A DNA stretch of 64,000 nt from contig JBDTFR010000054.1 of the NCBI GenBank assembly GCA_039937835.1, forward strand, positions 9,543 to 73,542. Reading direction: 5' to 3'. Of the stretch, positions 1 to 64,000 are shown piece by piece. Made by a program: the position numbers and the translations under genes. The first letter of the stretch is position 1. The number at the start of each line of letters is the position of its first letter. The DNA is from Bacteroidia bacterium (GTDB lineage: Bacteria > Bacteroidota > Bacteroidia > 2-12-FULL-35-15). The notes under the pieces are model-generated. The model saw only the letters and a program-made list of their open reading frames with translations. It did no database searches and was not told where the DNA came from.

Positions 1-31
1 ATGGAATATTTCGTTAAGAATATTAATTATT

Positions 32-322
32 ATGACTTTTTTAGAATTGAATAAAATTAATGAGGTGGGGAGGTTAGTTGAAGCATTAAGAAAATACATA
101 GAACGTACCAAGAGGACTGGTATAATAGAAGAACGTTATATTTTAATAGTAAAATTATTACGTGAATTAGAAAAGAATGGATATGAATTTAATCCAGCAA
201 ACAATAATGCTACAAAAATATTAACACTACTTGCCAAAAAAAACACCCCTCTGTCATGGAATTACTATACGCCCGAAATTATTCCGTTTCATAAATGGCT
301 ATTAGATAAAAAGACATATTAG
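32..322 (+). CDS. hypothetical small protein (96 aa)
   Basis: Intact ORF with ATG start. No recognisable motifs. Highly basic and helical. Confidence 0.3.
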   Translation: MTFLELNKINEVGRLVEALRKYIERTKRTGIIEERYILIVKLLRELEKNGYEFNPANNNATKILTLLAKKNTPLSWNYYTPEIIPFHKWLLDKKTY

Positions 323-368
323 TTTAGCAATAAGCCTTATAATACAATAAAAGTATATAAAAAAGATG

Positions 369-3272
369 TTATTTGGGTTCTGTAAACTTTAGGTATTCTG
401 CTTCTAAAATAGGTACGTTATTTTTAAAATAGTAAATTGCTCCAAACGACGTAACTTTTTTAAGATATAAATCGCCTTCATTCCCTTTTATAACAATTCG
501 TCGTGTAACTTTCGCATTCCCTTCTGTTGTATATTCTTCTGTTATTCCTTCTGGGTACTTTTTAACCAAATCATTTTTAAAATCATCCTTATTAATAATG
601 TTTTCTGCTTTAATACTTGGCTTTGATGGTTTATTTAATAATAAATCAATTTGTATTACTTTATCTTTGGGATACTTTTCTGTCGCTTTTATTATGGCAG
701 CGTCTAAATAACTACTCTTAGCTTCTTTGTATTCTCTGTTTCCAAACGCTTTATCTGCCTTTGCAATAACAGCTGCATATTTTTCATTTAATTCTTTAGC
801 TAATTGATCCTTAGCTAATCGACCTTTCTCTGCGGTGGCCTTATTACTTGCTTCCGCTAAGCGTTTTTCTATTTCTGCTAGTTGAGTTTTAGGATAAGTC
901 TCTTCTTGTTTTATTTTTAGCCCTTCTTCATAACTCATTTTCGCATTCGCATACTCTTTAGCACTAAACGCTTTATCTGCCTTGGCGATAACAGCTGCAT
1001 ATTTTTCATTTAATTCTTTCGCTAATTGCTCTTTTGCTAATCGATCTTTCTCTGCGGTGGCATTATTGCTTGCTTCGGCTAACCGTTTTTCTATTTCAGC
1101 TAGTTGAGTTTTAGGATAAGTTTCTTCTTGCTTTATTTTTAGCCCGTCTTCATAACTAGATTTTGCATTGGAATAATCTTTAGCACTAAACGATTTATCT
1201 GCCTTAGCTATTACAGCAGCATATTTTTCATTTACGTCTTTGGCTAACTGTTCTTTTGCTAGCAGATCCTTTTCTGGTGTTGCTTTATTACTTAATTCGG
1301 CTAAGCGTTTTTCTATTTCAGCTAGTTGAGTTTTAGGATAGCTCTCTTCTTGTTTTATTTTTAGTCCTTCTTCGTAACTTATTTTTGCATTCGCATACTC
1401 TTTAGCACTAAACGCTTTATCTGCCTTGGCGATAACGGCTGCATATTTTTCCTTTATTTCTTTCGCTAATTGCTCTTTTGTTAATCGATCTTTCTCTGCG
1501 GTTGCCTTATTACTTAATTCGGCTAACCGTTTTTCTATTTCAGCTAGTTGAGTTTTAGGATAGGTCTCTTCTTGTTTTATTTTTAGTCCTTCTTCGTAAC
1601 TTATTTTTGCATTCGAATAATCTTTAGCACTAAACAATTTATCTGCCATAGCTATTACAGCAGCATATTTTTCATTTACGTCTTTGGCTAACTGTTCTTT
1701 TGCTAATCGATCCTTTTCTGCTGTCGCCTTATTACTTAATTCTGCTAAGCGTTTCTCTATTTCAGCAAGTTGAGTTTTAGGATAGCTCTCTTCTTGTTTT
1801 ATTTTTAGTCCTTCTTCGTAACTTATTTTTGCATTCGCATACTCTTTAGCACTAAAAGCTTTATCTGCCTTGGCGATAACAGCTGCATATTTTTCATTTT
1901 GTTCTTTCGCTAATTTCTCTTTTGCTAATCGATCTTTCTCTGTGGTGGCATTATTGCTTGCTTCGGCTAAGCGTTTTTCTATTTCAGCTAATTGAGTTTT
2001 AGGATAAGTCTCTTCTTGTTTTATTTTTAGCCCTTCTTCATAACTCATTTTCGCATTCGCATACTCTTTAGCACTAAACGATTTATCTGCTTTAGCAATT
2101 AAAGCAGCATATTTTTCTGTTAGCTCTTTCGCTAATTGCTCTTTTGAATTTAACTCTGTTAATAGTTTATCAATTTCTTCAATTTTAATTTTGGGATATT
2201 TCTCAGTTGGTTTTAATGATAAAGCCTCCTTGTAAGAAGTTTTAGAAAGTTCGTATTTTTTATCTGTAAAATCTTTATCCCCCTTATTAATAGCTGCATC
2301 ATATTTAGTATTAAGATCCGCAGTTTTAGAACCTTCTGCAATCATTTTTTGTATTTCTTCTAATTTTTTTGGTGAGTATTTCTCGCTAGGCTTTAGCGTT
2401 AATGCTTCATTATATGCGCTTTTAGCAATATCTAATTTTTTCGATAACAATGCTTCGTCTCCTTTTTTTATAGCTGCATTATAATCAGTATCTAATTGTG
2501 ATTTTTTTAATGATTCGGCAATTAATTTTTCTATTTCACTTATTTTTTCCAACGGGTACTTTTCTTTTTGTTTAATTGTAAGAGCATCTTGATAGGCTTC
2601 TTTTGAATGAAGAAAATCTCTTTTTGAAAAAGCTTCATCCCCCTTTAATATTGCAGCATTATATTTACTTTCGCTCGCTGTAACAAGTGATTGTTGTTGT
2701 TTTGTGTCATCTTCAGTCTTTTTATTTACTTCTTTCTCTAATTGATTTAATCGGTTTAATTCTTTTAGCATTGATTGCGAATAACCCTCATCAAATACAA
2801 TATCTTGTAATGTGGTGTTGTACATAAACTTAGCAATGGGTTGACTTAATATTTGATTTATCTGAGAAACAACTTGAGGATCTTTAGGCAATTCAAAAAT
2901 AGAGATATCAGGCTTCGCTCCACCTCGATAAATCGAGGCTATCTCTGGGGGAACGCCTAAAGTAGAAAATAAAAAGGTTTTAGTAATAAATCCAGGCTTA
3001 GTAACATCCATTCTGTATTCTGCATCTTGGTCTAAGTTTACATTAAACTTACCATTTGCCGATGTAACAACTTGTTGAATTTGAGTACCACCTTTATAAA
3101 TTGTAATAATAGCTCCCTCAAGACGTTTTCCACTTTTGTTAACAGTTCCACTAATTTCATATTGCCACTGAGCATTCGCCTGATGAGAAAACAGAAAAAT
3201 TAGAATTAGCGAAATTAATTTTATGTAACGATTAAAGATATGATTAAAAATAAACGTTTTGAAAATTACCAT
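369..3272 (-). CDS. secreted tandem-repeat protein: signal peptide, CarboxypepD_reg-like N-domain, then ~60-aa degenerate and 74-aa near-identical TPR/Sel1-like helical repeats
   Basis: N-terminal hydrophobic signal peptide. 'GTVNKSGKRLEGAIITIYKGG...GKFNVNL' matches the carboxypeptidase-regulatory-like beta-sandwich fold. Six full and one partial copy of a 74-aa unit 'EKYAAVIAKADKAFSAKEYANAKISYEEGLKIKQEETYPKTQLAEIEKRLAE...' are visible in the translation. Confidence 0.6.
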   Translation of the reverse strand: MVIFKTFIFNHIFNRYIKLISLILIFLFSHQANAQWQYEISGTVNKSGKRLEGAIITIYKGGTQIQQVVTSANGKFNVNLDQDAEYRMDVTKPGFITKTFLFSTLGVPPEIASIYRGGAKPDISIFELPKDPQVVSQINQILSQPIAKFMYNTTLQDIVFDEGYSQSMLKELNRLNQLEKEVNKKTEDDTKQQQSLVTASESKYNAAILKGDEAFSKRDFLHSKEAYQDALTIKQKEKYPLEKISEIEKLIAESLKKSQLDTDYNAAIKKGDEALLSKKLDIAKSAYNEALTLKPSEKYSPKKLEEIQKMIAEGSKTADLNTKYDAAINKGDKDFTDKKYELSKTSYKEALSLKPTEKYPKIKIEEIDKLLTELNSKEQLAKELTEKYAALIAKADKSFSAKEYANAKMSYEEGLKIKQEETYPKTQLAEIEKRLAEASNNATTEKDRLAKEKLAKEQNEKYAAVIAKADKAFSAKEYANAKISYEEGLKIKQEESYPKTQLAEIEKRLAELSNKATAEKDRLAKEQLAKDVNEKYAAVIAMADKLFSAKDYSNAKISYEEGLKIKQEETYPKTQLAEIEKRLAELSNKATAEKDRLTKEQLAKEIKEKYAAVIAKADKAFSAKEYANAKISYEEGLKIKQEESYPKTQLAEIEKRLAELSNKATPEKDLLAKEQLAKDVNEKYAAVIAKADKSFSAKDYSNAKSSYEDGLKIKQEETYPKTQLAEIEKRLAEASNNATAEKDRLAKEQLAKELNEKYAAVIAKADKAFSAKEYANAKMSYEEGLKIKQEETYPKTQLAEIEKRLAEASNKATAEKGRLAKDQLAKELNEKYAAVIAKADKAFGNREYKEAKSSYLDAAIIKATEKYPKDKVIQIDLLLNKPSKPSIKAENIINKDDFKNDLVKKYPEGITEEYTTEGNAKVTRRIVIKGNEGDLYLKKVTSFGAIYYFKNNVPILEAEYLKFTEPK
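760..2125. repeat. about 6 tandem copies of a 222-bp unit, more than 90% identical, lying inside the 369..3272 CDS
   Basis: The motif 'ttatctgcc..gcaataacagctgcatatttttcatttaattctt' recurs at 751, 973, 1195, 1417... with a period of 222 bp, corresponding to the 74-aa protein repeats. Confidence 0.8.
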
Positions 3273-3654
3273 ACATATTGCTTTAATTTATGAGAATTTA
3301 ATTGAAAGCATTAATTTATAATCACAAATATCGTAAAAAAAAGGTCAGGTCATTAAATTGGAAAAATTACTTGTTCTAAAACGAATTTATTTTTTTAAGA
3401 ATAAAAGATATAAACAGTTTAGCAAATATGAAAATAAATACATAAATAATATTTTTTAATTTGTCATAATGTTTATTGTGATAGGGTTTATTGTAGAAGT
3501 AGTTAAAAAAATTGAGCTTTCAGGAGAAATCTCGAATCCCTTGGTAGAGAATATTGAAATACAATATAAGTCAACGTATTTCATTAAATTAAAAATTTTT
3601 AGTTTGTAAAAATACTATAATGATTTACTTTCAGGCTTTACTAAATTTTAAAAC

Positions 3655-3690
3655 AGAAAAAAAACTCCTTAAATTTCTTCAAGGAGTTTT
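3655..3690 (-). terminator. rho-independent terminator downstream of the fasciclin gene
   Basis: Hairpin aactccttaaatttcttcaaggagtt at 3663..3688, flanked by A-run and T-run. On the minus transcript the hairpin is followed by UUUUUUU. Confidence 0.6.
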
Positions 3691-3710
3691 TTAATTGACC
3701 TAAAGTGCTG

Positions 3711-4214
3711 TTACTTTGGAAGTAAAACTCCATCAATTACATGCACTACACCGTTACTACCTTTTAAATCTGCAGCAACTACTAAAGCAGAATTACCAGA
3801 CTCATCAGTTAATTTAACTTTATCACCTTCTAATGATGCAGTTAATTTTCCGCCACTAACTGTAGTTAAAACAGCTTTACCCTTTCCTTTTTTGATTGCA
3901 GCAACAACTGCAGCAGCATTTAAATTTCCACTTACCACATGGTAGGTTAAAATTTTAGCCAACTTGGCTTTGTTTTCAGGTTTTAATAAATCCTCAACTG
4001 TACCTTCTGGCAATTTATCAAAAGCAGCATTTGTTGGAGCAAATACAGTGAAGGGACCTTTTCCTTTTAAAGTGGTAACTAAATCGGCAGCTTTAATAGC
4101 CGCTACAAGTGTTGTGTGATCTTTTGATCCGATTGCGATATCAACCACATCTTTACTTTGGCTGAATGAAACCGATGATACTAAAGTTAATAGAACTAAA
4201 AATACTTTTTTCAT
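3711..4214 (-). CDS. fasciclin (FAS1) domain secreted protein
   Basis: Signal peptide. 'FTVFAPTNAAFDKLPEGTVEDLL...LTYHVV' is the typical FAS1 signature. Confidence 0.75.
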   Translation of the reverse strand: MKKVFLVLLTLVSSVSFSQSKDVVDIAIGSKDHTTLVAAIKAADLVTTLKGKGPFTVFAPTNAAFDKLPEGTVEDLLKPENKAKLAKILTYHVVSGNLNAAAVVAAIKKGKGKAVLTTVSGGKLTASLEGDKVKLTDESGNSALVVAADLKGSNGVVHVIDGVLLPK

Positions 4215-4595
4215 AATTTTTATTTTGTTTAAGTTTTATGAAGTAAAGTTAAACAATAATTTAATTAAAAGACTATTATTTATTTTTAGTTATTAACTAT
4301 AAAATTTTTATTCAGTAATAATTTAAATGAAGTTTATTAACAATAGCATGAGTTGTTTATGAAAAGCTCAAGATTTTAGCTTAATTGAGTAAAAAATTTT
4401 CCAACCGAAAAAATGATACAGAGAAAAATAACTGACTTCTTTTTAGATTTTTTCCTGTAAAGCTTTGTCGCCCAATAGTCATTAATTTCAAATAAACTTA
4501 AGACTCCTAAAACAAATATTTGTGAGTAATTTAATACAGGCCAAAAATTTTTAGATTAATCGCTTATTTTGCAACAATATGAAACTTTTGAAGGG

Positions 4596-4632
4596 TAAAA
4601 AAAAGGAAAGCACATTTTTAATAATGTGCTTT
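4596..4632 (-). terminator. terminator downstream of tRNA-Arg
   Basis: Hairpin aaagcacatttttaataatgtgcttt at 4607..4632, followed on the minus strand by a U-run (plus a-run 4596..4604). Confidence 0.5.
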
Positions 4633-4641
4633 ACGAGGAAG

Positions 4642-4715
4642 TGGTCTTGTAGGGATTCGAACCCCAAACCTTCTCATCCGTAGTGAGATGCTCTATCCAG
4701 TTGAGCTACAAAACC
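4642..4715 (-). tRNA. tRNA-Arg (anticodon ACG)
   Basis: Hand-folded cloverleaf on the reverse complement: acceptor GGTTTTG/CAAGACC, D-arm GCTC/GAGC, anticodon stem TCTCA/TGAGA with loop CTACGGA, T-arm TGGGG-TTCGAAT-CCCTA. CCA is not encoded. Confidence 0.85.
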
Positions 4716-4833
4716 CTTTGCATAAATGCGGTGCAAATATAATGAAACATCTGAAATGATGAAAATAAAATTAACTACTTGTATTAAAATATTTATTTAA
4801 TAATTTAGTGTATTGTTTTTTTAGATAAATTAT

Positions 4834-4865
4834 AAAAGGTGAATTAAATAAATTAATCACCTTTT
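4834..4865 (-). terminator. hairpin downstream of the DEAD-box helicase gene, possibly bidirectional
   Basis: Inverted repeat aaaaggtga...tcacctttt with an AT/U-rich tail. Confidence 0.4.
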
Positions 4866-4881
4866 ATAATTTAATGCAGAA

Positions 4882-6822
4882 TTAGAATTGTTTTCTAGGA
4901 CGTTTTGACCTAGTAAAATTATTTTTTCTTTCGCCATCAGAAAAATCTGTATTTCCTTTTGCAGCAACTCTTTCAGAACGATCGCTGTAGCTATTGCGTT
5001 CTGCTCCGTTTTCACTCGAATTTCTATCGTTTCCATTTCTTTCGATACCATAAGTTCTGCGTTCACCTGCTCCTGAATAACTACGGTTTCCTCCTCTATC
5101 GCTACTACTTTTTTCAGAACGATTGCCATAACTCTTACGTTCGCCACCAAATCCCCCTTTACTTCTAGATCTGTCATAACTTCCACGTTCTCCTCCTCTA
5201 CTCTCTCCTCCTCCTCTACTAGCAGATTGCCCTCTAGATTCGATGCGTACATTGCGATTATTGTATCGTACATTTTTAAATGTACCTGTAATAATCTCCG
5301 CTACTTCGGATTTAACTTCTATAAAAGAAAAACTACTTTTAACTTCAATACTTGCAATAGATGCCATATCTACACCAGAGATTTCAGATATGTACTCCTT
5401 CATAGTATTATTGTCTAAACTATCTAACTCTCCTAAGTTTATAAATAATTTAGTAATACCTGGAGAAGAAACATTTCTTTCCCTATCTCTTCCGCTAGAA
5501 GCATTGAGATCAGGTGCATTTTTATAATAAGTAATAAACTTATTAAACTCTGTAGAAACGAAACGTTTAATAATATCTTCTCTCGTTAATTCAGAAAGTT
5601 GTTCATATATTTTTGGTAAATAAGGTTCTATTGCATTTTCATTTACTTCAGTTGTATGAATTTTTTTAACAAGGCTTAAAAGTTGCTTTTCACATGTTTC
5701 AGCACCAGTAGGTATTAGGCCTTGAGTAAATTTCTTTTTAATAATACGTTCAATAATACGAATTTTACCAACCTCTTTACTATTAATTATGGCAATTGAA
5801 ACACCTTGTTTTCCTGCACGTGCAGTACGTCCTGAGCGGTGTGTATAATTTTCAATTTCATCTGGTAAATTATAATTAATAACATGTGTAACATCATTCA
5901 CATCAATACCACGGGCTGCAACATCTGTTGCCACAAGCATTTGTAAAGAGCGTGAACGATAACGTTTCATTACATGATCGCGTTGTGATTGTGATAAATC
6001 GCCGTGCAAAGCATCAGCACCATATCCGTCTTTAATTAAAGAATCTGCAATTTCCTGGGTTTCAATTCTAGTACGACAAAATACAATCGCAAAAATATCA
6101 GGATTTGAATCGGCAATACGCTTTAACACTGCATATTTATCTCTTCCTTGTACAACATAATAAATGTGTTCTATATTATCATTACCAGAATTTTTCGTTC
6201 CACTAGTAATTTCTATAGGGCTTTTCATGTAATTCTTAGAAATACGTAGTACTTCATCAGGCATTGTTGCTGAAAACAACCACGTATTTTTTTCTTCAGG
6301 GGTTTGTAATAATATAGTATCTAAATCTTCTTTAAACCCCATGTTTAGCATTTCATCTGCTTCATCAAGCACCGCAAAACGTACATTAGATAAATTAATA
6401 CGACGGCGATCAATCATATCATTCATTCTACCTGGTGTAGCAACCACTATTTGCGCTCCTTTTTTTATATCTCTTGATTGGTTATCAATACTAGCACCGC
6501 CATAGACAGCTACTATATTTGCTCCTGAAATATACTTTGTATAAGATTGTAAATCGCGTGTAATTTGCATACACAATTCACGGGTAGGGCAGAGTATTAC
6601 TGCCTGCGTATCGCGCGATGTAAAATCTACCAAAGAAGTTAAAGGTAAACCAAAGGCAGCTGTTTTTCCAGTACCAGTCTGTGCTAAAGCTACAAGATCT
6701 GTTTTACCAGTTAATAATGCAGGAATTACTTTTTCCTGAATAGGTGTAGGGCTTTCAAAACCCAATTCTGTTACAGCTTTAACAATATCATTGTTAAGCC
6801 CTAACGCTTCAAATTTGTTCAT
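4882..6822 (-). CDS. deaD: DEAD-box ATP-dependent RNA helicase (DeaD/CsdA-like) with a C-terminal RGG/SR-rich tail
   Basis: Q-motif, 'AQTGTGKT' (Walker A), 'DEAD' box, 'SAT', 'HRSGRTAR'. DbpA-like C-region, then a low-complexity Arg/Gly/Ser-rich tail. Confidence 0.9.
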   Translation of the reverse strand: MNKFEALGLNNDIVKAVTELGFESPTPIQEKVIPALLTGKTDLVALAQTGTGKTAAFGLPLTSLVDFTSRDTQAVILCPTRELCMQITRDLQSYTKYISGANIVAVYGGASIDNQSRDIKKGAQIVVATPGRMNDMIDRRRINLSNVRFAVLDEADEMLNMGFKEDLDTILLQTPEEKNTWLFSATMPDEVLRISKNYMKSPIEITSGTKNSGNDNIEHIYYVVQGRDKYAVLKRIADSNPDIFAIVFCRTRIETQEIADSLIKDGYGADALHGDLSQSQRDHVMKRYRSRSLQMLVATDVAARGIDVNDVTHVINYNLPDEIENYTHRSGRTARAGKQGVSIAIINSKEVGKIRIIERIIKKKFTQGLIPTGAETCEKQLLSLVKKIHTTEVNENAIEPYLPKIYEQLSELTREDIIKRFVSTEFNKFITYYKNAPDLNASSGRDRERNVSSPGITKLFINLGELDSLDNNTMKEYISEISGVDMASIASIEVKSSFSFIEVKSEVAEIITGTFKNVRYNNRNVRIESRGQSASRGGGESRGGERGSYDRSRSKGGFGGERKSYGNRSEKSSSDRGGNRSYSGAGERRTYGIERNGNDRNSSENGAERNSYSDRSERVAAKGNTDFSDGERKNNFTRSKRPRKQF

Positions 6823-6843
6823 TAAATAGTTATTAAATTAATT

Positions 6844-6899
6844 ATTACAGTTGTCAACTTTACGAGGAAATATAGTGAGTTGAATGTGACAACTGTAAT
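6844..6899. promoter_or_regulatory. perfect 13-bp inverted repeat in the deaD 5' leader
   Basis: attacagttgtca (6844..6856) and tgacaactgtaat (6887..6899), separated by a 30-nt spacer, about 20 nt upstream of the deaD start codon. Confidence 0.5.
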
Positions 6900-7112
6900 T
6901 TAAGTAACCAATCATTACTTTGAATTGGGGGCTATTTTCGGCAGCAATAATAACTTAACCAGTTGGTAAATTCGTCTCAGCAAAAATCCTTCTTTTTGAC
7001 TAAAACCGCTGCAAAGATACTTTATTTTTTGAAATCACCAATACGTAATATAAACTTTTTAAAAAATACAGGCTAATTGATACGTTAAATAGATGAAATG
7101 CTAAACTATTTG

Positions 7113-7496
7113 TTAAACTTCGTTGTAAAGAAAAGCTATATCCACAACCTCTGAAAATTCTTTACCTGCTTCTAACATGTCCTCATCCAACTTCTCATAA
7201 TTCCATTCTATTCTAATGGTGTTGTTTTTATGTTTAGCTAGTTCTTTAACAGTTTGTAAAATTTTTACGATATATCTTGCTGACGTGGAATTAAAGTAGT
7301 CGAACCTAAATATAAAAATCAAGGCGGCATTATTAGGTTCTATAGCTATATGTTTAGTAATCCAGTCAATTATAGGCTCATAAAATTTTCCACAGTTTTC
7401 AGGGCGGGATTCTCCTTCAAAAATTAACTGTTTAGTTGTTGGGTTATAAATAACCGATGGTGAATATTCTGTTTTCTTAATATTAAGAGCGTGCAT
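7113..7496 (-). CDS. DUF1987 (SiaC-like) partner-switch protein
   Basis: 'LIFEGESRPENCGKFYEPIIDWI...FDYFNSTSARYIVKIL...IEWNYEKLDEDMLEAGKEF' matches the DUF1987/SiaC family pattern from memory. Confidence 0.6.
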   Translation of the reverse strand: MHALNIKKTEYSPSVIYNPTTKQLIFEGESRPENCGKFYEPIIDWITKHIAIEPNNAALIFIFRFDYFNSTSARYIVKILQTVKELAKHKNNTIRIEWNYEKLDEDMLEAGKEFSEVVDIAFLYNEV

Positions 7497-7505
7497 AGTT
7501 AGTTA

Positions 7506-8057
7506 TTAAATATATGCATTGATTTCTGTTTGAAAAATATAAAAAGATGTATTATCTGAATTTTGTTTAAAGTTATACATTATTTTATTTCCTGATTTAA
7601 TTGCTATATCAATAATACCCAGCCCTGCTTTATTTTCATGCACCCGTTTCGATATAATTTGCTCTCTATAAACATTTTTAAGCTCTTCTGGTGAAAGACT
7701 TAACACCGTTTCTAATTTTTCTTTTAATTTAGGGATGTCTTGGTTTAAGATATAATTACCTGTTATTACTAGATATTTGCCATTAGTTTTACAAAGTAGT
7801 ATTATTCCACTACTTTGTACATTATTTTCTACCGGGGAGTATTTACTTAAATTTTCTATACTTTCCACTACTACATTATAAACTCGTTTATCTAAACCGT
7901 TACCTCCGATTGATCTTTTCAACTCTCGCTTTATACTTTTTAATAATGTAGTGGTAACAAAATGTTCAAAAGTACCTGTATAAGCAAAAATTATATTTTC
8001 CTTATTCATGTATTTATAAACATCAAACACATTAAGTAATTCTGACATATAGGTCAT
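7506..8057 (-). CDS. SiaB-like small protein kinase (partner of DUF1987)
   Basis: A ~180-aa protein immediately upstream in the same orientation with a 9-bp gap. Size and context match the 'SiaB family protein kinase + DUF1987' pairs common in Bacteroidota. No strong motif was confirmed. Confidence 0.4.
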   Translation of the reverse strand: MTYMSELLNVFDVYKYMNKENIIFAYTGTFEHFVTTTLLKSIKRELKRSIGGNGLDKRVYNVVVESIENLSKYSPVENNVQSSGIILLCKTNGKYLVITGNYILNQDIPKLKEKLETVLSLSPEELKNVYREQIISKRVHENKAGLGIIDIAIKSGNKIMYNFKQNSDNTSFYIFQTEINAYI

Positions 8058-8260
8058 TTATGATAAACTATTTAAAAAACAATTATTTTTTAAAATATTT
8101 ATCATTATTACGAAATATGTAGTTATAATAGTTACATAAAATAAGAATTTTATTGAAAATAAAAAGTACTTAATTAAATCAATTTAAAATTTTTAGCATT
8201 CTTTTTTAATTGATTTATAGATTTCTCTTACAGTATTTTTTTGAATATTAAATTAAAAAA

Positions 8261-8598
8261 CAGGTCTATAAGCCGGGTTCTGTCGAGTTCTATCATTTAT
8301 CTAGCTTTTTCATCACTGAAAAAATCATGCAGCCTACCCTCCGAATAGAGCGAGCAACTCTTATACTTCGGTTTATTTGGCCTTTCAACTCCCAAGGTTT
8401 ACCCAAAATAACTGTCACCAGCTACTTTCGTGAGCTCTTACCTCACATTTTCACCATCACCTGCATTTCTGCAAGGCTGTAATTTTCTGTGGCACTTGCT
8501 GTTTCCTACATTACTGCAAGAACCTTCCAGTTAGGAAGTGGAATGCTCTGTGTTGCCCGGACTTTCCTCTCTAAAACTTAGAGCGATAGAACGACCTG
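8261..8598 (-). ncRNA. rnpB: RNase P RNA, bacterial type A (rnpB)
   Basis: On the minus strand: 'GAGGAAAGUCCGGGC' (P4 5' strand, plus 8555..8569 rc) and 'ACAGAACCCGGCUUA' (P4 3' strand, plus 8267..8282 rc). The P1 termini CAGGUC/GACCUG pair. The island is GC-rich in AT-rich surroundings and is followed by a U-tract. Confidence 0.85.
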
Positions 8599-8636
8599 TA
8601 AAACAAAGTTAATTATTTATATTAAATAACAAGGTG

Positions 8637-9680
8637 TTAACCAATAGCAATTTCTGTGGCTCCAAATCCATACCGAGCATAAGAGGCATCATAAAATTTT
8701 AATGACTTGTTTGCTAATAATATGTTGCGAACTTCTTGTTTTAACCTTCCATTACCAACACCATGTATAACTATTAATCTTCTACAATGATTATTTATAG
8801 CAGTATCTAAAGCATTTTGAAATTCTTTTAATTGAACCTGTACTATTTCAGCGTTATTCATTCCGCTATAATTTTCTAATAACTCTTCTATATGCAAATC
8901 TATTTCCATTTCATTCGCAGGGTTATTGTTGGCGTGTGGCTTCGATTTTTTAGGCGAATCATTAAAATTTAATTTCTGAGATAAAATTTTTGAAAAATCA
9001 ATAGCCGAAGTATTCATTTTATTTTGTTGCTCCATTTCACTTAATTCAAAAACTGGCAACAACAATGATTTTTGATTTATGAATTTATTGGCTTCAAATG
9101 CATTTTGCTTGTAAAGTTTAATTGGTTTTAATTTTACAATTTCACTTATTGGTGGGTGGTGCAAATGTTCTTTATCATTAAAAAATAAGACATCAACTTT
9201 TAAATGAGTATGATTATTCAATTCTGCTTTATCAATGGTTTCAATTAACTCAGAACTAAGACTATTGATATTAGCTGTCTCAAGGGTAGTAAATTTATTA
9301 TTATTTAAAATTGAATAGGTAATTAATAAGTTATATGTAGTATTGTTAATTAACCATACATTTATATCAGAATGTATAATATTATCAATACTTTCAGGAG
9401 AAAAAGCGAGATAAATAGCTTGTGTGTTATCAATACTTGACTTATTTATCTTTACAGAATAGACCTCATTTAACACTGAAAGAATGGGTATTTGATCGTG
9501 TACCACCTTTTTTATTACTTCTGTCTCACTCGACTCCATAATTAACTCTGAAATTAAAAAAGGTAACTCAAAACCATCCTCGATGGTAATTCCAACAGTA
9601 GTTTTATTTATTATTTTCGAAACCTTTCCTCTTCCTTTTTCATTAAGAAATTTTACTATATCTCCAATCTTAAATTTCAT
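8637..9680 (-). CDS. DUF2027 + Smr domain protein
   Basis: C-terminal 'LIVIHGVGNGRLKQEVRNIL' is the Smr motif. N-terminal 'MKFKIGDIVKFLNEKGRGKV' resembles DUF2027. Confidence 0.6.
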   Translation of the reverse strand: MKFKIGDIVKFLNEKGRGKVSKIINKTTVGITIEDGFELPFLISELIMESSETEVIKKVVHDQIPILSVLNEVYSVKINKSSIDNTQAIYLAFSPESIDNIIHSDINVWLINNTTYNLLITYSILNNNKFTTLETANINSLSSELIETIDKAELNNHTHLKVDVLFFNDKEHLHHPPISEIVKLKPIKLYKQNAFEANKFINQKSLLLPVFELSEMEQQNKMNTSAIDFSKILSQKLNFNDSPKKSKPHANNNPANEMEIDLHIEELLENYSGMNNAEIVQVQLKEFQNALDTAINNHCRRLIVIHGVGNGRLKQEVRNILLANKSLKFYDASYARYGFGATEIAIG

Positions 9681-9716
9681 ATTATTAAGCTATTTTATTA
9701 AAACATTATTTTTTTA

Positions 9717-11825
9717 TTATAAATTGATTACCATAGTACCAGATTCAACTACTGAATAATACGGTTGTTTAATTTTTTTACAATGTTGCTTCCAGTTATT
9801 AATAATATAATCTGAATTTGAAGAATCAAATACAATTAATTTAGGGTCGAAAAGCAATTTTAATCTATCAATTGAAACGGTGCTATTATTTGATAGTATA
9901 AGATAGTCAATTTTTAAAGGGCTACTATTCTTAAAATTGCTTTTTATTTTAAACTCTTTATTTATTAAAACTAATCGTTTATTGTAAAATTGAATACAAT
10001 TATCTTTAATCCATAAACAATCATTAAACACTGTTGAATGAACAATACTATTATTGGTAATACCTAGGCTAGACCAATTTAATTTTAAATTCGAAACGAA
10101 AGTATTTATTTTATATAATGCCAATGTATCTGTAATTAAAACAGTTTTTTTTGAATTTATAAAATCAATTGCGTAAGCTTTAGGGATATTGTATATTATA
10201 ATTTTTTTCTGTTTCTGTGATTGGTAATTGTTAACACTAAAAGAACCTAATAATACAACGAGGCAACTCAAGCTAACTAATAAGTAAGAAGTATGTTTTT
10301 TATTAAGATAAAAAAACAGAAAAATAATTATTCCATACAAAAGAATACTTTCTAGCTGGCTAATATATATGTTATCAATCAATGCATGAGGTAATTTTTC
10401 CACCTGTTTAACATATGTATTTAATAATGTTACTATAGGTTTAAAAAGTATTAATGCATATTTTAATAGTAAAGGATTTCCCGAAACAATAAATAAGACT
10501 ATACCCAAACAAAGCGCTAACGTTGATAAGGGAATAACTAGCAAATTAGCGAGTAAGAAATACACCGGAAATTGATGGAAATAATAAAATGTCAAAGGTA
10601 GTGTAACTAATTGTGCAGCTATTGAAACTGAAGTAATTGCCCATACATAATCTAAGAAGCGATTAGAAATTGTAAGCCATTGATAAATTTTTGGCTGAAT
10701 AGCAACGATACCGATAACGGCTATATATGATAATTGAAACCCAACCTGCATAATTATATAGGGGCTTATTAGCAATAAAAGTAGCGCTGAAGCGGCAAGT
10801 GTGTTATAGATATTGGTATTTCTATTAAACGCTTTAGCTACGATAATAAAACTAAACATTGTAACTGCTCTTAATACTGAGGGTGACAAGCCCGTAATTA
10901 AAGCATAAAGCCAAAGTAAAAATAATAATAACAGCGCTTTTATGATATTTCCATTTTTTATTTTTCCCATAAAAAATAATAGGCCATTTAATATTAAAAA
11001 TATAATACTTACATGTAATCCTGAAACTGCTAATACATGAAGTACACCACTGCTTGAATAGGCTGAAACAATATCACTATCTAACTTATCTGAATTACCC
11101 AATAGTAAGGCTGCACTTACCGATAATTCATCTTTGTTGAAGTCGTTGTTAACCAATATAGATAGTAAATGATGCTGTATATTAATCGAGGTTCGTATTA
11201 AAGAGTATCCACTATTAATTCCAGTATTCAGCCAATCAGCTGATTTCAGGAATGATTGCTTAAAAATTTGCTTATTAGCTAAAAAGTCTCTGTAGTTAAA
11301 TGCGGTAGGTGTTTGAGGTAAAGGGATATTTACAAATTTCGCTTTTAATAATAACTCATCTCCATATTTAAGTTTTAGCGAATTGATATTTTTCTCGATG
11401 TAGACAACTGTTTTTCCACAAGTTGAAATAAATTTTCCAGATTGATTAATCGCTAGTACATCTACAATTATTGAAATTGATTTTTCTTTCTCTTTACCAA
11501 ATTCTTTTATTCTTACAAAAGCATATTCTGCATTATCTGTGAATTTTAAGAAATGATTCGGTTTAAGTCGTTCTGTTCTATCAATTGTTAATTGATATGC
11601 GGCTAAAAAAAAAGTGATGTTTAAAAGTATTCCAAACCTCCACGATTTTTGATACGATCTATTTATTTTAGGAATAAAAACGATACACGAAATGACAGTA
11701 ATTAAAACACAAATAATTATAAAAAAATACTCATTCGGCTTTAAAGGTGTATTGATAGCAAAAAGAATACCTGCTATAAATGGAAATATTAGCCGAATAA
11801 GAGGTGCTTGACTCCATGAATTCAT
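9717..11825 (-). CDS. comEC: ComEC/Rec2 family competence membrane protein (no C-terminal MBL domain)
   Basis: Polytopic membrane protein of about 700 aa with an N-terminal DUF4131-like region and a competence-domain TM core. Confidence 0.7.
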   Translation of the reverse strand: MNSWSQAPLIRLIFPFIAGILFAINTPLKPNEYFFIIICVLITVISCIVFIPKINRSYQKSWRFGILLNITFFLAAYQLTIDRTERLKPNHFLKFTDNAEYAFVRIKEFGKEKEKSISIIVDVLAINQSGKFISTCGKTVVYIEKNINSLKLKYGDELLLKAKFVNIPLPQTPTAFNYRDFLANKQIFKQSFLKSADWLNTGINSGYSLIRTSINIQHHLLSILVNNDFNKDELSVSAALLLGNSDKLDSDIVSAYSSSGVLHVLAVSGLHVSIIFLILNGLLFFMGKIKNGNIIKALLLLFLLWLYALITGLSPSVLRAVTMFSFIIVAKAFNRNTNIYNTLAASALLLLLISPYIIMQVGFQLSYIAVIGIVAIQPKIYQWLTISNRFLDYVWAITSVSIAAQLVTLPLTFYYFHQFPVYFLLANLLVIPLSTLALCLGIVLFIVSGNPLLLKYALILFKPIVTLLNTYVKQVEKLPHALIDNIYISQLESILLYGIIIFLFFYLNKKHTSYLLVSLSCLVVLLGSFSVNNYQSQKQKKIIIYNIPKAYAIDFINSKKTVLITDTLALYKINTFVSNLKLNWSSLGITNNSIVHSTVFNDCLWIKDNCIQFYNKRLVLINKEFKIKSNFKNSSPLKIDYLILSNNSTVSIDRLKLLFDPKLIVFDSSNSDYIINNWKQHCKKIKQPYYSVVESGTMVINL

Positions 11826-11871
11826 AAAGCTGTGATGCGATATTGTTTTAAAAATATTTTTTTAGAATTAA

Positions 11872-12585
11872 TTACTTCCAACGATATTTAAAACTCTCGT
11901 ATTTCCCCTTAATGGCCATTACTAATTCAAACTGAGTTGAATTTTTTATAAATTCTTCACTTAAATTACAATAAATAATAAATGCATCAAACTCCTCCTC
12001 CGATAAATTCATTATATCATATTTAATGTATATTCTAAATAAATCTTTTAAAATATTACGTTTCAAGTCTTCATTTTCCCATAACGCTACCTTCTGTTTT
12101 GATCTTCCAAATTTACTAAAACGTTCATAAAGATAGGTAATAGGGCTTTCGAATTTATTTATATCTTGAAAGGTTCTATAGCTTCTTAATGAATCTAACG
12201 AAGATATGTCTTTATCAATTTCTTTTAGTGTTCTTGGAGCAAACACGCTGACTTCTTTAAGTTTAAAATAAAGACGTTCTAAAGGAATATTAATGTAATA
12301 TTTTTCTTTAATAATTGAATCCTTTAAATAAATTTGTTTGATCATAAAGCCAACAGCAGAAAATACAAGTGTATCAGTAGGTTTAGCATAAATGGTAAAC
12401 TTACTTTCAGAATCAGCAAATACACCCCTACTGGTATTTTTATTTATAACCATTAACTTTGGTAAAGGTAATTTACTTTCTAAATCATATGCTTGACCAG
12501 ATATAACAATTAACTTTTGAGCACTAATATTAATTGCAATAAAAATGCAGGCAACGGTAACTATTATTTTATTTTTAAAATTCAA
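11872..12585 (-). CDS. hypothetical secreted protein with CarboxypepD_reg-like domain
   Basis: Signal peptide. 'KLIVISGQAYDLESKLPLPKLMVINKNTSRGVF' resembles the carboxypeptidase-regulatory-like fold. Confidence 0.4.
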   Translation of the reverse strand: MNFKNKIIVTVACIFIAINISAQKLIVISGQAYDLESKLPLPKLMVINKNTSRGVFADSESKFTIYAKPTDTLVFSAVGFMIKQIYLKDSIIKEKYYINIPLERLYFKLKEVSVFAPRTLKEIDKDISSLDSLRSYRTFQDINKFESPITYLYERFSKFGRSKQKVALWENEDLKRNILKDLFRIYIKYDIMNLSEEEFDAFIIYCNLSEEFIKNSTQFELVMAIKGKYESFKYRWK

Positions 12586-12597
12586 TTCGGTTTATTT

Positions 12598-13260
12598 TTA
12601 AGTAGCCTTGGTTTCGTTTTTATCGCTTTTGATTTTTCTCTTTATTAACATTGCTTTTGACTCCTCATTACGCAATAATCGTTCTATATTTTTTTGATGG
12701 GTAATTAATACCATAATAGCAATTAATAAAGAAAAAATGATTAACGAAGGTACAGTGGTTTTAAACACTAAAATTACAATAATAGGAAAAGTAATACCAG
12801 CAACTATTGAACTTAATGAAACGTAGTTGGAGACCAACAATACAAACAAAAATATACCTATTGAAAAAAGAGCTGCATAAAAATGCACTGCTAATATAAT
12901 ACCCAGCAAGGTTGCTATTCCTTTACCTCCTCTAAAAGAAGCAAAAATTGGGAATATATGTCCTAATAAAGCTGCAATACCTAATACTAATTGCAAATTA
13001 ATAAACTGGTTGGAATTGGGGATATAATTACTTAGATGAGCGATATTAACAGCACAGAACCCTTTTAAAATATCCATTAATAAAACGGGAATGCCTGCGC
13101 TTTTTCCTAATACTCTAAATGTATTAGTAGCGCCTGCATTGCCACTTCCATACTCCCTAACATCGGTTTTATAGAATCGTTTGCCTATCCATACAGATGA
13201 CGGTATGGAGCCTAATAAATAGGCTCCTAAAAGAAAGAGTATGTTAGTTATATTTATCAC
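12598..13260 (-). CDS. plsY: glycerol-3-phosphate acyltransferase PlsY
   Basis: 'YGSGNAGATN' signature and a 5-6 TM profile. Confidence 0.85.
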   Translation of the reverse strand: MINITNILFLLGAYLLGSIPSSVWIGKRFYKTDVREYGSGNAGATNTFRVLGKSAGIPVLLMDILKGFCAVNIAHLSNYIPNSNQFINLQLVLGIAALLGHIFPIFASFRGGKGIATLLGIILAVHFYAALFSIGIFLFVLLVSNYVSLSSIVAGITFPIIVILVFKTTVPSLIIFSLLIAIMVLITHQKNIERLLRNEESKAMLIKRKIKSDKNETKAT

Positions 13261-16200
13261 TACTCTTCAACAGCTTGTGATTTACGTAGGAACTGTGTTT
13301 TTTTACTTGGAGGACAAATATTATAATAATAATTAGGTTCGTTCTTATCCTTATCTCCAGCTTTTTCGCGCTTATCTGATTTTAATTCTTTAAGTATGGT
13401 ATTATATGCTTCGTTTGAAGAAACTGATAACATAGTACCACGTGTATAATTAAAATAATACCAGTTGTTCGCATCAATTTCTAAATAAATATTTAATATA
13501 TCCCCACCCCTTTTCTTAGATAATTCTATCTTTCCATCTACATATTTATTTATTTGTGTTTTGTCAATATTTCCGATACCAATTTTACCTATGGATGAAT
13601 AAGAACGTGTGTCTTTGTTCCATTTCATTTTTACATCCGTAAAAAAGAATGTTTTCCTTAACTCATCTGGCAGCTTTTTATATGAGCCGTATAAATTTAA
13701 TTGTGAAATTAATTTATCTGCTTGCTCCTTACCGAGAAGTTCACGCATTCCTTTTTCAAAAGTAGGTTTTGAGAAATCGGTTGGCTTAAGCTCTGCAGTA
13801 CTTGATATTTGTTCTGCCATTTTTTCAATTGCTTTATCCGCAAAAAAGAAATCAACAGACATTAACAATTCAAACTTAGCTGAATCAGTAACAAGGTTAT
13901 GAGTGGCATTTCCAACCGATTGAATTTTAAGTTGCCCTAAATCTCCTCCTAAATTTATTTTCCCTTCGCCATATACTTTACAATCAGTGGTACTTAAACT
14001 TAAATAATTACCTGGTAATGATTTTTCAATTAACTTTTCTTTGTTTGAAATACGATACTCTTTGCTCGCTTTATCATAAAATAAAAAACCATCAGCTGGT
14101 AATACTTCTGCATCATTGTTTGTAGATTGTCTAGGGGAAAGAAATGCTGTGTAAAAATGGGTAGAATCAGTAGTAACCATTAATGAAGCTGCAATTGCCT
14201 TCCCTGCTTGATCTACAGGATTTTTACTAATAGGAATATATATTTCAGCTGGATTTACCTCTGCATCAAACTTTAGCCATGAATTAGGTATTTTACATTT
14301 ATGAGTAATTCGAATTGCCCCATCATACACCAAATATTGGTTATTTGCTTTTAACTTAACCTCTCCTTTATATTCGAAATAAGGGCTTAAACGAAATTTT
14401 GAAGTATCAGAAATAGTCGTAACAGCATAAGTTTGATAAGTAGTATCTACACTTATGTTACTAAAATAAAATGTTTGTTTTGTTTTAAGCTCGTCTTCAT
14501 AATCATAAAACCCAGAACCTGTATAATGTTTACGGGCTGTTATATTTACTGTACAATTATATAAATTATGATATTTAGTTACGGCATTTGCTACAATTTT
14601 AGCATTTGTTAATGGCCGCATTAAAGCATCTTTTTCAATTGTTACATCACCTTTATCTGGAAATATACGAGCATCGGCAACATTTATATATTTAACTTCT
14701 TTGGCAGAAATTATATAGTTTTTTAAATCATATTTTGCTACCGGTGATTTAAATCTTAAAGAATCTTGCTTGGGATGGACAGAAATAAATTCAGGCCCTT
14801 CTAAATCTAAGTCATTATTTGCAACCTTTTCACCTTTTTTATCCGACCCTAATTCAATTTCGCCTTTTTCCATAAACCATTTAAATTTATCCATATAACA
14901 GATATATTGGTTAACAGGAAATTTAACAATGGAGCCTTTACCATTGGATTTAAATTCTCCAACGCGTTCTTTAAAATCGATATGTGCTTTTACATTATCC
15001 GTAGCAAAGGCGAGCGTTGCAATATCTGTAGCTTTTAAATTAAAGTTAGCAGTATCTGCATCAAATGTGCTCGATTTAAATTTAATCCATTTCGAATCTA
15101 ACCTTGCATTCGAAAAATGCGATGCCCCTTCACCATAAAGTTGTTTAGGCGTTAAAGATAAACGTCCATCAAATTGTGCCTTAGTATCATATTGTGCAAA
15201 TCTTTTATCTTTTGCATTCCATGCACTTAAGTTATCTTTTAACGGCATCCAATGAATTTTAACACTATCTCCGTGTGTTTGCGGAAATTCTGGAGGAGTT
15301 TTTTGTTCTTTTATATCAAAAGACTGTGCAAGGGCATTTGTTGAATCAGGAAAAAATATAAAATCGTTTGATTTTATTTCCGAGGTAATATATTTTAAGG
15401 TACCATCTCCTCTAAAACCTTTATTACTTAACTTAATTGCATTTGTAAAACTACCTTTATCCCCATACATGGCCATACCTCCTGGAGGTGTTTTACTAAT
15501 AAAACCGAGAGAATAATCTTCTTGTATAGTAAGTGATTCTTTAAATGTTGGAAATATTCCTGCAGATACGATTGAACCTTTAAAATTTAAACCTTCATTA
15601 GAAGTGTTATCCAAACTATCAATTGTAAATGGTTCGATGTGAAAGTAAAAGTTATCCTTCGGGTACTTACCATTTTGTATTGATTTTTTATTGTAATAAG
15701 CATAAGAATCTTTTAAACTATTAAAAATTGGATAACTAGGAAAGGGCTTACGACCCGATTTATTTGCAGGATTATCAATCTCTAAATTACCATTTATTTT
15801 TTCTATAACTGTTTTAACTTTCACTAGTGGATAGTTCCCATAAGGATCTGCTTCACGAGACTTTGCCATCATTCGTAAAGAATCAACATTCTTTAAATCG
15901 ATGTTAAATTTATCGTAATTAAATGCAAATTCCTTCCCAAAAAAATCAAATCTTCCAGCGTGTACCACTCCTTCAAAAGTAAAATCTCGGTTTCTTTTTA
16001 ATATAAGTTTTTGTTCATTAGGGTAAACAACCACATTTTGAGAATCACTCATGGCAACTTGTTTTACTCCAAAAATGGTCATATCGTAATTAAGTAAATT
16101 GATGCTCGCATTATTTCCACCTCTTATTACTGAGGGAAACTGTATAACATCATAATCAACATGGCCAGCACGAGCTGCTATGTATGTAATTAATTTATCT

Positions 16201-17732
16201 TTAACCTGCACTTCATCATTTTCTACATCATAAGAAATAAAACCCAATGCAGATAATCTAATAAGATCTGGAGCCATATCTTTTAAAGCAAACTTCGCAT
16301 ATTTTGCATAATCAGCGCCCGAAAAAATTCGCTTATCTCCATTTTTTTTTGCAAAATCACGAATACGAATTAAAGGATTCATTTGATCAATACCTTGTAC
16401 ACGATCATATCTTTCTGTACGAAAATAATTAGATGATTCAAAAAGAGCGTCCTCTTGTGAGTTGCCTGCTAACATTTTTAAATCAATTTTAGGCTCATCT
16501 ATTTTCCAAAGAAGTTCCTCAAAATACATGTCAACATCATGAAAAGTATTTAAATAGGGTGACTTTGAAATACCATCATTAGTGCGAATAAGTGTTAACG
16601 ATCTATCTCCTATCATAAATTTCATATTCACACTTGGGTGTGTTATCGAATCCTTATCAAAATAAAATTTTATATTGGCTGTTTCAGCTGTTAATTTTTC
16701 TTTTGTTATACCTATTGTTTTTGAACCTATAATTAAAAAGGGCTTGCTATCTTTATTAAATATTAATCTAGCATCCTCCTGTGCACTTCCTGAGCCAATA
16801 AATTTTGCTCCGCGTTGCGTAAATCCTCCATCATAATCTACATTTTTAGCAATGTTGGGTATTTTCATTCGTTTGCTATAGGACTCAAAACGAGGATAAG
16901 ATATAAAATTTCCTTTTTCAGAAATAACTTTTTCAGTCAACACACCTAGAAGCGGCTTTTCAAAATAATTTTTGTTATAAAAGGTGACCGAATCAGCCGT
17001 AAAGCCGCTCGTTTTAAGTGTTATTTGATATTTTTTTAATTCTGCCCATACTGCATTTTTTTCAATACCTGCTCTAGACCAATCTACTTTTCCTCCTTCA
17101 CCAATGAATATACCTTTATCAGGATAAAAGACTCCACTTGTATTATATACAATACCGCTATCATTTTGATTATTATAACAACGCAAATCTAATTTTGAAA
17201 AAATTACTTTTGGTACACTGTCATACTCAAAAATGTATTTATCATTGTTTGAACTATAACTTACTACTGCCGATTTATAAAAAGTGTTCGTAGCAAATAA
17301 ATTTTGACTCATTTCTAAATAATCAGAATAATGTCTTATTCCTTTTCCATTTAATATTTTTTCAACACATTCTTGCCAGGTTAAAAAATTGTCCTCATCA
17401 TGTCTGCTATTAATAAAATTCTTTACTGAAGATAAATAATCAGAGTATTCAGGCAGAATACGTAATTTCTTCTTCACCATTAAATTAAAGGCTTTGTAAG
17501 TAGCTTTTTTTAGATTGGTGGTGTATTTTGGTGAATTCCAAGCTATGGTAAATTCTTCCATAAAAACTTTCAAATCTTTCTTATCCATGTTTGTTACTTC
17601 AAACATTGTTTTTACTTCTTCTAAAAACTTTATAGGATCTTCAGTAAACTGTTTAATAGGATTTATTTGTGCAATTAAAGGGTGTGCAATTGAAAACACT
17701 GTAAAAATGAGGATGATTTGTAATTTTTTCAT
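13260..17732 (-). CDS. very large (1490 aa) secreted, beta-rich protein; possibly a TamB/AsmA-like envelope assembly protein
   Basis: Signal peptide, Tyr/Asn/Gly-rich with no repeats. Its stop overlaps the plsY start, and its start lies 6 bp from the prmA stop, so it is embedded in the tpiA-prmA-X-plsY operon. Confidence 0.45.
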   Translation of the reverse strand: MKKLQIILIFTVFSIAHPLIAQINPIKQFTEDPIKFLEEVKTMFEVTNMDKKDLKVFMEEFTIAWNSPKYTTNLKKATYKAFNLMVKKKLRILPEYSDYLSSVKNFINSRHDEDNFLTWQECVEKILNGKGIRHYSDYLEMSQNLFATNTFYKSAVVSYSSNNDKYIFEYDSVPKVIFSKLDLRCYNNQNDSGIVYNTSGVFYPDKGIFIGEGGKVDWSRAGIEKNAVWAELKKYQITLKTSGFTADSVTFYNKNYFEKPLLGVLTEKVISEKGNFISYPRFESYSKRMKIPNIAKNVDYDGGFTQRGAKFIGSGSAQEDARLIFNKDSKPFLIIGSKTIGITKEKLTAETANIKFYFDKDSITHPSVNMKFMIGDRSLTLIRTNDGISKSPYLNTFHDVDMYFEELLWKIDEPKIDLKMLAGNSQEDALFESSNYFRTERYDRVQGIDQMNPLIRIRDFAKKNGDKRIFSGADYAKYAKFALKDMAPDLIRLSALGFISYDVENDEVQVKDKLITYIAARAGHVDYDVIQFPSVIRGGNNASINLLNYDMTIFGVKQVAMSDSQNVVVYPNEQKLILKRNRDFTFEGVVHAGRFDFFGKEFAFNYDKFNIDLKNVDSLRMMAKSREADPYGNYPLVKVKTVIEKINGNLEIDNPANKSGRKPFPSYPIFNSLKDSYAYYNKKSIQNGKYPKDNFYFHIEPFTIDSLDNTSNEGLNFKGSIVSAGIFPTFKESLTIQEDYSLGFISKTPPGGMAMYGDKGSFTNAIKLSNKGFRGDGTLKYITSEIKSNDFIFFPDSTNALAQSFDIKEQKTPPEFPQTHGDSVKIHWMPLKDNLSAWNAKDKRFAQYDTKAQFDGRLSLTPKQLYGEGASHFSNARLDSKWIKFKSSTFDADTANFNLKATDIATLAFATDNVKAHIDFKERVGEFKSNGKGSIVKFPVNQYICYMDKFKWFMEKGEIELGSDKKGEKVANNDLDLEGPEFISVHPKQDSLRFKSPVAKYDLKNYIISAKEVKYINVADARIFPDKGDVTIEKDALMRPLTNAKIVANAVTKYHNLYNCTVNITARKHYTGSGFYDYEDELKTKQTFYFSNISVDTTYQTYAVTTISDTSKFRLSPYFEYKGEVKLKANNQYLVYDGAIRITHKCKIPNSWLKFDAEVNPAEIYIPISKNPVDQAGKAIAASLMVTTDSTHFYTAFLSPRQSTNNDAEVLPADGFLFYDKASKEYRISNKEKLIEKSLPGNYLSLSTTDCKVYGEGKINLGGDLGQLKIQSVGNATHNLVTDSAKFELLMSVDFFFADKAIEKMAEQISSTAELKPTDFSKPTFEKGMRELLGKEQADKLISQLNLYGSYKKLPDELRKTFFFTDVKMKWNKDTRSYSSIGKIGIGNIDKTQINKYVDGKIELSKKRGGDILNIYLEIDANNWYYFNYTRGTMLSVSSNEAYNTILKELKSDKREKAGDKDKNEPNYYYNICPPSKKTQFLRKSQAVEE

Positions 17733-17738
17733 GTTTAA

Positions 17739-18569
17739 TTAATTAGTGAAATGTAATACTGTCCATTGTTCTTGTACTGTTTTATCTACGAATGTAAGGC
17801 CCAATTCTATAGCCTTATTTTTAAGTTCATTTATATCTGTTTCAAAAAAGCCACTAATTATTAAATTACCCGATTTTTCTAGTGAAGTCGTATACTTTTT
17901 AAAATCGGCTAATAAAATATTTTTATTGATGTTTGCTAAAATGGTATGAAATAATTTATCACTTATTAGTTGCGCATCTCCCTTATAAACACAAACATTT
18001 TTAATGTTGTTTTTTTGTAAATTTTCATTTGTATTTTCATAACTCCACTGATCTATATCTATTGCTGTAATAGTACCAGCACCTTTCATTGATGCCATTA
18101 TCGCTAATACACCTGTACCACAACCCATATCTAATATAGTTTTATTTTCTATATCTAATTGCATTAATTTTTTAATCATTAATTGGGTCGTATGGTGATG
18201 ACCTGTACCAAAAGACATTTTAGGTTCAATGATAATATTGTATTTGAAACCCTCTTTTTCGTCATGAAAAGGGGCTCTTATGTAACAAATTCCATCTATA
18301 TCAATGGGCTTAAAATTATTTTCCCATTCTTTATTCCAATTTTGTTTAGGAATTAAAGTAGTGGTATGTTTTATTTTAAAGAAATCGGTGTAAAATGAAA
18401 AAGTAAGATTTAATTGGCGCTCATTATAATCTTTCGCCTGTATATAGGCATTAAAACCTAAATCCGTTTCTAAAAAACTTTCAAACTGAAGTTCAGCTAA
18501 TTGAGCTATTAACACGTCACTCCCCTGCTCTTTAGGTTCTACAATAACTGATAATTCTATATAATCCAT
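17739..18569 (-). CDS. prmA: ribosomal protein L11 methyltransferase PrmA
   Basis: 'ILDMGCGTGVLAI' SAM-binding motif and PrmA-like length. Confidence 0.85.
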   Translation of the reverse strand: MDYIELSVIVEPKEQGSDVLIAQLAELQFESFLETDLGFNAYIQAKDYNERQLNLTFSFYTDFFKIKHTTTLIPKQNWNKEWENNFKPIDIDGICYIRAPFHDEKEGFKYNIIIEPKMSFGTGHHHTTQLMIKKLMQLDIENKTILDMGCGTGVLAIMASMKGAGTITAIDIDQWSYENTNENLQKNNIKNVCVYKGDAQLISDKLFHTILANINKNILLADFKKYTTSLEKSGNLIISGFFETDINELKNKAIELGLTFVDKTVQEQWTVLHFTN

Positions 18570-18600
18570 AAAATCATATTACGAAATAGTGTTTTTATTA

Positions 18601-19359
18601 TTAAAATGAATTGATAATTATATTAAATTCAGTTGCCTTTAAGGAGGCACCGCCTATTAAGCCACCATCTACATCTAAACAAGCAAATATTTCTTTCGCA
18701 TTATTTGCATTACAACTCCCTCCATAAAGAATAGAGGTCTGTTCAGAAATTTCTTTTCCATATTTTTTTGAAATTTCTGTACGAATAAAGTGGTGCATAC
18801 CCTGAGCTTGGTGACTCGTTGCTGTCATGCCTGTTCCTATCGCCCAAACTGGTTCATAAGCAATTATGAGTTTCGAAAATTCTTTTGGGGAAAGATGAAA
18901 CAATGATTCTTTTAATTGTTTTTTTACAGTTTCCAAATGTTTATTAGCGTTACGCTCCTCCAAACTTTCGCCGATACAAAAAATGGGTATAAGGTTTACT
19001 GATAGCGCACTATCAACCTTCTGCGAGAGAATGCAATCTGTTTCATTAAAATATAATCTCCGTTCTGAATGGCCAATAATTACGTGAGTTGCTCCCACAG
19101 AAGAAATCATTTCGGCGGAAACTTCTCCCGTATATGCTCCGCTGGGCAACTGATGGCAATTTTGTGCCGCTAGAAAATAATTTTTTTTCTCTTTTAATTT
19201 TTCCGACGCTTTAGACAAATGAATAAATGGAGGTGCTATAATTTTTATTACATCAGGGTTTATGTCATTTTCTTCCCTTAATAACTCATCTATTAATTGT
19301 AATCCTTCCTGCAATGTTTTATTCATTTTCCAATTGCCAGCAACTATTTTTTTTCTCAT
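18601..19359 (-). CDS. tpiA: triosephosphate isomerase
   Basis: 'AGNWKMN', '[11 protein letters not shown]', 'GGASLK' signatures. Confidence 0.9.
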
Positions 19360-19460
19360 TATGATTCTAAATCAGGTATTAAATTAAATATTGTTTAATC
19401 TAGTATTTGTTTTCAAAAACATTTTAATTATTCTAAATCGTATTGACGTAACATTGTATT

Positions 19461-20534
19461 TTAATCAACCCTAACACGGGGATCTAAAATACCGTATATA
19501 ATATCCACAAAAATGTTTATAACTACAAATATAATTGCAAAAACCAATGTTGCCCCCATTACAACAGGTAAATCGTTTTTATTTAAAGCATCTACCACTT
19601 CATACCCAATTCCTTTCCAATTAAATACAATTTCTACAAAAACAGCGCCCGCCATTAATCCAGCAAACCATCCAGAAACAGCTGTTACAACAGGGTTTAA
19701 AGCGTTTTTTAATCCATGTTTAAAAACCACATTGTAAAAACTTAAGCCTTTTGCTGTTGCTGTTCTAATATAATCTTGTGTAAGTACTTCTAATAATGAA
19801 TTTCGAGTAAGCTGAATAATAATTGCCAATGGACGCAAACCCAATGTAAGAGCTGGTAAAATAAGGTTTTTTAATATTAGTTGTTTTTCACCAAAATCGT
19901 CAATTGCAAATAAGGTTCCTACATTAGACAAACCTGTATAATCTCGCCATACATACCCAAATAGCCAAGCTAGCAGTAAACCTACAAAAAAAGATGGTAG
20001 TGCCATTCCAAATATGGCAAAAACCAATGAGCTTTTATCAAACCAGGTATTTTTTTTAATTGCCGTAAACACGCCTATCAATATTCCGAAAAAAGTACCA
20101 AAAAGAATGGCTGTAAGTGCAAGTATTGCTGTTTCAGGAAGTGTTTCAATAATTATATCAGACACTTTTCTTTTGCTAATGTATGACCTTCGCAAATAAG
20201 GGTACTTTAATACAATTGCTTTTGACCCTAAAGAAAACAGTTGCGTAAACGTATATTTTTGTTTATTCAAAAATAAAAAATGATTTTGATTATTTAACTC
20301 ATGGATAGATAAAGGAGATAAATCATTCAAATACATTAAAAACTGTGTGGCTAATGGCTTATTACGACCTAAATCTTTATTAATTATATCTATAGACGCC
20401 TGATCGGCTCGTTGACCAAGCATCATACGGGCAGGATCACCAGGAAGCACATTAAATAATAAGAACACCAGAGTAATTACCCCCATTAATACAATAAAGC
20501 CATACATTAATCGCTTTGCTATAAAATTACCCAC
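19461..20534 (-). CDS. ABC transporter permease (peptide/nickel Dpp/Opp-type)
   Basis: Six TM segments with an EAA-like loop ('ATAKGLS...'). Confidence 0.7.
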   Translation of the reverse strand: MGNFIAKRLMYGFIVLMGVITLVFLLFNVLPGDPARMMLGQRADQASIDIINKDLGRNKPLATQFLMYLNDLSPLSIHELNNQNHFLFLNKQKYTFTQLFSLGSKAIVLKYPYLRRSYISKRKVSDIIIETLPETAILALTAILFGTFFGILIGVFTAIKKNTWFDKSSLVFAIFGMALPSFFVGLLLAWLFGYVWRDYTGLSNVGTLFAIDDFGEKQLILKNLILPALTLGLRPLAIIIQLTRNSLLEVLTQDYIRTATAKGLSFYNVVFKHGLKNALNPVVTAVSGWFAGLMAGAVFVEIVFNWKGIGYEVVDALNKNDLPVVMGATLVFAIIFVVINIFVDIIYGILDPRVRVD

Positions 20535-20537
20535 CGA

Positions 20538-21650
20538 TTAATTCTTAAAGTATTTTTCGTTTAAACCTGCAAAAGTAGGTAATGAGTGATAATGCCACAT
20601 ATTTATTACTGTGCCGCCTTTTAGTAACATTAAACCAGGGTTTGAACGAATCATTGTTTTTAAAACCACATCGTCACTATTATAGAACTCAATATTGCTA
20701 TTTACTTCTGCCTTAAAATTTCTAATTATTTCAGGTGATGAACTTGTAAGTGCAATAATTGGTATGCCTTTTTGCTGACAAAGCGCTGCAAAATCATTTA
20801 TTTTATCAAACGCACCTTTATCTGTTTTTTCTAAATCATGACAAATTAATAAAAAATTATAATCAGGGTTTTCGATAATATCTTCCGTATAATCCCCTCC
20901 ATTAAGGCTTGTAATACTAAAATCTTTAACTTTAGGTTCAACCCCTTTCTTAGTAACGACCTGCCTACTATCTATATAGTCATAAAACTGGTCGTAATTC
21001 TCAGGAAATTTTTCAAATTCTTTTACCTCTCCTGTTTTCTTATCTTTTAATTTGTAATAAAATTTTAATTCATCTGGTATTCCTTTTCTTTGCTCGGGTA
21101 TATTTTTGCCAATTGCATAGGGTCTGAAGTCAATCACAGGCATATAATAAAAGGTGTAAAGAGGAAAAACAATTGATGCGATGATAACAATTATTAATAA
21201 ACCGTTTTCAAGATTTTTTCCAAATAATGAATGAATGTGTTTTTTACCAATGAACAAGATGATAATTAACACCATTAAAATAATATCTTTTGTAAATGAT
21301 TGCCACGGAGTAAGTGGAATTGCATCGCCGAAACACCCGCAGCCAGTAACTTTCTGAAAATAAGCAGAATAAAAAGTAAGAAAGGTAAAAAATACCATCA
21401 ATAGTAGTATTGACCATAATGTTGTCTTTACTCTTGCGCCTAGTAATAAGGCCGCTCCTAAAATTACTTCTAATATACACATCAATATAGCTAATGGTAG
21501 TGCTATAGGAATAAAAATGGGGGTATGAAATACTTCGAAATACTCTATTAATTTATAAGAAAAGCCTACCGAATCATTTGCTTTTATAAAACCTGAAAAA
21601 ATAAAAAGTGCTCCTACTAAAATACGGGCAATAGTGGTTAGTGTTTTCAT
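20538..21650 (-). CDS. DoxX/MauE-like membrane protein with C-terminal thioredoxin-fold (TlpA-like) domain
   Basis: N-terminal 'ARILVGALFIFSGFIK' DoxX-type helices and a 'GCGCFGD' CxC motif. The C-terminal soluble domain is of redoxin size but lacks CxxC. Confidence 0.45.
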   Translation of the reverse strand: MKTLTTIARILVGALFIFSGFIKANDSVGFSYKLIEYFEVFHTPIFIPIALPLAILMCILEVILGAALLLGARVKTTLWSILLLMVFFTFLTFYSAYFQKVTGCGCFGDAIPLTPWQSFTKDIILMVLIIILFIGKKHIHSLFGKNLENGLLIIVIIASIVFPLYTFYYMPVIDFRPYAIGKNIPEQRKGIPDELKFYYKLKDKKTGEVKEFEKFPENYDQFYDYIDSRQVVTKKGVEPKVKDFSITSLNGGDYTEDIIENPDYNFLLICHDLEKTDKGAFDKINDFAALCQQKGIPIIALTSSSPEIIRNFKAEVNSNIEFYNSDDVVLKTMIRSNPGLMLLKGGTVINMWHYHSLPTFAGLNEKYFKN

Positions 21651-21704
21651 TTTAAATAATTTGAATTAGTTAAACACAATTTAAATTCAGAAAAAGCAAG
21701 CCTG

Positions 21705-22250
21705 TTAAGCAGGATTTTCATTTAATTTTATTAATGCAAAAATAGCATAATTAATCATATCGCTGTAGTTGGCATCAATCCCTTCAGATATAATGGTTTC
21801 GCCCCCATTTTCTTCGATTTGTTTGATACGTAATATTTTCATCAAAATTAAATCAGTTAATGAGCTTATACGCATATCACGCCACGCTTCCCCATAATCG
21901 TGATTTTTATTCTCCATCAATTTTTTGGTTTCTTTAGCATTTTTATCAAACAATTCTGTTACTTCAGCTGTTGGCAATTCCATTCGCTCATCCCCTTTTA
22001 AGGTAAGTTGTATTAATGCAATAATTGAATAATTTATAATGCCGATATATTCTGAACGAACATCGTCACTTACTTTTTGAGTACCTTTGTCTTCGATATT
22101 GCGAATGCGTTGTGCTTTAATAAAAATTTGATCGGTAAGCGAACTTGTTCGTAAAATACGCCAAGCGGTACCATAATCTTTCATTTTTTTTATAAAAATA
22201 TTTTTACAAGTGCCTATTGCAGTATCGTACTGATTATCAGTTTTATTCAT
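21705..22250 (-). CDS. DUF1599 domain protein (two internal copies)
   Basis: Duplicated 'DYG(T/E)AWR..R.SSLTD.I..K..RI..IE' motif. Confidence 0.7.
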   Translation of the reverse strand: MNKTDNQYDTAIGTCKNIFIKKMKDYGTAWRILRTSSLTDQIFIKAQRIRNIEDKGTQKVSDDVRSEYIGIINYSIIALIQLTLKGDERMELPTAEVTELFDKNAKETKKLMENKNHDYGEAWRDMRISSLTDLILMKILRIKQIEENGGETIISEGIDANYSDMINYAIFALIKLNENPA

Positions 22251-22279
22251 AGTTATTTAAGCTATTCTGTAAAATAAAA

Positions 22280-23146
22280 ATGTCATTAATAATGAAGCCG
22301 CAAGATACAGTTTTTTATCAAAAAATAGACCGCATTTTTGATCTAACTTCGCCTCCATTAATCATGGGGATTTTAAACATTACTCCAGATTCATTTTTTG
22401 ATGGAGGTAAATTTAACACAGAAAAAGAATGGCTTACAAAAGCAGCACAGCTAGTGGAAGATGGTGCAGATATAATTGATATCGGTGCCTACTCTACCCG
22501 ACCTAGTGCAAATTTTATTTCTATTGAAGAGGAGGCCGAACGATTAATACCCGCAATTATATCTATAAAAAAGGAGTTTAATAACATTATTATTTCCGCT
22601 GATACTTTTAGAGCTACTATTGCAGAAAAAGCAATAGCTGCTGGCGCTAATATTATAAATGATATTTCAGGAGGTTCATTAGATGAAAATATGTTTCGAT
22701 CAGTGGCTCAATTGCAAGTACCCTATATTTTAATGCATACTAAAGGAAATCCTCAAAACATGCAGAATTTAGCAATCTATACAGATGTAGTAAAAGAAGT
22801 AACCGATTATTTTAAAGAAAAAGTAGATGAACTAAATAAATTAAATTTTTTTAAAATAATTATCGACCCTGGTTTTGGGTTTGCAAAAACAGTTCAACAC
22901 AATTTTCAATTATTAAATCAAATTAATAATTTTAAAATTTTTAATTTACCTATTTTAGTAGGCTTGTCCCGTAAATCAATGGCCACTAAATTATTGAATA
23001 TAAAAACAGCCGATGCGCTGAATGTTTCAACTGTTTTAAACACTTTGGCACTTAATAAAGGCGTAAATATACTTCGTGTACATGATGTTAAAGAAGCGAA
23101 AGAGGTTATTACCATTCATAATTACATGAATAACGTGAACGAATAA
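22280..23146 (+). CDS. folP: dihydropteroate synthase
   Basis: 'GILNITPDSFFDGG', 'DIIDIGAYSTRP', 'ISADT' pterin-binding signatures. Confidence 0.9.
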   Translation: MSLIMKPQDTVFYQKIDRIFDLTSPPLIMGILNITPDSFFDGGKFNTEKEWLTKAAQLVEDGADIIDIGAYSTRPSANFISIEEEAERLIPAIISIKKEFNNIIISADTFRATIAEKAIAAGANIINDISGGSLDENMFRSVAQLQVPYILMHTKGNPQNMQNLAIYTDVVKEVTDYFKEKVDELNKLNFFKIIIDPGFGFAKTVQHNFQLLNQINNFKIFNLPILVGLSRKSMATKLLNIKTADALNVSTVLNTLALNKGVNILRVHDVKEAKEVITIHNYMNNVNE

Positions 23147-23209
23147 ATAAAAATATATTGACAATACAACGAATATGGTGTACTAACATAAATTTATTAC
23201 TTTTGTCTT

Positions 23210-25279
23210 TTGATGAGCTTTACCTACCCTGCATTTCTTTTTGCGCTTTTGGCAATAGCCATTCCTATAATTATACATCTATTTAACTTTCGTAAGTTTA
23301 AAACGGTTTATTTTAGTAATGTTCGTTTTTTAAAAGAAGTTAAACAACAAACTCAAGCTAAGTCTACACTTAAACATTTATTAGTTTTAGCTGCTAGAAT
23401 ACTGGCTATTACATTTTTAGTATTTGCTTTTGCACAGCCTTTTATACCCATAAGCAATAAAAAGATTATACCCGGTAATAAAGCCGTAAGTGTATTTATT
23501 GATAACTCATTTAGCATGGATGCCATTAACAAAAATGGAAGCCTACTTGATGAAGCAAAAAAAAGGGCTCTTGAAATAGTCGCAGCCTATAAACCTAGTG
23601 ATCGATTTCAATTATTAACAAATGATTTTGAAGGTAAACATCAACGTTTAGTAAATAAAGAAGAATTTATTGAATTAGTTGATGAAGTAAAAATAAGTGC
23701 CGCTACTCAACTGCTATCAACTATTCATTTACGACAAATGGATGCATTAGAGCAATCAGAAAGTAAATCAAAATCAACCTTTATTATTTCTGATTTTCAA
23801 AAAAGCATAACAAACATTAACGAACTAAAAAACGACACAGGAGTAGCTATTAATTTTATTCCTATCACTGCAAGTGTTAATAATAATAACGTATATATTG
23901 ATAGCTGCTGGTTTGAAACACCTGTACGGCAATTAAATCAGGTAGAAAAATTACATGTGCGTATAAAAAATTCAGGTGAAAAAAAGATTGAAAATAATTC
24001 TATAAAATTATTTATAAATAACGTTCAAAAAGTACCAGCGGCATTTAATGTAAACCCTCATGCTGAAACAGAAATCATCTTATCTTTTGTTTCAAAAGAT
24101 ACAGGTTTACAACAATGTAGCATTGCGTTGAGCGATTATCCCGTAACTTTTGATGACACCTTTTACTTTACATTTGAAGTTGCAAAGAATATCCCTATAC
24201 TTTGCATAAACGGCAATAATCCAAATCCACTTAAATCTCAAAGTATTTATTTAAATAAACTTTTTGGAAACGATTCGTTATTTGTATTCACTAATGTATT
24301 AGAAAATAAAGTAGAGTATAGTAACTTATTAAATTTTAAATTAATAATTATTAATGAGTTAAAATCTATTTCATCGGGCTTGGCGCAGGAATTAAAACGC
24401 TTTATGATAAATGGCGGCAATGTTTTAGTATTTCCTAATGCCCAATCAGAATTGGCTAGCTATAAAGATTTTTTTGTTTCCGTAAATTCAAATTATTATG
24501 AACAGTTGGATACTGTTAATACAAAAGTTGATAAAATTAATTTAGAACAACCCATTTTTAAAGACGTGTTCGATACAAAAACAATTAACCTAACAAATAT
24601 TGATTTACCAATAGTATACAACCATTATCGTTTTTCAAATGCATCAAAAACAACAGAAGATTATTTATTGAAATTGCAAAATGGGAATAATTTTTTAAGC
24701 AAATACGATGTTGGAAAGGGTATATTATATGTGTTTGCTAGCTCCTTAGATCCGACATTTAGTAACTTTTCAAAACATGCATTATTTGTACCCATATTAT
24801 ATAAAATTGGCATGTACAGCCAGGTAAACGAACCTTTATTCTATATCATCGGAAATGATGAACCAATAGAAATAGTTCATCGCACTAGCGGAGAAAATAC
24901 TTATCATCTTAAAGATTTAAAAAATACATTTGACATTATACCCGAATACAAACTATTGGAAAACAAAACGCAACTAATTTTACACCACCAAATAAAAAAT
25001 GCTGGCAACTATAACTTATATTTAGATAACGATATAATTGGCGGTTTATCTTTTAATTATGATCGTAAAGAGTCAAATCTTCTATGCTATACGACCGATG
25101 AATTAAAGCAGGTTATTACGAATGATAACATTCACATTATAAGCGCAGGTGAGAAGAGCATAACCTACATTCTTGAAGAAAAGGCAGAAGGGAAAAAACT
25201 TTGGCAAATTTGTATATTATTAACCCTATTTTTTTTAGGTGCTGAAGTTTTATTATTACGATTATTAAAAACTAATTAA
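23210..25279 (+). CDS. BatA-like N-terminal double-TM domain protein
   Basis: 'YPAFLFALLAIAIPIIIHLFNFRKFK...LAARILAITFL' matches the aerotolerance-BatA N-terminal double-TM domain. Large extracytoplasmic region and a C-terminal TM segment. Confidence 0.55.
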   Translation: MMSFTYPAFLFALLAIAIPIIIHLFNFRKFKTVYFSNVRFLKEVKQQTQAKSTLKHLLVLAARILAITFLVFAFAQPFIPISNKKIIPGNKAVSVFIDNSFSMDAINKNGSLLDEAKKRALEIVAAYKPSDRFQLLTNDFEGKHQRLVNKEEFIELVDEVKISAATQLLSTIHLRQMDALEQSESKSKSTFIISDFQKSITNINELKNDTGVAINFIPITASVNNNNVYIDSCWFETPVRQLNQVEKLHVRIKNSGEKKIENNSIKLFINNVQKVPAAFNVNPHAETEIILSFVSKDTGLQQCSIALSDYPVTFDDTFYFTFEVAKNIPILCINGNNPNPLKSQSIYLNKLFGNDSLFVFTNVLENKVEYSNLLNFKLIIINELKSISSGLAQELKRFMINGGNVLVFPNAQSELASYKDFFVSVNSNYYEQLDTVNTKVDKINLEQPIFKDVFDTKTINLTNIDLPIVYNHYRFSNASKTTEDYLLKLQNGNNFLSKYDVGKGILYVFASSLDPTFSNFSKHALFVPILYKIGMYSQVNEPLFYIIGNDEPIEIVHRTSGENTYHLKDLKNTFDIIPEYKLLENKTQLILHHQIKNAGNYNLYLDNDIIGGLSFNYDRKESNLLCYTTDELKQVITNDNIHIISAGEKSITYILEEKAEGKKLWQICILLTLFFLGAEVLLLRLLKTN

Positions 25280-25293
25280 CAACTATAATTGTT

Positions 25294-26562
25294 ATGAATA
25301 TACTTATTAAATCGGCTTACGTAATTGACAGTGATTCTCCACACCATGGTAAAGTAGTTGACATATTAGTTGAAAATGGCATCATCATTAATATACTTTC
25401 AAAAATTTATGTTCAAAAAAATGTAAAAATAATTGAAAGCAAAGATTTACATGTTTCAGTAGGTTGGATGGATATGCAGGCTAATTTTTGCGATCCTGGT
25501 TTTGAATACAAAGAAGATTTAATGAGTGGTACAAAAGCGGCAGCGGCTGGAGGTTTTACCGATGTGGCACTTGTCCCTTCTACCAACCCTCCTATTCATT
25601 CTAAATCAGAAATTCAATACATTAGGAATAACACAATCAATTCCATTGTTAATGTACACCCTATTGGCACCGTATCTCATAAACAAGAAGGTATTGATTT
25701 ATCAGAAATGTATGATATGCAGCAAGCGGGTGCAATTGCATTTTCAGATGATAAGAAACCTATTGTTGATGCTGGATTATTAATGCGAGCATTGTTGTAT
25801 ACTCAAAATTTTAACGGCTTAATTATAACCCATTGTAACGAAAAGAGTATTTCAAATGATGGAAAAATGAATGAAGGGGTAACATCAACCATGCTAGGTT
25901 TAAAGGGAATGCCTGAATTAGCGGAAGAATTAATGGTAAGTCGTAACATTTTTTTAGCTCAATACAATAATGCTCCCATACACCTTACTAATATTTCCAC
26001 TCAAAAATCTGTGGCTTTAATTAAACGAGCAAAAGCGGAAGGCATAAAAGTAACCGCTTCTGTAAATGCTTATAACTTAGTACTTGACGACACATTGCTT
26101 GCTGGTTTTGATAGCAATTACAAACTCGATCCACCATTACGAACAAAGGCAGATATTGAAGCTTTGCGAAAAGGGCTCGCCGATGGTACTATCGATGCTA
26201 TTACTACTGATCACCGACCTCAAAATATTGAATCTAAAAATATAGAATTTGATCATGCCTCAAATGGTATGATTGGTTTAGAAACTATGTTTAGTCTAGT
26301 TAATACACATAAGGGAAAAATTAAAATAGAAACTCTTATTCATGCCGTTACAAAAGGACCTAGAACTATTTTTAAATTAAAACATCCAAAAATAGTATTG
26401 AATGAACCAGCCTGTATTACGTTATTTGATCCTAGCATAGAATGGATCTTTCAAAAAAAAGATATTCACTCTAAATCCTTTAATACCCCTTTTATTGGCA
26501 CTCCTTTTAGAGGCAAGGTAATTGGCATAATAAACAACAAACAACTATTTACATCCTATTAA
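25294..26562 (+). CDS. dihydroorotase-like amidohydrolase, degenerate active site (PyrC'-like)
   Basis: Aligns with type-I DHOase ('...GTKAAAAGGFTDVALVPSTNPP', 'TTDHRPQ'), but the N-terminal metal-binding 'DAHVH' is replaced by 'DMQAN'. Confidence 0.65.
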   Translation: MNILIKSAYVIDSDSPHHGKVVDILVENGIIINILSKIYVQKNVKIIESKDLHVSVGWMDMQANFCDPGFEYKEDLMSGTKAAAAGGFTDVALVPSTNPPIHSKSEIQYIRNNTINSIVNVHPIGTVSHKQEGIDLSEMYDMQQAGAIAFSDDKKPIVDAGLLMRALLYTQNFNGLIITHCNEKSISNDGKMNEGVTSTMLGLKGMPELAEELMVSRNIFLAQYNNAPIHLTNISTQKSVALIKRAKAEGIKVTASVNAYNLVLDDTLLAGFDSNYKLDPPLRTKADIEALRKGLADGTIDAITTDHRPQNIESKNIEFDHASNGMIGLETMFSLVNTHKGKIKIETLIHAVTKGPRTIFKLKHPKIVLNEPACITLFDPSIEWIFQKKDIHSKSFNTPFIGTPFRGKVIGIINNKQLFTSY

Positions 26563-26662
26563 ATTGTATTTTTTAACCTACAAAAATTTGTTATTGATAA
26601 TTTTTTAGTAGATTAGCCCTTGAAAATAAATAATCATAATTAAACCTTTAGCAGTTATAAAA

Positions 26663-27550
26663 ATGATTTCAACTAAAAAATCACTAGTGTTAAAAGGAAG
26701 TATGTTAATGATTGCAGGAATGTTATTTGCATCTTGTAATAATAATAATACACCTAAAGATGAAAATACAGAGAACCTCACTGATTCAACAGTAGTATCT
26801 GAAACAGAGGCAACAAATAATGTATTTTATTCTTTACCCTCTCCTTTGCAAATTGCTTCTATATTTAAAAAATCAGGATTAAAATATCAAGATGGAATTA
26901 CTTCCGATGTAAAAGAACCATCTAAATATACAACCAGTTTATTGAAATCAATTAACTTGGGAATTTATAGCGCCGATTTATCCTATTGCGTTTTAAATAA
27001 ACAAAATCAAGCAGCAATGAATTACATGAAGTTATGTCGCCAACTTGCTGATAATTTAGGTATGGGTTCTGTTTTTGAACAAAACAATTTATCGAAACGA
27101 TTTGAGAAGAATTTAGGTAACGAAGATTCGCTTGCATACATTATCGCAGAATTACAAATGGTTACAGATATGTACTTAGAAGAAAACCAACAACCACAAA
27201 TTACAGCCATTGTATTCTCAGGAGCTTGGATAGAAAGTATGTATTTGGGTTCTAAATTATATGAGACTAGCAAAGACAAAACAATGGGTACTAAGCTTTC
27301 TGAACAAATGACTATTTTAGGAAGTATTATCAATGCGCTAAAAGTAGTAAAAGACAAAGATCCCGCAATTCCTAGTTTAATAGATGATTTGCAAAATATT
27401 AAAAATGACTATGATAAATCCCCTTCTGTGTCGGCGAAGACTCCGTCTAAAGATGAAGAAGACGAAGCAGAAATAAATTTAACAGAAAATGAGATTACTC
27501 AACTAACAAACAAAATAAAAGACTTACGTACAAAATTTATTAAAGGGTAA
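26663..27550 (+). CDS. hypothetical lipoprotein
   Basis: Signal peptide with lipobox 'LFASC'. Confidence 0.5.
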   Translation: MISTKKSLVLKGSMLMIAGMLFASCNNNNTPKDENTENLTDSTVVSETEATNNVFYSLPSPLQIASIFKKSGLKYQDGITSDVKEPSKYTTSLLKSINLGIYSADLSYCVLNKQNQAAMNYMKLCRQLADNLGMGSVFEQNNLSKRFEKNLGNEDSLAYIIAELQMVTDMYLEENQQPQITAIVFSGAWIESMYLGSKLYETSKDKTMGTKLSEQMTILGSIINALKVVKDKDPAIPSLIDDLQNIKNDYDKSPSVSAKTPSKDEEDEAEINLTENEITQLTNKIKDLRTKFIKG

Positions 27551-27597
27551 AATTTTTTAATCTGTTTAATTTAAATTTAAATTTAAAATCGATTGTT

Positions 27598-28062
27598 ATG
27601 AAAAAAGTATTTTATATAAGCTTAGTTGGTTTTATCCTATTTTCTTCATTTTCCATTATACAATCTGAAGGGTTAATAGATAAAACTAAACTTACAGCAG
27701 ATTGTAAGGCAAAAATGGAACCTTATAAGTATGACAGCCAAAAATTTACTAAAATAAATTTCAATGAAAATTCTCAACTATTAGAAATCGAAGTTCCCGT
27801 TTTTATTGGAGAAAAATATAGAATTGTGTTTAACACAAATGCATTGACGACTAATAAAATTAACATTAACGTTTACACTAAATCCAAAAGTTCATCAAAA
27901 AGAGAAACTATATTTACCACTAATGGCGATAATTCAAACACTGGCGAATTTGTATTTGACGTGCCACGGGTACGTAAACTATTTATTGATTATGAAGTAC
28001 CAGCCGATGCCTCTGCGAATAAAATATCTGGATATATACTAATGATGGTAGGGTACAAATAA
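27598..28062 (+). CDS. small secreted protein, paralog A (154 aa)
   Basis: Signal peptide. Shares 'KPYKYDS...I.F..N....EI.V..F.G.KY...F' with the next ORF. Confidence 0.5.
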   Translation: MKKVFYISLVGFILFSSFSIIQSEGLIDKTKLTADCKAKMEPYKYDSQKFTKINFNENSQLLEIEVPVFIGEKYRIVFNTNALTTNKININVYTKSKSSSKRETIFTTNGDNSNTGEFVFDVPRVRKLFIDYEVPADASANKISGYILMMVGYK

Positions 28063-28087
28063 TATGATTATGATTATGATTATTTAA

Positions 28088-28552
28088 ATGATAAAAAATA
28101 TACATATATTATTATTTATTATTTCCTTTATTTTTTATAATGACTCCATTTTTGCACAATGCCATGCAAAACAAATAATGAATGAGTGCAAACCTAATAT
28201 TCCCAAACCATATAAATACGATAGTTTCGCTATAAGTGAATTTGCGTTTAATAATATAGAAAAAAACATAGAAGTTGTATTTACTGCCTTTGTAGGACAA
28301 AAATATAAGTTACTATTTTGTAGCTCTGGCTTTCAAGAACAAGTAGAAATAAATATTTATGATAAAACAAATCGCGTAAAAAAGGGTCGTAAAAAATTAT
28401 ATGATAATTCGGAAGGCATTGACAACAACTTCTGGTGGTTTCAACCTACTAAATCGGGCAATTATTATATAGACTACAATATACCAAAAAGTATTGACGG
28501 TAAAGAAAAAAAAGGTTGTGTTGTAATTTTAATTAGCCGTGTGGGCACCTAA
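28088..28552 (+). CDS. small secreted protein, paralog B (154 aa)
   Basis: Same length and motif arrangement as 27598..28062. Confidence 0.5.
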   Translation: MIKNIHILLFIISFIFYNDSIFAQCHAKQIMNECKPNIPKPYKYDSFAISEFAFNNIEKNIEVVFTAFVGQKYKLLFCSSGFQEQVEINIYDKTNRVKKGRKKLYDNSEGIDNNFWWFQPTKSGNYYIDYNIPKSIDGKEKKGCVVILISRVGT

Positions 28553-28634
28553 TAAAATAATCTAAATAAATTATTTTAAAAAACCTTTTTATCTCTCTTC
28601 ACTAATAATTCTCAAAAACCACTATTAACGATAC

Positions 28635-29249
28635 ATGCATAACGCAATTCTTCCTGTTTCTTATTTAGGCTCCATTCAATATTATTCGAAATTAAAAAAA
28701 TACGAAAATTGTAGTATTGAACTTTATGAAAATTTGCCTAAACAAACTTATAGAAGCCGATGCAATATCTACTCTCCAAACGGTTTATTAACACTTAGTA
28801 TTCCTTTAATTAAACGTAATCATCGTCAGGTAATGAAAGATGTTAAAATTTCTTACGATTATGATTGGCGTAAAACACATTGGCGTACATTAGAATCAAG
28901 TTATAGAAGTTCTCCTTTTTTTGAATATTATGAAGATGATTTATATCCCTATTATCATGATAAAAAAAAAGATTATTTAATCGATTTAAACGAATCATTA
29001 CAACAAAAGATATTACAATTTTTAAAACTAAATAAAACGTATAATTTCACAAACGAATATCAAAAAGAATGTTCAAATGCGGTTGATTTTAGATCTAGCC
29101 TCTCTTCAAAATTGCCCTCTTCTAATGATTCTGAATTTATAATCAAGCCTTACATTCAAGTGTTTGAAAATAAATATAATTTTATTCCCAATCTCAGTAT
29201 TGTTGATTTATTATTTAACCAAGGTTCAAGAGCTATCGATTATATCTAA
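28635..29249 (+). CDS. WbqC-like family protein
   Basis: N-terminal 'MHNAILPVSYLGSIQYYSKL' resembles WbqC-family starts. Lies in a polysaccharide context. Confidence 0.45.
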   Translation: MHNAILPVSYLGSIQYYSKLKKYENCSIELYENLPKQTYRSRCNIYSPNGLLTLSIPLIKRNHRQVMKDVKISYDYDWRKTHWRTLESSYRSSPFFEYYEDDLYPYYHDKKKDYLIDLNESLQQKILQFLKLNKTYNFTNEYQKECSNAVDFRSSLSSKLPSSNDSEFIIKPYIQVFENKYNFIPNLSIVDLLFNQGSRAIDYI

Positions 29250-29346
29250 TAAACCGTTTCCACTAGTTGCACACAGCGAAAATTACTACATTTGCGTAAT
29301 TTTTCACAAAAGCCCTAATTAATTCAACCATTTACATTTTTTAATC

Positions 29347-30975
29347 ATGGATATAGAATTTAACAAAAACGAAGATCGGATGCAACTACTGATTTCAGCG
29401 ATGGAAAAAAAACTGGAAAAAGTATATTTAGGAGGAGGTAAAAGTAAAATAGAGAAACAACATGCGCAGGGTAAAATGACGGCACGTGAACGCATATATC
29501 ATCTCATTGATAAAGATTCTAAAACAATTGAAATAGGTGCATTTGCAGGGGAAGAAATGTATAAAGAACATGGAGGCTGCCCTGCTGGAGGTGTTATTGT
29601 TGTAATCGGTTATGTTAGCAAGCGACAATGCATCATTGTAGCAAATGATGCTACGGTTAAGGCGGGTGCTTGGTTCCCGATTACAGGTAAAAAGAATTTA
29701 CGGGCACAAGAAATTTCAATGGAAAACCGCTTACCCATTATTTATTTAGTAGATAGTGCAGGTGTTTACTTACCTATGCAAGATGAAATATTTCCAGATA
29801 AGGAAAACTTTGGACGGATTTTTCGAAATAATGCCATCATGAGTAGTATGGGAATACTACAAATATCTGCCGTTATGGGCAGCTGTGTTGCAGGGGGTGC
29901 CTATTTGCCCATTATGAGTGATGAGGCAATGATTGTAGATAAAACAGGGAGTATTTTTTTAGCCGGCTCTTATTTAGTAAAAGCTGCAATTGGCGAAACG
30001 GTTGATAACGAAACGTTAGGAGGAGCTACTACCCAATGCGAAATATCTGGTGTTACTGATTACAAATGCAAGGATGATACAGATTGTTTAAACCGCATAC
30101 GCAATATTATGAGCAAAGTAGGTCATTTTGATACTGCGGGCTTCAATCGTATTGAAACAATAGCACCCAAAAAAAATCCAAAAGAAATTATTGGAATTAT
30201 GCCTGCTGCGCGCGATCAGCAGTACGATATGCACGAAATTATTGATCGCTTAATTGATGATTCAAACTTTGAAGAATATAAAGAAAAATACGGACAAAGT
30301 ATTCTTTGCGGATTAGCTCGTATTGAGGGATGGAGTGTAGGTATTGTTGCCAATCAACGGAAAGTAGTAAAAAGCAAAAAAGGCGAAATGCAATTTGGTG
30401 GAGTAATATATAGCGATAGTGCCGACAAAGCCGCTCGATTTATTATGAACTGTAATCAAAAAAAAATACCCTTAGTTTTTATACAAGATGTTACAGGTTT
30501 TATGGTAGGCTCACGCTCAGAACAAGGTGGAATAATTAAAGACGGTGCAAAATTGGTAAGCGCTATGGCTAATTCTGTAGTACCTAAATTTACCGTTGTG
30601 GTGGGTAACTCCTATGGAGCAGGTAATTATGCTATGTGTGGTAAAGCTTACGATCCTCGCCTTATTATAGGATGGCCTACCGCACAAATGGCAGTAATGG
30701 GTGGAGCACAAGCTGCAAAAGTAATTGTGCAAATTGAAATGGCTTCGCTAAAGGCTAAAGGAGAAGAAATAACACCCGAAAAAGAAGCCGAGTTGTATAA
30801 TAAAACCAAAGATAAATATGATTCTCAAACTACTCCTTATTATGCAGCTGCAAGGCTTTGGCTAGATGCCATCATTAACCCCTTGGATACTCGTAAATGG
30901 ATATCTATGGGTATAGAGATGGCCAATAACTCACCCATAATTAAACCTTATAACGTAGGTGTAATTCAAGTTTAA
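29347..30975 (+). CDS. acyl-CoA carboxylase carboxyltransferase (beta) subunit
   Basis: Two crotonase-like carboxyltransferase halves ('GGG..KIEKQH', 'AGSYLV', 'GGAQAAKV'). Confidence 0.85.
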   Translation: MDIEFNKNEDRMQLLISAMEKKLEKVYLGGGKSKIEKQHAQGKMTARERIYHLIDKDSKTIEIGAFAGEEMYKEHGGCPAGGVIVVIGYVSKRQCIIVANDATVKAGAWFPITGKKNLRAQEISMENRLPIIYLVDSAGVYLPMQDEIFPDKENFGRIFRNNAIMSSMGILQISAVMGSCVAGGAYLPIMSDEAMIVDKTGSIFLAGSYLVKAAIGETVDNETLGGATTQCEISGVTDYKCKDDTDCLNRIRNIMSKVGHFDTAGFNRIETIAPKKNPKEIIGIMPAARDQQYDMHEIIDRLIDDSNFEEYKEKYGQSILCGLARIEGWSVGIVANQRKVVKSKKGEMQFGGVIYSDSADKAARFIMNCNQKKIPLVFIQDVTGFMVGSRSEQGGIIKDGAKLVSAMANSVVPKFTVVVGNSYGAGNYAMCGKAYDPRLIIGWPTAQMAVMGGAQAAKVIVQIEMASLKAKGEEITPEKEAELYNKTKDKYDSQTTPYYAAARLWLDAIINPLDTRKWISMGIEMANNSPIIKPYNVGVIQV

Positions 30976-31060
30976 GGCACTAACGGCCAGTTATTTGTAT
31001 AAACTAAATTATTATTTCCTAATATAAATTATTATTTTTGCATCTATAAAATTAATATCT

Positions 31061-31600
31061 ATGAAATCACTTATTACTTCACCTCGCTTTTTGTTTATCT
31101 CATCTGCTCTATTTATAGCAGCAATAAGTCGACTTTTTCCTCACATTCCTAACTTTACTCCTATTGCTGCAATGGCCTTGTTTGGAGGGGTATACTTTAC
31201 AGATAAACGTATAGCGATTATTGTTCCTTTAATATTAATGTTTATAACCGATTGTCTTTTAGAATTAACTACTGGCTGGGGATTCCATAATACACTTATT
31301 TACGTTTATATTGGTTTTATACTTACTTCTATCATTGGAATTTACATAAAGCGCAACTTTACTGTTCAAGCACTTTTAGTTGGTTCTCTTTTATCGTCTA
31401 CACTATTTTTTGTGATTACTAATTTTGGCGTTTGGGCAACAATGGGCTGTCAAATGGGCGCAGCGGGCTTAGCAACTACCTATGTTTTAGGTATACCATT
31501 CTTTGCACCAACACTTATTGGCGATTTATTTTTTAATACTATCTTATTTGGTGCTTTTTATTTAGCTGAAAGAAAACTACCATTACTTATAAAGGCATAA
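31061..31600 (+). CDS. hypothetical polytopic membrane protein
   Basis: 5-6 predicted TM helices and no motif. Confidence 0.45.
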   Translation: MKSLITSPRFLFISSALFIAAISRLFPHIPNFTPIAAMALFGGVYFTDKRIAIIVPLILMFITDCLLELTTGWGFHNTLIYVYIGFILTSIIGIYIKRNFTVQALLVGSLLSSTLFFVITNFGVWATMGCQMGAAGLATTYVLGIPFFAPTLIGDLFFNTILFGAFYLAERKLPLLIKA

Positions 31601-31631
31601 CCAATCACTAAAATAGACTTACTTCAAAAAA

Positions 31632-31665
31632 AAACTCCTCAATATAATTGAGGAGTTTTCTTTTT
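31632..31665. terminator. bidirectional rho-independent terminator
   Basis: Hairpin aactcctcaatataattgaggagtt with an A-run before and a T-run after. It sits between a plus-strand CDS and the minus-strand tRNA-His. Confidence 0.6.
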
Positions 31666-31668
31666 AAG

Positions 31669-31743
31669 GGTGGCCAATGGGGCTCGAACCCACGACCCTC
31701 GGTACCACAAACCGATATTCTAACCAACTGAACTATGGCCACC
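31669..31743 (-). tRNA. tRNA-His (anticodon GTG)
   Basis: The reverse complement folds as G-1 + GTGGCCA acceptor, D-arm AGTTC/GAAT, anticodon stem TCGGT/ACCGA with loop TTGTGGT, T-arm GTGGG-TTCGAGC-CCCAT. The extra 5' G is typical of tRNA-His. Confidence 0.85.
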
Positions 31744-31854
31744 ATATTTCTTAAGGAGTGCAAAGATACATCTTTTTATAATTTAAGAAAATTAAACGTA
31801 AAAAATATTTTTAAATCCACACAAAAACTACGATTATCTTTAACTTAGTACCTT

Positions 31855-33993
31855 ATGAATAATACCGAAACCAACACAACGCTTAATATAGAGGGCATGG
31901 ATTGTTCTAATTGTGCTTTAGGGATCACCAAAAGTCTCCGAAAAAAAGGGATGGAAAATGTGTATGTTGATTTTGCTACTGGTGAAGCACGCTTTTTTTT
32001 ACCTAGTGAATATAAATTAAAATCTATCATTGAAGTTATTAATAATTTAGGGTATAAAGTAATTGATAATAAAACAAATGAAAAAGAAAAAGGATTATCA
32101 ACAGTAGAAAAAAGATTTTACTTCACATTACCTTTTACTATTATTTTATTTTTCGGACACATGCTGTTAAGTGCTGATTTTATATTAAATCAACCTTATA
32201 TGCAACTTGTTCTTTGCTTGCCTGTTTTTATAGTCGGTGTTATTCATTTTGGTAAAAGTGCCTGGGGTTCGCTAAAAGCAAGATTCCCAAATATGGATGT
32301 CTTAATTTTTATAGGTTCTACTGCAGCTTTTATTTATAGCATTATTGGTATTTTTTTATTTAATGATTCACATCTAGTACATCATTATTTATTTTTTGAA
32401 ACAACCGCTACCATAATAACACTCGTTTTATTAGGGAATGTATTTGAACACCGCTCGGTAAAAAAAACTACAGATGCTATACAAGACTTAACTAATTTAC
32501 AAGTAAATAAAGCTAAAATCATTAGCTTACAATTTGGTAAAGAAGTAATCACAGAAGTTGAAATTAAAGACATAACTATTGGAAGTTTGTTACAAGTAAA
32601 TACTGGAGATAAAGTACCAGTTGATGGAGAAATTATTTCTGGCGAAGCATTAATTGATGAATCTATGATTACAGGTGAAAGTATTCCTGTAGAAAAATTT
32701 AATACTCATAAAGTAATTGGCGGCACCATACTAGTTAATGGAAACATACGCATACGAACCGAAGCTATTGGAAAAGATACGGTACTTTCAAAAATTATAG
32801 AGTTGGTAAAAAAGGCTCAACAAAATAAACCTGAAATTCAAAAATTGGGCGATCGCATCAGTGCTATCTTTGTTCCAGTAGTATTGTCCATTTCCATCAT
32901 TACTTTTTTAATTTCTTTTTTTATATTAGATATTACAGCTACCGAGGCAATGCTGAGAAGTATTGCGGTACTCGTTGTGTCTTGTCCATGTGCAATGGGT
33001 CTTGCCACGCCAACAGCAGTTATGGTGGGTATTGGCCGAGCTGCTAAAAGAGGCATTCTTATAAAGGGAGGAAATACATTAGAGTTGTTTGCAAAAATAA
33101 AAAATATAGTGTTCGATAAAACAGGCACTTTAACCACTGGCAACTTCAAAATAAAAAATATAAATTATGTAGGAGGAATTAGTGAAAATGAAGTAAAAGA
33201 ATTACTTTTTCGTTTAGAGCAACACTCCTCCCACCCTATTGCTAAATCAATTGTTTCAGAATTAAAAAACAGTTGTTACACTAAAACGTTTAACACAATT
33301 AATGAAGAAAAAGGCTTAGGCATTTCGGCAGTTGATAACGAAAATAATACCTACAAATTAGGCTCCTATAAAATAGCAGAATCCATCAGTAAAGATAACA
33401 CACATAATATTTATCTACTAAAAAACGAAAAATTAATAGCCACGCTAGATATTGAAGATGACATTAAAACAAATGCCGCAGAAACGGTAGAACTACTTAA
33501 ATCACAAGGCATTAAAAGTATTTTATTAAGTGGTGATACTAAACAGAAGTGTGAAGAATTTGCTAAAAAAGTAAATATTGATACTGTATATAGTAACCAG
33601 TCGCCTTCAGAAAAATTACAAATAATAGACCGGTTAACAAAGGATAATGATAGTGCCATGGTTGGTGATGGTATAAATGACGCGCCAGCATTGGCAAAAG
33701 CAACCGTTGGTATATCATTAAGCAATGCAACAGAAGTAGCGATACAATCGGCTCAAATTGTTTTATTAAAACACAATGATCTTTCGGTACTTACAGAAAC
33801 GTTTTTAATAAGTAAACATACGCTCATTACCATAAAACAAAATTTGTTTTGGGCATTCTTTTATAATGTCGTAGCCATACCTGCAGCTGCAATTGGTTTA
33901 TTAAACCCCATGATGGGTGCTTTAATAATGGCATTTTCTGATGTTATTGTAATCGGTAATTCTATACGATTAAGAACTAAAAAGCTTAATTAA
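31855..33993 (+). CDS. copA: copper-translocating P1B-type ATPase
   Basis: HMA 'GMDCSNCA', 'CPC' TM motif (SCPCAMGLATP), 'DKTGTLT', 'GDGINDAP'. Confidence 0.9.
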   Translation: MNNTETNTTLNIEGMDCSNCALGITKSLRKKGMENVYVDFATGEARFFLPSEYKLKSIIEVINNLGYKVIDNKTNEKEKGLSTVEKRFYFTLPFTIILFFGHMLLSADFILNQPYMQLVLCLPVFIVGVIHFGKSAWGSLKARFPNMDVLIFIGSTAAFIYSIIGIFLFNDSHLVHHYLFFETTATIITLVLLGNVFEHRSVKKTTDAIQDLTNLQVNKAKIISLQFGKEVITEVEIKDITIGSLLQVNTGDKVPVDGEIISGEALIDESMITGESIPVEKFNTHKVIGGTILVNGNIRIRTEAIGKDTVLSKIIELVKKAQQNKPEIQKLGDRISAIFVPVVLSISIITFLISFFILDITATEAMLRSIAVLVVSCPCAMGLATPTAVMVGIGRAAKRGILIKGGNTLELFAKIKNIVFDKTGTLTTGNFKIKNINYVGGISENEVKELLFRLEQHSSHPIAKSIVSELKNSCYTKTFNTINEEKGLGISAVDNENNTYKLGSYKIAESISKDNTHNIYLLKNEKLIATLDIEDDIKTNAAETVELLKSQGIKSILLSGDTKQKCEEFAKKVNIDTVYSNQSPSEKLQIIDRLTKDNDSAMVGDGINDAPALAKATVGISLSNATEVAIQSAQIVLLKHNDLSVLTETFLISKHTLITIKQNLFWAFFYNVVAIPAAAIGLLNPMMGALIMAFSDVIVIGNSIRLRTKKLN

Positions 33994-33996
33994 ATT

Positions 33997-35265
33997 ATGT
34001 CTAGAAGAATATTTTTTACATTTTTTATTAAAGGTATTATTGCAGTAACTAATCTTTTAATAGTTATTCTACTATCAAGATATACAGGTGCGGCGGGGAA
34101 AGGGGAAGCAAGCCTTATTATCACCAGTATTGCAATGATTTTATTATTTAACAATATTGTTGGTGGTGCAGCGCTCGTTTATTTTGTACCTCGAAATAAT
34201 ATTTTTCAATTAATTTTTTTAAGTAATTGCTGGTCGTTTATTATTTGTTGTATTGCTTATGCAATTCTCTTTTTTACCACAATTATTCCGCCTCAATTTT
34301 TATTACATGTGGTTATTTTATCTTTTATAAACGCTTTATTCTCTACTAACTCAACTATTTTATTGGGTAAAGAACGAATTACCCAGTATAACATCATTTT
34401 ATTATTTCAAGCCACATTAAATCTAATAAGTTTATTTATTATGTTTAAATGGGGAAATAGTAAAAATGTTAATTCCTATATCTCATCACTTTATATATCT
34501 ATGTTATCTTGCTTATTAATTAGCAGTTCATCAATATTAAAATATCTAAAAGATATTTCTTTTAAAAATATTAAAAGCCTTGGCCAAGAATTAGTAAAAT
34601 TAGGTGTTACCAACCAAATAGGGCATACCATGAAATTCATCAGTTTTCGCTTTACTTATTATATATTATCTATCTACGCAGGTGCCAGCATATTGGGGAT
34701 ATACTCTAATGGAGTTTCTTTGGTAGAATCGGTGCTAATCATAAGCAATAGCTTTTGCACCATACTTTACCCCCGAGTAGCCAATTCTAAAGACATTAAA
34801 AAATCGCAATTACTAACCATTCAATATATAAAAATAAATTTTATTTTATCGGCTATTTGCTTAATATCCATGTCACTTTTACCTTCTACTTTTTATGTAT
34901 GGTTATTTGGTAGCGAGTTTTCAAATGTAAATCAAGTGGTATATTTATTAGCCCCAGGCATTTGTGTGTATAGTGTTTCATTAATTGTGGGGCATTATCT
35001 TTCTGGTACTGGTAATTATAAAACACCCTCCTATGCTAATTTAGTTGGGTTAATAACTACTGTGCTTCTTGTTCTTATTTTCGCACCAAAATTCGGACTT
35101 TTTGAAATAAGTATTATTTCCACCATTTCATACATTGCTACAGCTGGATTCATTACTTATTATTTTATTAAAAAAACGAATTTTAAAATCAAAGACCTCC
35201 TACCAACCATTAACGATTTTAATTTATTTTGTATTGAAATAAAAACAATAATTAAGGGGCAGTAA
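33997..35265 (+). CDS. polysaccharide biosynthesis protein / Wzx-like flippase
   Basis: About 12 TM segments of MOP-superfamily length, adjacent to glycosyltransferase. Confidence 0.65.
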   Translation: MSRRIFFTFFIKGIIAVTNLLIVILLSRYTGAAGKGEASLIITSIAMILLFNNIVGGAALVYFVPRNNIFQLIFLSNCWSFIICCIAYAILFFTTIIPPQFLLHVVILSFINALFSTNSTILLGKERITQYNIILLFQATLNLISLFIMFKWGNSKNVNSYISSLYISMLSCLLISSSSILKYLKDISFKNIKSLGQELVKLGVTNQIGHTMKFISFRFTYYILSIYAGASILGIYSNGVSLVESVLIISNSFCTILYPRVANSKDIKKSQLLTIQYIKINFILSAICLISMSLLPSTFYVWLFGSEFSNVNQVVYLLAPGICVYSVSLIVGHYLSGTGNYKTPSYANLVGLITTVLLVLIFAPKFGLFEISIISTISYIATAGFITYYFIKKTNFKIKDLLPTINDFNLFCIEIKTIIKGQ

Positions 35266-35291
35266 TCTTATACTAAAATTATTAACCAGAA

Positions 35292-36467
35292 ATGGGTATT
35301 GACAAAACATCAAAATTATATACTGTTTTATTTTTAACGAAATGGTATCCCAATAGAACTGATCTTCAATTGGGTGTTTTTGTACAAAAACATGCCAAAG
35401 CCGTATCTCAGCTAAACTGGAATGTAATATTATTATATGTCTATTCAGATAGTGGTTTAAATACTATTTACGAATTAAATCAACAAACAAATAATGGATT
35501 TTTAGAAGTAGTTATTTGTTATAAAAAAAGTAATTCTCCTTTTAGATTTTTCTTAAATTCTTATCGCTATTTAAACTCCTATGTTATGGGATTTAAAGCA
35601 CTAAATAAAAAAACGAAGCATATAAATCTAATCCATGTAAATATTTTAAATAGACCAGGAATAATTGCCCTATTTTTAAACAAGATAAAAGGTATTCCTT
35701 ACATCATAACTGAGCATTGGGGCGGCTATATTACAGGTGATTTTGCAAAACTTAATTTTATAAAAAAATGGACCACCAAACTTATTATTTCGAACGCAAA
35801 AGCTCTAACAGTCGTGTCTTCTGTTTTAAAAAATAAAATGCAAGAACTAGGTTTAACAAATAATTATACCATTGTACCGAATATAATTGAGCAAATAGCT
35901 GTATCAGATGAAAATACAATTATTGATTCTAAAATAAAAATATTAACAATAGCAGATTTAGTTGATAATATAAAAAACGTTAGCGGTATAATTAAGGCTA
36001 TTGCGGCTATTTCTATAAATAATTCAACTTTTGAATACCATATTATTGGTGATGGTCCTGATAAAGGACCCTTAATAAAACTTTCTGACTCCTTAAATTT
36101 AACGAATCGTATAGTCTTTTTTCATGGTAAACAAGCAAACGAATTTGTATATAATTTTTTGCAAAAAATAAATTTTGTAATTATAAATAGTAATTCTGAA
36201 ACCTTTTCCATCGTTGCTGCAGAAGCATTAGCTTGTGGAAAACCTGTAATTACTACCACTTGCGGAGGCCCCCAAGAATTTATAACCGCTGATCAAGGTA
36301 TCTTAATACCACCAAATGATTCCGTACAGTTAAAAGAGGCTATCAAAAATATGTTATTAAATTTTAAAAAATACAGTCCTAAAAAATTGAGTAACTATGC
36401 AGCAGAAAAATTTAGCTACGAAAAAGTAGGTGCACAGTTTATAGAAGTATATAATAAATTATTTTAA
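35292..36467 (+). CDS. glycosyltransferase family 4
   Basis: C-terminal 'SNSETFSIVAAEALACGKPVITT..GGPQEFI' is the GT4 EX7E region. Confidence 0.8.
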   Translation: MGIDKTSKLYTVLFLTKWYPNRTDLQLGVFVQKHAKAVSQLNWNVILLYVYSDSGLNTIYELNQQTNNGFLEVVICYKKSNSPFRFFLNSYRYLNSYVMGFKALNKKTKHINLIHVNILNRPGIIALFLNKIKGIPYIITEHWGGYITGDFAKLNFIKKWTTKLIISNAKALTVVSSVLKNKMQELGLTNNYTIVPNIIEQIAVSDENTIIDSKIKILTIADLVDNIKNVSGIIKAIAAISINNSTFEYHIIGDGPDKGPLIKLSDSLNLTNRIVFFHGKQANEFVYNFLQKINFVIINSNSETFSIVAAEALACGKPVITTTCGGPQEFITADQGILIPPNDSVQLKEAIKNMLLNFKKYSPKKLSNYAAEKFSYEKVGAQFIEVYNKLF

Positions 36468-36504
36468 CAAAAACCATTTATGGATTTACATTATTCTCTT
36501 TCGC

Positions 36505-38166
36505 ATGACTTTTAATAATACTAATGATAGGTTAAAATTCGGTATAATGACAAACAATCAATCATTAGCTAAGTGGCAAACAGATTGCATTGACAAACTG
36601 ATAGAGAGTAATTGTGCTAAACTGTTACTGATCATTAAAAATAATAATCCTTCTAAACGCTGTGTTCCTAAATACCAAAAAATAATTTCAAAAAATTTCT
36701 TTTACACTTTATGGAATCGTTTTCTATTAAAAATTTCAGGTGAAATACGTACATCTTTTGAGAATCAGTTTAAAAATATACCCATTTTAAATTGTATTAC
36801 CACTTTTACTACTAAATACGCCGAGCATTTTAATGTTAAAGACCTAAATGAGATTAGTAATTATAAACTCGATTTTATTTTAAGATTTGGTTTTAATATT
36901 ATAAAAGGTGATATTTTAACATTACCTAAATATGGTGTTTGGTCTTATCATCATGGAGATGAAATGAAGTTTAGAGGTGGCCCCGCTGGTTTTTGGGAAA
37001 TTTATTTTAATGTCCCTACCACAGGTGTTATTCTTCAACGCTTAACTGAAAAATTAGATGCTGGAATTATTATCGAGAAACGAATTTATAAAACCATTAA
37101 TTATTCTTATAGTGAGCTTAAGAATAAATTACTTTTGGCAAACACCGATATGCCTTTAGTAGCTGTAAAAAAAATATTAACAACTGGTTTTAACCCATTA
37201 ACGATTTCTTCCACTGAGGCTAAAATATTTACGTTTCCAACGAACTGGCAAATGATGCGTTTTTGTTTTAGATTATTTAAAGCTAGATTATATTTTTATT
37301 TTAATAGCTATTTTTTAGCCGAACAATATGGCTTAGCATTAATCAATAATGTTAGCAATAGTTACATTATCCCTAAAAATAGATTCATTAACAAACAATT
37401 ACTTCATCCTAAAAAAAATATCTTTTATGCGGATGGATTTCTTTTCTCCAATGAAAATAAAAATTATTGTGTTTGTGAAAAGTATGATTATACAAATGAA
37501 AAAGGTAGCCTTGTTTTAATAGAGATAGATGAATCTTTTAAGAAGGAAACTATTTTACTAGAATCAAGCAGCCATCATTCCTATCCTTACACCTTTAAAC
37601 ATGATGGAAATATTTACATTATTCCCGAAACAGCAGCGAATAATTGTCTTAAACTCTATCAACTAAATAAAGATAATACCCTTGCTTTGATAAGCATAAT
37701 TATTGAAAATTTTGCAGCTATTGATTCATCCATTATCTATTATGACGATTATTTTTGGTTGTTTTGTGGCAATAAAAATGATTATCCGAATGAAAAATTA
37801 TTTTTATTCTATTCTAAGACACTTACTGGTTCGTATGTTCCGCATATACAGAATCCAATTAAAGTAAACCCAGCAGGGAGCAGAAATGCTGGTAATATAA
37901 TTATAGAAAATGGTGCTATAATTCGGCCAGGACAATATTCTGTGAATTTTTATGGAGAAAAAATAATCTTAAATAAAGTAGATAAATTAACGCCATCCTC
38001 CTATAGCGAATCGTATGAGAGTGAAATTTCATCCGAAACGTTGCAAAAAAACTGGAAAGGAATTCACACTATTTCTACTACCAAATCATTGTTGTTAATA
38101 GATTTCAAATACCATACTTTTATATGGAAATCCTTCATCGCTAAACTAAAGAGAAAAATAAAATGA
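36505..38166 (+). CDS. formyltransferase-like N-domain fused to ~300-aa C-terminal domain of unknown function
   Basis: 'NIIKGDILTLPKYGVWSYHHGD...RGGPAGFWEIYFNVPTTGVILQRLTEKLDAGIII' parallels the Formyl_trans_N core (HxSLLPxxRG...TG.T.H..DxGxI). Confidence 0.45.
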   Translation: MTFNNTNDRLKFGIMTNNQSLAKWQTDCIDKLIESNCAKLLLIIKNNNPSKRCVPKYQKIISKNFFYTLWNRFLLKISGEIRTSFENQFKNIPILNCITTFTTKYAEHFNVKDLNEISNYKLDFILRFGFNIIKGDILTLPKYGVWSYHHGDEMKFRGGPAGFWEIYFNVPTTGVILQRLTEKLDAGIIIEKRIYKTINYSYSELKNKLLLANTDMPLVAVKKILTTGFNPLTISSTEAKIFTFPTNWQMMRFCFRLFKARLYFYFNSYFLAEQYGLALINNVSNSYIIPKNRFINKQLLHPKKNIFYADGFLFSNENKNYCVCEKYDYTNEKGSLVLIEIDESFKKETILLESSSHHSYPYTFKHDGNIYIIPETAANNCLKLYQLNKDNTLALISIIIENFAAIDSSIIYYDDYFWLFCGNKNDYPNEKLFLFYSKTLTGSYVPHIQNPIKVNPAGSRNAGNIIIENGAIIRPGQYSVNFYGEKIILNKVDKLTPSSYSESYESEISSETLQKNWKGIHTISTTKSLLLIDFKYHTFIWKSFIAKLKRKIK

Positions 38167-38227
38167 TTAATTCCTTTAATTAAGCAATTTTTATAATAAA
38201 TTTGAATATATAAATATCCTTGTAGTA

Positions 38228-38650
38228 ATGACGCGCAATATATTATCAATCATAGCAGGATTATGCTGTAGTTTTATTATTGTTTTAATGTTAGAGGGCA
38301 TTAATCACGCTCTTAATCCCTTACCTGACAATATTGGAGTGCACGACTTACAATCATTCAAAGATCATATAGAAAGCACTTCAATTGGCTTGCAGCTACC
38401 AGTTTTAATAAGCTATGCTATTGGTACATTTTGTGGTAGTTTAATAACTACTTTAATTGCTAAAAATAAAAAAATGGCAAAAGCCATAACCGTTGGAGGT
38501 ATATTGATGGGTTTGGGTATGTATAATTTAGTATCATTACAATACTCCGCATGGGTATCGATTATTTCTTTTATTGTTTTTTTACCTGCTGCTTATTTAG
38601 GAGGGAAAGTAGGTTTACGTTTTAGCAAAAAAAGTAGACCGATCCATTAA
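38228..38650 (+). CDS. small membrane protein (140 aa)
   Basis: Three or four TM helices. Confidence 0.4.
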   Translation: MTRNILSIIAGLCCSFIIVLMLEGINHALNPLPDNIGVHDLQSFKDHIESTSIGLQLPVLISYAIGTFCGSLITTLIAKNKKMAKAITVGGILMGLGMYNLVSLQYSAWVSIISFIVFLPAAYLGGKVGLRFSKKSRPIH

Positions 38651-38782
38651 CGTAGCTGATTTTAATTTTCAATAAAATTTTATTTCTATAAAAAAATAGT
38701 TCACCCATTTTTTATTAAAACAAATCAGGAGAGAACATTTTCATAACCTCTGATAGTTTGCTACCCACCATACTTCAAAACA

Positions 38783-38808
38783 AGAGCGCCTGCAATGCAG
38801 GCGCTCTT
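38783..38808. terminator. bidirectional terminator hairpin
   Basis: aagagcgcctgca-atg-caggcgctctt is a GC-rich 11-bp stem between convergent genes, with A/T runs on both sides. Confidence 0.55.
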
Positions 38809-38832
38809 ATTAAATTTACTTCTATTTGTTTA

Positions 38833-39696
38833 CTAATTGTTGTTTACAATTACTTTTCTGTTCACTATGTCAGTATCGGTAATTATTTGTACGGTATAAA
38901 ATCCAGCAATAGAGATTTTAAACGAATATGATTTTTGACCTTCAACAACATATTTATCAATTAATTGACCTGTTGTATTAAAGACATTAATAGACTTTAG
39001 GTGATTTTCCGAATTAATTGTTAACTCACCTTGAGAAGGATTTGGGAAAACCCTAAGTTCTTTTGTATTTCCGTGCTCTGCAATACCGGTTGCTATAACT
39101 GGAGTAGTCAATATCAAAGACTCCCCCCAACTACCCGTTCCAGTGCGGGTAACAACTGTTTTACCACCAGTATATTTGCAAGTCGTCATTCCATTACTTT
39201 GCCAAGGATCCATAAATGTTAATCCACTGCTTGTAGTATTATAGCCACAGCCAACTACCACGTGTCCTCCACCTTGGCTCCAAAAAATACCGATAACGAA
39301 TGGTCTTTTTGCTTCTAATTCAGTTTTAATTTGTGCAAGAGGAACAGGAGCATCCGTCGGAATATTCGCAATCGATCCAAAATGGGTTAACATACCACTT
39401 ATTCCATAATTGTATTTTATTTCGTTGGGGTTATTGCATTTTCCCGATGGGCTGGAGCAACAACTAGTCGTTCCAAACGTTGCAGTTTTAAGTGTTCGGG
39501 CGTATTCTGCAATATCACATTGCTTTTGACTTTTATAGCCATAATAATTTAAAATACATTTTGTGTTGGCTACCCAACACCAGTTAGTTTGTTCTTGTCT
39601 TGTTACACTAACATCTGCTGTATATGTTTGTGCTGATGCAACATTACTTGCTAATAAGAAGCAAAATGCTATTGCTATATTTTTTATATGTTTCAT
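38833..39696 (-). CDS. papain-like cysteine peptidase domain protein with T9SS C-terminal sorting domain
   Basis: 'QTNWCWVANT' resembles the papain/C39-like catalytic Cys context, and 'GGGHVVVGCGYN' the catalytic His context. C-terminal 'VFPNPSQGELTIN...YTVQI' is a Por/T9SS CTD. Confidence 0.5.
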   Translation of the reverse strand: MKHIKNIAIAFCFLLASNVASAQTYTADVSVTRQEQTNWCWVANTKCILNYYGYKSQKQCDIAEYARTLKTATFGTTSCCSSPSGKCNNPNEIKYNYGISGMLTHFGSIANIPTDAPVPLAQIKTELEAKRPFVIGIFWSQGGGHVVVGCGYNTTSSGLTFMDPWQSNGMTTCKYTGGKTVVTRTGTGSWGESLILTTPVIATGIAEHGNTKELRVFPNPSQGELTINSENHLKSINVFNTTGQLIDKYVVEGQKSYSFKISIAGFYTVQIITDTDIVNRKVIVNNN

Positions 39697-39751
39697 TTAA
39701 TTTCTTTTATGATTGAATTTTTAACAACTAAAAATAATTTATTAAAACGAG

Positions 39752-40384
39752 TTAGTTCACTTTTAAAGCTTGAACCACTTCGGCCAATTTATAGGTTGAT
39801 TTTGTTGCTCTTGTTCCAGAAGCATTTTGTAACCCTGTTTTTGCTGACTCCAATGGAATCAAATCTGCATTTTCAATTCCTGCATTGATATCATTATATG
39901 AAACAAAACTTGCAGCTTGTGTTAACATATTCACCATGATCCATTCTTTTTCGGAAGGTAAAGGGTTTTGTATTTCTACCAATTGCAACTCTTTCGCTAA
40001 TTCAGCAGCTCCAACTGTTTGAATTTCATATTTACCATTTTCAAAAGATACAGTCAACACAGCTCTATATTGGTTATTTACAGAAACAATTACATTGTAT
40101 AAATTGGTTTCAAATACATTTCCTTCTTTGCTAACATTTGTAATTCTATAAATGCTGGCAGGAACTGCTTTGGTAAATTCAGAACGGTCATTAAAACCAT
40201 GTTCTTTTTCCAAAGTAGTAGGTATAATTTCGAGAAAAGAACTCAATTCTTCTTTAACTGACGTTGTAATGGCTTGATTCACTTGAGAAACGGTGGGTTG
40301 TTTTCCATTCTCACCTTCCTTTGCCATAGCCAAAAAGGAAAGTCCGAAAAGTAGGGGAGCAATAATAAATAATTTTTTTTTCAT
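39752..40384 (-). CDS. hypothetical secreted protein (210 aa)
   Basis: Signal peptide and no CTD. Lies between two T9SS hydrolase genes. Confidence 0.45.
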   Translation of the reverse strand: MKKKLFIIAPLLFGLSFLAMAKEGENGKQPTVSQVNQAITTSVKEELSSFLEIIPTTLEKEHGFNDRSEFTKAVPASIYRITNVSKEGNVFETNLYNVIVSVNNQYRAVLTVSFENGKYEIQTVGAAELAKELQLVEIQNPLPSEKEWIMVNMLTQAASFVSYNDINAGIENADLIPLESAKTGLQNASGTRATKSTYKLAEVVQALKVN

Positions 40385-40609
40385 TTTTTTAAAGTGTTTT
40401 GATTTAGGGTTTTCAATAATTAAATTTAAAGTTAAACGAATATTGGGTAAGAAACAAATTTCAGTACATTAAAAATAAGAAATATGAATTTGTAAACTCT
40501 TCTTAAATAGGCTACTCTAGAGTAATCTTTTTATTTAGTTTATTAATCGCATTCAAATTTAAAAAAATGAAAATAAATGCTTTTTGCTACTAAACAAGCG
40601 TCAAGAGTT

Positions 40610-41755
40610 TTACTCTATTATAATTTTTTTGCAGGTTACATTTTTGTAATTGTCAGTTGCATTTAAAAAGTATATTCCTTTAGCTTCTTTACTCAAATCT
40701 ATTGTTGTTTGTTGGTTGCAGAGTTCTGTTTTATAAATGAGTTCACCAAAAATATTATGAATTTTTATTTCTATTTTGGTCGTGCTATTTTGTTTTAATA
40801 TAAAATTACCATTTGTAGGGTTGGGGTAGACACTTAACCCGATTATTGAACTATTTTCTGATACGGAAGCAATAACGCCACAATTTACGTTTGTAAGAAA
40901 TTTTGATGCTGTTACGTGCTGATTCATAGAATCATTTTTCACAATTTTGCAATAGCAACTATCGTCATTCAAAAATAAATTCATCCAAGCAAAGGCAACA
41001 TTTCCTAAATCGCCTTTCCCAAAACTTGGCGACAAACCTGTGCTATGGTCGCCTTTAGCAATTTCAAATAGCACTTTTTGTGTTGTAGCAGGAGTGAAAT
41101 CATAGTGTAAATTCGCATGCTTTGCAGGTGGTGCAACATTATCAAGTTGTGCGCTAAAAATTAAAATAGGTGAAGAATGATTCAAATTTGCTGCAATTAA
41201 TTTTGAATTGTCCAGCCATGGAGCAATTGCAAAAACAGCTTTTACTCTTTTGTCTAAAACAGATGCTAATTGAGCACCGCCGCCTCCCATTGACCAACCT
41301 CCAACAGCAACATTATTTGTGTCTAAATTATTATGTAGCGGAGAAGCAATTCTTTTATTTTCTAGTTTCAAGGTTACCATTGCATCTAATAATGCTTTTG
41401 CTCTTAATTCTGGCTGGTCACTTGTATTATTCGTTCCAATAGCCATAGCAACAAATCCATGTGAGGCAAAAAACCTGCCCCAGCTAGCTACCGATGTTTG
41501 AGCTGCAAGATAACCTGGTACTAAAACGATACTTTTATAGTTCCCTGAGCCTTTGACAGGGTAATACAATGTTGCACCTTTGTAGTCGGGCCCATTTCGC
41601 ATTCCGTTAGATTCTAATACTGAATCAATAGAGAAAGTAACAAAATTTGAGATTGCTGCAACGGTTACTTTAGAACATTGGCTTGATGCAGTTTTAAAAG
41701 CAATTGCAAAAAAAATAAAAAGAATTGATTTCGTTTTCATTTTTAGGTTTTTCAT
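40610..41755 (-). CDS. PETase/cutinase-like alpha/beta hydrolase (polyesterase-like) with T9SS C-terminal sorting domain
   Basis: Colinear with IsPETase: 'VLVPGYLAAQTSVASWGRFFASHGFVAMAIGTNNTSDQP', 'GGWSMGGGG' (Ser nucleophile), 'APWLD', 'LIFSAQLDNVAP' (Asp), 'IAKGDHS' (His), 'AWMNLFLNDD'. C-terminal 'VYPNPTNGNFIL...GIYFL' is a T9SS CTD. Confidence 0.8.
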   Translation of the reverse strand: MKNLKMKTKSILFIFFAIAFKTASSQCSKVTVAAISNFVTFSIDSVLESNGMRNGPDYKGATLYYPVKGSGNYKSIVLVPGYLAAQTSVASWGRFFASHGFVAMAIGTNNTSDQPELRAKALLDAMVTLKLENKRIASPLHNNLDTNNVAVGGWSMGGGGAQLASVLDKRVKAVFAIAPWLDNSKLIAANLNHSSPILIFSAQLDNVAPPAKHANLHYDFTPATTQKVLFEIAKGDHSTGLSPSFGKGDLGNVAFAWMNLFLNDDSCYCKIVKNDSMNQHVTASKFLTNVNCGVIASVSENSSIIGLSVYPNPTNGNFILKQNSTTKIEIKIHNIFGELIYKTELCNQQTTIDLSKEAKGIYFLNATDNYKNVTCKKIIIE

Positions 41756-42377
41756 TTTGTTATTAAAAGTTTATTATTTGAGCTTTTTATTAATTACTTA
41801 ATCTGTTCAATTTTCAGTATTTTTAATTTTGTTAGCACTTTTTCTAAGCAGATGCATAACAATTGCATATGGCACGAATGACACTACCAAGCAGTGCGCC
41901 TTCAGTTTGCTCTTATCCAAATTTACAATTTTTTTTAAAACTTTCATTATAAAAGCCAATTTAGAAATTTGTCAGCCATTATACCAGAATATCATACGAA
42001 TAATCGTAACTACTTACTTTTGACATCCTCTTTTGCCCTTACGAGGCTTCATCATTGGTTCACTTGCGTTCAGCTCTTTGTATTCTTACCTACAGAAATC
42101 GTTGTTTCCGTTTTTCTTTATCGCCAACACAAAACAGTTTCTTATTCTTGCAGTATAAAATGGTGTAGTACCTCTTCTGAAAGTCATTATTGAAAGGCCA
42201 ATCTCATCTGTTCTAAAACTTTAGCAATCTCAAGATTGCTGTTCAATTTTACTCGCGATTAAGCTAAAAAATTGCGGGATTAAATGTGCAAAACGGCGCT
42301 AAGAGATAAACTAAATTAAATTTAATGACCTTTCCGCAATTTAGAGAAGCCTGCCGTTGAAAAAATAAAATTGAGCT

Positions 42378-42399
42378 GCAGAAAGTCTGCGTTTTTTTT
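42378..42399 (+). terminator. weak orphan terminator-like element in a 670-bp gene-free region
   Basis: gcagaaagtctgc followed by gtttttttt. No plus-strand CDS lies upstream. Confidence 0.3.
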
Positions 42400-42428
42400 A
42401 GGAAGTAATGGTATAAGTTGGGTTATTT

Positions 42429-43250
42429 TTATTTAAACAGTATTGGATTAGGATGTTTATAAATGTAATTTAATTCAAGTTCTGATTTTTTTGACAATAT
42501 TTTTCTTCCTAATGATTTGTTTTCATTATCATCATTTTTTAAAATATTATTTTTTTGATAATTAATTATTTCAAATTTGGTAGGATGTTTTGGCGCAACG
42601 ATATTATATGTTTTTGAATGTGTTTTTAAATTAATCATTTCTTCAATAACATTACAAATATCATTATAGTGCACGTGGTTTACAATTTGATTTGTACTCT
42701 GAGTGGCATATTTGCTGAAAACCCTATCATCTCCCATTAAACCTGCTAGCCGCAAGATATTAAGTTGAGGATAATGATCTTTCATTAATTTTTCAACAAA
42801 TAATATACTTTGATTTAATTGTTCTTCTGGTATGTTATCTTCGGCTATTTCTTGTTCAATTTGCGGGTATATTCCTATAGAACTCATTAAAAAAATTTGT
42901 TTTTCAAATTTTCCTAAAAATAAACTAATGTTTTCGAATCTATTTTTTAATAGATTAATGTTTGCACTTTTTGAAAAAGGAACTGTAATTATAATTAAAT
43001 CGAGTTCAGCAAATTGTTTTAAATCTTTAAAGTCTTGTAATACCTCATCACTAAAACTTACTATGATGGGATTAAAGCCTTTGCTAATAAGTTCTTCTTT
43101 TTTATCTTCAGATCTTATTGTAGTATAAATTTCATCACCTTCTTTTAAGTGTTGCACGAGTCTTATCCCTAACCAACCACAACCAATGATACCAATTTTA
43201 TTCATATAACAGACAAGATAAACAATTGGAAATAAATAAACGGGGTTCAA
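42429..43250 (-). CDS. NAD(P)-binding SDR/epimerase-family protein
   Basis: 'MNKIGIIGCGWLG' Rossmann motif (likely true start), 'LMSSIGIYP', 'HVHYNDICNVI'. Confidence 0.5.
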   Translation of the reverse strand: MNPVYLFPIVYLVCYMNKIGIIGCGWLGIRLVQHLKEGDEIYTTIRSEDKKEELISKGFNPIIVSFSDEVLQDFKDLKQFAELDLIIITVPFSKSANINLLKNRFENISLFLGKFEKQIFLMSSIGIYPQIEQEIAEDNIPEEQLNQSILFVEKLMKDHYPQLNILRLAGLMGDDRVFSKYATQSTNQIVNHVHYNDICNVIEEMINLKTHSKTYNIVAPKHPTKFEIINYQKNNILKNDDNENKSLGRKILSKKSELELNYIYKHPNPILFK

Positions 43251-43551
43251 TGATTATCTTTTGAATGTTTGCTATTGAGTTCGATATTATCTAAACTTTT
43301 AGTGTATCGACATTTAAAAGAACAAGCTTTTAATCTAAAAAAGTACAGGGTTAGCTAAAAAATGCGCTATCCAATAAACTTAAGTAAACGTAATGAACCT
43401 CCAGCAATTTTATAAAAATAAATTTATTCGACTAAAAAATCAAATTGCAAAAATGATAGTTAGTATTTTTTCATTTTCTCCATATTGTTGTGTCGTCTTT
43501 TAGAATTCTACATAACGATTAATTTATGGCACGTGTCCCGGCGGTCGTGTG

Positions 43552-44014
43552 CTATACATAATGTTGTGCATCGTTTTTTCTTTTGTTAATTCTCTTTAGT
43601 ATTAGTCCAATTAATACAGAGCAAGGTACCGTTATCCAACCAAAAAATAGGAGGCTGAAAAAGGAGAAAGCAAATGCTCCTCCTAACATACTCCAAATAC
43701 TTGCTGGTGGGTCACCAAGAGATCCTGTACATCCACCTGTAGTCCAATAGCAAATATTGGTTCCGATATTTATCAATATAAATGTTAGGTAGTGAGATAT
43801 TGTTCCAGTCAGTAATCCTGTAATAACAATTTTAGTTGTGTCGAATTCGTCTCCAACAATTATATTCCATAATATTCCACCTACAATAAAAGCCGATATT
43901 GGTGCAGCTATTGTAAATACAAAGTAACCATCTCCAATCGCGGATGGTTATCAGAAGACCAACCCCAACTCCAATTATAGCATTCGCTAATCCATATTTT
44001 ATCCAAGCTCTCAA
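43552..44014 (-). pseudogene. frameshifted small membrane protein gene
   Basis: Two overlapping frames encode one continuous hydrophobic protein. The frame switches at a small palindrome, aaccatc-tccaatcgcg-gatggtt (plus ~43924..43947). Confidence 0.35.
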
Positions 44015-44333
44015 CTTTGGCTTTTAATATTGAGCATCATTTTTATATTTATCAAAGTAAAAATTCAAATTTCATTCAACTAAACGGAAATACTATCGAA
44101 CCCATATGCTGTCAACAGAAATATATTTAGATGTTGTTTCATAACTAGCAGCTAAGACGTTTGGCAGCTAAATTTCAGTTTGGGTTTAAACTTTGCCTAC
44201 CGAAATATTACTGACAAAGCTAAATGTTTATTGGCATTTGCAAAGCGAAAATAACTGTCTTGCGCGAAGCGACTGATTTTGCAAATGCCAATGCCGAATG
44301 CCCTAATTGAATTTAGCTGCGGTTATAGCCAAT

Positions 44334-45129
44334 TTATTTAGTTTCTGAATATTCCAACTTAAAGTATTCTCTTGGAGTTCCTTTGAACCCTTGAGATTTC
44401 ACAAATAAGTTTATGGTAAAGGTAGAAGGGGATAAATTAGCAACTAAATTTTGCCCACCAAAATCAAATCCATTTCCATTTGATATTATTTCAAGGCTTC
44501 TTAAATAGTCAAGTTCTATGTCAATTTGTACAATTTCTTTTGTATTCAATATTTCAGATAGTTCATCGTGTGTTAATTGCATATCTTCTGCTAAAATTAA
44601 ACCGTGTTTATCTATTTTTTTCTCACAGTTTATGCATATATAATTTATGATTTTAACTTGATTAGTTGTCAGTAATTTTAATGTATTGGTGAAAAGCAAA
44701 TTACTGTCATCTCCTTCTTTTTCATTGCAAGATGAAGCCAGTAAACCGGCCCACATTGACTGTATATTATCGTCGTCCGTCCACGAAGCGTTTTCAATAA
44801 TCTCCTGGACAAGTTTTGGATGTGCTGTTAATGTTAATTTTTGCTCTTGAAAATCTAAATTTCCCTTCTAATTTATTAATTACATTAATTATGTTATTGA
44901 GTCGCCAATATCTAACTTTATCTCTAAACATTAAACCTAACTCTTCTGCTGCGGGAAGGCAAATCCTACTTAAAACTGCTTCGGCAGCACCGAACCCTTT
45001 TTCCACTGCAATTTTTATTGTTTCGCCATAAGGAGCTATTCCTAATAGGTCTGTCGATTTTAAGGTTGTTTCGTCTTTCATAAATTGGCTATAACAGGGG
45101 GCTAAACGCACTGGTACGTTTAGCCCCAT
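44334..45129 (-). pseudogene. Abi-alpha (DUF4393)-like gene split by a frameshift in an A-run
   Basis: Two adjacent same-strand ORFs in different frames ('...LPAAEELGLMFRDKVRYWRL...' then '...WTDDDNIQSMWAGLLASS...'). The switch occurs at 'gcaaaaattaac' (~44818). Confidence 0.4.
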
Positions 45130-45345
45130 ATGTCTTTATCCCAAATTTAGTGATTCAGTATGAATATTAATACTTTAATTTTAGTGATGCCAGCACTTCC
45201 CTCCTACTATAAAAAACGCTGGTTCTTGAAATAATCAATAATATCTTTTTAAAAATTAGTGTTCTATCAATAACTGTAAGAAATGCCAACACCTTTCAGC
45301 CTCGTACTTTATTCGAATAAATATTTTATCTTTACACCACAAAAT

Positions 45346-45427
45346 GCCCGGGTGGCGAAACTGGTAGACGTGTACGCTTGAGGGGCGTATGTTGCAAGAC
45401 GTAGGAGTTCGAATCTCCTTCCGGGCA
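45346..45427 (+). tRNA. tRNA-Leu (anticodon GAG)
   Basis: Acceptor GCCCGGG/TCCGGGC, anticodon stem TACGC/GCGTA with loop TTGAGGG, long variable arm, T-arm GGAGTTCGAATCTCC. Confidence 0.85.
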
Positions 45428-45485
45428 CTAAAATTATTTTACTTTATTGAATAAAATTTAATCAATAAAAAAATAAAAAATAAAA

Positions 45486-45526
45486 AAGGTTGAAATTAAT
45501 ACTTATTAATTTCAACCTTTTTTTAT
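45486..45526. terminator. bidirectional rho-independent terminator
   Basis: aaggttgaaattaatacttattaatttcaacctt flanked by A-runs and T-runs, between tRNA-Leu and the converging response-regulator gene. Confidence 0.6.
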
Positions 45527-45543
45527 AAAGTATAATCTAAAAT

Positions 45544-46218
45544 TTAATTACCTGCAAAAAGGAAATGATTGGGGCTTATTAAATTTTCTCTTACAGCGAA
45601 TAATACCAAACCTGCTGTATTATTTACACCTAGCTTACTCATAATATTTTTGCGATGCGTGGTAACAGTATGGTTGCTTAAAAATAATTTATCAGCCACT
45701 TCTTTGTTAGACAATCCTTCGGCAATTAATTTTATAATTTCCATTTCCCTATCACTAATGTGTAAACCTACACAAGAATTAATGGGTGTTTCTGCTGTTT
45801 TACCTTGTAAAATTTCGGTAACAATTTTACCACACATAAATTTTTCACCCTGTATGGTCTTGTAAATCGCTTCTATAATTTCATCTGCATCACAATCTTT
45901 AAGTAAATGACTACAAATGCCTATGCTTATTGCTTTGGATATGATGTTGCTTGTATTGGGCTCTGTAATAGCAAGTATTTTAGCATTGGGGTAATTTTTC
46001 ACCACTAATGGTAAACCCTCTACACTAAAATTTGCCGAAGTATAATCAATGATAATTAAATCTGGTTTGTAAAATTTAGATTGATTGATTAAATCAGATG
46101 TACTTAAAGCCTCTGCAGTTAATATAAAATCATTGTTTTCGCTGATTAAAACAGTTAGCCCTTTGCGACTTAAAAAATGACTATCAGCAACGGTTATGTT
46201 AATTTTTTTCACAAACAA
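45544..46218 (-). CDS. LuxR/NarL-family two-component response regulator
   Basis: REC domain ('VADSHFL', 'DLIIIDY') plus C-terminal HTH 'LSNKEVADKLFLSNHTVTTHRKNIMSKLGV'. Confidence 0.85.
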   Translation of the reverse strand: MFVKKINITVADSHFLSRKGLTVLISENNDFILTAEALSTSDLINQSKFYKPDLIIIDYTSANFSVEGLPLVVKNYPNAKILAITEPNTSNIISKAISIGICSHLLKDCDADEIIEAIYKTIQGEKFMCGKIVTEILQGKTAETPINSCVGLHISDREMEIIKLIAEGLSNKEVADKLFLSNHTVTTHRKNIMSKLGVNNTAGLVLFAVRENLISPNHFLFAGN

Positions 46219-46283
46219 TTATTTAGATTAATTTTAAATAATAATCAAAAATACAAATTTATGTAATGATAACCACTAAAAAC

Positions 46284-47207
46284 TTAAATTATTTTAAGTG
46301 GAACCATAATCTGTTCACCTTCAACGGCAAGTATGGTGTTTTCAAAATTAATTTTAGCTTCTGCTAATAAGGGTTGTAAATCTTTGTAACGTGCAGAATA
46401 ATGACCTATTACTAATTTATTTACTGTTGCCTTTTTAGCCATTAAACCAGCTTGTAATGCGGTAGTATGATAGGTTTCTTTGGCGCGTGCTAACATTTCA
46501 TTTAAAAAAGTAGCTTCGTGATAGAGCAGATCTGAATTGGCAATAAATTCAATAATACGTTCATCATAACAAGTATCAGAAACATAGGAATATTTACGAG
46601 GCCTGTACCTTATTAAAAGATCATCATTAGATATTGTCTTATTTTTATAAATATAATCAGCTCCTTTTTTTATTTCAAAAATTTGTTCCACTGGTATTTC
46701 GTATTTGCTAATCATTTCTTTTGAAATGCTTGGCACAATATCCTTCTCTTTAAAAATAAAACCACTACAAGGTATTCTGTGGTTCAATACAATTGTTCGC
46801 ACTTCTACTTTGTCATCATCAAAAATTATATCATTATGGATGTATTGATGAGGGTGATAAATAATTTTATAGTTCAAATACGTTTGAGAATGTTTGTATT
46901 GTATTTCTATGATCTCTTGTAATCCGGGAGGACAAAACAAATGCAAATCAACCGTTCTGCCCAGTAAATGCATGCTAGAAAGTAAACCTATTAGACCCAA
47001 ATAATGATCGCCATGCAAATGACTAATAAATATGTGATTGATGCGCTGAAATTTTAATTTAAACTTGCGTAATTGTATTTGGGTGCCTTCTCCGCAATCA
47101 ATTAAAAAAAACCGCTCAGCTATGTTAAGCAGCTGAGCGGTTGGATTACGGTTGGAGGTTGGTGTTGCGCTACTACAACCTAAAATAGTAAGTTCAAAAT
47201 TTTGCAT
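46284..47207 (-). CDS. rnz: ribonuclease Z (tRNA 3' processing)
   Basis: 'ILGCSSATPT', 'LIDCGEGTQ', 'ISHLHGDH' metallo-beta-lactamase motifs in RNase Z arrangement. Confidence 0.85.
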   Translation of the reverse strand: MQNFELTILGCSSATPTSNRNPTAQLLNIAERFFLIDCGEGTQIQLRKFKLKFQRINHIFISHLHGDHYLGLIGLLSSMHLLGRTVDLHLFCPPGLQEIIEIQYKHSQTYLNYKIIYHPHQYIHNDIIFDDDKVEVRTIVLNHRIPCSGFIFKEKDIVPSISKEMISKYEIPVEQIFEIKKGADYIYKNKTISNDDLLIRYRPRKYSYVSDTCYDERIIEFIANSDLLYHEATFLNEMLARAKETYHTTALQAGLMAKKATVNKLVIGHYSARYKDLQPLLAEAKINFENTILAVEGEQIMVPLKII

Positions 47208-47209
47208 TC

Positions 47210-47971
47210 TTATTTATTCGATACAATCATTCTTTTAGTAATGGTACGATCATTATTTTTTAAAGAATAAACATATATACCAGGAGCAAATGTATTTGCT
47301 TCTAATGTAATAGTATTAATACCTGTGGTTGATTTAATAACATTTGAATACTCTACTTTACCTAGCATATTAAATACTTTAAATTCAACCGTTGAATTAT
47401 TTATTGAAGAAAAATTAATGATTGATTTTTCGTTAAACGGGTTAGGGCTGTTTTGATCTACATCAAATTTAGCAAGATCTAGATCTTTAATGCCATTAGG
47501 ATCTGCTACTATACTTTTGTAGTTATTGTTAGGATAGGAATAATTATTAACCGGAATTGAACCAACTTTTCCAGATAACGAAAGTTTTATAAGAATTCTT
47601 GTATTCCATGCCTTGGTAGGTATTCCAGAAATTAAAAGACAAGCTGTTGTTCCGCCTAAAAATTTGCAATTTGCAGGCACACACTTATAGGTTAAGCCCG
47701 GAGCTAAATTTTCAATTCCTACTACTTTAACAGTATCTATAATGCCGCCCGGTAAACCAAATTCATCACTTGTTGTTGGTATTTTAATACTTAACGTAGC
47801 ACTATAAATTTCACCTACTTTACCAATTGGAAGACCAACGGTACTATCAGGACAAATACCAAATGTTTTATTAGCTGGCACGCAAGAAACATCAGGAATA
47901 CATTGTGCTACTGCTTGGGTAGCTATTGATCCAGATGCAATTAATAAGATAGAGAGTAATTTTTTTATCAT
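47210..47971 (-). CDS. secreted protein with T9SS C-terminal sorting domain
   Basis: Signal peptide. C-terminal 'EFKVFNMLGKVEY...GIYVYSLKNNDRTITKRMIV' matches the Por CTD. Confidence 0.6.
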   Translation of the reverse strand: MIKKLLSILLIASGSIATQAVAQCIPDVSCVPANKTFGICPDSTVGLPIGKVGEIYSATLSIKIPTTSDEFGLPGGIIDTVKVVGIENLAPGLTYKCVPANCKFLGGTTACLLISGIPTKAWNTRILIKLSLSGKVGSIPVNNYSYPNNNYKSIVADPNGIKDLDLAKFDVDQNSPNPFNEKSIINFSSINNSTVEFKVFNMLGKVEYSNVIKSTTGINTITLEANTFAPGIYVYSLKNNDRTITKRMIVSNK

Positions 47972-47994
47972 GTAAAATGTTTTGATTTATTAAT

Positions 47995-48393
47995 TTATTG
48001 AACTTCAACCATTAATTCTGTGGCTTCAGATAGTGTATTGGTAATGTTTAAAATACTATCCAATTGAGAGATAGAAATTAATTTTTTAACTGGTTCTTGT
48101 AAACCCGTTAAAATAAACATACCATCGCTATTTTTACATAAACGGTTAGCAACTAGTATTGCACTTAATCCAGAAGAATCGCAATAACGCGTATTCGTTA
48201 AATCGATAATAATATTTTTAGCACCATCCGTATTTAATACCACTAATTCTGATTTAAGTGAAGGAGAAAGGGTGCTATCTAACTTTTCTGCTTGTAACTT
48301 AATTAGGGTATACCGTTCGTTTTTGTCGATTTTAAAGTTCATAAGAAGTTGAGTTGTTTTAACAAATATATAATAAATTGGTTGATTGCACAA
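47995..48393 (-). CDS. STAS-domain protein (anti-sigma-factor antagonist-like)
   Basis: 'IIDLTNTRYCDSSGLSAILVANR' is the STAS fold signature. The true start is probably the internal Met ('MNFKIDKNER', ~48342). Confidence 0.6.
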   Translation of the reverse strand: MCNQPIYYIFVKTTQLLMNFKIDKNERYTLIKLQAEKLDSTLSPSLKSELVVLNTDGAKNIIIDLTNTRYCDSSGLSAILVANRLCKNSDGMFILTGLQEPVKKLISISQLDSILNITNTLSEATELMVEVQ

Positions 48394-48422
48394 ATAAAAT
48401 GGACTAGCTTTTTTGTTAAAAT

Positions 48423-49346
48423 TTAAAGCCTTCCCGCCAAAAGAAATAAAACTGCCATTCTTACGGCTACACCATTTTCTACCTGATCTAATATAATACT
48501 TTGATCACTATCTGCTACATCACTGGTTATTTCTACCCCCCTATTAATAGGCCCTGGATGCATAATCAAAATTTTTTTCGATAAGGAATCTAGCAGTTTT
48601 TTATTGAGCCCAAACAACATGATGTATTCTCTCAGTGAAGGGAAATATTTTATATCCTGACGCTCCATTTGTATACGCAACATATTGGCAACATCACACC
48701 ACGTTAGTGCCTTCCGTAAATTATGTTCTACTTTTACACCCAAACTGCCAATGTATTTAGGTATTAAGGTTGTTGGACCGCATACCATTACTTCTGCTCC
48801 TAGTTTTTGCAAACAAAAAATGTTTGATAAAGCAACCCGAGAATGTAAAACATCTCCAACAATTACTATTTTTTTTCCTTTTACCTCGCCTAATTTTTCT
48901 TTAATAGAAAAAGCATCTAACAATGCTTGTGTAGGGTGTTCGTGTGCGCCATCGCCTGCATTAATAATTTTTGATTCCACATGTTTTGATAAAAACAATG
49001 CTGCGCCAGGATTAGGGTGCCTCATTACGATCATATCTACCTTCATTGCTAAAATATTATTTACTGTATCAATCAAGGTTTCCCCTTTAGATACAGAAGA
49101 CGAAGAGGATGCAAAATTAATAACATCAGCGCTTAATCGTTTTTCAGCTAATTCAAATGATAATTTAGTACGAGTAGAGTTTTCAAAAAATAAATTGGCA
49201 ATGGTAATATCTCTCAGCGAAGGAACACGCTTAATAGGGCGATTAATAACTTCTTTAAAATTTTCTGCGGTGTTTAAAATTAATTGAATATCGGCAGCCG
49301 TAAGGTCTTTTATTCCAAGTAAATGTTTTGTACTTAGTTTATTCAT
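48423..49346 (-). CDS. pyrB: aspartate carbamoyltransferase catalytic subunit
   Basis: 'STRTR', 'HPTQ', 'HPGP' signatures. Confidence 0.9.
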   Translation of the reverse strand: MNKLSTKHLLGIKDLTAADIQLILNTAENFKEVINRPIKRVPSLRDITIANLFFENSTRTKLSFELAEKRLSADVINFASSSSSVSKGETLIDTVNNILAMKVDMIVMRHPNPGAALFLSKHVESKIINAGDGAHEHPTQALLDAFSIKEKLGEVKGKKIVIVGDVLHSRVALSNIFCLQKLGAEVMVCGPTTLIPKYIGSLGVKVEHNLRKALTWCDVANMLRIQMERQDIKYFPSLREYIMLFGLNKKLLDSLSKKILIMHPGPINRGVEITSDVADSDQSIILDQVENGVAVRMAVLFLLAGRL

Positions 49347-49890
49347 TTGATAATAGTGTTACTTTATCTGCTCCATCAATTTCTTTCCACTCTACTTTTA
49401 CTTTTTCTGAAACAATGGAGTCTATTGTTTTTCCTATATATTTAGCTTGTATGGGCAAATGACGGCTAAGTCTTCTGTCAATTAATACCAATAACTCTAC
49501 ATCATTAGGGCGCCCAAATGCTTGCATAGCATCTAATCCAGCACGTATGGTGCGGCCAGTAAACAACACATCATCTACCAATATCACGTTTTTATCTTCT
49601 ATAATAAAATCAATTTCAGTAGCATTGGGTACTAATTCTTTGGTGCGAAAATCGTCTCTATAAAAAGTAATATCAAGGCTTCCGCATTGGATATCTTTTT
49701 TCTTTAAAATTTGAATTAATCTTTTTTGAATTCGGTGGGCAAGAAAAATCCCTCGAGGTTGTAATCCTATGATTACCGACTTAGAAAAATCATTATGTAC
49801 TTCGATAAGTTGATAACAAAGACGAGTAACGGTAATTTCGAGGTGCTCGCTGTCTAAAATGATTCTAGGCTTCATCATATCAGAAAACAA
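49339..49890 (-). CDS. pyrR: bifunctional pyrimidine operon regulator / uracil phosphoribosyltransferase PyrR
   Basis: PRTase motif 'VILVDDVLFTGRT'. PyrR size, and an 8-bp overlap with pyrB. Confidence 0.85.
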   Translation of the reverse strand: MFSDMMKPRIILDSEHLEITVTRLCYQLIEVHNDFSKSVIIGLQPRGIFLAHRIQKRLIQILKKKDIQCGSLDITFYRDDFRTKELVPNATEIDFIIEDKNVILVDDVLFTGRTIRAGLDAMQAFGRPNDVELLVLIDRRLSRHLPIQAKYIGKTIDSIVSEKVKVEWKEIDGADKVTLLSNE

Positions 49891-49963
49891 AGATATACGA
49901 AAAGTTGAATTTTTTAGTATTCTCTTTCATTTTTAAATTTTTAGCATATTTTTATTGGCAAAT

Positions 49964-50725
49964 TTATAATTTTATTTTTAATCCATCGTAAGCCAATTCA
50001 ATGGTTGGAGGCAATTCTTTTGAAACTTCTGCATGTAAACCCAGTTGATGGCTAATGTGCGTAAAATAAGCTTTTTCTGGTTTTAATTCTTCTACTAACT
50101 TTATTGCCTGCTCCATATTAAAGTGCGAAATATGAGGTTCTTTACGAAGTGCATTTAAGACTAACACTTTTGAGCCAATGATTTTTACTTTTTCTTTTTC
50201 TGAAATATAATTAGCATCGGTAATGTATGTAAAATCATTTATTCGAAAACCAAACACGGGTAGTTTATAGTGTATTACTTCTATGGGTAAAAAATCAACT
50301 CCATGAATAGTGGTTAATTTATTCTCTAATAAATGCAAGTTAATTTCCGGAATACCTGGATATTTAAAATCGCTAAAAATATACGCAAATTCTCGCTTAA
50401 GTGCGTCTTGTACTCTTGCAGATGCATATACATCTATTCTTTTTTGATTGATGAAATTAAAAGGTCTAATATCATCAAATCCTGCAGTATGATCTTTATG
50501 TTCATGCGTAAAAATAACTGCATCGAGCTGTTTTACATTTTCTCTCAACATCTGTTGACGAAAATCAGGTCCTGTATCAATTACAAATGATTTGTTATTT
50601 GCCTCTACCAAAATAGACGCTCGTAAACGTTTATCTTTTGTATCAACAGATTTACAAACATCACAATCACACGCAATAATAGGTACGCCTTGTGAAGTTC
50701 CTGTTCCTAAAAATGTTATTTGCAC
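49964..50725 (-). CDS. MBL-fold metallo-hydrolase (PhnP-like)
   Basis: 'THEHKDH' metal-binding motif and 'IDTGPD'. Confidence 0.75.
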   Translation of the reverse strand: MQITFLGTGTSQGVPIIACDCDVCKSVDTKDKRLRASILVEANNKSFVIDTGPDFRQQMLRENVKQLDAVIFTHEHKDHTAGFDDIRPFNFINQKRIDVYASARVQDALKREFAYIFSDFKYPGIPEINLHLLENKLTTIHGVDFLPIEVIHYKLPVFGFRINDFTYITDANYISEKEKVKIIGSKVLVLNALRKEPHISHFNMEQAIKLVEELKPEKAYFTHISHQLGLHAEVSKELPPTIELAYDGLKIKL

Positions 50726-50958
50726 GTAAGACCTTTTTTAAAATTAATTAACCTGTTTATCATGCGTCTTTTTGTGGCACACACTCCTTACTTTTTTTTG
50801 TCTGTAGCGTGCTGGTATGGTCTGAAAAGAGTGGCTCTTTTGGCTACGAAAACACCTCTTACCATTCCAAATAAATAAAATTTAAGCAGGCTCTAAGCTA
50901 TTTTTTAAATTAATTATAGTGGTTATTAAATTTAAAAAGAAGCGGTTTACATTATAAG

Positions 50959-52101
50959 TTATGCTACCTCTTTTTTAACCGTAAATAATTCTTTTAATTT
51001 TGCTACAGTGTAATCTATTTCTTCTATTTTATTGTATTTACTAAAAGAAAATCGAATTGAAGGTGATGTTGCATCCACTCCGATGGCTTGTAATACGTGA
51101 GATCCTTTATCGCTACCGGATGTGCAAGCACTACCTCCAGAGGCAGCAATGCCCGCAATGTCTAAGTTAAATAATAACATTTCAGCATTTTCAATAGCGG
51201 GGAATCGTACGCTCAATACCGTGTAGAGGCAATTTTTATCACAGTTTCCATTAAATTGTACGTTAGGGATATATGTTTTTAACTGATTAATCATGTATTC
51301 CTTTAAACTGGTAATGTATTTTTGATGCTCTTCTAAATCGCGCATTGCAATTTCTAATGCTTTTGCTAAACCTATGATACCGTATAAATTTTCGGTACCA
51401 GCACGCATGTTCCGCTCCTGAGAGCCACCATAAATAAGAGGGCTAATTTTTACATTTCCATTAATATACAAGAACCCTACTCCTTTTGGTCCATGAAATT
51501 TATGTGCCGCGCAGGTAATAAAATGAATATTTGTTTTATCCAATTCAAGATCATAGTGCCCCATTGTTTGCACTGTATCTGAATGAAATATGGCATCATA
51601 TTTTTTACAAATTTCACCCACTTCGTGCAGTGGAAGTAAATTACCAATTTCATTATTGGCATGCATTAAGGATACCAATGATCGTTCATTTTCTTTCAAC
51701 AGTTGATCTAAATGTTTAAAATCAACATTTCCTTCTGGTGTTAAGTTTACATAACTTAATTTTATTTTTCCTTGATGTTGCAACTGTTCTAATGTATGCA
51801 CTACTGCATGATGTTCAATTTTACTAGTGATGGCATGCGTTAAGCCCATATCAACAATACTACAGCGAATAGCCATATTATCAGCCTCGGTTCCACCAGA
51901 AGTAAAAAAAATTTCAGAGGGGGATACCTTCAATAAGTTTGCTACTTTTTTACGCGCAGTTTCTATTGCTGACCGGTTTTTTCTCCCAAAAGAATGGATG
52001 GCGGATGGGTTACCATAATGCTCTGTCAGGTAAGGCATCATTTCTTCTAAAACTTCTTTATCTAAAGCGGTAGTCGCTGCGTTATCCAAATAAACTTTCA
52101 T
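50959..52101 (-). CDS. cysteine desulfurase (class V aminotransferase, NifS/IscS-like)
   Basis: 'LDNAATT', 'FTSGGTEADN', 'SAHKFHGPKGVG' (PLP Lys), 'SGGSACTS'. Confidence 0.85.
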   Translation of the reverse strand: MKVYLDNAATTALDKEVLEEMMPYLTEHYGNPSAIHSFGRKNRSAIETARKKVANLLKVSPSEIFFTSGGTEADNMAIRCSIVDMGLTHAITSKIEHHAVVHTLEQLQHQGKIKLSYVNLTPEGNVDFKHLDQLLKENERSLVSLMHANNEIGNLLPLHEVGEICKKYDAIFHSDTVQTMGHYDLELDKTNIHFITCAAHKFHGPKGVGFLYINGNVKISPLIYGGSQERNMRAGTENLYGIIGLAKALEIAMRDLEEHQKYITSLKEYMINQLKTYIPNVQFNGNCDKNCLYTVLSVRFPAIENAEMLLFNLDIAGIAASGGSACTSGSDKGSHVLQAIGVDATSPSIRFSFSKYNKIEEIDYTVAKLKELFTVKKEVA

Positions 52102-52184
52102 TTTTAATTTTAGGCTTTAATCATTTTTTAAACAAAAAATGAAATTATAAATTAAATTAATTTTAATATTTTTTATTAATTAAA

Positions 52185-53621
52185 TTAAGAGATGGCTAAC
52201 TGTTGTTTTTTTATAAATTCACGAATATCGAGCATGATTTTTTTTGCTAAATTTTCTGCAGTTGCTTTATTCTCACTTTCTGAATAAATGCGTATAATAG
52301 ATTCTGTGTTTGATCTTCTCAAATGCACCCATTCTTTTTCAAATTCAATCTTTATTCCATCAATCGTATTAATGGGTTGCTTTTTATATTTTTCTTGAAT
52401 ATCTTCTAATATCTTATCTACATTCACCTCCGGAGTTAATTCTATCTTATTTTTAGAAATGTAATAATTCGGGTAGGAAGAGCGAAGCATCGAACAGGTA
52501 TTTCCAAACCTTGCAAGTTGAGATAAAAACAAAGCAATGCCCACTAAAGCATCTCTTCCATAATGCAATTCTGGCAAAATTACGCCACCATTGCCTTCAC
52601 CACCTATAATTGCATGAGTTTCTTTCATTAATTTTACCACATTTACCTCGCCTACAGCCGATGCATTATAAACACCACCATGTTTTTCTGTAATATCACG
52701 TAAAGCTCTTGTAGAAGATAAGTTAGAGACCGTATTTCCTTTTTTACCTGCTGCTTTATCTGCAGGACTACGCATGTTTAGCACATATTCGGCAACCGCC
52801 ACGAGGGTGTATTCTTCTCCAAACATTTCCCCATCTTCACAAACCAATGCTAAGCGATCAACATCTGGATCAACCACAATACCTAAATGAGCTTTTTCTT
52901 TTACAACTAATTTTGATATATCTCTTAAATTTTCGGGCAGCGGTTCTGGGTTATGAGGAAATTCTCCATTGGGTTCACAATACAACTTAACCACTGTTTC
53001 TACACCCAGCTCTCTTAATAGTTGCGGCAAAACAATACCTCCAGTAGAATTTACACAATCAATAACTACTTTAAATTTCGCATTTTTAATTGCAGGAATG
53101 TCCACTAATGGTAATGCTAATATTTTATCAATGTGTTTTCGTAAATAGGTTTCATTTTTAGAAACATTGCCTAAATTATTCACATCCACAAACTTATACG
53201 ATTCATTTTCTGCTATCCTTAATACTTCTTCTCCATCTGCTTCACTAATAAACTCGCCTTTATGGTTCAACAATTTTAATGCATTCCACTGTTTGGGATT
53301 GTGACTTGCTGTAATAATAATTCCTCCAGCGGCAGTTTCTTCTGGAACAGCAATTTCAACAGTGGGCGTGGTTGATAATCCAATATCTATTACATCAACG
53401 CCTATTCCTTGTAGCGTTCCTAACACAATATTATTTACCATTTCACCCGAAATACGGGCATCTCGACCTACTACAATTTTTATTTTTTTATTTTCAGAAT
53501 TTGCTGCAATAAATGTTGCAAAAGCAGCGGTGTATTTTACAATATCGATAGGACTTAACCCTTCTCCTGGCTTACCACCAATTGTGCCTCTTATACCTGA
53601 AATTGATTTAATTAATGTCAT
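52185..53621 (-). CDS. glmM: phosphoglucosamine mutase / phosphohexomutase
   Basis: 'SGIRGTIGG' and 'TASHNP' (catalytic Ser). Confidence 0.8.
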   Translation of the reverse strand: MTLIKSISGIRGTIGGKPGEGLSPIDIVKYTAAFATFIAANSENKKIKIVVGRDARISGEMVNNIVLGTLQGIGVDVIDIGLSTTPTVEIAVPEETAAGGIIITASHNPKQWNALKLLNHKGEFISEADGEEVLRIAENESYKFVDVNNLGNVSKNETYLRKHIDKILALPLVDIPAIKNAKFKVVIDCVNSTGGIVLPQLLRELGVETVVKLYCEPNGEFPHNPEPLPENLRDISKLVVKEKAHLGIVVDPDVDRLALVCEDGEMFGEEYTLVAVAEYVLNMRSPADKAAGKKGNTVSNLSSTRALRDITEKHGGVYNASAVGEVNVVKLMKETHAIIGGEGNGGVILPELHYGRDALVGIALFLSQLARFGNTCSMLRSSYPNYYISKNKIELTPEVNVDKILEDIQEKYKKQPINTIDGIKIEFEKEWVHLRRSNTESIIRIYSESENKATAENLAKKIMLDIREFIKKQQLAIS

Positions 53622-53843
53622 AAAAATAGTTTTTCTATTCTAAAATTCTATTATTTCAAATTTTATGAAAACAAAGATAGCTTTTTACAATTTATGTATA
53701 CGCAAATAATTCTTAATAATCATTAAAATCTAACGTTTAAAAATATGATTATGTTGGTTCATTTTTATTAATTTTGCACAAGTTATCGTAACTTAATGTA
53801 AAATAATGCGAAATTAGATTACAAATTTAATTAACTAGCAAAT

Positions 53844-55259
53844 ATGAACAGCGAGGAATTTGGAGAAGATAAAGGAAGGCCGCAAGATGATCTATTGGCA
53901 TTAATTAACCGTTACGAAGAAATGCTTGCCAGTAATGCGCAATTTTTTTTTGATGCGGATGAATTAGAGGAGATTATTGAATATTATATTGAAAAAAATA
54001 GCTCAAAAAAATCATTACAAGCAATTGAGTTTGCTATAGGGCAGCACCCTTTCTCCGCTATTTTCTTTTTACGTAAAGCACAAATATATGCTGCTACCAA
54101 TCAAAGTCAAAAAGCATTAGAAATACTTTCTTATGTTGAAAGCATGGAGCCTTCCAATGCCGAATTATATATGACAAAAGGCTCTATATACAGCCAAATG
54201 GGGCTTACAGAACAAGCCATAGAAAATTATAAAAAAGCAGCTCAAAATGCAGAAGATATTGATGAAATATACCTTGCCATGGCTTTTGAGTTTGAAAACA
54301 CTGGTAAATTTGATGATGCGATCTATTATTTAAAGAAAACAATTGCAATCAATCCTGAAAACGAGGCTGCCCTGTATGAATTAGCATTTTGTTATGAATT
54401 AAATGGTCAATCAGAAGAAAGCGTTAAATATTATACTGATTTTATTGATAAACATCCTTATACTCATACGGCTTGGTTTAATTTAGGAGTAGCTTACAAT
54501 CGTTTGGGCATGTACGAAAAAGCAATCGATGCCTATGATTATGCCATTGTCATTGAAGATAAATTTGCTTCTGCCTACTTTAATAAAGCAAACTCCCTTG
54601 CTAATCTTAATAAACTAGATGAAGCGATTGCAGTATATAAAGAAACATTACTTTTTGAAGATCCTGACGCTACGACTTTTTATTATATAGGTGAATGTTA
54701 CGAGAAAAAAGAAGATTTTGATCATGCCTTAATTTATTATAATAAAGCTATTAAATTAAATCCTCAATTAGCTGATGCTTGGTTAGGAATTGGTATTGTA
54801 TTAGATAGTCAAGACCGCACCAGTGAAGGTATACACTACGCTAAAAAAGCATTAGAATTAGAAAAAAACAATGCCGAATATTGGTACATTTATGGTGAAT
54901 TACAACAAAAAATGCAATTTTACGAGGATGCTGAATTGTCATTTAAAAAAGTAATTGACTTGGATCCTACCAATTCTGAAATTTGGTTAGATTATGCCAA
55001 TCTGCTCTTTGAACAAGAAAATAAAAATGGCTCTTTAGAAATATTAGCCGAAGGCATAAAATATCATCCTCAAAATGCTGAACTCCATTATCGAATTGCT
55101 GCTTGTTTAATGAGTATTGGTCAAAAGCAAGAAGCATTAAGCTTTTTACAAAAAGCGCTTACTCTTAATTATGAAAAGCACAACGAATTATTCGATTACA
55201 TTCCCCAATTAAAAAGCAATACCAGTATTACGAATTTAATAGAATCTTATAAAAAATAA
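53844..55259 (+). CDS. tetratricopeptide-repeat protein
   Basis: Multiple canonical 34-aa TPR units (W-LG-Y-A-F-A-P patterns). Confidence 0.75.
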   Translation: MNSEEFGEDKGRPQDDLLALINRYEEMLASNAQFFFDADELEEIIEYYIEKNSSKKSLQAIEFAIGQHPFSAIFFLRKAQIYAATNQSQKALEILSYVESMEPSNAELYMTKGSIYSQMGLTEQAIENYKKAAQNAEDIDEIYLAMAFEFENTGKFDDAIYYLKKTIAINPENEAALYELAFCYELNGQSEESVKYYTDFIDKHPYTHTAWFNLGVAYNRLGMYEKAIDAYDYAIVIEDKFASAYFNKANSLANLNKLDEAIAVYKETLLFEDPDATTFYYIGECYEKKEDFDHALIYYNKAIKLNPQLADAWLGIGIVLDSQDRTSEGIHYAKKALELEKNNAEYWYIYGELQQKMQFYEDAELSFKKVIDLDPTNSEIWLDYANLLFEQENKNGSLEILAEGIKYHPQNAELHYRIAACLMSIGQKQEALSFLQKALTLNYEKHNELFDYIPQLKSNTSITNLIESYKK

Positions 55260-55260
55260 T

Positions 55261-56052
55261 ATGAATTTTAAAATACCTTACCTCCCTGACCGTCCTCTAA
55301 AACCTCGTAAGAATGGGCTTACAATGATGATGGATAAAGGGCTAAGCACCCGTCAAGCGGAAGACTTTATTTCAGCAAATGGTGACTTAACAGATATCAT
55401 AAAGCTAGGATTTGGAACCTCTTATGTCTCTAAAAATATAGTACAGAAAATAGAATTATATAAAGCGGCAAATATTAAAGTATATCTAGGAGGAACTTTA
55501 TTTGAAGCATTTATTATCCGAAATATGTTTGATGACTATCTACGATTGCTAGATAAATTAAAATTGGATTGTGCAGAAGTATCAGACGGCTCCATTATAA
55601 TGCCTCATGATAAAAAATGTGAATATATTCATACACTTGCAAAAAATCATACTGTGCTTTCAGAAGTAGGGTCAAAAGAAGAAGGTATTATTATACGTCC
55701 AGCAAAATGGACGTCAATGATGAATAAAGAATTGCAAGCTGGCTCTTGGAAAGTTATTGCCGAAGCACGTGAAAGTGGTACGGTGGGTATTTACCGACCC
55801 AATGGAAATGCTCACACTCTTTTAATAAATAAAATTTTAGCAAAAGTAAAAAAAGAAGATATACTGTGGGAAGCACCTCAAAAAGCACAACAGGCATGGT
55901 TTATTCAATTACTGGGTAGCAATGTTAATTTAGGTAATATTGGATATGATGATATAATACCCTTAGAAACTTTGCGCTTGGGTTTAAGAGGCGATACCTT
56001 TTTTAATTTTTTACCCGCTAATTTAAAAAACACAACAGCAGTTAATAATTAA
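55261..56052 (+). CDS. phosphosulfolactate synthase (ComA)-like TIM-barrel protein
   Basis: Size and 'GLTMMMDKG...IKLGFGTS' resemble the PF02679 family from memory. Not confirmed. Confidence 0.4.
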   Translation: MNFKIPYLPDRPLKPRKNGLTMMMDKGLSTRQAEDFISANGDLTDIIKLGFGTSYVSKNIVQKIELYKAANIKVYLGGTLFEAFIIRNMFDDYLRLLDKLKLDCAEVSDGSIIMPHDKKCEYIHTLAKNHTVLSEVGSKEEGIIIRPAKWTSMMNKELQAGSWKVIAEARESGTVGIYRPNGNAHTLLINKILAKVKKEDILWEAPQKAQQAWFIQLLGSNVNLGNIGYDDIIPLETLRLGLRGDTFFNFLPANLKNTTAVNN

Positions 56053-56082
56053 TATTTTAAAAGCAACTAAAATTATTTACCA

Positions 56083-56397
56083 ATGAAAGAGATTACTGTG
56101 ATTGAATTAAATGAATTAAAAAACAATAAAGCTGATTTTCAATTGATAGACATTAGAGAAGAACATGAAATAGATATATGTGAAATTGGTGGAGAACATA
56201 TTGCTATGGGAGATGTAATGGATAATCTTCATAAAATATCAAAAGATAAACAAGTAGTTATTCATTGTCGCAGTGGAGCCAGGTCTGCCTCTATTTGTAA
56301 TGCGCTAGAAAAAAATGGATATAAAAATGTATATAGCCTAACGGGAGGGATCATTGCTTGGATTAATGAAATAGATAACTCTCTTACAAAGTATTAA
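56083..56397 (+). CDS. rhodanese-domain sulfurtransferase
   Basis: Active-site loop 'CRSGARS'. Confidence 0.8.
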   Translation: MKEITVIELNELKNNKADFQLIDIREEHEIDICEIGGEHIAMGDVMDNLHKISKDKQVVIHCRSGARSASICNALEKNGYKNVYSLTGGIIAWINEIDNSLTKY

Positions 56398-56455
56398 TTT
56401 TTTTGGTTTACGAAAAACGATAAATCAAACACTCATCTCTTTTTTAAAATCAGCT

Positions 56456-57094
56456 ATGGAACTTATAGATTTTATTTTACACATTGATAAACATTTAAAT
56501 GATTTTATATTAGAATATGATAAGCTTGTTTACCTGTTGCTGTTTGCTATTATTTTTGTAGAAACAGGATTAATCGTTATGCCTATTTTACCAGGCGATT
56601 CACTACTATTTGCGGTGGGCATGTTTGCAGCACAAGGGTCATTAAATTTAATGCTTGTTATTGTTTTATTAATTATTGCAGCAATACTCGGTGATATGGT
56701 AAATTTTTTAGTGGGAAGTTTTTTTGGTGAAAGGGCGTTGCAATTAAAAATAATGGGGAGACAACTTGTAAAAAAAGAACACTTAAATAAAACCCATGAA
56801 TTTTACGAAAAGCATGGTAGTAAAACAATCATAATTGCTCGTTTTATCCCCTTGGTAAGAACTTTTGCTCCGTTTGTTGCAGGTATTGGAGCAATGAAAT
56901 TTAAGACTTTTATTACCTATAACATTATTGGAGGCGTGCTTTGGATAGTGGGCTTAACACTTGCGGGTTATTTTTTAGGAGAGATTCCTTGGATAAAAAA
57001 TAATTTTGAAAAAGTTATCTTTATAATTATTGGATTTTCTTTCTTACCCATAATTATTGAATTTATTAAAATAAGAATAAAAGCTAAGAGTTAA
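56456..57094 (+). CDS. DedA/SNARE-associated family membrane protein
   Basis: 'PILPGDSLLFAVG' is the DedA signature. Confidence 0.8.
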   Translation: MELIDFILHIDKHLNDFILEYDKLVYLLLFAIIFVETGLIVMPILPGDSLLFAVGMFAAQGSLNLMLVIVLLIIAAILGDMVNFLVGSFFGERALQLKIMGRQLVKKEHLNKTHEFYEKHGSKTIIIARFIPLVRTFAPFVAGIGAMKFKTFITYNIIGGVLWIVGLTLAGYFLGEIPWIKNNFEKVIFIIIGFSFLPIIIEFIKIRIKAKS

Positions 57095-57117
57095 TACTTG
57101 GCTTTTATTCTTTCTAT

Positions 57118-58713
57118 TTATTCTACTAAAATTTGAATCCATACATTCTTTATTCCGGACTGTCTATATTCTTCTGCCTTTTTTAAAGCCTCTTCTTTGC
57201 CCACAATCCTGTCGGTATATACATAATTAAATTTTTTCTTGTTATAATATACCCAATTGGCTTTAAACCCTTTTGCATTAAAGCGTTGGGTTTCTTCAAT
57301 AGCAAAATCTTGATAAATAAAAGTACCCACTATGATGTAAAACCCTTTTTGTGGTTCATGATTTTTATCATCTGTAAAATCTTTTGTTTTATTTGTTATC
57401 AGCCAAATACCTTTCTCCATTACTTTATTTTCATTTCCATCTATCGCTTCTGCATTTTTATTATTTTCAGTTCGCTGTATAGGGGGTTTTGCATTGAGCC
57501 TATCCATAAGGATTTTAATTTTTTCCTCATTTTCTTTTATTCTATTTTGAAGTATTTCAATCTTTGATTCATAGTCTTTATTCTCCAGTACTTTATTTTC
57601 ATTCCCAGTTAATACTTGTGTATTTTTATTATTGTCTGCTGGCTGTACCTTGTTTTGTAAATCTATTTTATCAGCAAGCATTTTAATTTTTGCATCATTT
57701 TCTTTTAATTGCTTTTGAAGTGAATCAATCTTTAATTCGTACTCTTTATTCTCCAGTACTTTATTTTCTTGTATAACTGCTGGGGCAGCATTCACTTCTT
57801 CTTTAATTACTTCAGGCTTATTTTTTCTAAATTTAAAACTGAGCATAATTTCTTGGCTAACGCCAGCGTAATTTGCTATTTTCCCTATCATAAAATCGTA
57901 TGAATAACCAACATATAATTGTTTTGTTATACAAATGCCTGCATTAACCGCAACAGCATAATCATTTTTATAGGTACCTCCTAGCCATAATTTATCTTTC
58001 CATTCAAGGTTTACATTTGCATCAAATTCAAAAGGAGTATTTGGTAAGTAATTAACAAATACTTGTGGAGTAACCGTTAAACCTTTATCAGCAAGAATAT
58101 TAAATTTATAATTAATAACCCCCATATAATGGCGTGCCTGAGTGTAACGTGCAAGACTATATGTTTCGAAATACTTCGTTTTATTTTCTAATAAATGAGG
58201 TATCGATGCTCCTAATACAAATTCCTTCCATTTAAACATGATACCTGCATTACCATCAAATGCAGTCTTATGGGCATCATCCGTTACCAATGAAGGGTCA
58301 AAACCATTTTCTAATATTGCTTTAGAAAAATTAATACGATGATCTAAAACACCTAAAGCAAGGCCGAATGATAAATGTATATCTTCCGTAAATGTTAAAC
58401 GATAGGAATATGAGATATCACCACCCATTGTATTGCTCAAACCTTTTTTATCACTCAACAATTTTAATCCTAATCCCATTCTCTTATCATTTAAGTTTCC
58501 ATCTAGTGTAAATACATTTAGTGAAGGTGAATTTTTAAAATTAGCCCATTGATCTTTGCTAATAATCATTGCTTCGGTATTTTCACCTACACCTGCAAAC
58601 GCAGGATTATAAATCATTGGTTTATAAAAATAATGATTAGGTAATCCTATTTGCTGAGCATTTACAATTAAAGTAATAATAATAAAAGATAAAACGAGTC
58701 CTATTTTTTTCAT
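57118..58713 (-). CDS. T9SS PorP/SprF-family membrane protein with coiled-coil repeats and a C-terminal SPOR-like domain
   Basis: N-terminal 'PMIYNPAFAG' PorP/SprF hallmark. Duplicated ~55-aa 'GNENKVLENK(E/D)YE(L/S)KI..LQ..(L/I)KEN(D/E)(A/E)KIK' units. C-terminal 'YIIVGTF...NYVYTDRIVGKEEALKKAEEYRQSG' fits the SPOR pattern. Confidence 0.7.
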   Translation of the reverse strand: MKKIGLVLSFIIITLIVNAQQIGLPNHYFYKPMIYNPAFAGVGENTEAMIISKDQWANFKNSPSLNVFTLDGNLNDKRMGLGLKLLSDKKGLSNTMGGDISYSYRLTFTEDIHLSFGLALGVLDHRINFSKAILENGFDPSLVTDDAHKTAFDGNAGIMFKWKEFVLGASIPHLLENKTKYFETYSLARYTQARHYMGVINYKFNILADKGLTVTPQVFVNYLPNTPFEFDANVNLEWKDKLWLGGTYKNDYAVAVNAGICITKQLYVGYSYDFMIGKIANYAGVSQEIMLSFKFRKNKPEVIKEEVNAAPAVIQENKVLENKEYELKIDSLQKQLKENDAKIKMLADKIDLQNKVQPADNNKNTQVLTGNENKVLENKDYESKIEILQNRIKENEEKIKILMDRLNAKPPIQRTENNKNAEAIDGNENKVMEKGIWLITNKTKDFTDDKNHEPQKGFYIIVGTFIYQDFAIEETQRFNAKGFKANWVYYNKKKFNYVYTDRIVGKEEALKKAEEYRQSGIKNVWIQILVE

Positions 58714-58725
58714 AATACTATTGAT

Positions 58726-60630
58726 TTATTTCCCTAAAATATCTACTGTCCCTTTAAATGTCTGATTAGTGTTATTAAAACGTATTACATAAAAGTAAGT
58801 TCCATCGGGTAACTCTTTACCATTATAGGTGCCTCTCCAATCATTCGTATATTCTTTTTTTGTAAATACCACTCTACCATCTATATTATAAACAGTTACC
58901 TCGTTACCTGGAAAATTCTCTATATTTTCTATATACCATGTATCATTAACACCATCGTTATTGGGCGTAAAGAGGTTCGTAATTTTTCCATTAAAAAAGG
59001 ATTTGATTACCGTTACTGTTACCGTATCTGAATTAATACAATTATTTAAGTCAGTAATAAATAAGGTATAAGTAGTTGTGCTTTGGGGAGTAGCAATAGG
59101 ATTTAATACAGCTGTGTTATTGAGTCCAGTAGGAGGCGTCCAAAGAGGAGTACCTAAACCACTCCCATTCAATTGTAGAGATTCTCCAAAATTAATGAAT
59201 TTGGCAATGCCTGCATCAACTGCATTCATAGGCAATACGGTAATCGTTCTTGCCAAAGTAGTATCTATATTACAATTACCACTTTGCACAATTGCTTTAA
59301 ATAAAGTAGTTTGAGTTAAGTTTTTAGTATACAACCAGGTTGTTTTATTTAAAACAGGCGTCCAAGTAGCTCCATTATTGGTAGATGAAGACCAAGCAAG
59401 CACACTCCCAATATTACCAACTACTTTTGAAGTATCTTCATTTAATCCATAACAAATTGTTTTATTGCCGTTAATACTACCCGCTACTGTTTGCGGAGAA
59501 ACATACACTTTTTGAATAGTTGAAGTATCGATAGAACAAGCTCCATTTTTTACTACGGCTCTATACCATTTAGTTGATAGCATGTTGGTGTATGATTCTG
59601 TAGAATCAGTATTTGTTATCTTTAACCAACTCACACCATTATCAATAGAAGAACTCCAAGAAATAATATCTCCCTTAAAACCGTTTAAAGTTAATGCACC
59701 AGTAGCGGGCACTCCACAATATGTGGCACCACCACTAAGCGTACCCACCACTGTAGGCAAACTTACCTTTATTATTGCTACAGCGGTAGTGTCTGTTAAA
59801 CAGCTACCACTCTTAACGATTGCTCGATACCAAATTGTTTGTGTGAGGTTTGAGTAAGATAAAAATTTATTAGTACTCGCAATTGCTTGCCATGTATTAC
59901 CACTATTTATAGATGATTCCCAACCTTGTACTTCTCCAACGCTACCAACTAAATTAAGTTTTCCGCTATTTGCAGTGATGCAAACATTCGTAGCACCAGT
60001 AACCGTTCCAGCTACCGTAACAGAGTCGATTGAAAAAGAAACAGGCGTTGAATTTTCTATATTACATGTTGGTGTATTTTGAACGGCGACACGATAAATT
60101 ACACTTTGCGTAATGTTTGTATAATTTAAATTGGTAGATGTATTTACAATCTTATTCCATGTGAGACCACCATTGATTGAGTTTTCCCAATATACCGGAT
60201 TCCCGGTATTACCTGTTAAAGTAAGTGAGCCAGCACCACTGTTACCACAAAACAAACCACCTCCACTAATTACACCAGATACACTTGGCTGATAAACGGT
60301 AATACAAAACTGTGTTGAAGTATCAGCTGGAAAAGGTGTTTTTTGAACCACTGCTCTATAACAAGTAGTTTGCGCTAAATTAAAATAAGCAATATTAGTA
60401 GTTGTAATAGCAATATTATTCCATACAGCACCGCCATTTGTAGAAGATTGCCAATATAATATATTTCCATCTTTCCCAACAAGTTCTAAAACACCATCAT
60501 TTGTTGCTGAACAATAAGAGGACTGACCTTTAAAAATATTAATTGTTCCGCCTATAGATTGAGCATTCAGTAGTTGTATAGAGAATAAAAATAAAAAAAC
60601 TAAAATAGATCTAATAAAAGAGGTTTTCAT
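58726..60630 (-). CDS. T9SS type-B C-terminal domain (gliding motility-associated CTD) repeat protein
   Basis: C-terminal 'FTPNNDGVNDTWYIENI...GTYFYVI' matches the type-B CTD pattern. About six ~80-aa Ig-like internal repeats. Encoded immediately upstream of the PorP/SprF gene. Confidence 0.75.
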   Translation of the reverse strand: MKTSFIRSILVFLFLFSIQLLNAQSIGGTINIFKGQSSYCSATNDGVLELVGKDGNILYWQSSTNGGAVWNNIAITTTNIAYFNLAQTTCYRAVVQKTPFPADTSTQFCITVYQPSVSGVISGGGLFCGNSGAGSLTLTGNTGNPVYWENSINGGLTWNKIVNTSTNLNYTNITQSVIYRVAVQNTPTCNIENSTPVSFSIDSVTVAGTVTGATNVCITANSGKLNLVGSVGEVQGWESSINSGNTWQAIASTNKFLSYSNLTQTIWYRAIVKSGSCLTDTTAVAIIKVSLPTVVGTLSGGATYCGVPATGALTLNGFKGDIISWSSSIDNGVSWLKITNTDSTESYTNMLSTKWYRAVVKNGACSIDTSTIQKVYVSPQTVAGSINGNKTICYGLNEDTSKVVGNIGSVLAWSSSTNNGATWTPVLNKTTWLYTKNLTQTTLFKAIVQSGNCNIDTTLARTITVLPMNAVDAGIAKFINFGESLQLNGSGLGTPLWTPPTGLNNTAVLNPIATPQSTTTYTLFITDLNNCINSDTVTVTVIKSFFNGKITNLFTPNNDGVNDTWYIENIENFPGNEVTVYNIDGRVVFTKKEYTNDWRGTYNGKELPDGTYFYVIRFNNTNQTFKGTVDILGK

Positions 60631-61005
60631 AAAAATCGTTTTTATGAAAAATTATACGGAATAAAAAGAATTAGGTTATGTTTTGTTATAATATCCTTTT
60701 AAAATTTATTAATAAAGCAACATCTAAAAATCAGCCTCTTTATATATGAAACACTGTATGAGGTATTTTGATTAGGAAGGATTCCTTTAACACTCTCTTA
60801 ATAGAGCCTTTATAAATTATTTCAAATGAATGATTATGAAGAGTTGGTTCCTATAAATCAATGCAAAAAAATAACTACCCCAAGAGCTTGGAGTATATAA
60901 CATTATTTATTTAGAATTAGAGCCTGTTTAAATTTATTTAGTAAAAGGTATAATTAAAAAAATGCATTTCCGTTCCTTTAAGTGAATGTGTAAAGAAAGT
61001 TATAC

Positions 61006-63717
61006 TTATAAATCAAGTTCAATTTGTGATTCTTCGTCATCATCCTTTTTTTTCTTTTTTTTACTTTCTGAAGATGGTAACTTAATTTCAGCATTAATTT
61101 TTTGATCGATAGAAATAATCGACTTTTCATTTTTATCGGTAGCCGTTGTTTTTTTTAGTGCTTCCAATGGCGACATGCTGCTTTCTTCAAATTCCTCTAA
61201 CATCTCTTCTTCAATAGCCACTTCAACTGCTGGCAATAAATTAATTTCTTTTACTTTACCGTAGGTGAGCTTATTTCCTTTTGCTTTTAGCCCTTTAACA
61301 GCAATAAAATCAACTAAATTTAATTGTTCGTCGGGTAATTCTTTATTTTTTACTTTAGCAAATTTTAACTCTATTATGGGCGCTGTTTGTGTGGTAACCA
61401 TTTCTAGTTGTGAGCCTTCAGCTTCTGATATAAATAAAACCTTTTTATCACTCACTTCTACTAAGAATCGCTTTACAAAATAAGTCTTCGTCTCTCCATC
61501 CAAATAGATTGCAGATATCGGTTTGTGAGAATTAAATTTTTCAATTACTATAAAATCCTCTTCAAAATGAGTAGTGAGATCAAAGCCTGTTAATTTATAA
61601 TATCCACCTTTAGTAAGTATTAGAATTTTATCATCGGGTGCAAAACTTCCTAAAAAAGCACCTCTCCTTTCAGTATTCAGTCGTTTTACGGTATCGTCAA
61701 ACCAAATATCAAGTGCACCAAGTGTTGAAACGCCTTTTTCTTTTAATACAATTTTTTTAATCGAATATTTTGTAACCACATTACCCATGGAGTTACGCCC
61801 TTTAATGGCTAATTCAGAAAAACTTATATCCCATTGCACTTTTCGCAAACCAGGCAGCGGTTTTAATTGGACTTCTACTACCTCTGCTTCGCCATTAGGA
61901 TTAGCACTAAAATAAAGCACTTCAGAACCTTTTGTACCTTTTGTTAAATTATATTCTTTATCTCTTGTGATACCAGTTACTGGAAAACGTTTCATAAATA
62001 CACTTCCACTTTTACCATCGCGGTAAATCATATTGTAAATGGTTCGTTCATCATTTTTCTTAAACACCGCAATATGAATAAGGTCTTTACCCACAAAAGC
62101 TTTATCTTGTACCTTACTAACTAGCAATGTACCGTCTTTTCGAAATACAATGATGTCATCAATATCAGAACACTCCGCAACAAACTCATCTTTTTTTAAT
62201 CCATAGCCCGCAAAACCTTCTTCGCGATTTACATATAATTTTTCATTTGCTAACACAACACTAGTAGCCACAATGGTTTCAAATGATTTTATTTCTGTTT
62301 TACGTTCGCGTCCTATTCCATATTTTTTCTTTAGATTTTTAAAATAGGTGATTGTATATTCTATGATGTTTGCTAAATGATATTCAATTTCTTTTATTCT
62401 CAAATCAATTAACTTCATTTTTTCATCCGCCTTAGCAGAATCAAAACGAGTGATGCGTATCATTGGTATTTGTGTTAATTTTTCAAAATCGTCGTTTGTA
62501 ATTTCTCTAATAAATTGCTTTTTATATTTGCTAAATCGTTTATCTAAATACTCGAATAAAGTAGGTTTATCTCCATAATTTTTAAAATCAATGTACATTT
62601 CGTCTTTAATAAAAATCTTTTCGAGTGATGCAAACATGTACGATTCTTGCAGCTCTGCTTTTTCAATCTCTAATTCTTTTCTAAGTAATTCAAGTGTTTG
62701 CTCAGTAGATCTTTTTAAAATTTCATTTACGCCAATAAATTTAGGTTTATCATTCTCTATAATACACGCATTAGGCGAAATAGAAAGTTCACAATCCGTA
62801 AAAGCATATAAAGCATCGATTGTTTTATCAGGAGAAATACCTGGAACTAGATGAATAACAATTTCTACATTTTCGGCAGTGTTATCTTCTACTTTTCTGA
62901 TTTTTATTTTACCCTTGTCATTCGCTGCAACAATACTATCAATTAGTGAACCTGTAGTAGTGGAGAATGGTATTTCATTAATGATTAATGTTTTTTTATC
63001 TAACTGACCTATTTTAGCTCTTACACGTATCTTCCCTCCTCTTAATCCATCATTATAATTAGAAAAATCAGCCATACCCGCAGTGGCAAAATCGGGTAAT
63101 ATATCCGTTCTTTTTCCTCTTAACACCGCTACTGAAGCATCACACAATTCATTAAAGTTATGTGGCAACATTTTACAAGCCAATCCAACCGCTATACCCT
63201 CTACCCCTTGGGCAAGTAATAGCGGAAATTTAACTGGTAATGTTTGTGGCTCTTTATTACGACCGTCGTAGCTAGAAAGCCAGACGGTAGTTTTGGGATT
63301 AAACACTACCTCAGCAGCAAATTTAGATAACCGCGCTTCGATGTAACGAGGAGCTGCAGCTCTATCTCCCGTTAAAATATTACCCCAATTACCTTGTGTA
63401 TCTATTAATAAATCTTTTTGTCCCAATGCTACTAGTGCGTCACCAATAGACATATCACCATGGGGATGATATTTCATGGTATGTCCAATAATATTGGCCA
63501 CTTTGTTATAGCGTCCATCATCCAAATCTTTCATGGAATGCATAATTCGGCGTTGTACCGGCTTTAAGCCATCTTCAATATAAGGTACTGCACGTTCTAA
63601 AATTACATAGGATGCGTAATCTAGAAACCAGTTTTTATACATGCCTGATACATGAGTTACATTATGTAAATCATCGCTAGCACCTGTTAGTTCTTCATTA
63701 ATATTATCGTTATCCAT
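61006..63717 (-). CDS. parC: DNA topoisomerase IV subunit A (type IIA topoisomerase A subunit)
   Basis: 'GLKPVQRRI', 'HPHGD', catalytic Tyr context 'AAPRYIEARL', and an acidic/lysine-rich C-terminal tail. Confidence 0.75.
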   Translation of the reverse strand: MDNDNINEELTGASDDLHNVTHVSGMYKNWFLDYASYVILERAVPYIEDGLKPVQRRIMHSMKDLDDGRYNKVANIIGHTMKYHPHGDMSIGDALVALGQKDLLIDTQGNWGNILTGDRAAAPRYIEARLSKFAAEVVFNPKTTVWLSSYDGRNKEPQTLPVKFPLLLAQGVEGIAVGLACKMLPHNFNELCDASVAVLRGKRTDILPDFATAGMADFSNYNDGLRGGKIRVRAKIGQLDKKTLIINEIPFSTTTGSLIDSIVAANDKGKIKIRKVEDNTAENVEIVIHLVPGISPDKTIDALYAFTDCELSISPNACIIENDKPKFIGVNEILKRSTEQTLELLRKELEIEKAELQESYMFASLEKIFIKDEMYIDFKNYGDKPTLFEYLDKRFSKYKKQFIREITNDDFEKLTQIPMIRITRFDSAKADEKMKLIDLRIKEIEYHLANIIEYTITYFKNLKKKYGIGRERKTEIKSFETIVATSVVLANEKLYVNREEGFAGYGLKKDEFVAECSDIDDIIVFRKDGTLLVSKVQDKAFVGKDLIHIAVFKKNDERTIYNMIYRDGKSGSVFMKRFPVTGITRDKEYNLTKGTKGSEVLYFSANPNGEAEVVEVQLKPLPGLRKVQWDISFSELAIKGRNSMGNVVTKYSIKKIVLKEKGVSTLGALDIWFDDTVKRLNTERRGAFLGSFAPDDKILILTKGGYYKLTGFDLTTHFEEDFIVIEKFNSHKPISAIYLDGETKTYFVKRFLVEVSDKKVLFISEAEGSQLEMVTTQTAPIIELKFAKVKNKELPDEQLNLVDFIAVKGLKAKGNKLTYGKVKEINLLPAVEVAIEEEMLEEFEESSMSPLEALKKTTATDKNEKSIISIDQKINAEIKLPSSESKKKKKKDDDEESQIELDL

Positions 63718-64000
63718 ATTTTTATTTTAAGCAACGTGTCATTTTCCTAGTTTAAGAATCAACATTATAAATAGGAAATGCGTCAATAAAATGCGCCTTG
63801 CTATAATCAATAATTAAATTTTTACTCTTTTTAATTTCTTCTGAAGAGATGGTAATTAAACTAATTCTATTAACTAGGATATTTCTTATTTTAAAAAATG
63901 TAAAAAATTATTATTCAACTAAATCTTTTTCTACCACTAAATTATCAATAATAAAATCTTGTCGATCTTGTGTATTTTTACCCATATAATAACTAAGCAT

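Follow-up and report, generated by a model that had tools for sequence, protein, structure and literature searches.

The closest described relatives of the esterase considered here are PET27, PET28 and PET29 (Aequorivita spp.) and PET30 (Kaistella jeonii, WP_039353427; crystal structure 7PZJ). These enzymes, together with PET38, all have a T9SS/PorC sorting domain (TIGR04183) (PMC8767016), and the combination of a PETase fold, a PorC tail and an N-terminal signal defines the class of T9SS-dependent PET esterases (PMC8767016, PMC13188925). In the later literature, the T9SS tail is regarded as typical of flavobacterial PETases, and T9SS C-terminal domains are described as seven-stranded Ig-like sandwiches (PMC11285876). 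All of PET27-30 hydrolyse pNP esters, tributyrin, Impranil, PCL and BHET; on PET foil, PET27 and PET30 are active, while PET28 and PET29 are not (PMC8767016, Table 1). PET27 yields 174 nmol TPA in 120 h, and PET30 38-fold less (PMC8767016). The more distant IsPETase (Ideonella sakaiensis) is a type IIb enzyme, a type defined by Trp159, Ser238, an extended beta8-alpha6 loop and a Cys203-Cys239 disulfide (Joo et al. 2018, PMC5785972). Without this disulfide, the Tm of IsPETase falls by 13 degrees C and its activity is strongly reduced (PMC5785972).

The gene under study lies in the window, i.e. the whole 64-kb stretch of DNA that was analysed, and comes from an uncultured Bacteroidia lineage. 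Relatives of ParC at 81% identity or more, compared in order to place the host, all belong to Bacteroidia or Bacteroidetes MAGs. According to the ORF listing, it is complete, with an ATG start and a stop codon at 40610..40612 (Table 1). The NCBI proteins MEO6902895.1 and MEO9218318.1 match the translation exactly, counted from Met6, which is the NCBI start and gives a 376-aa product (P0001); MEO6902895.1 carries a generic name there. We favour Met1 as the start because two relatives, P0002 (76% identity) and P0003 (74%), likewise begin with MKNL(K/N)IK, and their position 6 is Ile. A Logan contig from the same species, SRR26386579_2958, also has the gene called in its 381-aa form. The product is very likely a secreted serine carboxylesterase/polyesterase of the PETase/cutinase-like family PF12740, from the Bacteroidota branch that holds PET27-PET30.

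Table 1. Location of the esterase gene, its parts and its upstream region in the window.
Feature	Coordinates	Strand	Basis
PETase-family esterase with T9SS type A C-terminal domain, complete ORF, 381 aa	40610..41755	minus	ORF listing, Pfam
Predicted Sec signal peptide, residues 1-25 (MKNLKMKTKSILFIFFAIAFKTASS)	41681..41755	minus	basic n-region, hydrophobic core, small-residue c-region
Catalytic alpha/beta-hydrolase domain, residues 26-293	40877..41680	minus	PF12740, AlphaFold2, Foldseek
Tyr82 (oxyanion hole, subsite I), equivalent to IsPETase Tyr87	41510..41512	minus	family alignment; Phe in PET27-30
Trp154-Ser155-Met156 in GWSMGGGG: nucleophile Ser155, oxyanion/subsite Met156, subsite II Trp154	41288..41296	minus	alignment
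Trp180, equivalent to IsPETase Trp185	41216..41218	minus	family alignment; Tyr178 in PET30
Loop after Trp180, residues 181-195 (LDNSKLIAANLNHSS)	41171..41215	minus	loop-length census, PET30 alignments
Catalytic Asp205, equivalent to IsPETase Asp206 and PET30 Asp198	41141..41143	minus	invariant in 120 homologues
His237-Ser238-Thr239: catalytic His, type IIb-like Ser238, Thr for IsPETase Cys239	41039..41047	minus	alignment
Cys267-Tyr-Cys269 to Cys292	40880..40957	minus	PET30 homology, Cys co-occurrence
Flexible linker, residues 294-308	40832..40876	minus	pLDDT <50 at residues 294-303
T9SS type A C-terminal sorting domain (residues 309-381; motifs PNP, GIYF and, at the C-terminus, KKIIIE)	40613..40831	minus	PF18962, TIGR04183, AlphaFold2
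Candidate promoter region: CTGACA-18-TATAAT (41975..41946) and -7 motif TAAATTTG (41925..41918)	41918..41975	minus	consensus matches only

The Pfam PETase model PF12740 aligns its profile positions 38-250 (of 263) with residues 57-279, with an E-value of 1.6e-48 and 165.8 bits, thus passing its gathering threshold of 28; judged from sequence, this family match is far above chance. The more specific equivalog model NF051441 (BdeA, bis(hydroxyethyl) terephthalate hydrolase) gives 123.8 bits vs. a cut-off of 520, i.e. the protein is homologous to BdeA and below the equivalog level. The motifs named in the preliminary description are all found in the checked translation of the ORF, namely: VPGYLAAQTSVASWGRFFASHGF (Tyr82); GWSMGGGG (Trp154-Ser155-Met156); APW (Trp180); LDNVAPP (Asp205); GDHS (His237-Ser238); and AWMNLFLNDD. 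In addition, the colinearity with IsPETase that it reported over the catalytic domain is reproduced by BLASTP (E 4e-31, 34% identity over 235 residues), using an IsPETase sequence verified as identical to 6QGC_A. The kinship with PET27-30 that it suggested also stands. Their catalytic domains are 48-49% identical to that of the 381-aa protein (33-34% for IsPETase), and 7PZJ is the top PDB match with 307 bits, the next match having 151. PET30 is thereby the closest solved structure (E 1.7e-90), and its alignment covers residues 14-367, tail included, with 42% identity over 344 residues. The AlphaFold2 model has a mean pLDDT of 87.3 (91-98 over residues 41-260) and was superposed by Foldseek on 7PZJ with a TM of 0.88 and an rmsd of 1.9 A, and on IsPETase with a TM of 0.90 and an rmsd of 2.0 A; a cutinase-like alpha/beta fold is confirmed at the level of the predicted model. 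Taken together, the profile score, the alignments and the structure match uphold the earlier assignment of the protein to the PETase-family alpha/beta serine hydrolases with the named catalytic and subsite residues.

The catalytic triad Ser155/Asp205/His237 is intact in the sequence. It corresponds to residues 160/206/237 of IsPETase and 153/198/230 of PET30 and is invariant in the 120 homologues aligned, as is the Met that follows the nucleophile. Trp154-Ser155-Met156 aligns with Trp159-Ser160-Met161 of IsPETase and Trp152-Ser153-Met154 of PET30. The triad and subsite residues align with the published PET30 numbering, with which Phe80 of PET30 also agrees (PMC8767016). The beta8-alpha6 loop, counted from the catalytic His to the AW of alpha6, has 19 residues as in IsPETase, and the BLASTP alignment is ungapped there. 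The loop after Trp180, on the other hand, has 15 residues vs. 11 in IsPETase and 10 in PET27/PET30, and a 5-residue gap is visible at this place in the PET30 alignments. A length of 15 was counted in 123 of 202 family members and a length of 10 in 68, PET27 and PET30 included.

The preliminary description likened the Trp of the nucleophile elbow to that of type IIb PETases. The likeness extends to Trp154 and Ser238, the equivalents of Trp159 and Ser238, and to the extended beta8-alpha6 loop, whose length equals that of IsPETase (the three-residue surplus over type I being taken from PMC5785972). It does not extend to the Cys203-Cys239 active-site disulfide, the positions of which are occupied by Ala202 (41150..41152) and Thr239, with Cys at either position in 0 of 120 homologues. 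The 381-aa protein is therefore not a strict type II member. As for other disulfides, Cys269-Cys292 corresponds in the alignment to the Cys262-Cys285 disulfide of the PET30 crystal structure (PMC8767016), and Cys267 probably pairs with Cys27 (41675..41677). All four Cys residues occur together in 164 sequences, Cys27 and Cys267 alone in 33, and other patterns in 4.

At the N-terminus, signal peptide cleavage is predicted before Gln26. Gln26-Cys27 is invariant among 89 aligned homologues, and Gln26 is found in 199 of 202 family members. Such conservation at a predicted cleavage site fits the Bacteroidetes Q-rule, by which cutting by signal peptidase I exposes an N-terminal Gln for cyclisation to pyroglutamate (PMC5837995, PMC10653852). 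The predicted cleavage of PET30 is at the equivalent position, between HA and QC (PMC8767016, Table 3).

At the other end, the Por_Secre_tail model PF18962 is matched over its full length (profile positions 1-75 of 75, E 3.5e-15) and the type A model TIGR04183 with 47.1 bits vs. a cut-off of 23, while the type B model TIGR04131 has no match in the 381-aa protein. AlphaFold2 predicts seven beta strands over residues 307-380, in agreement with the seven-stranded sandwich reported for such domains (PMC11285876), the sorting domain runs to the last residue, and the tail aligns with that of PET30. The fusion of a PETase domain to a T9SS sorting domain is thus as the preliminary description had it, as judged from the PF18962 and TIGR04183 matches. 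Its view that this is a distinct secretion tag has to be given up, since PET27-30 and PET38 all have the TIGR04183 tail (PMC8767016), as do 156 of the 202 family members in our census of the sample. The window also encodes a T9SS component of the PorP/SprF family (235 bits vs. a cut-off of 90.55) and three other proteins with T9SS sorting domains, and the host therefore has a putative T9SS; the core components SprA/Sov, PorV, PorU and GldKLMN were not found within the 64 kb.

From these features we infer the following route. The preprotein would be exported by the Sec system and cut before Gln26 by signal peptidase I, Gln26 then probably being cyclised to pyroglutamate. The catalytic domain would fold in the periplasm with one PET30-homologous disulfide, Cys269-Cys292, and probably a second, Cys27-Cys267. 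Recognition of the 73-residue type A C-terminal domain by the type IX secretion system would take the protein across the outer membrane, where such a tail is normally removed, and the enzyme may be released or anchored at the cell surface. Outside the cell, Ser155-His237-Asp205 would hydrolyse esters with the help of an oxyanion hole to which Tyr82 and Met156 contribute their backbone NH groups, and the aromatic clamp Tyr82/Trp180/Trp154 would line an open cleft on the protein surface that suits polymeric or medium-chain esters.

This architecture is that of PET27-30, which likewise have a Sec signal ending at Gln-Cys, a PETase-fold domain and ~70-100 residues of T9SS type A (PorC) tail, as well as the triad, the GWSMGGGG elbow, the Trp159/Ser238 equivalents, the IsPETase-length beta8-alpha6 loop and the C-terminal disulfide; the active-site disulfide is absent in both. 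They differ in having Phe in place of Tyr82 and, in PET30, Tyr in place of Trp180; the post-Trp loop is 5 residues longer here than in PET30. In a neighbour-joining tree, the 381-aa protein falls outside the PET27-30 clade in a sister subclade, PET27-30 belonging to a 46-tip subclade and the 381-aa protein to a 14-tip group. With IsPETase it shares the fold, the triad, the Tyr-Met-Trp subsite I, Trp159, Ser238, the three-residue-extended beta8-alpha6 loop and the C-terminal disulfide. Unlike IsPETase, it lacks the Cys203-Cys239 disulfide, has His213/His217 in place of Ser214/Ile218 and Leu in place of Asn241, and carries a longer post-Trp loop and an extra N-terminal Cys; the Arg280 equivalent (IsPETase numbering) is Ala. 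Furthermore, IsPETase has only an N-terminal secretion signal, whereas the 381-aa protein also has the T9SS tail.

Two other groups of Bacteroidota esterases are comparable. Relatives of the Roseivirga type have catalytic domains that are 52-55% identical, the same YWMWS set and a Gln-Cys N-terminus, but end at about residue 287, with neither the T9SS tail nor the Cys269/Cys292 pair; NCBI names them ‘poly(ethylene terephthalate) hydrolase family protein’. The ‘dienelactone hydrolases’ PET93 and PET94 of Maribacter and Arenibacter, described in 2026, are also secreted esterases with a Ser-Asp-His triad and the Tyr-Met-Trp residues, and are slow on PET, but by their authors' description they have a different scaffold, no PorC tail and a position outside the PET27/PET30 cluster (PMC13188925). 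Relatives of the 381-aa protein are encoded at at least 485 genome loci; the best of the 80 top loci from a GTDB scan, at 58%, is in a Chitinophagales MAG, and the genome that the window comes from is not among these 80.

The gene was previously placed in a block of T9SS-exported hydrolases, which overstates what is present. The local cluster consists of three genes: that of the esterase, one whose 210-aa product matches no family, and one for a C39-like peptidase that does carry a sorting domain. There are thus only two cargo genes; another sorting-domain protein is encoded 5.5 kb away, and the remainder of the region consists of housekeeping genes. A conserved operon of T9SS hydrolases was rejected, as tblastn of eight neighbour proteins against 80 related loci revealed no synteny, the one weak match (in locus L018) being tail-to-tail, and the gene trio recurs only on the same-species Logan contig. 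The candidate promoter region, with a sigma-70-like site and a Bacteroidetes-type -7 motif, lies 170-220 nt ahead of the start codon. The region does not have an excess of sigma-70-like sites (15 vs. 16.3 expected from shuffled sequence). A terminator scan gave consensus matches only. Horizontal acquisition is unsupported, the GC content of the region (0.32) being within the range of the window (0.28-0.35). No flanking repeats of note were found around the gene, and a group II intron-like fragment upstream is present as a single copy, with none elsewhere in the window or in the related loci.

Many family members are named ‘dienelactone hydrolase’ by JGI, and the Pfam DLH model PF01738 does match the protein slightly over its cut-off of 21. 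It is highly improbable, however, that the protein is such an enzyme: its DLH score of 24.3 bits stands against 165.8 bits for the PETase model, and its top structural neighbours are all polyester hydrolases and cutinases. Classical dienelactone hydrolases have a Cys nucleophile, whereas the nucleophile here is Ser155 in the GWSMG serine elbow, and the assignment was rejected on these grounds. The preliminary description had raised the case in which the best matches are dienelactone hydrolases devoid of the PETase subsite residues; the matches so named by JGI carry those residues. Accepting a secreted carboxylesterase/polyesterase, we lean slightly towards a general esterase whose natural substrates would be cutin- or suberin-like polyesters, wax or lipid esters, or acetylated polysaccharides, with PET activity nil or incidental. 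Published work presents the characterised relatives as promiscuous esterases without a known native substrate, and the family, with its hundreds of loci (at least 485), is spread over many Bacteroidota genera and long predates PET. The gene sits amid housekeeping genes, none of its neighbours being related to plastics or to aromatic catabolism, and AXE1 and DLH appear as weak secondary Pfam matches. Nevertheless, nothing in the surroundings indicates a natural substrate, be it a sugar-utilisation locus, a SusC/SusD pair or a lipid-related gene. It should be noted that a general esterase is compatible with the assignment preferred here and not opposed to it.

Whether the enzyme would be a true PET hydrolase at least as active as PET27, with the full IsPETase subsite set restored in a cold-adapted Bacteroidota scaffold, is more doubtful, although we consider it possible. 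All five positions (YWMWS) are those of IsPETase, the beta8-alpha6 loop is as long as in IsPETase (19 residues), and PET foil is attacked by two of the four closest characterised relatives. The Ala at the Arg280 position also speaks for such activity, as the R280A substitution improves IsPETase. On the other hand, His213/His217 replace the Ser214/Ile218 pair, which in IsPETase probably allows the wobble of Trp185, and the post-Trp180 loop exceeds that of every characterised relative compared by 4-5 residues. The Cys203-Cys239 disulfide, the loss of which cripples IsPETase (PMC5785972), is missing, and PET turnover is slow even in PET27 and PET30. Moreover, the PET30 substitutions F80Y and Y178W abolish activity on both BHET and PET (PMC8767016), and the Tyr and Trp found here are therefore no predictor of activity. 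PET28 and PET29, inactive on PET, have the same architecture and hydrolyse BHET and PCL, and PET activity is thus not inferable from sequence. By analogy with PET27-30, activity is expected on pNP-C6/C10 esters, BHET, polycaprolactone and polyester-polyurethane, and slow hydrolysis of amorphous PET would be possible but not predictable.

The protein is a new member of a known large group, and represents neither a new kind of enzyme nor a new secretion arrangement: a PETase domain with a T9SS tail is the standard Bacteroidota architecture, abundant in public data, and the secretion picture for such enzymes is unchanged. We think it unlikely, but worth stating, that the protein stands for a separate candidate subclade of T9SS-exported Bacteroidota esterases, in which the full IsPETase subsite set is combined with the long post-Trp loop (by 4-5 residues) and a Cys27-Cys267 disulfide by which the pyroglutamyl N-terminus would be tied to the C-terminal helix. 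Neither of the latter two clade-specific features is present in any solved structure, and if they raise low-temperature stability or PET turnover above those of PET27/PET30, the subclade would provide a useful new scaffold for cold-active PETases. If expressed and active, the enzyme would be one more cold-environment Bacteroidota polyesterase. Within the PET27/PET30 family, it would be the first member of the long-loop, Tyr-Met-Trp branch to be tested, and could explain why PET is attacked by half of the members tested and not by the other half.

The preliminary description of this DNA proposed a polyesterase of the IsPETase type carrying a T9SS tail, and both domain searches and structural matches bear this out. 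Pfam assigns residues 57-279 of the product to PF12740 (PETase; 165.8 bits) and residues 309-380 to PF18962 (Por_Secre_tail; E 3.5e-15), and the NCBIfam model for T9SS type A sorting domains, TIGR04183, scores 47 bits (cut-off 23). All the motifs originally quoted are found in the translation, in the expected order and spacing. The NCBIfam equivalog for the BHET hydrolase BdeA was rejected, as its 124 bits lie far under the cut-off of 520. The identical protein is already in NCBI (MEO6902895.1 and MEO9218318.1), with Met6 as the start; Met1 is the likelier start, because both of the closest relatives begin with MKNL(K/N)IK, where residue 6 is not Met.

Features of the esterase gene and of the rest of the window
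Feature	Position	Strand	Remarks
RNase P RNA, bacterial class A	8253..8602	-	245.6 bits
1490-aa ORF	13260..17732	-	flanked by plsY-like and prmA genes
tRNAs	4642..4715, 31669..31742		
Palindromic hairpin	38782..38808		between convergent genes
Papain-like cysteine peptidase (Peptidase_C39_2, C70/AvrRpt2-like)	38833..39696	-	T9SS type A tail
210-aa ORF	39752..40384	-	N-terminal signal-like sequence; between esterase and C39-like peptidase, 55 bp upstream of the latter
Esterase, 381 aa	40610..41755	-	ATG at 41755, stop at 40610 (ORF listing and translation)
Esterase Cys267	40955..40957	-	
Esterase Cys27	41675..41677	-	
group-II-D1D4-2 match	42088..42205	-	in 673-bp spacer from 273-aa ORF to esterase gene
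ORF-poor stretch and two short ORFs	43251..45129		adjacent short ORFs at 44334..44756 and 44794..45129
253-aa protein	47210..47971	-	type A tail only (residues 176-250)
PorP/SprF family T9SS membrane protein	57118..58713	-	235 bits
634-aa protein	58726..60630	-	type B (CHU_C/TIGR04131) sorting domain; PorP/SprF gene adjoins directly downstream

Among solved structures, the best match is 7PZJ_A (E 1.7e-90, 307 bits, about twice the next match), that is, PET30 of Kaistella jeonii (PMC8767016), and the alignment spans residues 14-367, including the C-terminal tail. Identity to PET30 with the tail is 42% over 344 residues, and to IsPETase (reference sequence identical to 6QGC_A) 34% over 235 residues; within the catalytic domain it is 48-49% to PET27, PET28, PET29 and PET30 and 33% to IsPETase. 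The PET27, PET28 and PET29 genes were recovered from Aequorivita sp. CIP111184 (locus L019), A. viscosa (L018) and A. vladivostokensis (L017), respectively, and their products of 364, 365 and 365 aa agree with Table 1 of PMC8767016. An AlphaFold2 model built with 89 homologues (mean pLDDT 87.3) has an alpha/beta core and, beyond a disordered linker (residues 294-303), a C-terminal domain of seven strands. Foldseek superposes it on 7PZJ with a TM of 0.88, an rmsd of 1.9 A and 47% identity; for many IsPETase structures the TM is about 0.90 and the rmsd 2.0 A.

Active-site positions of the esterase and of IsPETase
Element	Esterase	IsPETase
Catalytic triad	Ser155 / Asp205 / His237	Ser160 / Asp206 / His237
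Subsite I	Tyr82 - Met156 - Trp180	Tyr87 - Met161 - Trp185
Subsite II	Trp154, Ser238	Trp159, Ser238
Loop, catalytic His to alpha6	19 residues	19 residues
Active-site disulfide	none (Ala202 / Thr239)	Cys203 - Cys239
Pair adjoining subsite Trp	His213 / His217	Ser214 / Ile218
Position 241	Leu241	Asn241
Loop after subsite Trp	15 residues	11 residues

By the classification of Joo et al. (PMC5785972), the esterase has the subsite residues and loop of type IIb enzymes and lacks the disulfide that defines type II, a hybrid pattern that PET27 and PET30 are reported to share. The loop behind the subsite Trp has 10 residues in these two, against 15 in the esterase. Residue 82 is Tyr in the esterase and Phe in PET27-30, while residue 180 is Trp, as opposed to Tyr in PET30. 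These comparisons use a family alignment whose PET30 numbering recovers the published Phe80, Tyr178, Gly195, Val232 and Cys285 (PMC8767016). The full set of Tyr, Trp, Met, Trp and Ser at the positions of IsPETase Tyr87, Trp159, Met161, Trp185 and Ser238 occurs in 53 of 199 other sampled members, 17 of them with a T9SS tail; judging from this sample, the combination is common enough not to be called rare.

What the enzyme may hydrolyse is suggested by its four characterised relatives. PET27-30 all cleave pNP-C6/C10, tributyrin, Impranil, PCL and BHET; PET is degraded, slowly, by PET27 and PET30 alone, and mutating PET30 towards Tyr and Trp abolishes its activity (PMC8767016). On these grounds, it is highly probable that the protein is a T9SS-secreted serine esterase acting on polyesters and other esters, whereas measurable hydrolysis of PET itself appears rather doubtful.

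Four Cys residues are conserved in the family alignment of 202 sequences, namely: Cys27, Cys267, Cys269 and Cys292. Cys269 and Cys292 correspond to the disulfide Cys262-Cys285 in the PET30 crystal (PMC8767016); both are present in 164 sequences and both missing in 33, and the pair occurs in 156 of 156 sampled tail-bearing members and is lost in most tail-less ones. Cys27 and Cys267 are nearly invariant. Since they are the only ones of the four positions still occupied by Cys in the 33 tail-less members without the other pair, we argue that they bond to each other, probably as a second disulfide, which would hold the mature N-terminus in place. To our knowledge, no such bond has been described for PET30. 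It would not be visible there because the crystal lacks residues 1-27 (PMC10885555). The AlphaFold2 model of the esterase has low confidence in the segment with Cys27.

The esterase had also been placed in a block of T9SS-exported hydrolases. That block amounts to three tandem minus-strand genes, encoding the esterase, the putatively secreted 210-aa protein and the C39-like peptidase; the surroundings are housekeeping genes (among them carboxyl transferase, P-type ATPase, glycosyltransferases, aspartate carbamoyltransferase and tRNase Z-like proteins). The 210-aa protein has no Pfam or NCBIfam match and could partner or inhibit the peptidase. The GC-rich hairpin, a perfect 12-bp palindrome (AAGAGCGCCTGC AAT GCAGGCGCTCTT), is probably a bidirectional terminator closing the unit. 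None of 80 related loci has these neighbours beside its homologue, and the arrangement recurs only on one contig of the same organism.

Several other features of the window were recorded. An Rfam scan of 3 kb gave the group-II-D1D4-2 match, a motif from domains 1-4 of group II introns, with 39 bits (gathering score 36) and E 9.5e-6. It could be what is left of an intron or a false positive close to the threshold; no domain V/VI match, reverse-transcriptase ORF or second copy was found in the window or related loci. Within 43251..45129, 1.08 kb without an ORF of at least 46 aa is followed by two short ORFs, the first of which aligns with the central part of Abi_alpha (abortive infection), and the region looks like a decayed defence gene. 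The 1490-aa ORF has no match in Pfam (E ≤ 1e-5) or NCBIfam (E ≤ 0.01).

The esterase is a further member of an already known and abundant kind. In a word-limited protein search, 476 proteins reach E ≤ 1e-20, the majority of them with both Pfam domains, and scanning a single genome for each species finds at least 485 loci with relatives; among those listed are Aequorivita, Patiriisocius, Psychroflexus, Dokdonia, Polaribacter, Chryseobacterium, Crocinitomicaceae and Chitinophagales, as well as Roseivirga, where the tail is absent. Neighbour joining on the catalytic domain puts the esterase within a group of about 14 metagenomic sequences, none characterised (62-76% identity to the closest), apart from the 46-tip group of PET27-30, a split that is indicative only as the tree carries no bootstrap values. 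As to the host, ParC relatives with at least 81% identity all belong to Bacteroidia MAGs.

The secretion tag is likewise shared: the tail was first regarded as distinct from the PET27-30 class, which is wrong, given that PorC/TIGR04183 is reported in PET27, PET28, PET29, PET30 and PET38 (PMC8767016) and that a 2026 paper of the same laboratory calls it typical of known flavobacterial PETases (PMC13188925). Besides satisfying the type A model, the tail is predicted to form a seven-strand sandwich, the form described for T9SS C-terminal domains (PMC11285876). The N-terminus resembles a Sec signal directly followed by Gln26-Cys27, which are invariant in the family; a Gln here fits the Bacteroidetes Q-rule for signal peptidase I substrates (PMC5837995, PMC10653852), and the cleavage site predicted for PET30 matches (PMC8767016). 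Four other T9SS-related proteins are encoded in the window, which suggests that the host uses this system. One of them, the 253-aa protein, shows no family match in its N-terminal 175 residues. Two others, the type B cargo and its own PorP-like partner, form the usual pairing. From what is established for the T9SS, the tail of the esterase would be recognised by this machinery and removed at export, and the enzyme would pass through the translocon to be released or attached to the cell surface.
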